The notes under the pieces: generated by a model
The model's database searches: none
What the model was told of the DNA's origin: nothing
The model's input: the letters and a program-made list of their open reading frames with translations, nothing else
Shown here: piece by piece, positions 1 to 64,000 of the stretch
How positions within the stretch are numbered: position 1 is the stretch's first letter
How the letters are laid out: every line of letters starts with the position of its first letter
Position numbers and translations under genes: made by a program
Source: Camelus ferus
Lineage: Eukaryota
DNA: 64,000 bases
Direction of reading: 5' to 3'
Assembly (NCBI RefSeq): GCF_009834535.1
Contig: NC_045706.1
Coordinates: 41,354,001-41,418,000, forward strand

Positions 1-1000
1 CCCTGTGTTAGAGCATCTCTTAAAATTTCTCTTTAATTAAAGAATTTTGGTGCTTTTCAGTTCTAGTTACTACCAAGAAGCGTAGTGTGTGCGTTGAGGG
101 AGACTGTGATAATTATGGTACTTGAATTTCTCGTAAAGATGGATGCTTTGGAAAATGGGTGTATTTCCCCCTTGTTTGAAAGAAGGAGCCTTGGGAACTT
201 AAAAACTTAAAAAAAAAAAGCTTTCACTGTAGACCTGCAGCCTAACTGAAAGTGACTCCCTACGTGAGCGTTTCAGTTCCTTTCCCACCGTTCTCCATCC
301 CTCACAGTTTTATAGATTCTTTAGATTCTCTGCTGAAAAAAAGGCAACTGCCTGGCAGATGGTCCACAGGAACGAAATGAGATTGTGCAGAAGTGTGGAA
401 TATAACCATATGCCCATGTTTAGGAGTCAGTGGGAAATATTTTACTATAAAAAAGACATGAAAGAATTTTGCTTTTGCGAAGCCGATCTTTGACTGTAAG
501 GGCTCACTTGCCTTCTCTAGTCTGTTCATCCTTTCTCCAAGTGCGCTGCTGCCTTTCCTCAAAGATCTAAACAGATACTCCCCAGTTTTGGGAAATATGC
601 CCTCATTAGTCACATCTGGCTCCGCGTTTTCCAGCTTCACATCTGCCTCACATCCTGCGCTCTGAAGTGCCACAGACGTGTGTGCTTGTTCCCGTTGCGT
701 TAGGTGCTGCTGAGTCGTGGGAAGACGAGAAATGCTGGGAAGGACTAAACCCGGTGTGGGTGTGATTTGGGGGCCTCTTCCCTCGGGAAGACTGGAAAAC
801 ATTCATTCCCTCTGTTGTGGCATAGTAAGAAGTACGGGATGTTAAGCTTAACTGGCGGGGAGGTTGTAAGATGCAGTGAGAAAACGATATTGTCCCAGGT
901 GCTCTGAATTCTTCTTGTATGTAGTTCTGTCTCTAGGCTGTGCAACCAAGTATCACAGGTTTGATACCTACATAAAAAGTAGTGCTCAGCCATGTTTCTC
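1..1000. promoter_or_regulatory. CpG-enriched shore, probably just downstream of a CpG-island promoter lying upstream of the window
   Basis: CpGs (e.g. cgtgagcg, gcgaagccg, ccgcg, ttgcgttagg) are visibly denser than in the CpG-poor bulk of the window and thin out after ~1 kb. The promoter itself is not visible, so this is inference. Confidence 0.4.
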
Positions 1001-2839
1001 AAGATGAGGTGGTGATGACTATTTTTCTAGAACACATAGAGCATAGTTCCTGGGATGTGAAAACCTTTGCATTCTCTCCATACCTTTTATAATTTTATAC
1101 ATGTGACTTCATGATATCCTTAACTTCTCCCTAGAATGAAAGTTTCCACAGAATATTTTGTTAGGGGAAAAATATCCTCTAATAAATACCTCATTCATTA
1201 TATTAATGGGTCTTATCTGGACACAGTTCTTTTTTCAGGTGTCATGATGAGAAATACATGCAGTAGTGTGGCTATTATTTTGGTTACAATCAGGATAATA
1301 TTCTTTGTCCTCTCTTTCGTTGTTCATTTTTATTTTTGTGTGTGGCGGAGAAGGTTGGGGACAGATTTTGAGTCACTATCATTAGAGAATAGTCTGCATA
1401 GTTGAAAATAGTTGATTTTCCTTCCTAACTCCTTAAAATAAGTTTTGAAAAAACTCTTCTTCATTTTTCTTTTACTTACCTGTCCTCTTCCTCCCCTGTT
1501 ATCTCCACCTTGGAGAGGATTGGATCCAGTGTCTATTGCTTCATCAAAGATCATCTCCATTTAAAAATTCAGAGACCAGTTTCCCTCCATTTCAGGGCAG
1601 AAGGGGGACGAATAAAGGAGACTATTTTTTTCCTTCCGATGGGAGTATTTCTTCATAAACTGTAACCACCTGAGTATCTCCCAAATGACATTCTTGCTTG
1701 AACCAGTGCAAGACAATGAAAGACATTTGATTGTCTTTCACAAAGTCTAGTAGAACAGGGATGGGAGGGAACACTGGTGCTTCTCTGCTTTGTGATTCCT
1801 TACATTTTTGGAAGTTCTTCAGGCAAAGATTGCTCAAGAATTGCTTCAAGATGCATGTAGGGAGGCTCAGGATAGTCTTTGCTAAGTGTTCGGGGTGAGC
1901 TTTTTGCTCCTCCCTTTGCGTGCATTGTCTCTGCTGGTGAGTGTGAGGGGGGTTTCTCGTGGTTCGTCCAGCAGCGCTATTTTGAGAAGTTGAATTCTGG
2001 CCCTTGCTGCTGTAACAGGCACATCACATGGCACCCCATTTTTTGAGATCATTTTTGTTGGCTTGTGATGGTGCTTGTAAAAGGTGCTTATTTGGAAGGC
2101 CCACAGCTGTAGAGTTCTGCTTATAGCCACTGAGTAGGTACAGTTAAGCTAAATGCCTTGTACCCAGGGAGTCTGTGTGGATTCAGGGCCGGGGACCAGA
2201 AGATCAAGGCTGTCTCTGAATCGGCGTGGTGGGAGGAGCTTGGCAGGACCTGCTGGAAGGCAAACATCCTAGCTTGGGTAGACATTTGAAGAATTTGGGC
2301 AAGATGTATTCTTTTGTGCATTCCTTTTGACTTCGTTAATCTTAAAATATTCTTAAAATATTTGGAAGTTTAGATTCTATTGGGTTTAGTTAGCTATATG
2401 AGTAAACACAAATTCATAAAGTCCTTATTTTCTCAAAGGAGATAATTTAAAAAATGAATAGACTTATGATAAACACTTACGTGGTTTTTACTTTTATGTT
2501 ATGTGTGTGTCTATATTTTGGGGGAGATCGTTTTCAGTGTACTCTATTTATATCCCTAGAAAATTTTGGGGAGTAAAAATACATATAATGCTATAATATA
2601 GTGATCATATTCTTTCCTAGCATACACATTTTGGCCATTTAATGAATGGCCCTAGTTTTTGTGTGTATACTAAAAGAATAATAGTTGTAATCAGTATTGC
2701 ACATACAATTTTATGACCCATTTACAAATCATGCCTTATTTTATTTGTTTTTTTTACTGGATAGTTAATTGTTTTTCTCTTACTGCTTCACCTTTTGCAA
2801 ATCATTAAAACTGTCTTTTCAGATAACCTTAAAATGTTT

Positions 2840-3110
2840 GAATCAGTGCCTGTGTCTGTATCTTCTCAGCTCTCATATTGCTTTTTCCATGCCCTTTGCT
2901 TATTTATAAATATTTTTAAATGAACATATTTATGCCAATAGTTTTTCCTTTTTACTTCATGTTTTGGGTTATATTCTTAGGATCTAGTCTCCTAGAAATA
3001 GAATTACTGCATAAAATACATGGAAATTATAGGTACTCTTTATATAGATCACATTACTTTCTAAAATGATATACACACATTTGCATTTCCCTGGGCAGGC
3101 ACTGTATCCT
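2840..3110 (-). mobile_element. Ancient L1 (L1ME-like) fragment
   Basis: Degenerate antisense L1 ORF2-end/3' motifs (ggatctagtctcctagaaatagaattactg...tactttctaaaatgatatacacacatttgcatttccc). Confidence 0.5.
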
Positions 3111-4821
3111 TACTGGTGCTTACAGTATTACTGAATTTCATGGTTATTATAGTTAACATAAATTGTAAAACTTTTACTTACTTGAGGTAAAGTCTTTACA
3201 TGCTCTGGGAAAATATACCATTAAAAAAACAAAAGGATGCATTCAGGTATTGTATCTGACCCATTACATACCAAGAATTTATTTTCAAACCATTCTGAAA
3301 TGAACCTAAACAGATTTAGCAAAATTGGAAAGATAATCTAGAGAATTTTTACACTTTAAAAATTAGGATAGGTGCTTTAAGTGTGAACATCTAGAACTTG
3401 ACAGAGCACTGCCAGCTGTCAACCCCAGGCTGGAAGAGAAATTTTCATTACCTTTTTAGAAAAGCTTGAATATTTTGAGACTGGTGAATAGTCTAGGTCT
3501 AAGACATTTAAGTTCCTTGAATGTAAGAAAAACGAGCTTAAACTTTCCAAAGTAAACAGAGTACCAGAAAACTGCTGAGAAGATAGAACTGTTCAAGGAA
3601 ACGAATACATCCAGGCCCACTGTGCTATTAACAGCAGATTCATTTTAATTGAGATAGAATGTGGTCCTTAACCAAAGTTACAATTCTGGGAATAAGAATA
3701 AAGCTATGGCTTAGAATATGACCACCACGTTTGCATCATAAATATACGCACATATTTTATGAAAGGAAATCGAGGTACTGATACCGGTCGTTAACTTTTA
3801 TCCTAGGCCAAAGACTATTACCTTAAAATTACTCTTCAAGCATTGTTTGAGATGAAAACCACATTTAAAGGTGGTTTTCTGCCTACTGATGAAAAACGAA
3901 TTCATGTTAACAAACCAAGGACCTTAAATGGAATAAATTATAATCAGATGTTAGATTTCAATCAGCTTTAACAAAAACAAATGATTCCTTTCATAAATGA
4001 GAATTGATGGCTTAGCCCTCAGAGTTTATCTTTCTTCAAACTAAACGTCTCGAGAGGAGGGGATCTGCTTAATTTCCTAAAAGCAGGCTTGTGATTTATC
4101 GGCAGCAAACTGCTGAGTTCAAGAAATAAGAGCTCCCCTAAATGTTGTCCTAGGCATTCTGAATGAGGATGCCTTGATCTGTAGTAACTTGATTATGCAA
4201 AGCCACATTGTACAGAAGGTTGAGTTGTGCGGCTGGCCGCAGAAGCAGGACCTGCGGAGATGGTGGTTCAGAGCCCCTCTGAATGAGTACCTTTGCTGTC
4301 TTCCTTTTGCATACCTGCACTCATTCCATAACCCTGTGGATTATAGACCTGGTCCTCTTGAGTGGAGGAAGACGTCCTCCAGGACTACCGGACACCTGCT
4401 GACTGTCTTAGTACTTTACACTCCCTCTCGTGAGATGTGTCAGGCCATGTTGGCTCAGCAGTCCTTGAGTACAGCAGGTTTAGAAAGAGGAGGAAATGAT
4501 TTTAGTAATAAAATAAAAGTCTGTGACCGCTTCTGCTGTTCTTTAGTTAGTCCTGCAAAGCAGCTTCTCTGGGCTGTAACGAATTATGCTACATACCCAC
4601 ACCACTGGCATGGCCTTAATGCGAAGAATGACTTATGTTGTCAGATGTAAACCTTTCACCTGTCTCAGTATAATTGTATTTCTCTGTAGTCCTGGGGTTA
4701 AGGTGAAATGTGCAGAAGATGGCAGTGGGGGCAGCTGGCCAGGATATTAGGAAACCAATTTGATGGAGAGTTTGGAAACAAAAAGCATCCATGTCACCAT
4801 GTGATTTTGGTGATGTCACAG

Positions 4822-4965
4822 TGCTTGAGACTTAACTGTTTGTTAGAACTATCTGGCATGTTTATTAAAATGCAGATTTTGGGGTACCCATAGCAATTAA
4901 GATTCAGTCTGAGGGTGAGGCCCCAAAATATGATTTTTTTTGTGAGCACCCCTCTCCCCTAGTGT
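4822..4965. mobile_element. MER5A-like hAT-Charlie MITE
   Basis: cagtgcttgagact...ttagaactatctggcatgtttattaaaatgcagatt...gattcagtctgagggtgaggcccc resembles the MER5A consensus as recalled. Confidence 0.6.
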
Positions 4966-6049
4966 GTCTTCAAGTTGCTATGCCTACAGTCCACTGGGAT
5001 GTTAGAAAGCCCTTGTCCAATTGGTTTGTTTGCTTAAGCAGATCTGTCTCATTCGAGCTAGTGGGAGCGTCCAATGAAAAAAGATACGTTTTGTGATAAT
5101 AGTTAAATTTATTGACAACTTAAAAGATGACAGAAAGGTCAGGTGAATGCATTGCCCGCTTGGTAGTTCACAGGTTAATTTTGTGGAGAAAGTGAAAGTA
5201 CCTAGACAGTACGTTGACAGAGGTGGAGTCCTCCTTGCAGTGAAAATTACAGTCTTCCATCAGGAGTGGGAGGTCAGTAACATTCTCTTGGTACAATTTC
5301 TAAACTCATAAAGGAAATCAATAGAAGAGTGGACAATAAGGCACGCATTTAGTCCTGGATCCAACATGCAAGTAATATTAAATATTACTGGTATTAGGTA
5401 GGCCTGTGGAATTTTTCTTAATAATGGTCTTCAGATAAGTTCAGATCTGTCTGTTGTGTGCAAAAGCCTCTCTCCTTTCTTGACAGCTACAGGCATTCTC
5501 TGCCCCGCTGCCTTTCCATTTGGCCTTTTTCTGCTTCTGCCTTCCGACAGGATTCTGCACTGCCCAGAAGACTTCAAAGCACAAGGGCTCTTCCAGTCTG
5601 CTGCCCCTTGAGTGATTCACTTAATGCCACCATTATCCCGCAGCATTCTAGTAGTAGAAGAACCCGCAAGTCTTGCTGCTGCTGTCTTGAAGGCTGCAGT
5701 GATCAGCTACCGTTTTCTTTTTGTTGTTGCTGTTTCATAATCTGATATTTAGACCACTCAACTTTAGTCAGAATCTTTTAAAATAAAATATAAGTGTACA
5801 GCCTCTAAGATCAAGATAAAAAAATTAAAAGCATGATTTCTATCTTTACATATCATGGAAGAGCATTAGCTCTGCTTTGTACTTAGCAAATGTAGTTATA
5901 ATGGTCTTAGGCCAAATGATCACACTTGCCCTTTGTATTCTTTCTGTGTCCAGAGTACTGAAATTGTCTGGTACGTTAAAAATGATCATCAAATAATACA
6001 TATACACAGTTTAAAAATGAAATTGTTTAAAAGGTTTATTAGGAAACCA

Positions 6050-8450
6050 TAGTACCCTTTCCTATAATATCATGTACTATTCCTTAGTTGCAGTTGCTTT
6101 TTACTCTTTGAGCTATTTCTTCTAGTATTTTCTCCATTTTCTAGATTATTTTTATTGCTTTCTCTTGATTCATTTATTTCAGACATATTCTACTGAACTC
6201 TTCTGTGTTACAAATGGTTTAGTTGTCCACTTTTCTCCTCCCCTCTCTTCCCAATAAAGATAAGTCGCAAGTTTTAGTTAAATCAGTATTTAGTCTTTAT
6301 ATTATATTATGTATCTGCTGCTGTTCCCTGACAAACCCAGGAGTATACAGAGATTTCATTTCCTCCTTTGTTAGAATTTTGTTTTCCCTGGAGTTAATGA
6401 TTGCCTTGTTTTTTCCCCCTCAAGCTTAATATTCTTTATACCTATTACAAACTCTTCCCACACTCTATATGTCCTCCCAGTGTAATTTTCCACATGGTCA
6501 AGGTTTCAGATGATTAATCAGTTACTCCACTCCTCCCCCACCCCAAGAACCTTCCTCCTGAAGCTAGTTGTTCTGCTTCCTCCTTTACCATTTGCCTTCT
6601 GTTCTGGGTGTGCAGCTGTCATCTTGGAATGGTCCTACCATCTAAGGAATTATTTTCACTTCCATCTTGGAATCCCCCCCCCCCCCAATCTGTCTTTAAC
6701 TCTCGATTTCCTATATTTGGGAAAGTCTCTCACTTCCTTGGCTGAGTTCCTCATTTGGTAGCATGCAACTTATAATAGTGCCAGGAACTAGTAGGGAAAT
6801 AATTTTTTTTTTCAACTTTGCCTGAAAATGTCACCATATCCTTTGACTTAATTGAAGGTTTAGCCACGTAAAGAATTTGGGGTTGAAAATTTCCCTTAGA
6901 ATTTGACTTTACTCCATTATCACATGGCTTCCTATGGCATGAATGTGAATTCTGATGCCATTATAATTGCCTGTGACTTGTTCTAGTCTCTCTGGAAGAT
7001 TTTAAGATGCTTTTATTCCAGATGTGAAATTTCAGTAGGCTATGCCTTGATATGGGTAATTTTTAATTCATTTAGCTAGATATTTAGTTGGCTTTATCAA
7101 TAAAAACTTATTTTTTTAATTCTGAAAAACTTCTGGGTTTTTGTTTTTTGTTTTTTGTTTTTTTTTGATATTTTCTCTCCAGTTTATATTCTGTGTTCTC
7201 TCCTTCTGGAGAATTTGATTAGTTGGTTTTGGACTCTTGGACTGGCCTTCTTAAAAAAGATATATTTTATCTTTCCTCCTTTATTTTATATACATATGTC
7301 ATCTTGTTTCCTTTCCAGAGATTTAAAATTTTTTCTAAATCTTGGATAGAAATGTATTATTTTTGTTATATTTTTAGTTTACAAGATTTTTTTCTTATTC
7401 TCTAAATATTCTCCTTTTAAAAATATTGTCCCATTTTGGGAGTGCATTACTTTTCCTTCTCATTTTGATAATACTGTAGGCTTAAAAAAATTCCCCATTC
7501 TCCTTCCTCTGTCTTCCCCTGTTCCCCACCCTGTCCTTCCTTACTGTCGTCTCCTCCTTCATCTTCCTCCTCCTCCTCCCCAATCCTCCCTTCCTCTTCT
7601 ACCCTTCTCCTTTCTTCTCCCTGTCCTCCTCCTCTTTTCCCTTCTTCTGCTTCTCCTTCATCTCCTCCTCCCCCACTTTCTTTCTGTCATTTTGTTTTGC
7701 TCTTGTTCATATTTTAGAGTGAGGCACTAAAACCTTATCTGCTTTGGTGGGATTTGTTGACAGGTAGTCCTCACCAACCAGAGAATGACCTTGTATGCTG
7801 ATACTTTCCAAGGTGAATAACTGCTCTGTGGCCATCTTACCACAGTGCAGTCCTCAGCACGTAGAGCAGTGCAGCAGCTGTGGACCGGAATTAGAGTATG
7901 CTGCACTAGAATCGGACATGTGCAGTACCCAGGAGCAAATTTTAACCCTGAGTAGGAGCAGCTGTTGTAGTTTTCATGGCAGTGCGTGGCCCTTGAGTAA
8001 GTCTAAGCCACTGATGGTTCAGAGAGAAGAGGCAGAGATAATGTGCTATTTAGAAGATCATTTACTGCCCCATCTTGTGACGACAGCAACGGAAAACACC
8101 CATATATTTCCAGACACTCCTCTGGGGAGCATTGCCTCCTCTGGTAATGAATCTCTGTGAGCCAACTTGGGAAAGTCACGTTCCCGGTCACTGGGGAGCT
8201 CCCTGTCCTCTCTGCTGTCCTGCACCTACAACTCCTTTTAGGAACAGGTGCTATTTTAAGGGCTCTGAAGCATATAAAAGGGAAACTGAAGTTTTAGACA
8301 GACAGACAAGGGTGTTCACAGCATTCTGCCTGCCATGTCTTTTCCACATCACCCCATGTCTCTTCTATCTCTTCCCTTATTTAACAGTCTGCTCAGAAGC
8401 TCCATACTGTATTCATATTTTGAATTCCTATTACCTGTAACTCTTATATG
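6050..8450 (-). mobile_element. Ancient L1ME/HAL1-type 5'-ORF1 region, fragmented
   Basis: Antisense motifs typical of old L1/HAL1 (aagaatttggggttgaaaatttccc, gtgaattctgatgcc, ccagatgtgaaatttcagtagg, gagtgaggcactaaaa, ctgctcagaagctccatactg). Confidence 0.55.
7490..7685 (+). repeat. ~190 bp polypyrimidine low-complexity tract
   Basis: Nearly pure C/T, with an internal repeat ctccttcatct(t)cctcctcc at ~7553 and ~7654. Confidence 0.85.
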
Positions 8451-8589
8451 TATAATGTTCAACTTTTCAGAGTCTTGTCATTTTTTTATTATTGGTCTCA
8501 AAGAACTTACAGTCTTCCTGGTAAGTTCTTTGAGACCAAAGTTATGAGCTTTCATTTATTAAGTTCTTATAGAGTGCTTATTTGCATAT

Positions 8590-8715
8590 TTTAGAGGTGA
8601 AGATAGAGCCTTCGGGAGGCTGGATGACTTGCCATTACACTGCTAGTAACTGGTAAACCTGGAGTTGAACCTAGTTTTTTCTGATGCCACAGCTTCTATC
8701 TCCTCTCTCTATGCC
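8590..8715 (+). mobile_element. MIR SINE fragment
   Basis: attttagaggtgaag...gacttgcc...cactgctagtaactggtaaacctggagttgaacctag matches the MIR core/3' pattern. Confidence 0.65.
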
Positions 8716-9336
8716 TCAGGTGCTAAATAAGTAGTGTTTAAGTGAATCAATAAATGAGCCTTTCAGCATTAAGATGATTGGAGTAGCCCTGATGAAAGCA
8801 AGCCCACCTTTGCGCTCTCCTGCCCCTGTGCCCACTTTGGTGGAGAGAATAACAAATAGTTCACTCTGTCACAGATTTTCTGCGTATACCTGAACTTTAA
8901 ACATGCCTGGAACACATTTGGTTCTAATTTGAAAACCAGTTGGTGTGCTCCATTGCCATGTTATTACAAACACAAAAGAAATATAAACTTCATTCCATTA
9001 AATAACCATCCACATAAACTCTTAAATAGTTTTGGGTTGGGACAAAGCTGGATATTAAGGAAATGGTTATTAATGTTGTATGTTTAACTCAAACTACTCT
9101 AATACTTTAACTCTCCCACCACCTCTCCAGACACCAACCAACCTTTTTCTTTTTTCCCCTCAAAATGTTTCCCAGGATGTTGAGACAGATAACAGCTTTG
9201 ATTTCGAGCTGCCGACGCCCACTATTTGGAAGTATTCCTTGTTTTCAGTCCTTTGTAGCCTGTCACAGTGCTCTCTGCTTGGATCTTTTCAAACCTCCTT
9301 GGGTCATAGCAAAGCAAGTTATTATCCCCTATAGTA

Positions 9337-9636
9337 TAGCACTGTGAAACGGAAGCGTAATGTGTGCCACAATGTAATTTAAAATTTTACAACCATATAA
9401 ACAAGAAACAAAACAGGTGAGATTAATTTTAATTTAATTTTCTTTGACCCAGTATATAAAAAATTATTTCAACATATAATCAAAAATTATTGATGAGATT
9501 TTTACTTTTTTTTTGTATTGTCTTTGAAATCCACTGTGTTTTGTAGTCTTGTAGCATGTCTGGATTCAGACTGTAGCCACGTTTCAAGTGCTCAGTAGCC
9601 ACAAGTGGCCAGTGGTTATTGTTTTGGACAACACAG
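9337..9636. mobile_element. MER33 hAT-Charlie MITE, near full length
   Basis: Collinear with the recalled MER33 consensus: aaacaggtgagattaattttaat...gtctttgaaatcc...tagccacgtttcaagtgctcagtagccacaagtggccagtggttattgttttggacaacacag. Confidence 0.8.
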
Positions 9637-9829
9637 GTCTCTGGCAAGACCAATGTGAGCTACATAAAGGCTATGAACATCCTTTAGCTTTTGGTAAAGC
9701 TAGAAGAGTATTGATTAAAAAAAGTAAACTAATATTATGTAATACTCCAAAGTTGTCAAATAGTGCTTATGACCACAGGCTGAACTAAATGGTGCTTCAG
9801 AGATTGCTTATTTAAGAGAAATAGGGTTT

Positions 9830-11491
9830 ATCCCTATCAAATTATCTAGGACATATTTCACAGAACTAGAACACATCATAATAAAATTTATATGGAAACA
9901 CAAAAGACCTAGAATTGCCAAAGCATTACTGAAGAAAAAGAAAGAGGCTGGAGGAATAATTCTCCCAGACTTCAGACAATTCTATAGAGCTACAGTAATC
10001 AAAACAGCGTGGTATTGGTACAAAAACAGACATATGGACCAATGGAGCAGAATAGAGAGCCCAGAAATGAACCCACAAACTTTTGGTCAACTCATCTTTG
10101 ACAAAGGAGGCAAGAATATACAATGGAATAAAGACAGTCTCTTCAGCAAATGATGTTGGGAACACTGGACAGCAGCATGTAAATCAGTGAAGCTAGGACA
10201 CTCCCTTACACCATACACAAAAATAAACTCAAAATGGATCAAAGACTTAAGCATAAGACAAGATACAATAAACCTCCTAGAAGAAAATATAGGCAAAACA
10301 TCTGACATACATCTCAGAAATGTTCACCTAGGGCAGTCTACCCAAGCAATAGNNNNNNNNNNNNNNNNNNNNNNNNNNNNNNNNNNNNNNNNNNNNNNNN
10401 NNNNNNNNNNNNNNNNNNNNNNNNNNNNNNNNNNNNNNNNNNNNNNNNNNNNNNNNNNNNNNNNNNNNNNNNNNNNNNNNNNNNNCTTGGTCTCCAGAAT
10501 ATATAAGCAGTTCATATGACTTAAGAAAAAACAAACAACTCAATCCAAAAATGGGCAAAAGACCTAAACAAGCAATTCTCCANNNNNNNNNNNNNNNNNN
10601 NNNNNNNNNNNNNNNNNNNNNNNNNNNNNNNNNNNNNNNNNNNNNNNNNNNNNNNNNNNNNNNNNNNNNNNNNNNNNNNNNNNNNNNNNNNNNNNNNNNN
10701 NNNNNNNNNNNNNNNNNNNNNNNNNNNNNNNNNNNNNNNNNNNNNNNNNNNNNNNNNNNNNNNNNNNNNNNNNNNNNNNNNNNNNNNNNNNNNNNNNNNN
10801 NNNNNNNNNNNNNNNNNNNNNNNNNNNNNNNNNNNNNNNTTACCATATGACCCAGGAATCCCGCTCCTGGGCATATACCCAGAAGGAACACTACTTCAAA
10901 TNNNNNNNNNNNNNNNNNNNNNNNNNNNNNNNNNNNNNNNNNNNNNNNNNNNNNNNNNNNNNNNNNNNNNNNNNNNNNNNNNNNNNNNNNNNNNNNNNNN
11001 NNNNNNNNNNNNNNNNNNNNNNNNNNNNNNNNNNNNNNNNNNNNNNNNNNNNNNNNNNNNNNNNNNNNNNNNNNNNNNNNNNNNNNNNNNCATTCTAAGT
11101 GAAGTAAGCCAGAAAGAGAAAGAAAAATACCATATGAGATTGCTCATATGTGGAATCTAAAAAAAAAAAAAAACCACAAAAACATAAATACAAAACAGAA
11201 ATAGACTCATAGACATAGAACACAAACTTGTGATTGCCAAGATGGGAGTGGGAAGGGATAGACTGGGAGTTCAAAATTTGTAAATACTGACAGGCATATG
11301 TAGAATGGATAAACAAGATTATACTGTATAGCACAGGGAAATATATACAAGATCTTGTAGTAGCTCACAGCGAAAAAACAATGTGGCAATGTATATATGT
11401 ATGTTCATGTGTAACAAAAATTGTGCTGTACACTGGAATTTGACACAACATTGTAAAATGACTATAATGCAATAAAAAAATGTTTAAAAAA
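9830..11491 (+). mobile_element. Young, 5'-truncated camelid-type LINE-1 (ORF2 C-terminus, 3'UTR, A tail)
   Basis: Translates [31 protein letters not shown]...[14 protein letters not shown] with one in-frame TGA at 10151. AATAAA at 11471. Perfect 16 bp TSD aagagaaatagggttt at 9814-9829 and 11492-11507, preceded by a ttt/aaga endonuclease site. Confidence 0.97.
10353..11090. other. Three N blocks (10353-10485, 10583-10840, 10902-11090) inside L1 ORF2
   Basis: Seen directly. Flanks stay collinear with L1, so these look like hard masking rather than true gaps. Confidence 0.8.
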
Positions 11492-12879
11492 AAGAGAAAT
11501 AGGGTTTGAAAGCAAAACACTTGACATGACCAAAGTTTCTGTTAATCAGTTGGACTGAGAGTCCATTGACATACATTAAGATCATCAGCCCACAAGGAAG
11601 TCTTCATTGTCAGGCCAATAAATTTGAAGTCTGAATAAACTGTTAGCCAGGGTTGCTTGAAGAGTTCAAGTTTGCTTGAAGCAATGAATCATATAACTTA
11701 GATGTTCTCAGATTTTTGTGAAGTTCGTTTTCCTGCATTTGACAGCAACAGATGCTTTCTGAAACTAAAGCCCGTAGATTAGAGAACGCTGGCCTTTGCT
11801 GGAGGCTACTCTGTGCTCTGAGTGTGCCAGGGCCACCACTGTCTTAGATTGTCCCTTGCATTAGACTGTTGGCAGAGCTTTGTTGCCCTGAGAGATTTAA
11901 CATGAAAAAAAAATCCCCTGCAATACTAGTTTTGAGAGATGTGTAGTCTGCAAAGGACTTAACTTAGAGTTAGCAGATGTAAGCTTTAGAGAGGCAGCAG
12001 TGGCCTCCGTTGTTAGAAGAGATCAGGGCTCCTCTCCTCACTCCATCATCTTTGTCATTCCTATTAGCTCTGTTGAAAATTTGGTGGGAAAGGAAATTTT
12101 TAAAAAGTAGCTGCCGTGGATGTCTTGGATGATTGGTGTAGTTCATGCTCTTTGCCCAAATTATCATAGATAATCCATCCCTTTTCTTTCAGACTCTTAG
12201 CCATTGAGCCCTTTTAGAATGTGGTAAATTACTAAGGTGTTATCTGTTTTTTTTTTTCTTTTTTCCTGTTTCATTTAATGTGACCTTCCAGTAAAAAATG
12301 GCTTTCTTTTAAAACTACAATTTATTATTGATATATAATTAGAAATATATGGTAAAATCATTCTCTTTTGATTCCTGCCTTTTAGAGAGCATCTCTTTCT
12401 GTCTTTTGGGTAGCTATTAAATTTGGATGTGAATTACAGAGGGTTTCCAAATACTGGATTGTTTAGTGTTTTCAGCTGTGAAGTTTCTTACCCTAGGTGT
12501 AAGTTGGTAAAACTTCCTTACTGAGAGTTAAGTTGCACATAATCAGTAATTCAGTCTAGAAAATGCCAAGTTAAGTAAGGCCTATGATGTTCCGTATTTG
12601 GTGTGATTTTATTGACTTTTATCTGTAGCTGATACTACATGATTCATTTGTCTCCTTAGTTAGCTTATATCCACATTGGACCTTCAGATATTTGCCAGGT
12701 TGTCTCATACGCTGGGCTGAAAATGAGGCTGTGACAAATTTGTAAAGGTAAAAACCTTGGTTCACTCTCTAATAGGAAGAACAATTTCAAATGATTTTTA
12801 CGTGATTTTTCACCCTAATTAAAGGCTATTAAAAGCTATTTATTTAGACTTTTTAAAGATACTCTGAAAAATGCAAAGG

Positions 12880-13070
12880 AGGAAGCGATAAATGACCCAA
12901 TAATTCATCCACTCAAATAAGACTTGTTAATATTTTTATGTTTATCCTGTAAGTCTTTTTAAATCTAGCATAAACATTGTATGTATATGCACACATGTAT
13001 ATATAAATACAGAATTGATCATTTTGTACATCTTGTTTTATAGTCCTCTTTAAGAATTTTTTGTATTTTT
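12880..13070 (-). mobile_element. L1ME 3' fragment
   Basis: aaaaatgcaaagg...cccaataattcatccactcaaataagacttgttaatattttt...gatcattttgtacatcttgttt is a typical antisense old-L1 3' end. Confidence 0.5.
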
Positions 13071-13492
13071 GGACTTGGGAATTTTTTTAACTGGAAAAAT
13101 AAAACAGTATTTAAGGAAAAAGCCTGAAGCTGAAGAAAACCATCCTGAAATATCCAGCCACTACTAAGATAAAAAATTTATTTTATTTTATTTTTGTTTC
13201 TTGTTGGTTTTTCTTAGTAGGCGTACATGACTCTTTTTTCAGAGTGGCTGAGTTTGATTTGTTCTCAATGGACTCTGGGAAGCAGTGAGGGAGTTTTAGG
13301 AGAGACAGGGTCTGAAAATCCTCACACTTACTGTGATACACAACCTTCCGATGACACTACTTTCTACTGGAGGGACCCTCTTGGAGATGTTCTTGGGAGA
13401 TGTTCTTCAGTTGGTTAGAGTATTTGAATGATTTTAATTGTGAATCGAAGAACCTTTAAAATTGACTTAATGTCCGCTATTTCTGCATTTAG

Positions 13493-13541
13493 TTCTCAGA
13501 GCTGTGCACGCCAGTCCAGAGTTTAGATACGATTCATGAAC
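13493..13541 (+). other. Candidate 49 nt host-gene exon (5'UTR or coding)
   Basis: Branch-like cttaat ~13466, acceptor tttctgcatttAG, donor AAC|GTAAGT. One open frame (FSELCTPVQSLDTIHE), or ATG AAC at the exon end. Not matched to any gene I know. Confidence 0.45.
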
Positions 13542-15257
13542 GTAAGTTCTCTGGGGATATACAGAAACTGCATCTTCTACAGCTCTTGCTGATTCCTCTC
13601 TCAGTAGAATTGGCCAAATTGTAGGGAAGTTTTCTGAAAACAGTAATATATGAGTAAAATATATGGTATAGCTCTTTTAGCATGTAGATTAAATTGATAC
13701 ATTAAGTGAATGTTTAAAAAAAAACTGTTAGTAAAATATTTTTGCAGGCAAATCAGACTAGCTAAATGGTTACATTTATCTTACAGGTGCCCTTAAGATA
13801 CAGCAGCCTTGTTATTTATAAATGTGCTACAGTTAGGTTCTGTGGGGGGGAAAAGCGAGGAATGCCCTGAATCTTTATAGATTTGAAGAATTATTTCTCA
13901 ATTTTTTTTTATAATTTGAATTTATTTTTTCTTGCTCAAATTTCACAAAGGTGAAAAAACTCATTGCTTTTCAAAGGAATGTTTAAACATATTCCATACT
14001 ATATTTTAAATATGAAATACATAGCCCTTGTGTTTTTTTATTTGGCTGCATAAAGCATCAGATGTTATAGTGGAAAAGCATTTCAGAATGAAAAGGATAT
14101 TTAAACAAGTTTCCATATGCCCGGTGAAGAATTTAAAATTGAGCTCTTCCCCCCCTCTTTTTTAATTCAGTAATTAACTAAACTTGCCCTGTAGTTGGAG
14201 GGACTGTAATAGTTTACACCTGTTTCAACTTTGGCTGTTTTTATTGGCTGGGGCTTTTGCCATCCCATATTTCTTGCGAAGCAAAAATATGAAATAAAAT
14301 ATAGCAGAGCATTGGAGAAATTATAATAAACATAAAAAATGAATTGTTCAGCTTAAAATATGAAATGCTTACCTGCACAATCCACAAAGCCAGGTTTCAG
14401 TAGTATTGAAGTAATTTATTCTTGGAGTTCTGTGTCGTGAAAATAAAGACAGTTGCTTTCATTGGCAGGAATAACCCAGGGTTTTTTTTTTTTTTTTTTT
14501 TTTTTTATAATCAGATGATTAAATTTTGGAACATCAAGGCAGAAGGCATATTGTAAAGACAGAGAAAGCCTGCTAAATCATCCTGTGTGTGCGTTCATGT
14601 TACTGTGAATAAAAAACCTGAGGGTGTGCCGGTGTGTAAGAGAGTGAAGACTCCGTAGATCTGTTGTACCACAGAAGAGAGTCAGCCTTCAAAGGTCAGG
14701 GCGTGCTGCGATGGCAGGCGTGGGCTGGCTCATTTCACAGGCAGCGTTTCCCCCTCCAAACGTAATGAAAAGAAAACTGTTGGGTCAAGATAGTATCATA
14801 TCATGTTTTTTCTTGCAGTCCCACTTTCAGAGGGTCCCCCAGAAGCACTCTTTATCCTTCAGTCCTGACGTTAGTTGCTGAGCTCTGGTGTTGGGTAAAG
14901 AGTAAGATGACTAGCTTCTTAGTGCATTGTCCAGAGTAAGAGGAGCTAAATTAAATTTCTGGTAAGTTTTAATTTGGATAGAGTTGTGACTGTAACAAGA
15001 TCTTTGGGAAAATTGTCTCTAGAACTGAATTTTAATTCTTGATTCACCTCACTAGTTGGATGGCTGTGCCTGTATGAACCAAGGTTGCAGGTTGAAGGAA
15101 GGCAAGGCCTTGCCTGTTTCGATTCACCAGCAGCTGGTGAGAGACTGAGCTGCTCTTTCCTTTCTGGGTCTGTCAGATGAACATCTTAAATACCTGAGTT
15201 TACACGGAGAGAGAAATATTCTGCAAACCTCCTCCCCCCACTCTCTCGTTTCTTCAG

Positions 15258-15288
15258 GAGTTTATATTTTAATACCGAGGAGTTTAGA
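15258..15288 (+). other. Candidate 31 nt micro-exon
   Basis: Acceptor ctctctcgtttcttcAG and donor AGA|GTAAGT. Splice signals are the only evidence. Confidence 0.25.
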
Positions 15289-16578
15289 GTAAGTTTGAGA
15301 ACTGGCCCCTCAAATGTGAGCACAGGAGGACCCCTCTTTGCAGAGGGGAGAGAATGATTTTGGTGAAGTGTTGCTCTCCCTTGATTGACTTCTTTGGTCT
15401 TGACAGCGTTGCTTGTGTGGGGTCTGTAAAAGTCATGTGGGAGACCCAGCAACCTGGCTCAGTTCTGGAAAGCAATACGAGGCATGCCGTGAGGACACTC
15501 CCAGCACAGGGCCGCTGACCGGGCCTCCCCATGGTCTGCGCCTGACACAGTGGCTGACCGGGAGCCCAGCCAGGGGCTGTTCCCAGGTGTTTGCGGTCTT
15601 GGAAATGGGCACGTCTCAGGATTCAGGGGAAAATCGGGCCCAGATTTGGAGTTTCTTGTACACTTGGACTTAAAAGAGCCCCAGGTTTTTGGTGCCAATG
15701 AGAGTGCCATCTCTGACTCCCTGCCTCCTGCTCCCCCTCAAATTGTAAGGTTGCTAAAAAATGCAGGTATTTGGTTACATTTTAGATGCTTTTCCTGGGA
15801 ATACAGTTATAATTTGGGTCTAAGTAAGGAAATGTCCCCTTTTTTATTCATCCAGGGATTGAAAGGCCATTCTATGAAGTCTGTTTAGCTGGACTTGGCA
15901 TGAAGGGGCATTTCAAGGTTGTGACATAATGCACTTGCCATGAGGAAAATAAGTGTCCTAAAAGAAGTTTCTGTAATAAAATGTAATCGTATCATGAAAT
16001 TAAAACTGAGAGATTCTAAGTGGTGAAGCAGCCCCCTGTGGGTGAAGGGGGTGTTCATCTGCCTTGCTCGATAGGCCTTGGAAAACATCTTAGTAAAACT
16101 TCATTTTAAGGAAGAGTTCCCTCCACGTCACTGCAATTTTTTTTCCAATCTTTGTGCCCTGGTATGCAATCTTCATTGCCAAGCAATTGTGTCATCGAGC
16201 AGGGGCTCCCTTTAAACTATTTTAAAATGGAGATAAAGATAGCCCAAGAGGTGGCTGGGTTGAAATGCCCCCAAGGCTTTTGTGTCATTAGGTCTGGGGG
16301 CTGACCTACTATCTCGCTGGCCCCTCTGGCTGGGATCAGCCACGTTTGCCAATTTATTTAGGAAGAGTGAGCTTTGTTTTTTTGGTTCAAAATTGCTTTT
16401 TATGTTCTTTCAAAAGCTTTAGTGTTGGCATCTTTCCAAGTCAGAGTGAAAAATTCATAACTTGTAGAGTTAACTACAAAGAGTCTGTGTAAATGCGTGA
16501 TTCACATGCTCACATCAGTGTCTCTGCTCAGTTCATGGTGTTGATGGTGTGGTGTTTGTGTAAAAAGTACAGTTAAAA

Positions 16579-16860
16579 TTATTAGTTTCATTTTGGCGCT
16601 GTAACAAATCACCACAATTACAGGGCTTACAGCAACGTAAACTTATTTTCTTGCAGTTCTGGAGGTCAGAACGCAGAAATGCACTTTACTGGGCTCTTTC
16701 AAGGTATTGGCAGGAGCACACTTTGTCCAAAGGCTCCAGGGGAGAATCTGTTTCCTTGCTTCTCCCAGCTGCTGGAGGCCACCTATATTCCTTGGCTTGT
16801 GACCGCGTCCTCTGTCTTCAAAGCCAGCAGGGTAGCTTCTCTGTATCTTTCTCCACTCTG
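16579..16860 (-). mobile_element. MLT1 (D/E-like) MaLR LTR, partial
   Basis: attagtttc...gctgtaacaaatcaccaca...gcagttctggaggtcagaa...ggctccaggggagaatctgtttccttg...gtcttcaaagccagca. Confidence 0.85.
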
Positions 16861-16999
16861 ACCCCTTTCCTTTTGTGAATTGAGATTTTAATACTTATTA
16901 TTTTCAGAGCAGAGAGAATTTCTTGGAGTTTTGAGTTCTCTACTTAATGGGAAGATCTGCCACACCTCTTGGGTCTTTAATAATTTTAGCGAGTGCCCT

Positions 17000-17048
17000 C
17001 GTACATACACACGCACACACACGCGTGTGTGCACCCACGTGTATGTGC
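17000..17048. repeat. Alternating purine-pyrimidine (CA/CG/TG) tract, self-complementary
   Basis: cgtacatacacacgcacacacacgcgtgtgtgcac alternates for 35 bp and is followed by ccacgtgtatgtgc. Confidence 0.8.
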
Positions 17049-19029
17049 AGTGCCCCTTGATGACATTGCCCAGCAGGTGTTTGGGCTGCCGTGGTCTTCT
17101 AGATTTCAGTCTCCGGGAGTTCTTGCTCCAGCTCATTTCTCCAGTTAGCCACTCTTCCACCCGGGGCCTGAAGCTGACACTTGGTGTCTGCCTTCTGAAA
17201 AGTGCAGTTTGAGGCTGTTGCAAGCAAGATGCTGTCAGCTCTTTGCCCCGTCTCTCCTTTTAGTCAAATTTCCCACGCCTCCCCACAGATTAAAGAAAAA
17301 ATGTTCACAGAGTTGTAAAAGTTTTGAACGTACAGAACTGGGTTTGTCCTTTATTTGTAGGCTACCATTTAGATACAAAAACAAATGTTCAAACACAATG
17401 ACCTTTCAGTTAAACTCACATGAAATTTTGTTGTCTGTTCCCCTCACCATTACTTTTTAGTCCTCATGGTCCCTCTCTTTGTAAATGTTGAATAAAGGAT
17501 TGAGTTAAAGTAGTATATGATGCCAGCCGAAATCCGAGTAGATTATATAGTCATTGGAAAGCATAAAACTGAAACAGCTCCTAGCAGGCCTTGTCAGATA
17601 AGCCATCATTTGAAAAGGCAACCTCATGCCTGGGGCTGATTACAGACAGGAAGTGCTCACAGCACTACCGCTGAATATTACAATGCATTGTTCATGTATG
17701 TAGTTGCTTAACAATCAGGGGACAATGTTACTTTCATCCATGTGTGAAAACAGACATTTGGAGGCTTCCAGACAGAAAAAGGGGTGTGAAGTTATTAAAG
17801 ATGTCTAGCTGATTGGATTAGTGCATTATGCTTAGCAATGTTGCATCACAGATGAGGCCTGTAATAAGCGTGCGCTGGGCTTTGGGAGAGCAAGGCTCGG
17901 GTCTTGTTTACCTTTGTATTCCCATGCCTGATACTTGAGAGTGTTTTGAATGCATAGGTTGAAAAATGAAACTATTTTAAATGTATACATTTTTATTTAC
18001 AGCTGCTGCTGAAGGAAAAGGCAAAAGTGGGGAAGACTTTTTTCAAAAGGTAAGTTGCTTTTTACTCCTACCTTGGTGATAATTAAGGAGAAATATACCT
18101 GTCCGAGTTGCTCCAGCAGAGGCCCCTGAGAGCTCCCCTTCCATTTGAAGGGGCGGGGAATAGGTTTCAGTAAGCTAGCTGGAGCTGCTGGTGGGGGCAA
18201 GGAAAGGGCAGCAGGCTGTTTAGGACTTAGGCTTCTTCTGGGCAAATGTAGTCAAGTTTTTGCTTGGAGGCAAGGAGGCCTTGAGGGCTGCCAGATGTGC
18301 TGCCTAGATCATCCCCCTTTCCTGCTGCCGCCCACTTCCCCCTTCCCCAAACACCTGCCTGACTTGGGTGGTGGAAAGAAGTGGTCGCTCACAGCCTCTT
18401 CATTTTTTTCTGGTCAGCACGACCGTGAGTGGGTTAAATATAATCGACAGAAGATGCACCGTTAGACCTGCTTGCTCACGCTTGGTAACCATGTCCACTG
18501 TGTCCCTCGCTGCCCTCTCTAAGTTCTCACCCTCCGTGAAACCAGTCTGGCCAGTCATAGATGGAAATAGGAGTGGAGCTGATTGAAGATGAGACACTAT
18601 GAAGAGAAGTTGATTAATTCTAGTTAGCTGTGTTTTAAAATAAGTGTTTTATGTAAGGGAAGATGCCTGTCCTTTCAAAGAAATGGACTCGAGTTAATTT
18701 TCTTCTTTCCTTTGTTCACTGGAATTCATTAGATTTGTGTGTTGTTGGGATCCAGAAAGCATGTGTGTAGGGGCAACCGTGCAGGTGTCCTAGAGTGAAA
18801 TGCAGCAATTATGGATGAGGCTAAATATCACTGTAGAGGGTTATCGAGCTTTTGGAAAATACCTGTGTGACCAGATGTGGCTTTTACAAGCCTCTTCATT
18901 CTCTTGCCTTCTGTGTGACCTGCTCTTTTTTGGGGGGGGGGGGTCAACTTCATCCTTCATCTGCATTTTCTTCCAGAGATATTAAAAGTGAGTATTTTCA
19001 GATCTGACACTGGTATTGCCATTTCTTCA

Positions 19030-19330
19030 TTCTGAAAATACTTAACCACCTGCTGCATGCAACACGCTGGAAAGACCAGAGTGAGCAAGGCATAGTCCCT
19101 GCCCTAAAGGAATCAGTCTGGTGTTTGATAATGCAGTCACCTAAATAGCAGGAAAGTCTGGGGCCATAGAGGATTAAGTACTTGACTGGGACTTGAGATT
19201 AAAAAGGACTTCTTGAGGTCTTTAGAAGAGTAAAAGTTAGCTCAGTGAAGAAGTGGGCTTGGGTGGGTTGGAAGGGCAATCTAGGGGAAAAAACAGAAAA
19301 GAAGAAGGCTCAGAGGTGGAAGAACTCACG
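19030..19330 (-). mobile_element. L2 3' fragment
   Basis: aatacttaaccacctgctgcatgc...gagcaaggcatagtccctgccctaaaggaatcagtctgg is the antisense L2 tail pattern. Confidence 0.55.
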
Positions 19331-21079
19331 CAGCTCTCAACGTCAAGTACCTGGCTGGCACATGACATCTGAGGGGTTCATGGTGCAAGGTGAGGTACAC
19401 TATCCTGTAAGACCAAATACCTTCTTTATGTGGGCTGCCTTTCCTAAAGGGATTTCAGTGTTAAAAACTTAAACATACTGTGCCAGCCGAGTAGAATGTG
19501 CCAGACCACAGTTTTCCACCCCTGCTTTTTAGGCTCATGCTGTTGAAGTTTGTGTCCTGTGCCTGAAGCCTCTTTCATTGGCATTATCTGCCACTGGTTA
19601 ATATCCAACTTGTACTCAATCCTTGGGCGATTCAGAATACTCTGCTTTTAGCTGGGGCAGGCTTGCCGCAAGGGGAAGAAAAGAGAGGACAAATAGCAGA
19701 AGTCACAGATTTGCCTTGGGTTGCCTGGGATGGTACAAATACACGCGATCTGTGGAGGGTTTTAAAAAATGTTCTCAAACTTACAAAGAGATGTGAAAAG
19801 CAGATTGCTCAGCTTTGTGTGACTCAGACTTTTAAAAAGCTGAATCAAAACACAGTGTATGTGGTTATAAAGGACCTTCATTCTTGGAAGATTTGCTAAT
19901 ATTTATCACTCTTTGTGGAGCCATATATACATTCCAGCAGTTTAAACGGAAACACATGTTTGAATCCAGAAACATGTGTCTGTCCCACAAACTGAGTTGG
20001 AATCGTGGATTCCATTCTTGGTCACAGGTTAATGAGGTTTCTGAATAACTAAATGGGAGTACTTTTCTTCTCATTTTCTTCTCTAGTTCAGTAAAGACTG
20101 TCTTCCTGATTGACAAGTGTCCATATAGGATTTGGATATTTACTCTGGAAACAAGCCATGTAACTTAATACAAGGCAAATATCCCCAATTTCCGGAAAGT
20201 AATTTTTAGTGTTTTGACCAGACAGAAGTAGACATTATGGTTCATCTGCAGTAGAGTGAAGGAATGGAGAAGTATGGGATTGTCCTCCAGAAACTTTCTT
20301 CTAGTCTCACGTCTACCAATGAAAAATAATGGCATTTTGGGGAAACATTGAGGAACAAAAAATAAACCACATTGCTAGTCATTAGCATCTTTGAAAAAAA
20401 CTTTCTTCTTCCAGGGAAATGCAAATATAATGATTCTATATGCTTATTATTAGATTTTTTTTTTTTTTTGGTTTTGACTTTTGGGCATGTATCACAAACC
20501 AAAATCAAAATCTCTCTTGAGCTGAGTTTAAAATTTGACTCTCCTGACTTTAAAAACATCTGAGTCTGAAAGGATACCTCTCAGATTCATACTGGCTCTC
20601 CCTAAAGAGGGGATTGGAGGAGAAGTGTGAGACTTTTATATGTTACTTTTTTTTGGTACCATCAAAATATATGTAAAATGATAACAATATGATTATATTA
20701 AAGTAATCATTCCCATTAATAATTTTTGCAATTAAAAATAAAGGAAAAACTTAAATATCTTTAAGAATAAGAACTGGTAGATTTCTACAAAGGGTCAAAA
20801 TTGTAGTTTAACAGCTACTGAGATCATTAAATACATTGTCTCAGATTTGGAGCTGTGCTAGTAGTTGTTCAGTTTACTCTACCCTTACACTTCTCCCACA
20901 GAGTCACAGTTACCGTTTCTTTCAGAGATCAGCCCCGATTTTCTGTGTACTGTTCTATTGTATGTGTTTAAAATGTTTCATTTCCACTGCTACTCTGTTA
21001 GGATAAAAGACCAACTTACTGTAGCAGTCGAGCCATACAGTATAGTACCTTGAGGAAAAGTTATTTATTTTACTTCCAT

Positions 21080-21420
21080 GTAACGTTCTAAGGAGAATGT
21101 TCCTGCTTGGTGGGTGGCGTCATGCCCTGCTGCCAGTTAGAGACCAGACCCCTTCTAAGACATAGCTCTGCTGTTCCTTAAGGCATGGAAGTCACCTCTG
21201 TGTCTGAAGCCGGGTCATCACCGTGTCGGAATGTGAGCTGGTGAGAAAGAGGGAGAGACGATGGAGGGAAGTGTGCCACGGTCTGAAGGCCCAGGCTCGG
21301 TTCTGGCACGTGTCACTTACTCTCACATTCCACTGGAGAAAACTCATTTGTGTGGCCTTACATAACTGCAATAATAAGGGTGCGAGGAGGAGCATACGGA
21401 GGAAATACTGATTTTGCAAG
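21080..21420 (-). mobile_element. Old MLT1 (J/K-like) LTR fragment
   Basis: cacttactctcacattccactggagaaaactcatttgtgtggccttacataactgca resembles the recalled MLT1J/K motif. Confidence 0.55.
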
Positions 21421-21506
21421 CACTATCTACCAAAAGACAGATTGGTAGGAAAAAAATACATGTGGTCAAAGTGTAATGTCTCTGCACACTATGCTTCAAA
21501 ACCTTT

Positions 21507-21956
21507 TGTATTAATTTTTAGGGCTGCTGTAAAAATGTACCAGAATTCCAGTGGCTTAAACAACAAAAACTGGTTGTCCCACAGTTCTGGAGGCTAGAAG
21601 TCCGAGGTCAGGGTGTGGACAGGGCTGGTTCCTTCTGAGGCTGTGAGGGAGAAGCTGTTCCACACCTCTGTTCTAGCCCCTGGAGGTTGGCTTGCCGTCT
21701 TTGGCATTCCCGGCTTGTAGAGGCATCACCCCGATCTCGATCTTCTTCACCTGGTGTCTCCCTGTGAGTCTCTCTCTGCCCAAATTTCCTCTTTTTATAA
21801 GGACACCAGTTGCATTGGATTAGGGCTCACCCTAATGATCTTATCTTAATAATTACATCTGCAGGGACCTCATTTCCAAATAAGGTCACGTTTGAAAGTA
21901 CTCCCGGTTAAGATTTTCACACATGAATTTTGGGGGACACAATTCAACCTGTGGTA
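21507..21956 (-). mobile_element. MLT1C-like MaLR solo LTR, full length
   Basis: Runs from tgtattaa...gggctgctgtaa to ...gggggacacaattcaacc, ~450 bp. 5 bp TSD ccttt / gcttt (4 of 5 match). Confidence 0.92.
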
Positions 21957-22059
21957 GCTTTTAATGGGTGAAATGATTTTGTAGAAAATTTACTGTAATT
22001 AGAAAAATTTGGCAAATTTGTAAATGTTATTATCATGTTTTGATGCTCAATTTGATCTA

Positions 22060-22400
22060 TGGATTTTAACTTCCTAGTCATTTAAACCAAATCATTTTCC
22101 TTATTACAAGTCATTTTTAAGTTGTCTGTAACAAGTGTATAATTAACATGCAGGAAAGAGAAAAAAAAATCTACATAGTCATGTCACCTTTGAAAGACAA
22201 CTACCATTTATACACCCTTAGTCCTTTTTTCTGTGTCTACTAAAAATGTATATAAAGTGCTTTTTAATGTTCTCTAATTGGCTGATGGCATTACAAATTA
22301 GACTGTTTGCACTGGATGCATCCCAAATATTTTTCTATGTTAAAACTTTGCAAGTTCTCCAGTTATTGTAATTTTCATTCTTTGGATCTAACTGTACTTA
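22060..22400 (-). mobile_element. L1ME 3' fragment
   Basis: Degenerate antisense L1ME tail motifs (gaaagagaaaaaaaaatctacatagtc...gacaactaccattt). Confidence 0.4.
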
Positions 22401-24419
22401 CAAAAGGAGAGAATGAATACAACTTTATTGATATTCTCTCTAGTTCTTTGTCCACTTCTCATGGCAACTTTAATTGAAACACATGGAAATGATCTGCCAG
22501 GATTTTTACAGTCCTTTGGGCCGTTGTTCATGGCTTACTCACTGTCTGTCCTGCTTCCTTTTAATCTGTTCTTTTTTTCTTTCTCTTGTGAAATGACTAT
22601 GGCTAGATCTTGGAGGGGAAAATGTGTTACAGTATATTAGGTGGGGATGAGTAAAGTGATTGTATTACAAATGTGAGTCATCAAAGCAAAATGCTTTACG
22701 AAAGCTGAATCCCAGTGGCTGAAGAAGACAAAATCCAGTCAACATCATAATTGATAAAAGCCAAGTTTTTCACTGCATTGAGTTATATACATCATTTCTT
22801 CACAAAGTACGTATCACATATTTTAAATGTAGGGGGATTTTATATTCTCAAAATGTGTCAGTTTAGGAAACTGACCTATAAGCTGTGGCTTTTCAGAAGG
22901 GCCATCAGTAAGATTCATATAAATAAGATACTGTTTGGTGGTTTATGTGGTATATTTTTATTACCCTCAAACTCATCCTTTTTAGGCAGACAGATTACTT
23001 TTGTCATTTTGGAAGTTTTATGTGTCGGCTTCTGGGGAAAATTGCTGGGAGGAATATGGGCTCCCTTTGTGCCTCAGAATGAGTCTTAGATGGGGGCTGC
23101 TTGAATCTTTCTATTGGAGGGAGGCAGAAATCCCCAAGTAAAATTGCTTGTTCTTTCTCCACTGGCCGTTGTTTTGTATAGGTTGGATGGATCATGTTAC
23201 TCTGGTAATAGAAATAACTTTTGTTAATTATTTAGAAGTGAATTCAGTTGACTATAGCCCATGATATACTTTCTCTGAGTCTTTATGCTTAAACATGTAA
23301 AATTTTGATTTCAATAAAATTAGGATAGTTAAAATTTTGATCTTAATATTTGTTTCAATAGGTAGTAAATTCACATGATTCACAATTCAGACATTACAAA
23401 AGGGTGTATATATAGGGAAGAGTATTTGCCGTCATGGTTCTGAGGACATGCTGAGAAGGCTGTGCAGAATTAGTGTCAGTTTTGATTCCAGACTTAAGCA
23501 AGGGTTATCAGCAATGGATGTCATCACTAATGGACAGTTAGGCCCGAAAGCTAGCATTCAGGGACACTGTGTTCTTGTTCTTGACTCTTCTGCATTACAG
23601 CCCTGAGAATAAGCTTCACTTAGAGAATCTGTGATCACTGTTCTCTCATATGACTGGCTAAATAAGGGTAACTGGCCCGCACAAGACTTAGAAGAAAGGA
23701 ACAGCCCCTAAAATAGGCTATCTGGTCATCTTCTAGAAAGTTGTTACAGATGAGAATCTGTCCTATTTTTGTATCTTTTAATTTGGTCTCTGTCTTCTAC
23801 CCAAGAGTCCAGCAGATAAGGGCTAGTGAGAAAAGATTAAGAAAAAGGCTGTCTTAAGCTCATCACCCGTTCTTCTTGCCTTCTGAGCTGTGTCTTTGTG
23901 TTCATTTGGACACGAGAAGCCTGGGTGTCACACCCGTATTCTCAAGCACGTTGTCACCTGTTGAGTTCTGTCACAACGTTGCATACTCGGCTTTTATTTT
24001 GGCAGTCATTTCACACAACTGCTCTATAAAAACCACATTTGCTGTTTTATTCCTCTTTCTGCAAACATGGAAGCAGGGGATGTCCGTGAGATTCCTTTAG
24101 AGAGTGTGTTTCATGGCAGTGAATATACCCTAATTGCTATTTTGATTTTTTAAAGTGAATAATTGTAATAAATTTAAATCTGTATCTTGTGAAAGTTTAG
24201 TTGTTCCTGGTTGTAATGTTCTTCTCTCTTCTTGAAACCAAACTCAAAGCATGGGATCATGTGGAAAATCAAATTAACTTTATGATTGGATTACTGTATA
24301 GGCCTTAAAAATCATGCTTTTTTGGTAAATACTTAATGACTTGGAAAATCGAATATCATGTAAGTGCAAAAATTAGGACAAAAGGCATATAAATAGCTTG
24401 ACTCGTTTTATATATATAT

Positions 24420-24560
24420 ATATATATTTATGCTAGAAACATTACTGGGGCAGAAATTATTCTAAAATGTTAACAATGTCTGTCTCAGTGGTGGGATTAT
24501 GGTTGATCTATATTTGTTCTCATTACTTTCTGTACAGTGAACCCCTATTACTTCTAAAAC
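24420..24560 (+). mobile_element. Old L1 (ME/MC) 3' end
   Basis: aaaatgttaacaatgtctgtctcagtggtgggattatggttgat...tactttctgtacagtgaac. Confidence 0.55.
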
Positions 24561-27150
24561 CAGGATTAATAACCACCACCACTTCATGGAGAAAAACAGA
24601 TTGTAATGGCTAAACTAGGTTGAGATTGCCCATGAATGCATAAATTATTGCCAGTTTATAGAACATACCATATTTCGTTGAAAGAAGTCTGAAAGGTCGT
24701 TTGGTTCTGCAGTACTGAAGTTCCTTCTGTATCCCCTACAGCAAGCAGGTATAAAGACAGTACGGGGCTCAGATGCGAGGTAGATCATTTTCAGTCAGTG
24801 CTAATTTTCAGAAAGTTTTCCCCTTTCTTTCATCCATGTGCCCTTGTTTTGCCAGTTGGAGGTATAAAAATTTTTTGAAGGTTTTTTTTTTTTTTTTTTT
24901 TAGAAAATCTGTATGTCTTCTTTTCTTCAGACTAAAGATACTTTGATTTTATTTATCATATGCCTTGATTTTCAGATCCCTTACCATTCTATTCACTTTC
25001 AGGAGCAAGATCAAGGTTGCATTTTAAATGTGGCAGCAATATCTGGGTACAGTATTTTGGCTATAGCCTAACCCTGTACTGTTACAGTGTCCATGGTGTG
25101 GATGGATGGGATCCAGAAGCAGCTAAAGATTATGTAATTCTCAGGCACTGTTAAATGGTCACAGGCATGAGGAGTTGACGTTTGTTTTACCGCTCTTCAT
25201 CCAATCAAAGAGGAGTGTTTGGCTTCAGTTGTCATTGCTAGGTGCATGTAAAATAAGGATGCTAGATTTCTGACTGGCAGGTAAAGCTTAGAGATAGCTC
25301 ACGTATTCTGTCTCTCACTGTAAACTCTTGACCTGACATTTTGCTTGAAGACCACATGGCCATTAAGGTGGCCAGAACATGGAAGTGTGGGAAGCATTCC
25401 TCTGAAAGATTTTACCCGGTTCTGTGACTGCGTAGTTAGAACTCCTGTGTGATGTTCTTTCTTCAGTATGCATCCACAAGGTTTCCTGGGGAAAGGATTC
25501 GGCTGCAGGAGAACAGTCCATTAGATGATGGGGACAGTACGGTGCCTTTCAGTGTGACTCCAGTGAATGCTGTGACAGTTAGTAAAGAACTTTAAGCTTT
25601 GCTGATTTAAAATGGGTTTTTGGAAGAGTCAGTGCATTTTAAAACTGGGTGTGGTGGTGATGTCTTTTTCTTCTAGACAATGATCTGAATAGTCTTTGGT
25701 TGATTTTTTTTTTTTTTCAAAGTCAGATAGTTAGTTGGTGGCAGCTAGGACTTGAAGAGTGCTTTCCTGACTTTGTTTGACTATTCTTAATAAAACATAA
25801 ATGATTTTCTTTAAATCAGATGTTATCATGTCCTCTAAGGTGGATGGTGCTCCTGTCATGAGAGTTCTGTCTAGAGCTGTAAGTTTTGCTGAGTAGGGCT
25901 CTGAATTAAGGTCATTGTGGTACATTAGAGGGCTAAACAAGGGGCTAGAGATAAGTTAATATAGTGAAATAAATGGTGTTGATTTTGTATTCTTTTTTAT
26001 TTTGTTGGAACACTCAGATTTCAAAATCATATTAAATTTGTTCTGAAGTCTACACCTGATATTTTACTATTTTACTCTATCTAGGAGACTTACAATAATG
26101 GCTTATTGTCATCTCCTGAATCAATCCTTTCTTGAATTTAGGAACTCTGTTTTTTAAAAGCAGCCTTCTGCTTGATGTGTTTAACATTTTGCACTTTATT
26201 TAGACAAAACAGATTGCTGTGGAATTTGTCCTTTCGCTAATTAAACTCTTACCTTGCTTTTTGTCTCTGAATAGTACTTTTAAATGTACATACCTTGTCA
26301 TTGGTGTGATTGTATGCCTGCCTTCCCACATACCCTCCCATGAAAAGAGGAGAGGGGCAAGCCGTGTTTTACATCACCTAACTCTATTGCCCAGCTCTTC
26401 CAGCCACAGCTGACAGATGTAGATGTGGGCACCAGACCCAGTGATGACTCTTCCACAGACACTTGCCGTGGCCTGTGTGACTGGCTCTGAAAACTCACTG
26501 AGTGAGACTTGTTTCTAGCAAAATGGGAAACTGAGACCTGCAGTAATGATGGGAATGGGATGGGAAAGGTCCTTATGTAGGGTGGGGGTGGGGAGAGAAG
26601 CCGGGGTGGCAGTGTTGACCACGTGGAAACGCTGGAGTCATAGGGAGAAGAAGCTGTGAGGAAGCAGCGGAGGCTCACCCACAGAAGGGTGCGTGGAGCA
26701 AAGAGAAAGAGAGAGAAGTGGACAGGCTGGAAGTGAGTGATGCCTCTGTGGAGGGCTGGCCATTTGTGATGCTTCTCAAGTTTAGATCTGTCGGTGTATT
26801 TGCAGTCTTCTTCCTTCTCTTGACTTGGCTGAGAACCTTTGTGAGGCCTTGAAACTAAGATTCAGACTAAAAATGCACAAAAGACATTCAGTTACTTGAA
26901 TAATTGCATAATCATCCTCTTCAGAAGGCTATCCATGCACCTGTTCACAAACATGTGGGATGTGGGATGTTGAGTAGCTTAACCCCTCAATGAGTATCTC
27001 AAATTAACTTACATCTTTAAAGGAGCAGCATTCTAGGTAATACATAAGACATTCTCCCAAAGCAGGTCATTAAAATATGTCTGTAGCAGCAATACCTCAG
27101 TGTGCTGGAAAACATGAAAATGTACTATACTGGTACCTGATGAACACTCT

Positions 27151-27226
27151 GAATATAATTCATATATATGTGTATATATGTGTGTATGTGTGTGTGTGTG
27201 TGTATACATATATATGAATTGTATTC
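27151..27226 (+). repeat. (TG)/(TA) microsatellite flanked by 25 bp inverted arms
   Basis: Arms 27151-27175 and 27202-27226 pair fully as RNA (22 Watson-Crick + 3 G.U). Confidence 0.85.
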
Positions 27227-28369
27227 TCATTCAAGGTGTGTTTCTTTTTGTAAGTCAGTTGCCAGCATTATTCAAGGAATAGTAAGATCATAATTGCTGT
27301 TAATATCTTAGGTGGAAAAAGCTTGTCCTTATTTTCCAAAAAGATTTTGTTGTGGGCTTTAATTGTACGTTTTAGGATTTCTCCTTCTCTTTGACTGCTG
27401 ACACTAATAATTGTTTTACTCAATATTGTACTTTTTGTGGGAAGTTTGCAGTCAGCCAACATACAGATGGGTTAGTACAGCCTAAAACATTTTCTATTTT
27501 TCTTAATAGTGGTTAGGGAGAACACTTTGTTACTCTCTGCCTCTTTAAGTAACTTGATCCTTAAATATCCTAAATGTTACTCTTTGATTTTGTATGTTTA
27601 GCAGTTGTGGTTTGTCTCAAACTAGTTCTTTTGCAGTTTTTAAAAATTTCTTTGGAGGCAGTTTCCTTCTTGAAAGGAGCTGCCTTTTGTCACTTTAAAT
27701 GGTGAAAAAATAGATTTCATGACCTTTTTATTTTCCTTTGGTGGAGTCAGAATGGTCTAGGAGAAGTGTATCTGTTTGTCGTTCTATCCTCACCGTTGAC
27801 CGCTGCTAGTCCTCTTGTCACCCTAGGTTATCATCCACTTGCTCAAATTTGCTGCTGCTTAGTGGCTAAATTGATGATGGTTGGGAGTGAAGGCATTTAG
27901 CCAGAGGTGAAACCAACTACAGGCAAATATATAGAGGCTTCTGTGTTTCCTTCTTGATTTTCTTTCTTGAGTTCACCATCAATAAACTTTTTTGAGAGAG
28001 AGAAAAAAAAACCAACTTCAACTCCCATGTGCCTGTTTATTTTGGAGTTACCAGGAAACCCTAATCCTATGTGAATAAGAAAACTTTAAACTCCTTTAGC
28101 TTGGAGTTGTTTTCTTAAGTAGACTGTCTTCCTGTTGTATTTTTGTAGGGATTTTCTAAGATGATGGTCCAAATCCACGTGTAAGTCAGTAGGTGGTGCA
28201 GTATCGAAGCTCTGTGGCTCTTCCCTAAGTTGGTAGGTTTGGAGAGCCTACATTTTTCTTGGTTTCAGCCAGTATTTTGAGAATTTTTAACAAAACTGAC
28301 TGAAATACTATTTTTCACTGTTCAATTGGAACATAGATACTGAGTTTCTTCTCGTGTATGAGTACGACT

Positions 28370-28860
28370 TCACTTCAGTATCCCACTCCTCCGTTAACAT
28401 GTATGGTGTGCCTATGTCATACTCTGTGAATCTAAAACCTTCTATTGTCTTCTATTTTCATAGAAACGCTAAAGAAGAAATAATCTCTACCTTCAAAGAG
28501 CTTTCAGCCTGAGGGGGAAAGATGTTTACAAGAAGGGGTTAGAATGAGTGATTAAAGACAGGCTTTACAAAGATGCTAAAGAGGCCATTCGTGAGATGTT
28601 TACTGCCCTGCCTGTGAATGTGGCACCGCCCAGGTGCACGATCGTGGTGGGGGGAAGCGTGGCCATCTGGCCCCTGTCCTCAGGAGGGTCACACTGTACA
28701 GAAGAGATGACAGTGTGGCAAGAGCAGGTGATGGGGAAACAGGAGGAGTGACTTGTTCTACTCTGAGGAATCCTGGAAGGCTTCCCTGGGCAGAAAGTGA
28801 GCAGGGATTTGAGGAAAAGGTAAAAAGAGTATGATTAGTATGTTGGGTGAGATTAGGTAA
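28370..28860 (-). mobile_element. L2 3' fragments
   Basis: Two antisense L2-tail patterns (cattcgtgagatgtttactg...ggcccctgtcctcaggagggtcacactg; ctctaccttcaaagagctttcagcctga). Confidence 0.55.
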
Positions 28861-29943
28861 GGCTTTGTGGGAGAGTTTCTGAGCAGAGAGCAGGGTTTAG
28901 ATTAGGTTAAAATGCCTTCTTAGATCTGTGATTCCATGACCTAAATGTTTTAATGGAGGCAAACAGACAGGCATTCCTCGCAGAAAGAAGGAACTGAGTG
29001 CCGTTGCAAAGACAAGAGTCAGTGGAGAGTGTTTTTCTGTGCTATGACCGAGAAAGCAAATGTGTTAAAAGTGATACATATCATTGTATCATTTTATCTG
29101 AGCTAATTATTCAGATTCAAGGGAAAGGGTGAGAGGATGAGTAGGAGGTTTTGAAATCCAGATTCAGTTTAGGAGATCCTGTTGTTCGTATTCTTTTGTC
29201 TACTGAGAGATGATGAGAATTAAAGACAATAGCTGGGATAACCAAACACTTTGCAGTACAGTTCGTTTTGCCACTTTTGACTTCTTTGTAAGCGCTGGGT
29301 ATGGGATGTATTACTACTTTTTTCTTCCCTCTGCTTTCCTGGAGGGTAAATACATTCCAGGAAGATTAACTTTTTAACTGTGCTTTTGAAACACAAGTTT
29401 TCAACTGTTGTCATACTTTCATTCCGTTTTGGACAACAAAATTTCCAAGTTTGGAATGGTGGCTCTAAAAGAAAAAGCATCATTTGACTAAGTCCTGAAC
29501 CTTCTATGATAGCAGTTTTTAAAAAAATATATTTTCCAAGAAGACTGTTGAAAGTTTTGGTTTTGCAATTTACTTCTGGCCGTGTTTTATGGGAATCAAA
29601 GTAAAACTTCTGAGACCAATGATTCAAATTTGGCAAATAATAGAAAATTTGGTTCTATTTGTACTAAATTAAAGCCTCTCTTAAAGAAATTGTTGGCTAT
29701 CAGTGACTTAACATTTTCTAGTATCAACGTTAAACCACCAGTATAATGGTGAACAGGTACAGAGAAGAGAAGGCCAAGAACATTCAAGATCCAGTATTAT
29801 ATGCAGAATAAATACAGCCAATGCTGAATTTTTTAGGTTAAAGTTTTCTAACTGAATTAACTGGAATTCATGTTCCTTCCCTTTCACATTTCCCCAACTC
29901 TATCATTAACCGTTTTAAAGTTAGTAAACTCTTAATCTACAGC

Positions 29944-30108
29944 AGTGTTCTTAACCCTCATTGGTGTAGGTTTGCCTGAGGATCTTGAAAAGTGATTGAT
30001 GCCCAAATTAGAGATTCTGATTTAATTGTTCTGGAATTGAGTATTAGTATTAAAAAAAAAAAACTGCTCAGGTGATTTTTAACATGCAGCTGAGGTTGGG
30101 GACCACTG
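29944..30108. mobile_element. MER5-family MITE
   Basis: cagtgttcttaacc...agagattctgatttaattgttctgga...caggtgattttaacatgcagctgaggttggggaccactg, with cagtg...cactg termini. Confidence 0.8.
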
Positions 30109-31214
30109 ATATGGCGTATGGGTAAATGCAAAGAGAAATTGTAAGTTCATGTTGGTCTCTAATGCTGATTAAAAGGAAGGCATTGTGTGTATTTTGTGTG
30201 TGTTTGTGTCAGTTATAGATGGATTTCACTTTCTTTTAAGTTTCATACTCTGAGGACTAAATGTTTCATGATATGATTTCGAAGAGGGTATACTGTGGAA
30301 CACCAGTTTCTGCATTGTTAGTAAATATCATACTTTTAAAAGCTCCATGATTAGGAGTTGGAAGAATATACAGTTAAAAGTTCTTTCCTGCAAAACTGCT
30401 TCCAGCTGTTAATGTGATAATTATTTGCATTTTGTGACTTTTTAGAGGCACATATAGTATACAGTATGCTTAATACTGTTTGATCAATTTTTTTTCTTTG
30501 GTGAAAATCTAGTCTAAACAATCAGCGAATCATTTGGAAATCGTTTTTCACTGACCAAGATTTGTGTTAGGGCTGGACACATCGTTATACAAAGGAGGCT
30601 TTCTTAAAAAGTGTATTATCAGTGAGCCTCATGATAATGTTGAGTGTAAATCACTTGAAAGTGCATGATTCTTTCCAAAGACACAACTGCTATTGTTTGA
30701 TAACCAAGCTCAGAATTTCTTTAACATCTCTCCATCACTGTCTAGATGAAGCTAGTTGTCTACCTTTGGCTTTGAGTGTTCATTCCAGTCTGGTTCTTTC
30801 CTGTTTATTTACCTTTGTCTCTCATTGCTCCTCAAACCAATCTCCCTGGTATCAACCAGTGGTTTCCCCAAGCTGTAATCATTCCTGACTCTTGTGGCTG
30901 GAGATAAAATTATCTACCCACCTAGGTCTTTCTCACCTTGATCTCTGACCCTCTCCAGTTGTGTAACAAAAAGTCCCACCATCCTGTGGCATGTTCTGGG
31001 CAGTTCCAGTCCACATTGACAGTTTTCATTTCTTTATACATTGCACGTACATAATGGCATCATTTTGGATTTTATTAAAAAGTTTATTTTCTTGCATTGC
31101 CATTCTGTTGCTCTGGATTGATATACTAATAGTCCAACTCATTTCTGAACTCCTGAAAGACTCAAGTATTTTGGGCCCTAACACATTTCTTTGTGGGTAT
31201 GTTTGGGGCTAAGT

Positions 31215-31355
31215 AACTTCTTAGAATCTTGATACTGCAAAACTGGGAGGGGTCTTAGAGATTTCCTGGTTTAGCATACAGATGAAGGAAGACCTAGAGA
31301 ATTTAATTCATCTGTCCAAGTCATGTAACTTCCTAATTCTTGAAGCTGGGGAGGA
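31215..31355 (+). mobile_element. MIR/MIR3 fragment
   Basis: ctgggaggggtcttagagatttcctgg...catacagatgaagga...ctgtccaagtcatg. Confidence 0.6.
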
Positions 31356-31769
31356 AACTCAATTCACTGTTCTTTTCATTACACGGACAATTCACATCTT
31401 AAAAAAAAAATCCATATGTTCTTCCAAGAAAAAATTAAAATCTCACGTCCTTATTTCTTGTTAATGGTAAAACACAGTAAATTATTGTTACTTAAAACAG
31501 ATCAAAGCAGTAAGAGTCAGTGCTGTCATGCTCCCTACCCTCCCACACCACCTGGAAAGATACCTTGGAAGCTCTTCAGGAGCACGTGTCTCTGGTGGGG
31601 TCTGGGAAGCTGGTTTTTTTAAAACTTGAATGTTCCGAGAGGTGATTACAATGGACATTCCTTTATACTGTCGTCTCCTTATCCCTTCTTCCCTTTCCTG
31701 ATTCATGCCATGTCCTCATTCTGAATCAAGCAGTGGGTGAAACAGATAAAAGATGTCCATGTTACCAAA

Positions 31770-31870
31770 AAACACTAAACTAGGAGCCATGAGATCTGAG
31801 TCCCAGCACAGTCCCAAACTGAAATCTTGGGCAAAGCATTTGGTTGTTGAGACTCAGTCCTCTTGCAAAA
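31770..31870 (-). mobile_element. MIR fragment
   Basis: gagatctgagtcccagcac...atcttgggcaaagcatt...ctcagtcctcttgcaaaatgg. Confidence 0.6.
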
Positions 31871-32789
31871 TGGCGACAGTTCCTTTGTGAGGAGAGAATT
31901 GTTGTTAAAATCAGTTGAAAGTGAGCAGTTTCAAATCAGATGAAATCAAAAAGCTTTGAGCAAATGTGAGAGACAATTGGATTCTTCAGAGAGACATCCT
32001 CTGCCAGTGCTTGCATCTTTGAGGCCGAGGGCAGCCTGCAGGGCTTTATTGTGTGAGACTTTGTCTTTAATTGCTTGGAGGAAAAAATCACACACATGTC
32101 TATAATATTGTTGGTGATCTTCTCAGTTTAGAGTGGAGTGGGGATAGTAGCCTTCATCTGAGGATTCTACTTTCTGGATTCTTATGCTGAGAAAAGATTT
32201 CCATTTATTGGTTTTTTTAATTGACATATGTTGATAAGTATTTTTGTATTTTGCAGTAAAAATGTTTGCTTCTTTAACGGTTTTTTTTTTTCCCTTTCTT
32301 TTTATTTTTTCTTGAGGTGGTGTTGATGGTGTTAAGTTCTTGTGCAGCATGATAGTTTGTCACTTATAGAAATCCTATTACTCCTTTGTTATGAAATGGA
32401 GAATTGTCAGGGAATGAATGGTAGGCTGTGGCTGGGTGAGGTTTGCTACCAATGAAGAATTATCAGGGCAAACTCAACTTTCATTTTGGATACAAAAAAA
32501 TATTTTTGTTCTGCCTGGCAGAAGAGGATAAAAAGAAAATCCAAGCAACTTTTTGATTCAGGAGCTGCCAGTTCTCTCCATGGCTCAAGGACCGTTTGAG
32601 GTCTCGGCCACAAGTATTTGCCATCTTGGTTCAGATGTGCACCATCTTCCCTCCTCGTGCGTGCTCTGCTTTCAGCTTGTGGCTTCATGACTCTCTGCTC
32701 GGAGTGATGAACGTCTTTTGAAGACTACTCATGAACTCCTCTTTCTCCAGCCCACTGACCTGTTGACAGGGCTAGTGGGAGCCATGTGT

Positions 32790-33215
32790 CATTACTGTTT
32801 GGAAGGCTTTTGTTGAATATGGAATGCAGGGCACTGTTAGGCTTCTGCAGGGATGTGATAAGACAGTAGATTCTGTTGGTTGCTCACCATAAGGGGAGGC
32901 ATGTAATTGAGGATCAGTACAGGTTTGAATACTGTACCTGACGATTACATTGGTACAGGCATGGTCGACTAGTGCTGTGGGGGTTAGGGGGAGCCACTTA
33001 AATAGGACCGTAAGGTGAAGAAGACCGGAAAGTTTGGGCAGATATGAGATAGGAAGATAAAGGGGCAAATATGAGGAAATGGGAGTGAGGAATCTTGCTA
33101 GCAACTAGTAAAATGGAGAAGAACATGAAAGAATGAAGGATGATGTCAAAGTTTCTAAGGCGTAAAGAACAGACATAGTAGCGTCTAGCAGGAGAGCTGT
33201 TTTAGAGTCATGGTG
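32790..33215 (-). mobile_element. L2 fragment
   Basis: Purine-rich antisense L2 pattern (gaatgaaggatgatgtcaaagtttctaagg...aggagagctgttttagag). Confidence 0.5.
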
Positions 33216-34817
33216 GAGACAGTAGAGTGTAGCAGAGAGATCAGGGCAGGAAATAGTGACTTATTTGGAATCACTTGCATTATTCTAGAAATGGAGAGGT
33301 GATTCATGTAAAATTGCCCATAAGCTAGTTTTCTTATCCATCTTCTTAACATTATGGAAAATAGCAGTTGTATTTTATGGTAAATAAGTATGTTTTTTTT
33401 TTTCTCTTAAGATTTGGAATAAAAAGAAGCCGGCTAGAAGATATCCAGTAGGAGGTGTGGGCATATGTGTATTCTTTTTGAAATGTGGGTCTGGGTTTGG
33501 AATCACTCCAGCTGCAGCTAAAGGAAGAAAGCTTCGTTTCTTCGGCTCTTGCCTGCTCTTCTCTCTCCCTGTCTCAGGCTCCTCTCCCCTAACTCTCCTG
33601 CCCTCACTTTGGTCTCAGTGCTACTGAGATGTACGCCAGTGCCTCACTGCCACATGTGCATCAATACGTGGTTACCCAGAGTTCACAGACTTGAAAGTTC
33701 CTTCTTCTGAAGAGCCACGTGTGTCACATCAGCCTGCCCAGTGGTTTTGTGGCATGGTGGTAACGAGAAAGGAGGTCCAAGGCTACTGAACCCAGCTTAT
33801 TAATAGTTATTGGGAAAAGAGCATTGGATGAGGTGAAAGAAGGGGGAGGTAATCCCAGCGCTGGATGTCTTTTCTAGGTCTCTGGTTCCTTTTTCATTAT
33901 GAGAGGCTCAGAACCATCTGGTCTCTAAAGCTCTGACACTGTTTTTTTCGTACCCAGATCCATGCCCATACCATAAGCATTCCCAATAAATCAAAACAGA
34001 GTGTAGTAGCCACTCATAGAGCATATTTGTTCTTCATGTGAGATTATGTAGCACTCTTGCATTTGCCAAGGCTTTTATTTTCCTACGCTCCCCAGAAGGA
34101 TAGTGTAGTCGGAAGGTCTTCAGCTGTTCAAGTAGTCTTGATAAGCAAGCCTGCCATTGAAATGAATCCAGGTTAATCTTCTCAGGAACCATGTGGTCCT
34201 GATAAATGGGGTCAGGTACAAAAAAAGGGATTCAGGGTTTGCCCTGGGCCTCATTACTAGCTCTTGTTAACTGCATTTTGGACAGAAATGGTAATTTCTC
34301 ATTAAGCGTAAGAAAGCATTATCTTTAGTACTCCCTTTACTGGCAGAAGCAAAATATAGTGAATTAAGCAATATAAGTGTCTCAGAAAGGGTTGGATGAG
34401 AAAAAGAATTGAATCCACAGCATAGTTTCTGTTCTAGATTCACATCATATGCCCTACATTTGTTTAGGGGAGACATTCCTTGCAGACTCTTTTCTGTTTG
34501 GTACTAAAGGTGTTGGTTTTATAGGAAGAAACAAAAGTGATGGCAGAGCCATTATACCAAAATGTTTACCTGTAAACAGGTGGGGCTATTGTGAATTGTA
34601 ATAAGTAGTCTTTATTCATATTGAGAAAGCTGAATTGTGGTTTTTTCACATGTGAAATTTTAAGGTGTTTTTAAGTCATTGGATTTTAAAGAAATTAACA
34701 AACTACCCCTCTCTCCATTTCGTGAGTTTTTAATTCCAGAGACCAAGGAAATTTACATATGCAGCTTATAGACATTTACTAAATCTTAAGATGGTTGTAG
34801 GGATCACGGAATAAAGT

Positions 34818-35085
34818 TACTCAGTACATATTTGTTGATAGAATGAGTGAAATGATGAATTTACTCATTAAAATGATTTTTTTGAGTTTTTTAGTGTGTG
34901 CTAGGTACCGTGTTGGGCATTAGGAATACAATGGTGAATAATTTAGATTTAAGTTCTGCCATTATGGAGCTAACAGAAATTTTACTAAAGGATACAGACA
35001 AAATATAAGAAAATAAGCAAATAAAATAATTATGGATTATAATACATCTATGAAAGAAACATGCAAGGTGCTGAAATGGAGGAAG
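34818..35085. mobile_element. Two L2 3' ends joined tail-to-tail (+ 34818-34853, - 34859-35085)
   Basis: actcagtacatatttgttgatagaatgagtgaa followed by tttactcattaaaatgatttttttgag...gtgctaggtaccgtgttgggcattaggaatacaatggtgaa. Confidence 0.7.
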
Positions 35086-36019
35086 GCTAGGACAAACACA
35101 TCAAGTAAAAAACTCAATTTTTAAAAACAAAGTAATTTCAGGGGACAGCTAAATTTTAATCATTTGCTTTGAATAGACAGAAAGCTTTTTTAAGTATTTA
35201 CTTCAGCTTTCAAAAGCAAGTCTTTACCCTCCCACTTACTCTAACACATTTAAGAAATCTTACCCATTAAGAATGTAATTGTATTTTCTTTCAGTTGTCT
35301 TGATTGGAATTCTTTTACAGTTCTTCCCAAACAGTGATACATTCCTTAGAGCTAAGCCTCAGCAGGAATAATGAAGCATCTCATTTGATGTATTATTCCA
35401 TTACCTATGATGTCAAGACGGTTGGTAAATAATTTCTTTTTATAGAGCAATCAGAGTGGAGGGGGAAGGGGAGAAAGAAGGATTTCACCCCCAATCTCAA
35501 CAGTCTGGTCCCTAGGAAGTGATTTAGGGAGGCTCTGGCATGTGACGACTGCTATTCATTATCTGCTCTCTGTTGGACAGACTTGGGGTTTTGTTTGCCT
35601 TTTAAATCAGGGCAACACTTGGATTGTGGTTTTGCTGTCGTGCCCTTTCTTCATGTGGGAATTTTTCTAGGGCTTGTTGCAAACTCCGAGGCAGATGTTT
35701 GTCTTCCTGAGGTTAGGGGATGATTTGGCGCCATCTAGGTTGATTTCTGTGCTTTTCCTGAAAGAACATTTGCTCAGTAGTTTCAGGCAGTCACGGCAGC
35801 TGAAAGGAAGTGGGAGGGTGGTACCTTCGTGCCCCGAGCTAGTCAAGTATCTGTTAGCCTCAACTAATCATTTGTAATTTTAAGTTCTAATGATGGAGTG
35901 AAACTTATCACTCATATTTTAGGAAACCAATAGCTTTTATACTTTCTAATGAAAGATGAATTGGCCAACTGGTTAATAACATGGTTAGTCAGAGAAAAAC
36001 TCACTTTAAGGGATTCTTT

Positions 36020-36112
36020 GGTTTTTGTTATTTTGGTGAAATACACATACCACAAAATTGATCATTTTAACACGTTTAAGTGTGCAGTTCAGTGGCATTA
36101 AGTCCATTCACA
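36020..36112 (-). mobile_element. L1MA/MB 3' terminal fragment
   Basis: ggtgaaatacacataccacaaaattgatcattttaacacgtttaagtgtgcagttcagtggcattaagtccattcaca. Confidence 0.8.
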
Positions 36113-37044
36113 TTTTAGTAGTACTTAAACTCTTGCTATGAAATAGCAGCCCATCTGAACTGATATTTTAACCTTAAGATAGTCACATGTTTACAGGGAA
36201 AAGAAACTTAAATTGAATCACAGATCCAAAATATTCTGCTGGGAAGATAAAATTGGAACTGTAATTGCTTTACAGTAACTGGAATAGCCAGAGTTCTTAG
36301 AGGCCAGCTTTGTGCATTTCAGTGAACGGTGTCTAGTCACTCTGGAGCAGGCAGTTAGAATTATTAAATAGTTGATCGATGCTGAGTGCCTCAAAAGAAG
36401 CTCAAGGAGTTGTCTGCATTTGTGAGGGTAAGATGCCCTGCACTTCAGGAGTGAGTGACAATAAACTGCAGCTGCTTCTCGTGGCTCTTACTTTGCGTTG
36501 TAAAAGGTGCTGGTGGGGGAGGGCAGAGCACAATCCCGTCTAGAGCCCTGTCCATCTTCCTGGAGGTGTTTATTAAGTCTGTGTGTGCTGTGTTCCCATG
36601 TGGAGAAGACTGACGCTGGTAGGGCAGAGAAGGAAGTCAGAGAGATGAGTTCTAGGCTGGTGTTATTCCTGGAACTTTGTGGAACTTTTTCTGTAATGAG
36701 TTCCTGGTAACTTGAGACATCTGTAAAACCTTGCCGTTTTTTGTGTCTGGGCCATGAAGTCATCACTCCTGTTCCACCGGCCTGGCCCGTCGTCCTCTAT
36801 GCAGCCAGTGGACTTACAGGAAGGTGTGGTTGACTGCACAACCCATCACTGAATTTGACAGATCAGCAAACAACACATATGCTCCTGAAAACATAGACCA
36901 TTCATTTCTATTATTCTGAAACCTTAATTGCCTATGAGGTGATATTTACTTATGGGGCTTTTCAACCAGATCTGTCTTCTCTGGGACACCACTAAACGAA
37001 ATTTTGTGTTGTCTGGCTTTTTCAACTAACCATTACTTAAAGGA

Positions 37045-37200
37045 AAGCTGAGTTGACTTTCTCAGCTTAAAAACTGGGGAGTTGTAATGCCTGTGGTTGG
37101 TTAGCCTCCTGAAGGCTTTGTGACGGTGCCAACCTCGGATCAGGACATGAGCATCCGAGGGAGGGATAATATTCTCGCTTACGTGATGGCCTTGTGCATC
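37045..37200 (-). mobile_element. MIR fragment
   Basis: ctttctcagcttaaaaactggggagttgtaatgcc...cctcctgaaggctttgtga. Confidence 0.45.
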
Positions 37201-38089
37201 CAAAAACATTTGGCTGTATCTAGCAATTTGAAGCACCCTCCTTTGATTACAGAGGTCTTAGTCGTCTTCTTTCTTTGCATCTAATTTTGTCAGGCTTCCC
37301 AGATATTTCCTGAAGCAGTTTCCTCCCGAGTCATCAATCACCATCTGTCCATCAGAGAAACCTTTCCATTACCTCCAAACTCGAACTTGGCTGGCCTGGG
37401 TTGAACACAGCAATGTTAATATTTTTAGTGTGAATTCCGAATGGCAGAGTGGTCAAGCTTTAAGATCCACTGTGTTACCCCTTGTTCCAAAAAGGGATTT
37501 GAAGTGATTTAATAATCTACTAATCTAGTAATTTAATAATCTAATAATTTAGTAACAGACTGAAAGAAATGCAAGAGGAAATTGGTGTGAAGGGAAAATT
37601 AAGAATTGGAAAATAATTTGAGGTGAGGAACAGTAAAATTTGTCTACAGCACACACCTCAGAATCAGAGCTTTGCCCCATGGCCAGAGCCAAAAAGGAAG
37701 CCTGACCAGTTGTAAGAATCATAAGGTCCAGGAGATTAAAACTGAGTCAGGGACTCAGGAATATCACAGGTTTTATTGCTCCAGGAACCTCAACCTCAGA
37801 AGAGTTTGCCTGAATTTTCTGAAGGAGGCACTGCAGTATGTGTCTGGTAGAATATGTTGTCAACAGCAGCCACCTAGCCCGGTGTATGATTGTTCCTTTT
37901 CACCTCTCTGTATAGGAAAAATAGAGTTGCTGCTGCGTTTGTGCTAATATGAATGAGAGCAGTTCTACAAAAGTTAGGAATTTAGGGTTCCTGGGATGAC
38001 TTACACAGCTGTGAAGCAGCCCTCTATTCTCCCAGCTGAGTTAGGTAAGCTATTGCTTGTTTATTTTTCATTGTCACTAGTAACTCTGG

Positions 38090-38295
38090 CGATAGCACCC
38101 CTTACGGCACGCAGCCACCCTTTCCTGTGCCTGTAATGCATCAGACATGGTACTAAGGCACTCACTGCAGGAGAGCTCTCGTAATCCTTGCAGAAGCCCT
38201 GTAGCTTTATCCTTATTTTAGGGCAAAGAAATTGGCTCAGAGAATGTGACTGACCCGGCCAGGTTTTCATGGCTGCCTGGTGCTGACTCCATCAC
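38090..38295 (+). mobile_element. MIR fragment
   Basis: tctcgtaatccttgcagaagccctgtag...atccttatttta...gaaattggctcagagaatgtgactgacccggccagg...ctgactcc. Confidence 0.65.
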
Positions 38296-38396
38296 CTGAG
38301 ACCAAGAAGTGGTGCAGAGAAGGCAGTGCAGCTCTTTTGAGCCAAATCTCAAAAGCAGTCCGGGGAGCAGCCTTTTTTCCACATTAGCTTGTGCAG

Positions 38397-38476
38397 CGCA
38401 GACATGGCCCCCACCGGCCGCCGCCGTGCTGGGGCGCCTCTGTTTTCTGTTTAGCCCCGGGTGTGTTGCCCGCGCG
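38397..38476. promoter_or_regulatory. GC-rich CpG micro-island, candidate intronic enhancer or alternative promoter
   Basis: 10 CpGs counted in ~80 bp of unique sequence within a CpG-depleted intron. Confidence 0.4.
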
Positions 38477-41332
38477 CTTTGTGACATTCCACAGCTGGCT
38501 CCCCTTAAGACTCAGACGTGGGCATCCAGGGCCACGTTAGAGCGACTGGAAAAGCAAGATTAGAACAAGTTCTTTTTTTTTTTTTTTTTGCTTTGATTTT
38601 TAAATATTCTTAAACTTTGAAAATATAATTAAATTTAATTTGGCTAATGTTACCCGGAAGGGCAGAAAGGGGGGAAAAAGTCTTCCACATAAAGATATCT
38701 GAGATCTGATAGTCTTTCTGCCATGTCCTCTTGATTAAAAATTTAAGTTAAAAACAATGTGTATATTATCTCTTTCCATCATTTTGACGGTATGGTGTAT
38801 GCTGAAAAGTATCTTTAATATGGCTGTATATATTTTAAGCTAGAGGCAAGGTTACTTTTAAAGGTCAGTTGTTAATAACATCATTTGTTGAATGGTGTTG
38901 TATCCACATTCTAAAAGGTTTAATGTATGTTTAGACAAAGTGTTTGCTTTATATGGACAGATAGGCTCCCCCCCCCCCCAACTGCCCCATTACACACACA
39001 TCATTTTGGTACCTTAGGTCAAAGTAGAGAAGCTGATGGTAAGTTTTAAAGAGAGAAAAGATATGCAATTAGAACCATATTGGCATTTTGGCAGGTATTT
39101 ATTTTTCCAGGGTGAACGTGCTTTCGGAAATTGCCAGTAGTTGCTAGGCAGACTTCAACAAACACAAAGGACATTACCCAAGCGTCCAACCTGGCTGGTT
39201 TCTCAATTTAAATTTTGTGATTCTGGCTCACAGAATGTAGTAAACTCTATTACTCTTCAAACTCGGAGTGCAGAATTTTGTCAGCAGTCCCACTGGCATT
39301 TGAGGCAGTGATGAAGTTCTCTCCCCAGGAGGCCAGGTGACTGACTTTAAGCAAGGGTGTGCTATCCAAGGTTGTGGGCAAGGTCATATGAACTGCCTCA
39401 AGGGTGGAGAGAAACTATATAAAGAAAACAGCTCCCTCTTGCCAGGAGCGGTCGTCTTTTCCTTTGGTGCTTTCCTTTCTGATGACTGGATTTGCCTGCC
39501 GAAGATATGCTGGCTTTCTGTATCTTTCTCTTTCTTCTGGCAAATGAACAAAATTTTGTTGTACTCAGTCTTTTACTTAAATAGCTTTTCTAGATGAATT
39601 TTGAGCAATGAAACTGAAGAAATACATGCCTTTTCTGCACTAGTGATTAGATGTGAAAAACTTAAAAAAAAAATTACTGGTTAACCATAGGTCTGTCCAT
39701 TGATTGTGTTTTGTTTTGCACTGACCCCCCCCCACCCCAGGCCAAGAACAGTACTATGCTATTTACTATGAGTTAGAAAATGCAGATGAGGTATGAAGGC
39801 TCAAAGTTTAAAAGACAACACCTCTTAAATGTGTCCACCATGCTATGGGCAAGATGCTGATAAATATAACTTTTCTTTCTGCTTTCCCAAATAGAGTAAA
39901 CATGCACATTTGGGATAGTAGTAAGAATGTAAAATAGGAAATTTACCTTTATCTGTAAAAGGATTGAGTGACCCATTGTTTGGGCTGAAATTCTCCACAA
40001 TACACTAACAGAAGTAGCTTTACCATGCGTTCTGGTGAGGTATGACTGTCATCTGTCCTTCCAAAAAGGCTTCGGGTCTTGCAGGCTGCCTGCGTTATCT
40101 GTTTGGATATCATTACATAGAAATGAGGCTACGGCGGTTACTGTAAAGATGGATATCCTTCTGTGTATTGCTCTGACTGCTAATAGCCCTTTTTAGTTAG
40201 TCTCATGTGTCTGGAATATTTTGATGGAGGCTTGCATAGTATCTGTGCCTCCTGCACAGAGCCTCTTAGGAAGCTCACAATAGAAATAATGGGAGTAACA
40301 ATTTTATTTTAGGTCATCTTTTGTGAAAAATGCAACAGGTAACCCTGCAGTTGAGAGACATAAGGTCTCTCTTGCCTTCTTCTGAATTTAATTTTTTTTA
40401 AACTAACCACTAAGGAGTTTACATGCTGGATACAACAGAAGATGTTTCTTTTTGTAAGTTTATACTCCATTTGGAAAAAGACCTTTTTCTTTTTGGTAAA
40501 AAATGCTTTATACTCACTGAAAGAAAAAAAAAAAAAGCAGAATTGCTGAGCAGAAACTAAAGAACAGCCAAATTCCTCCCTGAAGATAACATACAAATTT
40601 TGGAAGCATCTCTCTGCTCAACTTCCCATCATAATTTTGCCTATTAATTTTTATTTAATTGTCACTTACTCTCTCAACTAGTCTATATTCTGTTTCTTCT
40701 AGTCATCAACTTTTCTTGTTCGTAACTATGGATTTGAACGTCCTGTTTGGTGATCATGGAATCACTTAATTTTCCCATAATAATATGAAAATATTTTACT
40801 AGAAAACTAGCATTAAACATTGAAAATTTATCTATAGGAACCATTGAAAAGAGAGGATGTTAAATTTCTGCTGCAAGAAATTTAGTGTATAAAGCATTGA
40901 AATTAGGTTGTCTTAGGAAATAGCAGGAATGTCAGAATCTCTCTGCTGCTTTAGAGTATCAGAAATCCTTGGCTTTTAGCTTAATTCAGAAATTTGAAAG
41001 AACTTACAGATAATTCATGAGTTTAGGAAGTATTTTAACGTCATAAAATACTAGTTATCTGGAATCCAGAGGAATGAATCATAGTGGTTATAGTATCAAA
41101 GACTGAAGGAGTGGTTTTCCCAAGGTGATTTTCCACACTCCTGAAAACCATCATCTGCACAATAACCTGTGTCTTTTGGCTTGTCAGCACTTTGGAAACC
41201 TAAGACTTTTCCAAGTCACAAAACCCTCTTTGGCTCTTCACAACTCCTTTTCTGTCTTGTTGATGGGATATAAAGAGCTATCCTTCACCATTGCAAGAAT
41301 GTGTGCTTAAGGGATTTGGGGAGTGCTTTCTC

Positions 41333-41370
41333 AAAAAAAAAAAAAAAAAAGAAAGAAAGAAAGAAAGAAA
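41333..41370 (+). repeat. A-run plus (GAAA)n microsatellite
   Basis: Seen directly. Confidence 0.9.
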
Positions 41371-43284
41371 GTGTGTAATCATGGGAGAGAAGCATAGCAC
41401 AGCCCTGCAAATGTGAAACCAGGTGAAATTTTCTCCAGCCACCTTTGGTCCTTCGCTTGGTCTCGAACTACAGAGAAAAGTTGACAAGCATTGCCGTGAT
41501 TGACTGTTACTGTGAGTGTTGTAAACTTTTCGGAGGACACACTGTGTTCAGCAGTGTATTTTCCAGAAATCACGACATTTTTTCCCACCCCAGCTTCAGG
41601 ACACGCTGAGTACTTCGTCAACTTGATCTAGTGTTTTCATGCCTTATTTGAATTTGGAAAGGTTTTCAGAAATAAACATGACATAACCAACTATAAAAAA
41701 AAAAAACAAACCAAAAAGAATCCCCGAAGATTTTGCTTGTTCAGCAAGCCACCAGGCCATCCCAGTGAGCGGTGTCACCGCTTTTGATGGAGACCTTTCA
41801 CAGTAGAACATGGCTGAAGTCATCATCTGCTGCAGGAGCACGTGGTACTTGGAAGTTTTAGATGCTCACAACATATAAAAATATTCCAGCAACTCTCCTC
41901 TCTGAGCTGTGGTCTCGTACACATCCCAGTGCACGTGGAGTCTGAACTGGTACTGATCCTTCAACATTTTCTTGTGCTCACCCGTTTTAAATGCCATTTC
42001 CTTCTGCCCTTTTTCAGAGAAGCCTTTGCGTCTAAACTATAAATGGTTTTTATCAGACACAGAATTTTATTCCATGTTGTGTACTGCACTCCTGTGTGAT
42101 AACCACTCTGCTGTGACTTAGTTTATTACTGTGGAGATGTCCTATGATTTTAAAGGCCGTAGTAGAGCAATGCCATGTTTAGCCTCATTCTCTGAATCAG
42201 TCAGTCTCACTCTGTCTCACACCCACACACACACCCACACCCACCATCCTGTATCTTTAACTGCCAGAGCGCTGAGGCACAGAATGGCTCTCTGTTGTTG
42301 GAAATCCTCTCCACTGCCTAAGCATAAAGCTCCTTGGTCCTTCTGCCTCTCCTCCTGATCATGTTGACTTCTGACCACTTTGCTTCTCTTTCCTCTTAGC
42401 TTTTCTTGTTTTCTTGGTAGTTCCACTACACAAGATTTGCGCAGGACCTTGTCCTGTTACCTCATGATTGGCACCGAGGACACTGAGTGGAGGGCCGTGT
42501 GTCCCTGGCATTCTGAAGAGAGCTTCAGAAGAACTGCCAACCCTGGAATCCGTGCAGCTCTTCACACTTCCTAAGAGGTGGCAGAAGCTGCTGTAAGAAC
42601 AGTAGCCGCTACTACAAGCCACCCCTCTTCCCTGCAAACCCCCTTCCCAGTAAGAAGATGGAAGTGGGAGGAAAGAGGTGGAGAGTCGTTGGTGATATGG
42701 GGCTCGTCCCCATGAAGAGGTGAGAAGGTGATCTCTTGGGAGAAAGGACTTCGCAAGGAAATCTCAAAGACTGGACGTGTCTGCAAGAGGAGGCGGGCCA
42801 CTGTTTTATTACCTGCTGGTGCAGATGTGCTGATGTGCCCCAATGCCCATGTGAGATTTGAAAAGAGGACTGGGCGGAAATTCTCCTGTAGTTCACTGTG
42901 GGTCCAGTAGATACCACTGAAGATAACTTGACTGGAGAGCTGTCTTTCTGGTTACTCACCGCTAGTGAGTGGAGCTCAGCATCTAGAGACCACTGGGTGT
43001 TCTGCTGGTGTCAGAGGATAAGGACACGTGGAGGCTGTTGGTTTTCTCATGTCAGGGAAGTGTGCAGTGGAACCAAGGATGCTTCTCAAAGCCTCATACA
43101 GATTCCCCACAAGAGAGCCACACCCGCAGACCTTCCCTGCTGAGCCTGTCAGCCGCTGGTTAGCATTAGCCAGGGAAGCACTGGAAAGCAGTGGAGAAAA
43201 GATTGCTGATGCAGCCAGAGAAGTAAGGAGGCATTTTTCTTCCATTCCATCTTCCCCTTAATAGCTGATCTTCACTGGCATGTG

Positions 43285-43455
43285 CTGTCGGCTTTAATGT
43301 GTTAACTCATCTAATCCTCCCAACCACCCCAGACCATAGTTTCTAATACTGTTCATAGTTTAGATACATAGGAAACCAAGGCACAGAGAGATTTAGTACC
43401 TGGAATTTGGATCCAGGTGGTCCAGCTCCCAAGGACATGCTGTAACCACCATATT
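43285..43455 (+). mobile_element. MIR fragment
   Basis: ttaactcatctaatcctcccaacc...ggaaaccaaggcacagagagatttag...ggaatttggatccagg. Confidence 0.7.
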
Positions 43456-43484
43456 GTGTTGTCACACCATCCGAAATCAAAAGA

Positions 43485-43665
43485 AGTGATTTTCAGTATT
43501 TTGACTGTAACCAGCAGTAAGCAGTACATTCTACACCCTGACCCAGTACATATCTACATAAAAATAAATGATAAAAGTTTAATGAAATAACATTTACATG
43601 TAATACAACCTGATCTTTTCCTATTCTTTTCTCTTCTGTTAAAAAAAAAAAATGCTAGTTCCCAC
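43485..43665. mobile_element. hAT-Charlie-type non-autonomous DNA transposon fragment (subfamily uncertain)
   Basis: cagtaagcagtacattctacaccctgacccagtaca...aaaagtttaatgaaataacatttac...ctgatcttttcctattc...aaaaatgctagt resembles a recalled Charlie MITE. Confidence 0.45.
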
Positions 43666-44929
43666 CTACTTCATGGATGCTCTGGAGCTTGGAAGAGATT
43701 TGAAGGGAGGAAAGGTCAGTGCCCCCTCCCCAGTGTGCCTTCTCTCTGTGTTGCTCTCTCCTCTTCTGTCCCTTCTCCCATGCCGCCCTGAGTTTCCTGA
43801 GCTGTAAATCCAGCTGGTCATGGCGCATGGGGTTAGCAGAATCGGTTATGAGGGTGGGGTACTGCACTGAACTGGACTGAGTTTCTAATACTGAAAGTGA
43901 CCAGAAATGTGTGTATGGATGCTTAGCTTCATGAGAAGAGATGGGGAAGAGGGGTCCAGCGAGCCCTGTTGAAAGTAGTGACAGCAGGGTTCATGGTACT
44001 GTCCCCTGCCAGTCGATTTCTTTGTGAGCTGGTGATATCAGCCTTTGACTAAATGACTCTGTGAGGGGCTGCAGTCTGACTGAGATGGCCTGTCCTCTGT
44101 GGGTCTTGCCTGCCATCCATGGAACATAGGCTACACTCTTCTTACTCACAGCTGAAGTGGAGCTGTTAGGTTTCTCATTTCAGACCTCAAGCTATTTGGT
44201 ATTACTAGCCCAGAGCTGATTTTTATCGAAATGGCTTATTTTGCTAGTTCAGACTTACTTATTACTGCATTTATTACTTATTGCATGTCATAGTCATTCA
44301 TTCCTCCTTGGTGTATAGTTTATTTTCAGTAAAACTCAGCCTGTTTATATCCTTTTAATAAGCTTTCAAAGTCAACCTGGAGCTCCTTTGTTAAAAATAA
44401 GTCAAGAAGAAAAAAATGTCTCAGTAGGAGAAGATGAAACCAATGGCAGTGAGTCTTGAGAAATTTATAAGAAGGACAAATGTTAATGGCAAAACTTCTG
44501 ATAGAGTTCATTGAATCACGCTTTCTAGAGACCAAAAAATTACTAGGCTCCTCCTTCACCCCACTCCCAACTTCCAGATTACTTTTGTTGGTGATGAGGA
44601 ATGCCTGCCTTGAACACTTTCCAGGCTGAAGTGATCGTGACCAGGCTCTGAGCTTTGTGACCTTAATCGCCCATTTGTCTGGGAGTTGGAGTGAAGCCAA
44701 CTTCTCAAAGGGAGATTTTGGCCTTTTTTGCCTGTACTTCAGTGCTTGCATGTACTTCTGCGGCCCAGTGAGGTGGGCTGTCTCTTCTTTATTTGGCACT
44801 AGGCCATCATCCTGTATTGAGAGACTGTGAGCAGAGAAGACCCAGCACATGCCAGTATTGTGGAGGACACTCACCACATCACAGACTGGACCCTATGGGG
44901 AACCTCCAGGGAAATTGCTTACAGATCTT

Positions 44930-45669
44930 TTTTTTCCCCCAATTCTAATTTTTTATTGAAGTGTAGTTGATTTCTGATGTTAGTTTCAGAGGTACAGCAA
45001 AGCGATTCAGTTATACATATACATACATATTTTTTCAGATTCTTTCCATTACAGCTCATTATGAGAACTTGAATAGAGTTCCCTGTGCTATTCAGCTTGT
45101 TCTTATGGTTTATCTATTTTATATATAGTAATGTGTATCTATTAATCTCAAACTCCTAATCTACCCCTCCCTCCACTTTCCCCTGCTGGTAACCTCAGTT
45201 TGTTTCTATGTCCATGAGTCTATTTCTGGTTTGTAAATAAAATTTGTATTTTTTTTTTTTAGATTCCACATATAAGTGACATGTGATATTTGTCTTTTTC
45301 TGACTTACTTCACNNNNNNNNNNNNNNNNNNNNNNNNNNNNNNNNNNNNNNNNNNNNNNNNNNNNNNNNNNNNNNNNNNNNNNNNNNNNNNNNNNNNNNN
45401 NNNNNNNNNNNNNNNNNNNNNNNNNNNNNNNNNNNNNNNNNNNNNNNNNNNNNNNNNNNNNNNNNNNNNNNNNNNNNNNNNNNNNNNNNNNNNNNNNNNA
45501 TTTGTAAATAGTGCTGCTTTCAATATTGGGATGCATGTGTCTTTTCAAATTATAGTTTTATCAGGATATATACCCAGGAATGGGATTGCTGGGTCATACG
45601 GTAACTGCTTTTAGTTTTTTGAAGAACCTCCATAGTGTTCTCCATAGTGGCTTCACCAATTTACAGAGT
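44930..45669 (-). mobile_element. 5'-truncated artiodactyl-type LINE-1 (ORF2 end, 3'UTR, T tail)
   Basis: Antisense L1 3'UTR and ORF2 end, with an N block at 45314-45499. 11 bp TSD ttacagatctt at 44919-44929 and 45670-45680; tt/aaga endonuclease site on the minus strand. Confidence 0.93.
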
Positions 45670-46409
45670 TTACAGATCTTAATACCAGCTTACAGACCTT
45701 AATTCCAGCAACTCTGTGCTTTTGCCTTGAAAAATGGAGCTTACTTTTTAGCTTTATGGACCATGTTGAATACTATACAAATGTGGTTTCTCTTTTTGCT
45801 GGAGGGAAGCAGGAGTCAGATTTGCAGCCCAAGGAAGTGACCATTCAAGCCCGTGTGGTGTGAAATTCTCTGCTCCAATCCTTCCCTTGGCTTTATTCTT
45901 CTCCCATTCTAATTTTCCTTCTGGGATTCTCTTGATTCTTCATACAATGCTTTTGTCTCATACATGCTTTTTAAGACACCTCCAGTCCTCATGGTGAATT
46001 ATGTACATCCAGAGTGCTGTTGCCACATAAGTGTAACGTGTGTTCTTAAAGCTTTAGCCTCATTCATCTACTGCCTTAAGTAGTGGTTGTGGTTGAAAAA
46101 TATGTTAAGACTCCAAATTCATAGTGGGAGAATGAGACCACAGCTTCTCTACAGACCTTGAAATCTTGTTCCAGGTTTGGCAAGGGTAGATATGATTAAG
46201 ATAAAAGTGAATTTTTCTTCAGATAATAGGATGAAGATGATTGAAAGGTCATGTTAATTACTCAGAGTTACCTAGGAGATTTTAAGGAACCATCCAGAGG
46301 GCCGTCCCAAACTGAGTAAAGAATTTGGACAGAAAGCATATTAAGAATTCTTACTCAACAGTTCAGAAGGTGGAATGTGAGGTGTTGATACTGAGAAGCA
46401 AGAGAACTC

Positions 46410-46540
46410 TTAAGCAGCTGCACTGCTTTGAGAAGCTGCTTTCCCTTTTTCAAATTAGTCATCCCCTCTGTAAAGTGAAGAAACTAGGCAAAGTGAACAT
46501 AACAATCTTTCCAGCTCTAAAGCTCTGTGATTTTCCAAAG
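46410..46540 (-). mobile_element. MIR/MIR3 fragment
   Basis: tcccctctgtaaagtgaagaaactagg...aatctttccagctctaaagctctgtgatt. Confidence 0.6.
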
Positions 46541-46916
46541 GCAACTGAAATAGAACCTTGAAAAGAGAGTTTACCATCACTACTTGTTGTGAGTAGAAAC
46601 TTGGAAGTCTTGGGATTCGGGGCCCTTAGTGGTGGTGGAATTAACCTTCATCCACAGACCTGCACTGCAGCCTCTTGGCTGAATGATTGGCCTCCAGACC
46701 CAGAATACAAGTGTTTTTCTGACAATTTGCAGTATAGCAAATGAAAGTAACTGTGTGTACACACATGTATGCAGGTGTGATGATAGTCGTTACCAGGAAG
46801 GTTACCAATTCACAGTCATGTTCTCAGTGAGTTTTGATATGCCCATTGTGGGTGTTCAGTGTTTACTGTTCTGACTTGAATTTCACAGCATTACCCATTT
46901 AAAACAGTCAGTTATA

Positions 46917-47270
46917 GAGAGGTGCCAAGATGGCAGAGTAGAGAGACTCACAGCTCACTCTCTCCCACAAATACACGAAGAATTACATCTACAAACCGAC
47001 TGAATCACACAGGACACTTACTGAACTCTGGTGGAGTGTCTCTTGTTTCAAAATACACAAGGATTCTCACAAAATCTGATAAACAACAAGTTTATACTGT
47101 ATAGCACAGGAAACTGTTCAATATCTTATAGTAACTTGTGGTGAAAAAGAATATGAAAATGGATATATGTATGTTCATGTATGACAGAGGCATTGTGCTG
47201 TACACCAGAAATTGACAAAACATTGTGAACAGACTATACCTCAATAAAAATATATACATACACAAAAAAA
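46917..47270 (+). mobile_element. Mini-L1: L1 5'UTR start (46917-47078) fused to L1 3'UTR end and tail (47079-47270)
   Basis: The 5' part (gccaagatggcagagtag...ctctcccacaaatacacgaagaattacatctac...cacttactgaactctgg) matches recalled cetartiodactyl L1 5' starts. The 3' part aligns to the window's own L1 3'UTR at 11310-11480. Degenerate TSD aaaacagtcagttata (46901-46916) vs aaaaccctggtcaattata (47267-47285), after a ttt/aaaa site. Confidence 0.85.
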
Positions 47271-48829
47271 CCCTGGTCAATTATATAATGCCTTGTTACT
47301 TTACCTTAGAATGAATTTTTAAACATTTTATAGAGACATAACATTTTAAAGTTGGAAGGGACCTTAAAATCTACCTTGTTAAGCATTTTAGTTTTGTGAG
47401 TTTGGGGACAAGGGTATTTAATATTGCCTGGCTGGATGTAGCTTGCTTTTATTTGTTTTACAGAACTCTTAAACATAGTCTACACATTTGGTAGAAGAAA
47501 ACAAGCACTTTGCCTAGCATGTAGTTGGAGCTTAGTTTTTTCTTCCTTTCCTCAAATGATTGTCTGCTGTTAGTGGAAGACTTCATAATTTGCATGTGTA
47601 CACGTGGAGGCTGAGCTGAGGTCTCCTTGACGGCCTGGTGTATATATGCACTGGAACGTTTTGGCCATGGCAGTAAAGACTTTAACCACTAATACAAGAG
47701 ACAAACAGGGAACAGATTAGTAGACTAGCCACACAGTAGCACATAGTTACTGCCTTAGAGCTAATTGTTGAGTGCTTTTAATGTGATTGCAACATTGTAT
47801 TTAAAAAGCTAGTTATTCTCTACAATGTGTATATTTAGCCAGGGTGAATGAATTTTGATGGTTTGTGCTGCTGATTGGTAGCTGCCAAATTTCACAAAAG
47901 AAAATGCATTTTCAGTGAGGAGGAGCAGACACAGATACCGCCCTGAGCTTGGCCAAGTAACCAGAAATAGTTTGGGGATTCATGGAGTTGTCTCCAAAAT
48001 TCCAGGGATATTGCATCATCTTCCTGGGTCTGGTTTGTTTTCGGTTCTTTTTGAAACTGAGCCCCACTGGTGGCACAAATGCTCCATAAATCACACCCAT
48101 ACTAAGATTGTGCACACCAGAGGCATTTGCGGAAATTTAAAGCCCCCGTCGTAAGCATCAGACTGGACAGGTCTCTTCTGAAGTATGGCTTTAGGTCTGT
48201 GAAAACAGCATTTCATCAAGGTTTGAACTCAGAATAGTTGAGCATGAAAAACTGCTGAAGTCTAACCTTCATTTGCCATCTGTTCAATCCACAGTCCTGT
48301 TTGAATCAGGGTACTGTGTATCCTTTACCCAGTATTACTGCCGCTGCCTTGTTCCACTCCAGCAAGTACATGTTTAGCCTGTACGGATTTTGACTTCAGT
48401 AAGGAGACATAGTTTTTTAAATCACAGAAGTTCTAGTAAGTTTGGTCTTGCAGAATTTTCATGCCTTAATTTTTATTTTTATTCCTTAAAATATTCGCAA
48501 TACTTTATTTCCGAGGATTCTGTAGGCAAATAATGTTTGTATTAGTTTGTATCCGTATTTGAGATCAAATTCAGTAATTGTTTCGTGATGCTAATAAGCA
48601 TCTGAGAGATTAAAGACTTACTTTCCCATCACTATTAATATTTTACTTACGTTTTCTTAGTGCTGTCTCTGCTAGCAGTATTGACTTTGTCAGTTGTGTT
48701 AGAACTATTTAAAAATATTTTTCAATATATGGATTATGTTCTGCATGTAGACATGTAAGATTATGTTAAATATGATCATTTCAGCAGTAGTGTCAACCAT
48801 GTACTGAGCAGTTACTGTGCATCACGGAG

Positions 48830-48965
48830 TGCCAAGTTGGTGGGTTTTCCTAAAAGCATTAAATATTGGTCTTTGATTCCACTCCCCATCCCCAAAGATT
48901 TGATTGGTCGAAGGGACAGCCTGGAGTATTGGGATTTTTAACAACCTCCCCAGGGGATTCTTTAT
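48830..48965. mobile_element. MER5A-like MITE
   Basis: gattccactccccatccccaaagatttgattggtc...cagcctggagtattgggattttaacaacctccccaggggattc. Confidence 0.6.
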
Positions 48966-48974
48966 TAATAGGTA

Positions 48975-50700
48975 AGTTTCTCTTTTAAATAATTTTAGAT
49001 CTCCACAAATGTTGCCAAGGCCTCTTGCACTCCTGTCACCCAGATTCCCAAGTGTTAACATTTTCAATGAGTTTTCTCCCCTTTTTATTAATCTATGTAA
49101 TATTAAATAATGAAATAAGGTTCCATCAACCCCAAATACTAAATGCTATGGAGTGTACCTCCCCCAAAGAAGAACACTCTCCTGCGTGCACTTATATTTA
49201 CAATGACCACTCTAGTCTTCTTCCCCCTTCACCTCCATTCTTCCTGCCCCATTTGCTTGGGTGTCAGTGTCATCATGTTGGGGGTGGGGCAGAGTAAGGC
49301 AAAGGAAAGTAAGGGAAGGAATTGGAAGAAACTGTCTATTAGCTGTCAGGAAATTAGCATTATACAAAACCATCATACGGTCCACACACTTCATTCAGAT
49401 TTCACCAAATGCCCCAGCAATGCCTGTCTTTCCCTTTCTAGTCCAGAACTGTACGTATGAGCCTATGTTGAATTTAGTTGCATGTCTATCTGTCGTCTTC
49501 AGATGGAACACATTCCTTTGTCCCTTGCTTGTTTTTCACATTCTTGAGAGACGATTCCTTCTGTAGGGAAACCCTCAGCCGGGACCACTCAGTGTTCTCC
49601 CCTGACAGGACTCAGGCTGTGCATTCTTGGCAGGGGTGATGCCATGCCCTTCAGAGTGCATCACGTCACAAAAATACTCCGTTGATCTGTCCTGCCACTG
49701 GTGATGTTAACTGTGATCACCTGATGAGGCTGGTGAATGCTGACTTCTCCACTGTGAAGTCACCATCATCCCCTTTGTATTTAGATTTTATGAGATGTTC
49801 CCAGATTGTGCCGATATCCTGTTCTTCATCAGTCTCCACCCATAAGCCCTTGAGTTCATTAATGGTCCTTCCTTTTCAGGCCTCCCCCTCCCCTGAGAGA
49901 TGCCGAATGGTGACTATTTATTTTAATTTTCCCATCTACATTTGTTAGTTGACATTCTGTAAGGGCTTTCTTTTCTTCTCTGTTCATCAGTTTATTTATT
50001 TACTTGTTTATATCAGTATGGATTAATAATTCTCATTTTATTCCATGGATTGTAATCTGATAATTTCATTATTTCGATAGTCAGATTGCCCCAGATTTGA
50101 GCTCTTTCCCATCGACTCTTGTGTTCTTCTGACAAATTCCCATCAATATTCTCTGCCCCTGTCCTGACCCTTGTTCTTTTGAGGAGAATCATGATCTGGG
50201 TACCAGTGGTGTCATTACTTCTAGGCCCTCCCAGCAGGCAGAACTAGGAAATAATACATAAAAGGGGAAAAAATTCAGTAAAATATTAACATTTAGGAAT
50301 CTGGGTGACAGGAGTGCAAGAGTTCTTGGCAACATTTTTGGAGACCCAGAATACTCATGTGTATATCTGTGACTATTTCTGTATCTTCCTCTGTTTGTAT
50401 AACTTAAAAAAAAATGGGTTTATTCTGATCAATTTGTAATTCAATTCCTCAGTATTCTTTCAATTTGTAATTCAATTCCTCAGTATTCTTTCTAGCCTTC
50501 CTTCTCCAGAAGTTGAGAAAACTGGCTTTCATTATCCGCAGTGTATTAATCTTATGCCCAATTAATTAAGTCTGCTAATGTAACCAATATTGCAACTATT
50601 CAGGAATTCTCTTTTCTGCCATCTTTGTGCTCCCCCGTTCCCCTCTCTCCCTGGCTGTCCGCGCACGATTCCCCCACCCCTCCCATCGTGGCCACACTTC
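48975..50700 (-). mobile_element. L1MC-type 3' region, fragmented, with internal duplications
   Basis: cactcctgtcacccagattccc, ctggtgatgttaactgtgatcacctgatgagg, ctccactgtgaagtcacc and ctaggccctcccagcaggcagaactagg are antisense L1MC 3'UTR motifs. Confidence 0.75.
50430..50491. repeat. Perfect 31 bp x2 tandem duplication
   Basis: caatttgtaattcaattcctcagtattcttt at 50430-50460 and 50461-50491. Confidence 0.97.
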
Positions 50701-53139
50701 TTTGGATTTCAGCATCTTCATGCCGGGAGGGAAGAGAAGGGGATGTAAAGAGAGAAGTCTCCCCTCCACCCACTGGTGATTAATTGTACTGCCAAGATTG
50801 AAAATCACTGTATTTAACGTGTTACGTACATTAGGTCTGATTTAAATATTTCAAAACATATATTTCTTTCTCATGAAGATTTGAGAAGATATATCTTTTT
50901 AGCAGCTTAGCTTTTTATAATTAGTCCATTTCTCCCGTAAATGGAGTCGAGAGCAATTCTTATAAATTGGGAGGCTCTAGCAGGGTATTGATAGCTGGAT
51001 TTTACTCTAATGCTTTTAATTTCCTTCGTGGTAGTAGGATATGCGTGATCTGGTATACTGGTAGCAGCCTGCTTCTGGCGGTGTTTTTAAGTGGGGAGAT
51101 TCTTTTCTTTATATTTGTGGCTTTAAAGGGGCTCGAGTCCTGAGCTTGGATTTTTCTGATTTTTCTTTTGGTCTCTGCAGTTCTCTCATGCCTCTGCTTC
51201 TGCTTCTTCACTCACCTCGGGAGCACTGACATCAAGATGGTCCTACGTCTTCTCTCCCTGGAGTTTAGAAATGGCATTTGAAAGCAGTAGCACATCCCCT
51301 AAACTAACCCCTGTCTGTCCCTTTTAGGAAATCTGGAGGGAGAAGTGGTTGCGAGCCAGTGGTCTAGACGATAAAAATCAAAGCCCCCAACCTGATTGGA
51401 GTCAAAAGAATCCTAGGAGTGATCTAAAGTGAAATGCGTTGCTGTGTGATTCATGATGATCTAAGACTTTGCATCTGTTTTTCATTTTCTGAAGATTGTT
51501 AAGTTGGTTGCTATTATCGACAGTGTTTAGGTTTAAACAATTAAAATTGAGGTGTAGAGTTACCTCTGTATGCTGTTGTCAGATTTTGCTTATTTGTTGG
51601 CACATGTTCATTCTGCAAAGGTTCTATGGCACAAGTTTACTTTAGATAATCTCTTACATAGTGGAAAATATCTGAAGTCGGTTGGAGGATAACAGAGTAC
51701 TTGATGTAAAATTTCACTTTTACTTGAAAAATTGGATTAAGTATTATTGAATTTATACTAATTTCAAATCTGATACAGTTTGGATTTTAAAAATATGAAA
51801 CTTGTAGTATTCATTTGACTAAAGGTTAAATTTCATAACTGAGATTTGATCCAGTTTTAAAAGATCAAGAAGTCAAGAAAGGAAAAGCATAAAAATTAGA
51901 GTGTAGTTTGAGAAGAAAATTGGGAAAAATAGAGAACTGTATTTTTAACTTCGAGAACTTCCGTATTTTGGAATTTTCAAAAATGGCTATGAATGGGGGA
52001 TACACGGTTGTATCTCTTACGTTCTGAATTCCTGCTCGCTGTGTTTTCACGGTGATGACGTCTGTGTGAGACTCATAGCATCACGCAGTTCTGTCATCTC
52101 AGCATGTGTGTGGAGTGACACCTGTCATCTCATGTACCTGAAGGAAGCATCAGGGACTGTGGAATTAGTAGTCCATACAGGCCGAGATATTGTTGACACA
52201 GTTCATGGAAATATTCTACTAGAAGCATATAAATGTCCCAAAGGCTTGTAAAAAAAAATTAAGATAGTGTTAAAGCAAAAGAAAAAAGAAAAAAAAATTT
52301 TTTCTAAAGTTATCTCTGTAAATTATGCCACCTAAAATAGCTTCTTCAGCAAAAAGATACTCCATTTAATTTTTCTCATTCTGGAAAGTATATTTTTTAT
52401 AGGGATATTCCATTTTAAAAATGCCTGAATGAAATGAACCTTTTAAGAAGGATTTTCGTATGTTTTCCAGTAAGGATAAAGAAGGAAGTTCAATATAAGA
52501 CTTTTAACTAAAACTGGGAATAGTTTTGTTGTCCTTCAGTTCTTACATTAGAAATACAAAACCAGACATCAGCTAAGTCGCCATAGCAATCATCTCTGTT
52601 TTTGAGATGAATAACAGATTTCAGTCTGAATTTTTGGCAAATTCTTGAAAAGTGAAAAAAAAGTTCACCAAAAACATCAGGTGTTTTGACTAGAAATTCA
52701 GTCATTGATTATTTTGCATTATAACTAGAAAGTGTGACATGACCACTGATGACATTCACAGCTTTCTCACTTGGGTTCTTATCCGTGGGAACATAGGAAA
52801 GAACTATTTTGTTGGTTAGACTGCAGTTTCATATGGTTCATGGTAATAAATATATTGTAAATCATCATGATAAAACAAAGAAGAGTTTGTAATGATCTGT
52901 TAAGAAGATGGAAAAAAAAAAAAAAAGAGTTCTGCCTGATGACCTTGTCAGCCTGTGGAAGACTTGTACTAAATGAATTTGATTGCATTTGTTCTCATCT
53001 GCTACTTTTCCAAATATTCAGACTCTTGCAACTGCAGTTGCACAGTGTCTAGAGTGGTGCTGGCTACGTCGCAGGTTCTCAGTCAGTGTTTGTTGAATAA
53101 ATAACGTGCATAATATTTTTATCTGTAAGTTGGTTTTGA

Positions 53140-54135
53140 AAATTCAGTTAAAAGAGCCGTTTCCTTCCCCTCAGCTTCCACACCTTCCTGCCACAGATCT
53201 GTTTCTCCCCCTCCAGTTTGGCCTTTTCCAGGATGTCATTTATGTAGCATCATGCAGTATTTAATCTTTGGCATCTTCTTTTGCTTAATAATAATCTTTC
53301 GAGATGCATCTGGGTTTCTGGGTATATCAGTAGTTTATTGTTTCTGTTCTTAGGAGAAGGAGAAATCTGTGGTGTAGATTTACTACTTTTTTGTTGTTGT
53401 TCACTCACCAGTTCAGAGGCATTTGAATTGTTTACATTGTATGGCCGTTATACATGAAGGTTCTGTAGAATTCACAGATTGGTCTCTGTGTGGCCATACA
53501 TTTTTATGTCTCTTGGGTAAGTGCCTTTGATTGGAGTTGCTGGCTCATAATGGTAAGTGTGTGTTTCACTTTGTCAGAAGCTGCCAAATTGTTTTGTAAA
53601 GTGGCTCTACCATTTTGGATTCCCACCAGCAGCGTGTGAGCATTTCAGTTGTTTCACATCCTTTCCAGCGCTTGGTACTGTCCACCTTTCTAATGTCGGC
53701 CCTTCTGGTGGATACCTTAGTTAATTTCTCATTGTGGATTTATTTACATTTTTCTGATGACCAGTGTTGCTGAGCAGGTTTTCATGTGCTATTATTGGCC
53801 ATTTCTATGGAATCTTTTGTTCAGTGTCTGTTCCACATTTTGCTAATTTTTCATTGGGGCTGTTTATTGAGGAGTAAGAGTTCTGGATGCAGGTCCTTTG
53901 TTGGGTGTATGTTTTGTCAGTATTTTTCCAGTTTGTGCCTTTGTTCTACATTTCAAGCATTTTCATTTTACTCTTTCTATATAGTTTTCATCTCTAGTAA
54001 ACTCACCCCCTCCATATGTACACGGTGATCATTTTTGCAGTCAGATCCTTATCATAGTTGTTACTGTTTTAAATGTCCTGTCTGATGCTTAAAATCTGGG
54101 CCATCTTGGGGTCTGGTTCTGTTGACTATGTCATT
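53140..54135 (-). mobile_element. L1MB/MC fragments (3'UTR, ORF2 end, plus a more 5' piece)
   Basis: ccttttccaggatgtcat, ttggagttgctggctcataatggtaag, gctctaccattttggattcccaccagcagcgtgtgag, ctgggccatcttggggtctggttctgttgact. Confidence 0.8.
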
Positions 54136-54459
54136 TGTTAACAATCATGAAAAAATATAGAATAAAATGGAAATCTTGAATACTCTTATTTTTAGGAAGT
54201 AGTTTTAATTTCTCTGTTCTAGATTTTTTTTCCTTTAAAAATCAGATGTGTTACCAAATATCACAACTTTTGGGGTAGAGGTGCTGCTCCTTTTACTACC
54301 TTCTTGTGGAACAGGTGAAGAAGAGTGAAACTGGATAAAGGCAAGGAAGACAGGGGAGAGGTGGAAGGGAAGAAGGGGGTGTGGGCATCCATCATCAGTT
54401 CCTAAAAGGCCAAATTCACCTTTTAATGTAACTGAAATGTTTAGTTGAGTCTTTATTTT

Positions 54460-54725
54460 GCGAATGAGAGAATAGAGTGTCAGAGGTGACTGGTATTTAT
54501 AAGATCAATATGTAAGATTTATTGCTACTTAATGGCGAAGCCAGGACTGAAAGATGCTCCTGATTCAAAGCTCCATGGTGCTAAACAAGATCTTTGATCT
54601 CTCTAAACTTCCTTGTCAAGTGTCGAAGGAGGAGCATGCCTGCTTTATAAGGCTGTATGGATGAGGTGGAGATCGTGTGTGTGTGTGTTTACGAAGTGTT
54701 GATGTATACCAGGTGCTTGGTAAAC
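54460..54725. mobile_element. Two MIR fragments in opposite orientation
   Basis: + strand gaagccaggactgaaagatgctcctgattcaaagctcc; - strand gctgtatggatgaggtggagat...aagtgttgatgtataccaggtgcttggtaaacg. Confidence 0.5.
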
Positions 54726-56032
54726 GTTTCTTTCCTTGGTTTCATCTTGGCTTACTGTAAATTACTTTTTTTGTGGACATACTAAATAGAAAGTTGGTAG
54801 TAAATGCAGAATTAAATCTTTTATGATCCTTCGTTTTTTTTCCCCCCAACAAAATGCACAGGGTCAGACTGAAAGTAAGACTTCTTTTGGAAGATTCCCT
54901 GAATCATTTCAGCTTCAGAAAATAGAAGTTTTATATCATCTTTAGATGCTCTGATTTCAGTCAGTGCATATTATTGCCTTGGGTCAGGTATGCCAATTTA
55001 TACAAAAAAGCAGTTTTGAAGACTTTTCCTTGCCTTTTCTTCTGTGAATTCCTCTTGTTGTGAGCTTTTGATCTTCACTGAATGACCTTGGAAAAGAAAG
55101 GGAAAAGATCAATAAAGTGTAAATCTTAAACTTTCCCGTCAATTTTTTTTCCCACATGAATTCACAGCATTCTGAATCTCACCTTTAGGTCTGACCCTCA
55201 TTGAAGAAAACCTCAAAAATTTTCTTTGGCACAACAGCCTGCATCCTAGGAATCATTTCTGAGCTTTGCACTACTTTGTTTGCCCTTTTAACGAACACAC
55301 ATTCCAAGGATTGCATTAGTTTAAATGGATGGTGTGTGTAACTCGAAGTTCTCTTACTTGGGAAAACTCAGTTTTATTAGTGACATTGAGTTCTTGTGTT
55401 TGTTTACTACATTTATAGAAAGCGCTTTGCTTTGGGCCAGTTACAGTATGCAAACCAGAGCCCATCAACTTGTAAAACAAGATTTCTTTTCCTTCTCTAA
55501 AACTGGTGGGTGTACCTAGTTCAATAATTTTTCTGATCAGACCAAAGAAGAATTTAAAAACTGAGGACTTGGGACCAGCCTTGTGTTCACGTAGCTATTT
55601 CTTTTTTCTTTAACAGTAGGGTTCCAAGAAGAGATAGTGTCTAGATGTTTACTTGAGGGATTAATAAACCTTTCTTTTGGAGTTTAAAAGGATTGTAAAA
55701 AGTTTTATACAGTAAAAGTCCAAGCTGATAGCGTGAGCAGTTAGGAAAGCTATTTGTCTTAGAATATTCACCAGACTATATGTTAAAAACTTCACTGCTG
55801 ACAGTGAGCAATAAATCATAGTTTCCTAAGCCGTGTTTATGAATATGTAATTAAAATACTTCTGCTACTAAGTGAAAACTCTTTTCTTGTGTAGTATCTA
55901 CAGTAGTGCTTGCCACGTAGTAAGCTCTCTGTAAGGATTGGTTGAGTGAGAGTAGATATTGAGCCTTTTAATTTGTTACTGGTTTTGAAAATACAGTTTA
56001 GTTAAATTTTTTACTTAAAAGGATTATTTGAG

Positions 56033-57426
56033 CTTAGGGCTCAAGGTGTGGCCTGTGGTCTGTTCAAGTCAACATTCTCGCTTAAGTGTCCAGAGAAGAA
56101 CCAAGGTGCAGAAGATGGAAAGAGGTTGGCTCCGTGGGGAAGGACTCTTCCTCTGCCTCATTCTCTACCTGCTGCTCCAAGAAAGAGAGACACTTTCGTT
56201 ATTAGTGACTTAGGTCTTGACCAGCATGGGATAGATCCTGTGGTCCAGCAGTGTTTGACAGAAATGCTTCCATCCATACATCAGCCACAGCATTCCCACT
56301 CATGTCAGCATCTCCTTCACATGATGACATCGTTCCTGTGGCTAAATAGGATCTAGTACAACCCGTTGATGAGGTGGAACCCAGAGGAATGTGGGGGTGT
56401 CAGGAAGTGCAGCATGGCAGCTGAGAACCTGTGGCTTCCAGATACCTTCACTGAGGAGTTTGTGGATGTGGATCAGGTGCCTGCAGGTCTCAGGGCTTGT
56501 GTCAACAGTGAAGGTCCATCAGATACGATAAGCCACTATGGGTGGTCAGCATCTGAAACCTGGACATCTTCTATTTCCCCATTGATGAACAGAGCTTCAC
56601 ACTCACCTTTGGCGCTTTCATCTAAACCAGTGGCCGTCAGGCACAGGTCCAGCTTCTACATGATGAACCTTCTGGTAAACCGGTGGCTTTCTGCTTGTCA
56701 TCAGTGCCTTCAGTTTCTAAGTGCTGGCAGAAGGTGAGAGTCGTGCCCCATTCCAGACGATACTTCTGCAGGACCACGTTATCTTTCTACCCATGATGAA
56801 TGACTTATTCCTGGCCACTGGCACCCCCTCATCAGTGTCTGCTTGGCCCTGTTTATCTCTGATGGTGCAGGTCAGCTTGCTGGAGACCGTGTTCATCACC
56901 TGCTTGTTGTACCTGGCCCCCACCTATGCCTTGGGGGGCCACTCTCTGTTTCTATGTTGCACCAGCCCAAGGAAATGCTGCCCCACTGCACACCAGGAGG
57001 GAAACAAGGGTCTAGGTCTCACCCCCGGCCACCTACCTGCCCTGAAGGTGCCAGGGACCAGAGAGACAGAGTTAAATGGATGCCTTGCATCAACAAGGGC
57101 CGCTAGGAACGTGAGACTCAGAAGCAACACTTGGTAGACCTGTGGGTGCTGTTCAGCCACACAGTAGACACTCTGTCTGCTCTTCCACCTCTACCTGCCC
57201 TTCTTGGCCTCCTCAGTCAGCACCGTCATTATTCTCCAGAACACCTCGGCCGACGCCCATGTGCAAACTCCAGTCCACAGCTTCTCTTGCCCCTGAAGAC
57301 CAGTCAGGCTCTCATGCCCGTCCAGGTCCCAGCCCCACAGCCCTGGCAACCACCTTGTTTTTAACTCACAAATTCCTGCTGTACTTCTTTGGTTGAATTA
57401 TCCCCAGTAAACTCCTTTGCAGGGGG
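56033..57426 (+). pseudogene. HTR3C: Processed (intronless) pseudogene of a 5-HT3 receptor C/E-type subunit (Cys-loop ligand-gated ion channel); former CDS ~56115-57248
   Basis: Successive frames give [125 protein letters not shown] and [16 protein letters not shown], collinear with HTR3C/HTR3E as recalled. Blocks of 67, 110, 169 and 205 nt match recalled exons 1, 4, 5 (170, less a 1 nt deletion) and 7, with no introns. Multiple stops and frameshifts. Decayed polyA signal (cagtaaa ~57405) and a weak TSD (aaaaggattatttga 56017 vs aaaagggggacaatttga 57428). The C versus E parent is not resolved. Confidence 0.93.
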
Positions 57427-58019
57427 AAAAAGGGGGACAATTTGACTTTATTTTTTGAAGATACATTTTTGGTAGAATTTAAGCCCTTAATAATTTTATA
57501 GTTGCTAATGTTTTTTTGTGAAGAAAGATCTAGGAGTTTTAAGTAAAACGCTTGTGTTTGATAGTGTACATTGAGAATATAAACAGTATTCCTAGGGAAA
57601 CTTAAAAAATACGTTAATAAGTAACATAATGTGACATTCAGTATGCCAGTAGTAGTTACATACTTGTTAAATAGGTCCAATGTATGAAACTAAGAAAATA
57701 GTATCCCTCAAAATGTTACATAATTCAGAGTGACCATTATTTTCCCTATATTAGCTGGAACTTTCCCCATTTTCCTCCTGAATTATTGTTTCATTGCTTA
57801 AAGTGCATTAAAATATTTCTGTTTGACTCTTTTTCTGCAAAGTACATATTTTGGGCCCTTGATGATTTCAAGCAGCATAAAATTAGTTTTCTTTGGTGAC
57901 TGAACTGGTTACAAATGCCTTAGTAGTAAACATTCATGGATTCACAATAAAAGGGAAGAGGTGAAGGGAAGGAGGGAGGGAGGGGTGCGCTTGTCTGTAA
58001 TACTGTGAAGTTACAGGTA

Positions 58020-58760
58020 ATGCTTTTAAAGAAATGTGGTTTGGTTACTTAAGGCTTTTCTACCATTTTATTATAAAAAATACAAAAAATTTCAAAGGAT
58101 GATGCAAGGGCTACCATATACCCACTACTTACATTCTGTAACTACTTTTTCCATACTTCCTTCATCACATGTGGATCCATCTGTCCATCTTTCTGTTTAT
58201 TCGTCCATCCATTTTACTTTTTGATGCATTTCCAATGGATGTGCAGACATCAGCACACTTCAGCCCTTCACTGTGCATACCAGCAACTGGCATTTGATAC
58301 GTATTCCTAGTGTTTTGTTGCTGTTAAATTTTGAGTAAGTGTAGCATTCAATATGTTTTGACAAACATACACATCCCAGTAACCCCAAGTCTTAGGAAGA
58401 TATAGACTATGACTTGAAGTTTCCTCCTACCCCTTCCCCCAAACTCCCTTGAGTCTCCTATCCCACCCACTGTGACAGCCACTCTGAGTTTTTTTTTTTT
58501 TAATCAATAACCTTTTTTGTTCTAGAATATTACATAAATTGAGATCTACCATATGTACTGTATGGTGTAAGACTCACTGAGCATAATGTTCTTGGGGTTT
58601 CATCCATATTGTCACGTATATCAGTAATTCGTTCATCTTTATTAATGAGTTGTATTACACTGTATGGAACCCACCAGAGTTTATTTCCTTGTTTATGGAC
58701 ACTGGCTGCTTCCCGTTTTTGATTATTATGAACAAAGCTGCTGAGAACAAGTCATTTACT
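58020..58760 (-). mobile_element. L1MB/MC 3' fragments
   Basis: gatgcatttccaatggatgtgcagacatcagcacacttcagccc; gttttgacaaacatacacatcccagtaacc; tccatattgtcacgtatatcagtaattcgttc. Confidence 0.8.
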
Positions 58761-58786
58761 TGCTGGGTATTTCCATTTGATTAACT

Positions 58787-59400
58787 CGGGGACTTGAAAA
58801 TTAGTGTGCTCAAAATTGAGCTCACCTGAATGTGTCTCTTCTCCGTGAGTCCCTGTGTCAGTGAGTGGCACCACCCTGCGCAGTGCTGCCCGACTCATAA
58901 CCTCGGGTGCCGTTCTCGACTGCCCCCGTCCCTGATCTCTCAGCCATAGTCAGATACAAAGTCCTGCCAGTACTGTCTTCGTGTCTACTCACTTTGCATT
59001 GTGCCATGATCACTATCCTGTTGGAAGTTGTCACCATTTTCCTCTGGGTTGCCAAAATAACCTCCTTACTGGGCTCCTTGCCACCTCTCCGGGTTCTCCA
59101 TTACTTTCTCCAAACTACGGTCAAAGATCTTTGAAAAAATACACATTCGATCACATTATTTTCCTATTAAAACGTCTAGTTGTTTCCCATTGCTCCTAGG
59201 ATAAAAAAGTAAAATCCTTAGTTTGCAAGGCTCTGCATTGATTTGACTCCCGTATCTTCCCTGGTTCTTAAATTTCTAACCACGTTGGGTCTGCACATCC
59301 CACGTGCTTCTCACCTTAGACTTCATCTTCCTCTATCTTGGAATGTCTCTCTGATCAGATCATTCCCACTTACACAGTTGTGTTTTAGTGTCTCCTGTAT
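58787..59400 (+). mobile_element. L2 3' region
   Basis: gtgctcaaaattgagctc...cagtgagtggcaccacc...aacctccttactgggctcc...gatcacatt...ttcccattgctcctaggataaaa. Confidence 0.85.
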
Positions 59401-59419
59401 TAAAAACAGACCCAAACTG

Positions 59420-59790
59420 CCTGTATTATTTGGGATTAGAATTGTCTGTGGAAACGGAAAGTGAAAGCAAAGCACAATGATGGTTGTTTAAGTAAGTTGG
59501 AAGATTATTTCTCCTGAAAGGATTCTGCGTGTACAGTTTCCCACTCCGAGACTGTGGCCCTTGTCTTCATAATCCAGATTGGAACTTCAGACGTTGTGGT
59601 CCAATCAGCAGGATGGAAGAAAGGACATGAGACAGTCACTATTTGGATGGTGAGACTTCCTGGAGCTGGCTAACACTTCCCTGGGCAGAACGTAGTTACC
59701 TGACCACACCTGTTTTCAAGGAAGGCTGAGTACTTATGTTAGGTCCATATTCCCAGGTAAAAACTGGAGATTCTAACTGGGAGAAAGTCA
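59420..59790 (-). mobile_element. MLT1J/K-like LTR
   Basis: tgtattatttgggattagaattgtctgtgg...ttccctgggcagaacgtagttacctgaccacacctgttttcaaggaaggctgag. Confidence 0.65.
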
Positions 59791-60249
59791 ACATTGGGGT
59801 AGGCTGTTTGCAACTGCCAGACTTCCCTTAACCTCACATTCCCCTCCAGCACTGTCTTGTTTTTTCTGCTGCTTTTTATAATCAAAACTTGAAAGAGTTG
59901 TCGACTAATGATAATTCTCCTTTTTCAAACCCCCTTCTCAATTCTCAAGTCACACCAACTCCTGTGCTCGTTTTCCACTAAGTTGATTATGTCAAGGTTA
60001 CCCTGACCTTGGTGTTTCAGAAATCCAAAGAGTACTTAAAAGTCTTCATCCGATTTGATTTCTCAGTAGCTTTCAGTTCTTTTCTTTTTCCCTTCAGGGA
60101 CGCTCCTGTGTGCAGATCAGCCTTGAGTTTTTCATTCATTTTCTGTGACTTCATCTGCCACTATTCTGGAAGCTCATTACCTCTTATTTTTCAGCCTCTC
60201 CTATTCTGCCCATTGTCTGAATGCTGGAGTTTCTCAAGGTTTAGGTGTT

Positions 60250-60490
60250 TTTCGTTTGTTTGTTTGTTTGTTTAATTGTAGTAGCAGACACATAGCATAA
60301 AATTTACCGTAAAACTTCAGCCATGTTTAAGTGGCATTAAGTATATTCACATTGTTATGCAACCATCACCACCATCTACATGCAGTACTTTTCCAGCTTC
60401 TCAAAGTAAGACTCCATAACCATGAAATAATACCTGCCCATTTCCTGTACCCCCAGTTCCTTCCAGCTGCCATTCTGCTTTGTCTCTTCT
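60250..60490 (-). mobile_element. L1MA/MB 3' end
   Basis: (tttg)n tail, then cataaaatttacc...gtggcattaagtatattcacattgttatgcaaccatcaccacc. Confidence 0.85.
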
Positions 60491-61233
60491 TGGTGTCCTC
60501 CCTATGCGAGAGCCTCAGTTTCCATGACCTTAAATGTCACCTATCCAATTCCAAATTTATGTTTTCAATTAGATTTTTTCCCCCTTTGATCACTAGATTC
60601 TTAAAACTTTAGCTTGATATTTCCACTTGGATGGAAATCTACTTCAGTGGCTCATAGACTTTAAAAATACAACTTATCTAAAACTTAACTCTTAACTTCC
60701 TCAGTCTCATTGCTTCTTCTCCTTTCTTCATTGATGGCACCAGCTATCCAGTTATTTAAACCAGAGATGTGGTTGATAACTTAATAACTTCCTTTCCTTC
60801 CCACCTCCCCAATCAAATCAGTCAGTAGTCTTGTGCGTTCTGCCCTCAGTACATGTGGATTTGATTGACTTTTCTTCGTTCTGCCATCCTAACCCTTCTC
60901 CATGCTCCTGTCATCTCTTGCCCGGCAACTGCAGTGTCCTCCTAACTCATCTGTCTACTGCCAGTCCTGCCCCCTTCAGCGTGTTCTTTAAAACACAGAT
61001 TCAGTCATGTTCCTCCAAAACTTGGAACCCTTCATTGCCTTCCTAGTGCTCTGAGAATAAGATCCACTCTTTCTCATGACTTTCCAGGCTTTGTATGAAG
61101 TTGACCCTTCTCTCTGCATCTCATCTGTTGCCACTTTCTCCTTCCTTTCTGGTCTTTCAATTCCTTTAACACCGAGTTCCCTCCTGCTTCAGGGCTTTTG
61201 TGCTGCATTGTACTCTCTGTCTGAGATGTCCTT

Positions 61234-61238
<5 letters not shown>

Positions 61239-61271
<33 letters not shown>

Positions 61272-61929
61272 ATTTTATTGAATTATAGTCAGTTTACAAT
61301 GTTGTGTCAATTTCCAGTGTAGAGCACAATTTTTCAGTTATACATGAACACATATATATTCATTGTCGCATTCTTTTTCACTATGAGGTACCACCAGATC
61401 TTGTATATATTTCCCTGTGCTGTACAGTATAATCTTGTTTATCTATTCTACATATGCCTGTCAGTATCTACAAATTTTGAACTCCCAGTCTGTCCCTTAC
61501 CACCCCCCTCCCCACTGGCAACCGCAAGTTTGTATTCTATGTCTATGAGTCTGTTTCTGTTTTGTATTTATGTTCTTTTTTTTTTTCTCTTTTTAGATTC
61601 CACATATGAGCGATGTCATATGGTGTTTTTCTTTCTCTTTCTGGCTTCACTTAGAATGACATTCTCCAGGGACATCCATGTTGCTGCAANNNNNNNNNNN
61701 NNNNNNNNNNNNNNNNNNNNNNNNNNNNNNNNNNNNNNNNNNNNNNNNNNNNNNNNNNNNNNNNNNNNNNNNNNNNNNNNNNNNNNNNNNNNNNNNNNNN
61801 NNNNNNNNNNNNNNNNNNNNNNNNNNNNNNNNNNNNNNNNNNNNNNTTTTGAAGTAGGGTTCCTTCTGGATATATGCCCAGGAGAGGGATTCCTGGGTCA
61901 TATGGTAAGTCTATTCCTAGTCTTTTGAG
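61239..61929 (-). mobile_element. Young, 5'-truncated camelid-type LINE-1 with a (CA)15 tail
   Basis: Reverse complement closely matches the L1 3'UTR at 11091-11480; N block at 61690-61846. (GT)15 at 61239-61268 sits where the T tail should be. Probable TSD ctttatat at 61231-61238 and 61930-61937. Confidence 0.93.
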
Positions 61930-62399
61930 CTTTATATATTCTTAACTTCCTTCAAGTCTTGGCTTAAATGACCCTTCGTTGGAGAGATAGTCCCACTCAG
62001 TGTAAAGTACACACCCTGTTATTGTTCTGATTCAGAGCATCCTGTTCTTTTTTAACCCCTCTCCCACTTTAAAAAATGATTTCTTCCCCTCCTTTCTCCA
62101 TTTCCTGAAGTAGACTTATTTTGTTAAAAAATTTGTTCATTTCCCACAGTAAATTGTAAATGTGACCAGGGACTGTTTAAATTCTATTCACTATAGTATA
62201 CCTAATGTTTCACACGATGACTGGCACATGTTTGGCGTGTAGTAAATATTTGTACGTGAATGAAAGCTGATCCTTCTCCCTGGCATGATTCATGTTACCC
62301 CCTTTGATGTAGCCATGCTCCATACCGTGGCTTACTTTTTCAAGGTAGCTTTCCCTGTTACAGACTACGTGACATCCCTTTTTTAGGTGGTATCATTGC

Positions 62400-62590
62400 A
62401 ACTTCTAGATTTCTTTCATGAAAGGTCTTGTTCTGTGTAATTATACATTGGTAAGGGTTGTTTGGTTGGTTGTTTTCCTGACTATACGCTCAGCCTCGTG
62501 AGAGCAGTGGCTGGACCTGTGTTTGCCTGCCATTGTCGTCCCATCAGTTGAGGATAGAGTCCCACACTCATCTTGTGTTGTAAATGAATT
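62400..62590 (+). mobile_element. L2 3' fragment
   Basis: gactatacgctcagcctcgtgagagcagtggctggacctgtg...cacactcatcttgtgttgtaaatgaat. Confidence 0.45.
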
Positions 62591-64000
62591 CATGGCTGTG
62601 AAAGTATACCTCACCAACGGGTTCGCATTTCATAATGTGATAATTATATGCCATTTTATCAGATGTGGCTAGGTGCTGGAAACTGAGGATGTATTGAGAG
62701 AATCTTAATTTCTTGAAATTAGCATTTGGAAAGTTTAGTGCTTTTTAATTGGATTCTCCTTGGATCTTTAAGAACCTAAAAATTCACAAAGCAAAAACTG
62801 TTTTGAAACTTTCACTCTAAGAATCACATGAAGAAATCTGAAATACTGCTAAATGTGATTCTGCACTGTTGCGGATTAGTGAAATCCTACATCTGCATGT
62901 TTGTCTTTCCAGGTCTCCCTTGTGACATCATTAGTGAGCTACAGCCTCCAGAGAAACTTCTTTGGAAATTTTCATAATCAATTAAATTCATTTTTGAAAT
63001 GTGTGAATTCTTTGACTGTTACTCATAACTTTTTATGGGCTCCACACATTTTCCTTTATCAGAAAGATTTAAAATTACTTTCGCAGAAAAATACATTTGG
63101 AGTACAGGAGATATTTTCTACCACACTGTATAAATTAGGTGGGGTAACACTTTATTTATCTGGCATCCTCTTGGAAGGAATTATTTCCAGTGTTAATTCA
63201 GGAAAGTCTAGTGGCTTTTAAAATCCTGCCATGTGCCAGGGGATTCATGTACAACTTTGTGTTAATTGGCCTCAGTTTCCCAGCAGCTTTTAACCCTAGG
63301 CCTCCCCACCATACACCCTTGACCAGAAGTCAGGTGCTGGGCTCCAAAGCTGTCTGTTCACTCTCATTCTCCCTAAGATCAAAGCCTAGCTAGGTATAAA
63401 ATACCATAAGGCACTGCGTTTTCTGATTCTGGTAGCAGCACCGTCTATGCACTCTTTTGGATACTGCCCCTTTCCTGTTGAGTTTCTTTTAATTTAACTG
63501 AGGTAAACAGGAAATGGACGGGTAGCTTGCTGGTTGTATTTGGCATACAAGCCTGTTTCGTTAAGTCCGCACTATATTCGTCTGAGTAGTGATTTTTGAT
63601 ATGTTATGTATCTGCCAACATTTAAAAGCAAGGAGATTTTACATACCAATCTGGTTTGGTAGCTTTTCTTGAAAAATCTGAGAGGCTGGGTGCGTTGGGC
63701 CAGCTCCTGTACATGCCCATTGGAGCTGGTGATGGTAGCCCTGGGCAGGACAGGTGCTCTGTTTGTCTCACCCCCCTGCCACGCACTGTTGTTTCCCTGA
63801 CACTGAGGTCCAGTGTCCATTACCATTTATCCTTGTTGTGAGACTGTTGATTTTCTCAAGGTGGACTAAAATAGTTCTTGTACCCCTGTCTGGAAGTCAA
63901 GGGGAAAGGTGATTGGGAGGGCAGTGAATTCCAAGAAAATGAGAGAAGGTATATTTGTTTGGGGGAAATGAGTAATTTTCATATGTCTTTTTCTTTCCTT

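What the first reader, a model, noticed from the sequence alone, without database searches (positions are those of the whole stretch)
56033..57426. Intronic retrocopy of a serotonin 5-HT3 receptor C/E-type subunit, spread over five short ORFs
The ORF track splits it into unremarkable pieces, but stitched together they follow the subunit from signal peptide to M4 and through the 3'UTR with introns removed. It is disabled: both Cys-loop cysteines are lost (TGA at 56554, TTC at 56596, exactly C-x13-C apart), with further stops at 56354, 56623 and 56717, and several frameshifts. A heritable retrocopy implies the parent was transcribed in the germline or early embryo, which is notable for a subfamily absent in rodents and poorly characterised. 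It mixes C-like (SIPTH, MMND, LETVFIT) and E-like (WNPEEC, SMAA, QKQH) residues relative to the human genes, so it may record the ancestral or non-primate sequence. I do not know whether it is already annotated.
Basis: partly seen in the sequence, partly recalled or inferred. Interest (0 to 1): 0.72.

Follow-up and report, generated by a model that had tools for sequence, protein, structure and literature searches.

The report
Ancient dead retrocopy of HTR3D-type gene
This is an ordinary, long-dead, intron-less mRNA copy of a serotonin 5-HT3 receptor subunit gene; it comes from the D-type paralogue (not C or E), was made from a mis-spliced transcript lacking exon 6, and is older than the camel-whale split.

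Summary
Window 56032-57421 (+) is a full-length, intron-free copy of a 5-HT3 receptor subunit mRNA, running from the 5'UTR to the parent's poly(A) site. It is flanked by a ~15-nt target-site duplication at a TT|AAAA site.

Three points of the interpretation need correcting.

1. The parent is the D-type paralogue, the gene just upstream of HTR3C that is labelled "HTR3C" in dromedary. Both UTRs and exons 1, 3, 4 and 5 match it only. A protein tree puts the copy in the HTR3D clade, and AU tests reject C (p=0.0009) and E (p=0.0004). The apparent C/E mix reflects comparison with human genes and gene conversion among the camel C/D/E genes.

2. The copy is old. Orthologous copies with the same flanks, the same missing exon 6 and several of the same lesions occur in a finless porpoise and in at least two unidentified mammals that branch outside camel+porpoise.

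3. It was dead on arrival. Exon 6 is 161 nt, so skipping it shifts the frame.

Substitutions are spread evenly over codon positions. RNA contigs cover the copy and its flanks alike.

"Intronic" could not be verified. The companion note s1-149617, on this same window, had already flagged the exon-6 skip.

The parts
56017..56031 (+). 5' copy of the target-site duplication (AAAAGGATTATTTGA), preceded by TT, giving a TT|AAAA site of the kind cut by the L1 endonuclease
   Evidence: The 5' copy in L003 (AAAAAGACAATTTGA) matches the 3' copies in camel and L011 (...GACAATTTGA) 10 of 10 over the core.
56032..56114 (+). 5'UTR of the retrocopy (exon 1, non-coding part)
   Evidence: 81% identical to dromedary D-type exon 1 (L012:8831-8908) against 57-60% to C and E.
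56115..56181 (+). Exon 1 coding part: ATG and signal peptide
   Evidence: 91% to D, 73% to C, 66% to E. ATG at 56115.
56182..56320 (+). Exon 2 remnant. It has 1-nt deletions at 56186 (camel only) and 56266 (shared with porpoise and L003) and a 4-nt deletion at 56246 (shared with L003). It ends in a camel-only 37-nt deletion that removes the exon 2/3 junction.
56321..56350 (+). Exon 3 remnant (30 of 45 nt)
56351..56460 (+). Exon 4 (110 nt), with TAG at 56354 (Trp to stop, camel only)
   Evidence: 86% to D against 68% (C) and 75% (E). Abuts exons 3 and 5 directly.
56461..56629 (+). Exon 5, the Cys-loop exon. Lesions: 1-nt deletion at 56516 (shared with porpoise); TGA at 56554 (Cys1, camel only); TTC at 56596 (Cys2, shared with porpoise); TAA at 56623 (shared by all four species).
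56629..56630 (+). Exon 5/exon 7 junction. The 161-nt exon 6 is missing exactly, in camel, porpoise, L011 and L003.
56630..56834 (+). Exon 7 (pre-M1 to M3 start). Lesions: +1 insertion at 56677, TAA at 56718, 1-nt deletion at 56827 (shared with porpoise).
56835..57039 (+). Exon 8 (M3 and the start of the M3-M4 loop). Lesions: +1 insertion at 56860, 12-nt deletion at 56933.
57040..57248 (+). Exon 9 coding part (loop, M4). Lesions: 24-nt deletion at 57043; 1-nt deletion at 57099 (shared with porpoise and L011); TAG at 57104 (shared with porpoise); +4 insertion at 57172. The former stop codon now reads TCG at 57246-57248.
57249..57421 (+). 3'UTR of D type. It has a camel-only deletion of about 130 nt at 57368/57369. 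AGTAAA (parent AATAAA) is at 57406-57411, and the copy ends at the parent's cleavage site.
   Evidence: 73% to the D 3'UTR against about 50% (random level) to C and E. Alignment A2..
57422..57437 (+). A/G-only tract (GGGGGAAAAAGGGGGA) where the poly(A) tail should be. It overlaps the start of the 3' target-site duplication.
   Evidence: The same G-rich tract is present in porpoise and L011.
57428..57445 (+). 3' copy of the target-site duplication (AAAAGGGGGACAATTTGA)

Best explanation
Window 56032-57421 is an L1-mediated processed pseudogene. It is a reverse-transcribed copy of a complete, polyadenylated mRNA of the D-type 5-HT3 receptor subunit gene. That gene belongs to the HTR3D orthology group, lies immediately upstream of HTR3C, and is labelled 'HTR3C' or 'HTR3C-like' in non-primates.

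The template was an aberrantly spliced mRNA lacking the 161-nt exon 6. Such an mRNA can only encode a 204-residue truncated ectodomain and would be a substrate for nonsense-mediated decay. The copy therefore never encoded a channel subunit.

It inserted at a TT|AAAA site and made a ~15-nt target-site duplication. This happened before camels and whales diverged, and most likely before cetartiodactyls split from at least one other mammalian lineage. Since then it has decayed neutrally.

What is shown directly: the intron-less colinearity, the D-type parentage, the exact exon-6 gap, shared flanks and lesions in other species, even substitution across codon positions, and the lack of a transcript of its own.

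What is inferred: the L1 machinery, transcription of the skipped isoform in the germline or early embryo, and the absolute age.
For: Exon structure and ends:
- Exon blocks abut with no intron sequence in camel and in porpoise.
- The 5' end maps to an unannotated first exon of the dromedary D-type gene at L012:8831. The 3' end maps to its AATAAA and cleavage site at L012:14099.

Parentage:
- Identity to D/C/E by part: 5'UTR .81/.57/.60; exon 1 .91/.73/.66; exon 3 .87/.73/.70; exon 4 .86/.68/.75; exon 5 .83/.73/.70; 3'UTR .73/.51/.49.
- In the protein tree the retrocopies form one clade (100/97) inside the D-type clade (94/83) together with human HTR3D. AU tests reject placement with C (p=0.0009) and with E (p=0.0004).

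Orthologues in other species:
- L004 aligns to the window from 54195 to 57706, across both junctions, and L003 and L011 each align across one junction.
- L004 comes from PacBio HiFi reads of the East Asian finless porpoise.
- Lesions shared by every orthologue that covers the site: exon-6 absence, 1-nt deletion at 56266, TAA at 56623, 1-nt deletion at 57099.
- Lesions shared by camel and porpoise only: 56516, 56827, TTC at 56596, TAG at 57104.

Insertion hallmarks and exon 6:
- Target-site duplication and TT|AAAA site.
- Exon 6 is 161 nt, and skipping it gives a 204-codon ORF with a premature stop 365 nt upstream of the last exon junction.

Neutral decay and transcription:
- Lineage-specific substitution rates at codon positions 1/2/3 are .085/.067/.096 in camel and .058/.097/.078 in porpoise.
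- Camel-porpoise K2P is 0.23 in the copy against 0.17-0.19 in the flanks.
- RNA-library contigs bridge both ends of the copy at even depth, with no splice joints.
Against: - There is no clean poly(A) tail, only a 16-nt A/G tract that is G-rich in all three species that cover it.
- No empty (pre-insertion) site from an outgroup species could be obtained, so the target-site duplication rests on 15 degenerate bases.
- The position of the retrocopy clade within the D-type clade is unresolved (supports of 40-56; retro + artiodactyl D is not rejected, p=0.26).
- The species behind L003, L011 and L013 are unknown, so an age older than crown Cetartiodactyla is inferred only from lesion and substitution patterns.
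- Exons 2 and 7-9 carry no paralogue signal, because the camel D, C and E genes are homogenised there.
Confidence: 0.93

Rival explanations
1. The retrocopy derives from HTR3C or HTR3E, and its mixed residues reflect an ancestral C/E sequence.
For: tblastn with camelid C and E proteins gives strong hits. In exons 2, 7, 8 and the coding part of exon 9 the copy is equally similar to D, C and E.
Against: - Both UTRs and exons 1, 3, 4 and 5 match only the D-type gene.
- The AU test rejects a clade with C (p=0.0009) or with E (p=0.0004).
- The equal similarity elsewhere is explained by 94-99% homogenisation of those exons between camel D and C (92-96% with E for exons 7-8; exon 2 D-E only 80%).
Confidence: 0.03
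2. The copy has been co-opted, either as an expressed retrogene or truncated decoy subunit, or as a regulatory or non-coding RNA element of its host locus. Co-option would explain its survival in several orders.
For: It has been retained for more than 60 million years at the same site in several lineages. RNA libraries contain it.
Against: - Frameshifts and a stop are shared by all species, so no ORF is conserved.
- Substitutions are spread evenly over codon positions.
- It diverges faster than its flanks (0.23 against 0.17-0.19).
- Each lineage has its own large deletions.
- RNA contigs run through both ends at the depth of the flanks, which fits intronic or nascent RNA, or DNA carry-over.
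- Neutral DNA is routinely still alignable at this age.
Confidence: 0.03
3. It is a DNA-level (segmental) duplicate or an assembly or cDNA contaminant rather than a genuine germline retrocopy.
For: No pure poly(A) tail is present.
Against: - All eight retained junctions are intron-free and the ends coincide with the mRNA ends.
- The same insertion with the same flanks occurs in independent data from other species, including porpoise HiFi reads.
- DNA-like and RNA runs of the window's own species cover the junctions.
Confidence: 0.01

Closest known systems
L1-mediated processed pseudogenes (retrocopies) of mammalian protein-coding genes
   Same: It is an intron-less copy of a full mRNA from the start region to the poly(A) site. 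It has a ~15-nt target-site duplication and a TT|AAAA insertion site, its flanks are unrelated to the parent's, it carries many disabling mutations, and it has drifted neutrally.
   Different: The tail remnant is G-rich rather than A-rich. The template was a non-productive, exon-6-skipped isoform.
HTR3D (5-HT3D subunit gene) and its non-primate orthologues annotated 'HTR3C-like'
   Same: The parent gene sits upstream of HTR3C, which is followed by HTR3E, in dromedary (L012 and L002 on CM016627.2 at 51.794, 51.805 and 51.847 Mb). It clusters with human HTR3D in the tree. The retrocopy shares its UTRs.
   Different: The retrocopy lacks exon 6 and both Cys-loop cysteines and has no open frame. 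It is not a gene of the cluster and lies elsewhere in the genome.
HTR3C and HTR3E
   Same: Same subfamily, with the same exon structure and about 50% protein identity over the C-terminal half.
   Different: The UTRs are unrelated (about 50% identity), exons 1 and 3-5 are clearly more distant, and the AU test rejects both.

Membership tests
Processed pseudogene (L1-mediated retrocopy) | All parental introns absent, with exons abutting exactly | tested here: met
   Exon blocks abut at 56181/82, 56350/51, 56460/61, 56629/30, 56834/35 and 57039/40. The same holds in porpoise.
Processed pseudogene (L1-mediated retrocopy) | Colinear with the mRNA, and the 3' end lies at the parent's polyadenylation site | tested here: met
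   It starts at L012:~8829 and ends at L012:14099, which is 14 nt after the parent's AATAAA.
Processed pseudogene (L1-mediated retrocopy) | Poly(A) tail | tested here: inconclusive
   Only a 16-nt A/G tract (57422-57437) is present, and it is G-rich in camel, porpoise and L011.
Processed pseudogene (L1-mediated retrocopy) | Target-site duplication and a TT|AAAA-like nick site | tested here: met
   56017-56031 against 57428-57445. The copies are degenerate in camel, but the core GACAATTTGA is identical between the L003 5' copy and the camel and L011 3' copies. TT precedes the 5' copy in three species. No empty site was available.
Processed pseudogene (L1-mediated retrocopy) | Flanks unrelated to the parental locus | tested here: met
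   blastn of 55900-57600 against L012, L001 and L002 matches exons only.
Processed pseudogene (L1-mediated retrocopy) | Loss of coding capacity and neutral evolution | tested here: met
   5 stops, 10 frameshifting indels, and even rates across codon positions.
HTR3D orthology group (as source gene) | UTR homology and paralogue-specific exons | tested here: met
   The 5'UTR, exons 1, 3, 4 and 5, and the 3'UTR match the D-position gene only.
HTR3D orthology group (as source gene) | Phylogenetic placement with HTR3D, excluding C and E | tested here: met
   D-type clade 94/83 including human HTR3D. AU p=0.0009 (C) and p=0.0004 (E).
Cys-loop ligand-gated channel subunit (functional member) | Cys-x13-Cys loop, four transmembrane helices and an open reading frame | tested here: not met
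   Cys1 is TGA at 56554 and Cys2 is TTC at 56596. Exon 6 is absent and the frame is broken. Pfam Neur_chan_LBD scores 21.1 bits against a cut-off of 26.
Functional retrogene | Conserved ORF, purifying selection and its own transcript | tested here: not met

The most novel reading that the evidence does not exclude
The copy may be a boreoeutherian-age (roughly 90 million years or more) fossil present in many orders. If so, it preserves the sequence of the HTR3D-type gene as it was before exons 2 and 7-9 of the C/D/E cluster were repeatedly homogenised. It would also record that an exon-6-skipped, decay-prone isoform was present in the germline of an early placental. It could then serve as an external time-stamp for reconstructing the history of gene conversion and paralogue origin in this poorly understood cluster.
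Probability: 0.3. Interest if true: 0.4.

Novelty: new member of a known kind. Interest (0 to 1): 0.25.

Why it matters
The biological importance is limited, because this is one more dead retrocopy. It is useful in three small ways.

1. It corrects the paralogue assignment and shows that the non-primate genes labelled "HTR3C-like" just upstream of HTR3C are HTR3D orthologues.

2. As an unconverted outgroup, it exposes strong gene conversion among camel HTR3C, D and E in exons 2 and 7-9.

3. It is a shared, hierarchically decaying marker. Some lesions are common to every orthologue that covers the site, some only to camel and porpoise, and some only to camel. That makes it usable as a rare genomic change for mammalian phylogeny and as a fossil of an exon-skipped transcript.

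Tried and rejected
- **Host gene and the "intronic" claim.** I looked at ORFs of 90 aa or more across the window and ran a splice-site/ORF/GC heuristic. Neither gave anything recognisable as coding. Earlier scan notes did not name a neighbouring gene.
- **Naming the species behind L003, L011 and L013.**
  - A literature search on run accessions identified only SRR20997935, the finless porpoise.
  - Searches for SINE motifs, tRNA-like sequences and Rfam families in those contigs found nothing diagnostic. One fuzzy-regex attempt timed out.
  - Two metagenome scans with a junction-specific pattern found nothing.
- **More orthologues by protein search.** The last homologue search, using the window's 123-aa ORF, returned only the window's own ORF.
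- **28-nt flank similarity as a long target-site duplication.** The pair 55983-56010 and 57453-57480 (79%) was considered and rejected. One copy lies upstream of the 5' duplication and the other downstream of the 3' duplication, so the order does not fit a duplication made by the insertion.
- **L010.** This 703-bp metagenome contig was excluded beyond about nt 470. It switches there to an HTR3E-like end of exon 5 followed by a GTGAGT intron, and is probably an assembly chimera.
- **Pfam on the C-terminal pieces.** No hit.

Full report
**1. Is it there?**

Yes. A GC-rich island (0.48-0.57 GC) stands out from AT-rich flanks (0.30-0.37) at about 56030-57430.

- Its translated pieces match solved 5-HT3A receptor structures (best E=1.8e-5).
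- They also match the Pfam ligand-binding domain of neurotransmitter-gated channels, below the curated cut-off because the pieces are short and decayed.
- An exhaustive phmmer search with one 65-residue piece found 5-HT3 C/D/E-type proteins at about 62% identity.
- tblastn with camelid HTR3C and HTR3E proteins covers residues 26-456 within 56189-57245, with E down to 4e-46.

**2. Anatomy**

I fetched the genomic loci of three camel paralogues:

- Camelus ferus HTR3C (L001).
- Dromedary HTR3E (L002).
- The dromedary gene immediately upstream of HTR3C (L012).

blastn and semi-global alignment cut the window stretch into exon blocks that abut one another to the base:

| Part | Window coordinates |
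|---|---|
| Exon 1 (5'UTR + signal peptide) | 56032-56181 |
| Exon 2 | 56182-56320 |
| Exon 3 remnant | 56321-56350 |
| Exon 4 | 56351-56460 |
| Exon 5 | 56461-56629 |
| Exon 7 | 56630-56834 |
| Exon 8 | 56835-57039 |
| Exon 9 with 3'UTR | 57040-57421 |

No intron sequence is retained at any junction.

The 5' end coincides with the start of an unannotated first exon of the L012 gene. The 3' end lies 14 nt after that gene's AATAAA, which reads AGTAAA in the copy at 57406-57411.

Where the tail should be there is only a 16-nt A/G tract (57422-57437).

The insert is bracketed by a degenerate ~15-nt direct repeat, at 56017-56031 and 57428-57445. Its ancestral form can be read across species as AAAAGGACAATTTGA, and its 5' copy is preceded by TT in three species. 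That gives the TT|AAAA site typical of L1 endonuclease nicking. The L1 mechanism itself is inferred from these hallmarks.

**3. Which gene was copied?**

Not C or E. Spliced with the newly recognised exon 1, the L012 gene gives an intact 456-codon ORF. It sits upstream of HTR3C, which in turn lies upstream of HTR3E (record coordinates; L001/L012 overlap). From memory, this is the order D-C-E of the human cluster.

Identity of the retrocopy to camel D / C / E, part by part:

| Part | D | C | E |
|---|---|---|---|
| 5'UTR | .81 | .57 | .60 |
| Exon 1 coding | .91 | .73 | .66 |
| Exon 3 | .87 | .73 | .70 |
| Exon 4 | .86 | .68 | .75 |
| Exon 5 | .83 | .73 | .70 |
| 3'UTR | .73 | .51 | .49 |

In exons 2, 7, 8 and the coding part of exon 9 the three values are equal. 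The camel paralogues themselves are 92-99% identical there (exon 2: D-C only, D-E 80%), against 67-81% in the other exons. That is the signature of gene conversion.

I also built a maximum-likelihood tree of 50 proteins. The retrocopies were read codon by codon in the parent's frame, with X at every break.

- The four retrocopies form one clade (100/97).
- That clade sits inside a D-type clade (94/83) containing human and green-monkey HTR3D, the carnivore, bat and horse "C-like/D" genes, and the artiodactyl D-position genes.
- C and E form their own clade (91/93).
- AU tests reject joining the retrocopies to C (p=0.0009) or to E (p=0.0004).
- A sister relation to the artiodactyl D genes is not rejected (p=0.26).

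Human HTR3D sits on a very long branch. This explains why a reader comparing with human proteins saw only C-like and E-like residues.

**4. The missing exon**

Exon 6 of the parent is 161 nt. It is absent exactly, from the last base of exon 5 to the first base of exon 7, in all four species. This confirms the companion note s1-149617 on this window.

Skipping it shifts the frame. The parent mRNA without exon 6 would encode 204 residues, with a premature stop 365 nt upstream of the last exon junction. That makes it a candidate for nonsense-mediated decay. The copy could therefore never have encoded a channel subunit.

**5. Age**

ORF fragments found by the phmmer search led to contigs from other organisms.

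- L004 aligns to the window from 54195 to 57706, through both junctions.
- L003 covers the 5' flank plus most of the copy.
- L011 and L013 cover the copy plus the 3' flank to 58135.
- L004 comes from PacBio HiFi reads of the East Asian finless porpoise (PMC9747978).

The lesions are nested:

- **Shared by every orthologue that covers the site:** exon-6 absence, the 1-nt deletion at 56266, TAA at 56623, the 1-nt deletion at 57099.
- **Shared by camel and porpoise only:** the 1-nt deletions at 56516 and 56827, TTC for Cys2 at 56596, TAG at 57104.
- **Camel only:** TGA for Cys1 at 56554, TAG at 56354, TAA at 56718, the 37-nt and 24-nt deletions, and the ~130-nt 3'UTR deletion.

At sites where camel D, C and E agree, parsimony counts are 65 camel-only, 64 porpoise-only, 48 L011-only, 31 camel+porpoise and 25 all-shared changes in 794 sites.

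The insertion therefore predates the camel-whale split, which is the base of Cetartiodactyla at roughly 60-65 million years by common estimates (my knowledge, not tested here). L003 and L011 branch outside camel+porpoise, so it probably predates the split from at least one other order. I could not name those species.

**6. Function**

None is apparent.

- Lineage-specific substitutions fall evenly on codon positions 1, 2 and 3.
- The copy diverges faster between camel and porpoise (K2P 0.23) than its flanks do (0.17-0.19).
- Each lineage has its own deletions.
- In four RNA libraries of the window's species, contigs of 2.4-4.0 kb run straight through both ends of the copy in three of them (the fourth, X7, gives only short pieces that break at the 5' end), at the same depth as the flanks and with no splice joints. 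That fits intronic or nascent RNA, or DNA carry-over, and not a transcript of the copy's own.

**7. What remains open**

- I found no host exon in the window, so "intronic" is unverified.
- No empty site was available.
- I could not check whether the camel annotation already lists this pseudogene.
- A search of the held literature found no description of a 5-HT3 subunit retrocopy.
- That the window is from a camel rests on earlier scan notes. I did not test it independently.

**8. Verdict**

The object is an ordinary processed pseudogene. Three corrections apply: the source is D-type, the copy is ancient and shared across species, and it was dead on arrival. Interest is low to modest.

Noticed in passing
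L012:10125-10291, 12845-13049, 13213-13428 against L001:11358-11524, 14582-14786, 14977-15192: Camel D-type and HTR3C genes are 95-99% identical in exons 2, 7 and 8 (HTR3E 92-96% in exons 7-8) but only 69-81% in exons 1 and 3-6. This is a strong sign of gene conversion within the C/D/E cluster.
   Followed up: partly
L012:8831-8975: The dromedary protein model P0166 ('HTR3C', 460 aa) starts inside intron 1. An unannotated upstream exon with a normal signal peptide, plus the 45-nt exon 3, gives an intact 456-aa ORF. The public N-terminus therefore looks mis-annotated.
   Followed up: partly
L010:~470-703: This metagenome contig (ERZ27256637) starts as the retrocopy orthologue, closest to porpoise. 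It then switches to an HTR3E-like end of exon 5 followed by a GTGAGT intron. It is probably an assembly chimera of host reads.
   Followed up: partly
window 55983-56010 and 57453-57480: A 28-nt similarity (79%) lies just outside the two target-site duplication copies. Its order does not fit a long duplication made by the insertion, so it is probably a pre-existing AT-rich local repeat at the target.
   Followed up: partly
window 56758: C in the window but T in contigs of three of four RNA-labelled runs of the same species. It is probably a polymorphism inside the retrocopy.
   Followed up: no
P0005 (Prolemur simus 'HTR3D', UniRef): This gene model reads the Cys-loop exon in a shifted frame (…GWTPSVNWTSSISPLMNR…), the same wrong frame as the window's ORF. 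That suggests a frameshifted or mis-modelled HTR3D in that lemur.
   Followed up: no
window 57422-57437; L004 and L011 at the equivalent site: The tail remnant of the retrocopy is G-rich (runs of 5-7 G) in all three species that cover it, so it was already so in their common ancestor. This is unusual for a poly(A) remnant and is unexplained.
   Followed up: no
window 54000-59900: Libraries labelled RNA, including 'reproductive system metagenome' metatranscriptomes, hold unspliced contigs over this whole AT-rich stretch at even depth. The cause is either host-gene intron signal or genomic DNA carry-over.
   Followed up: no
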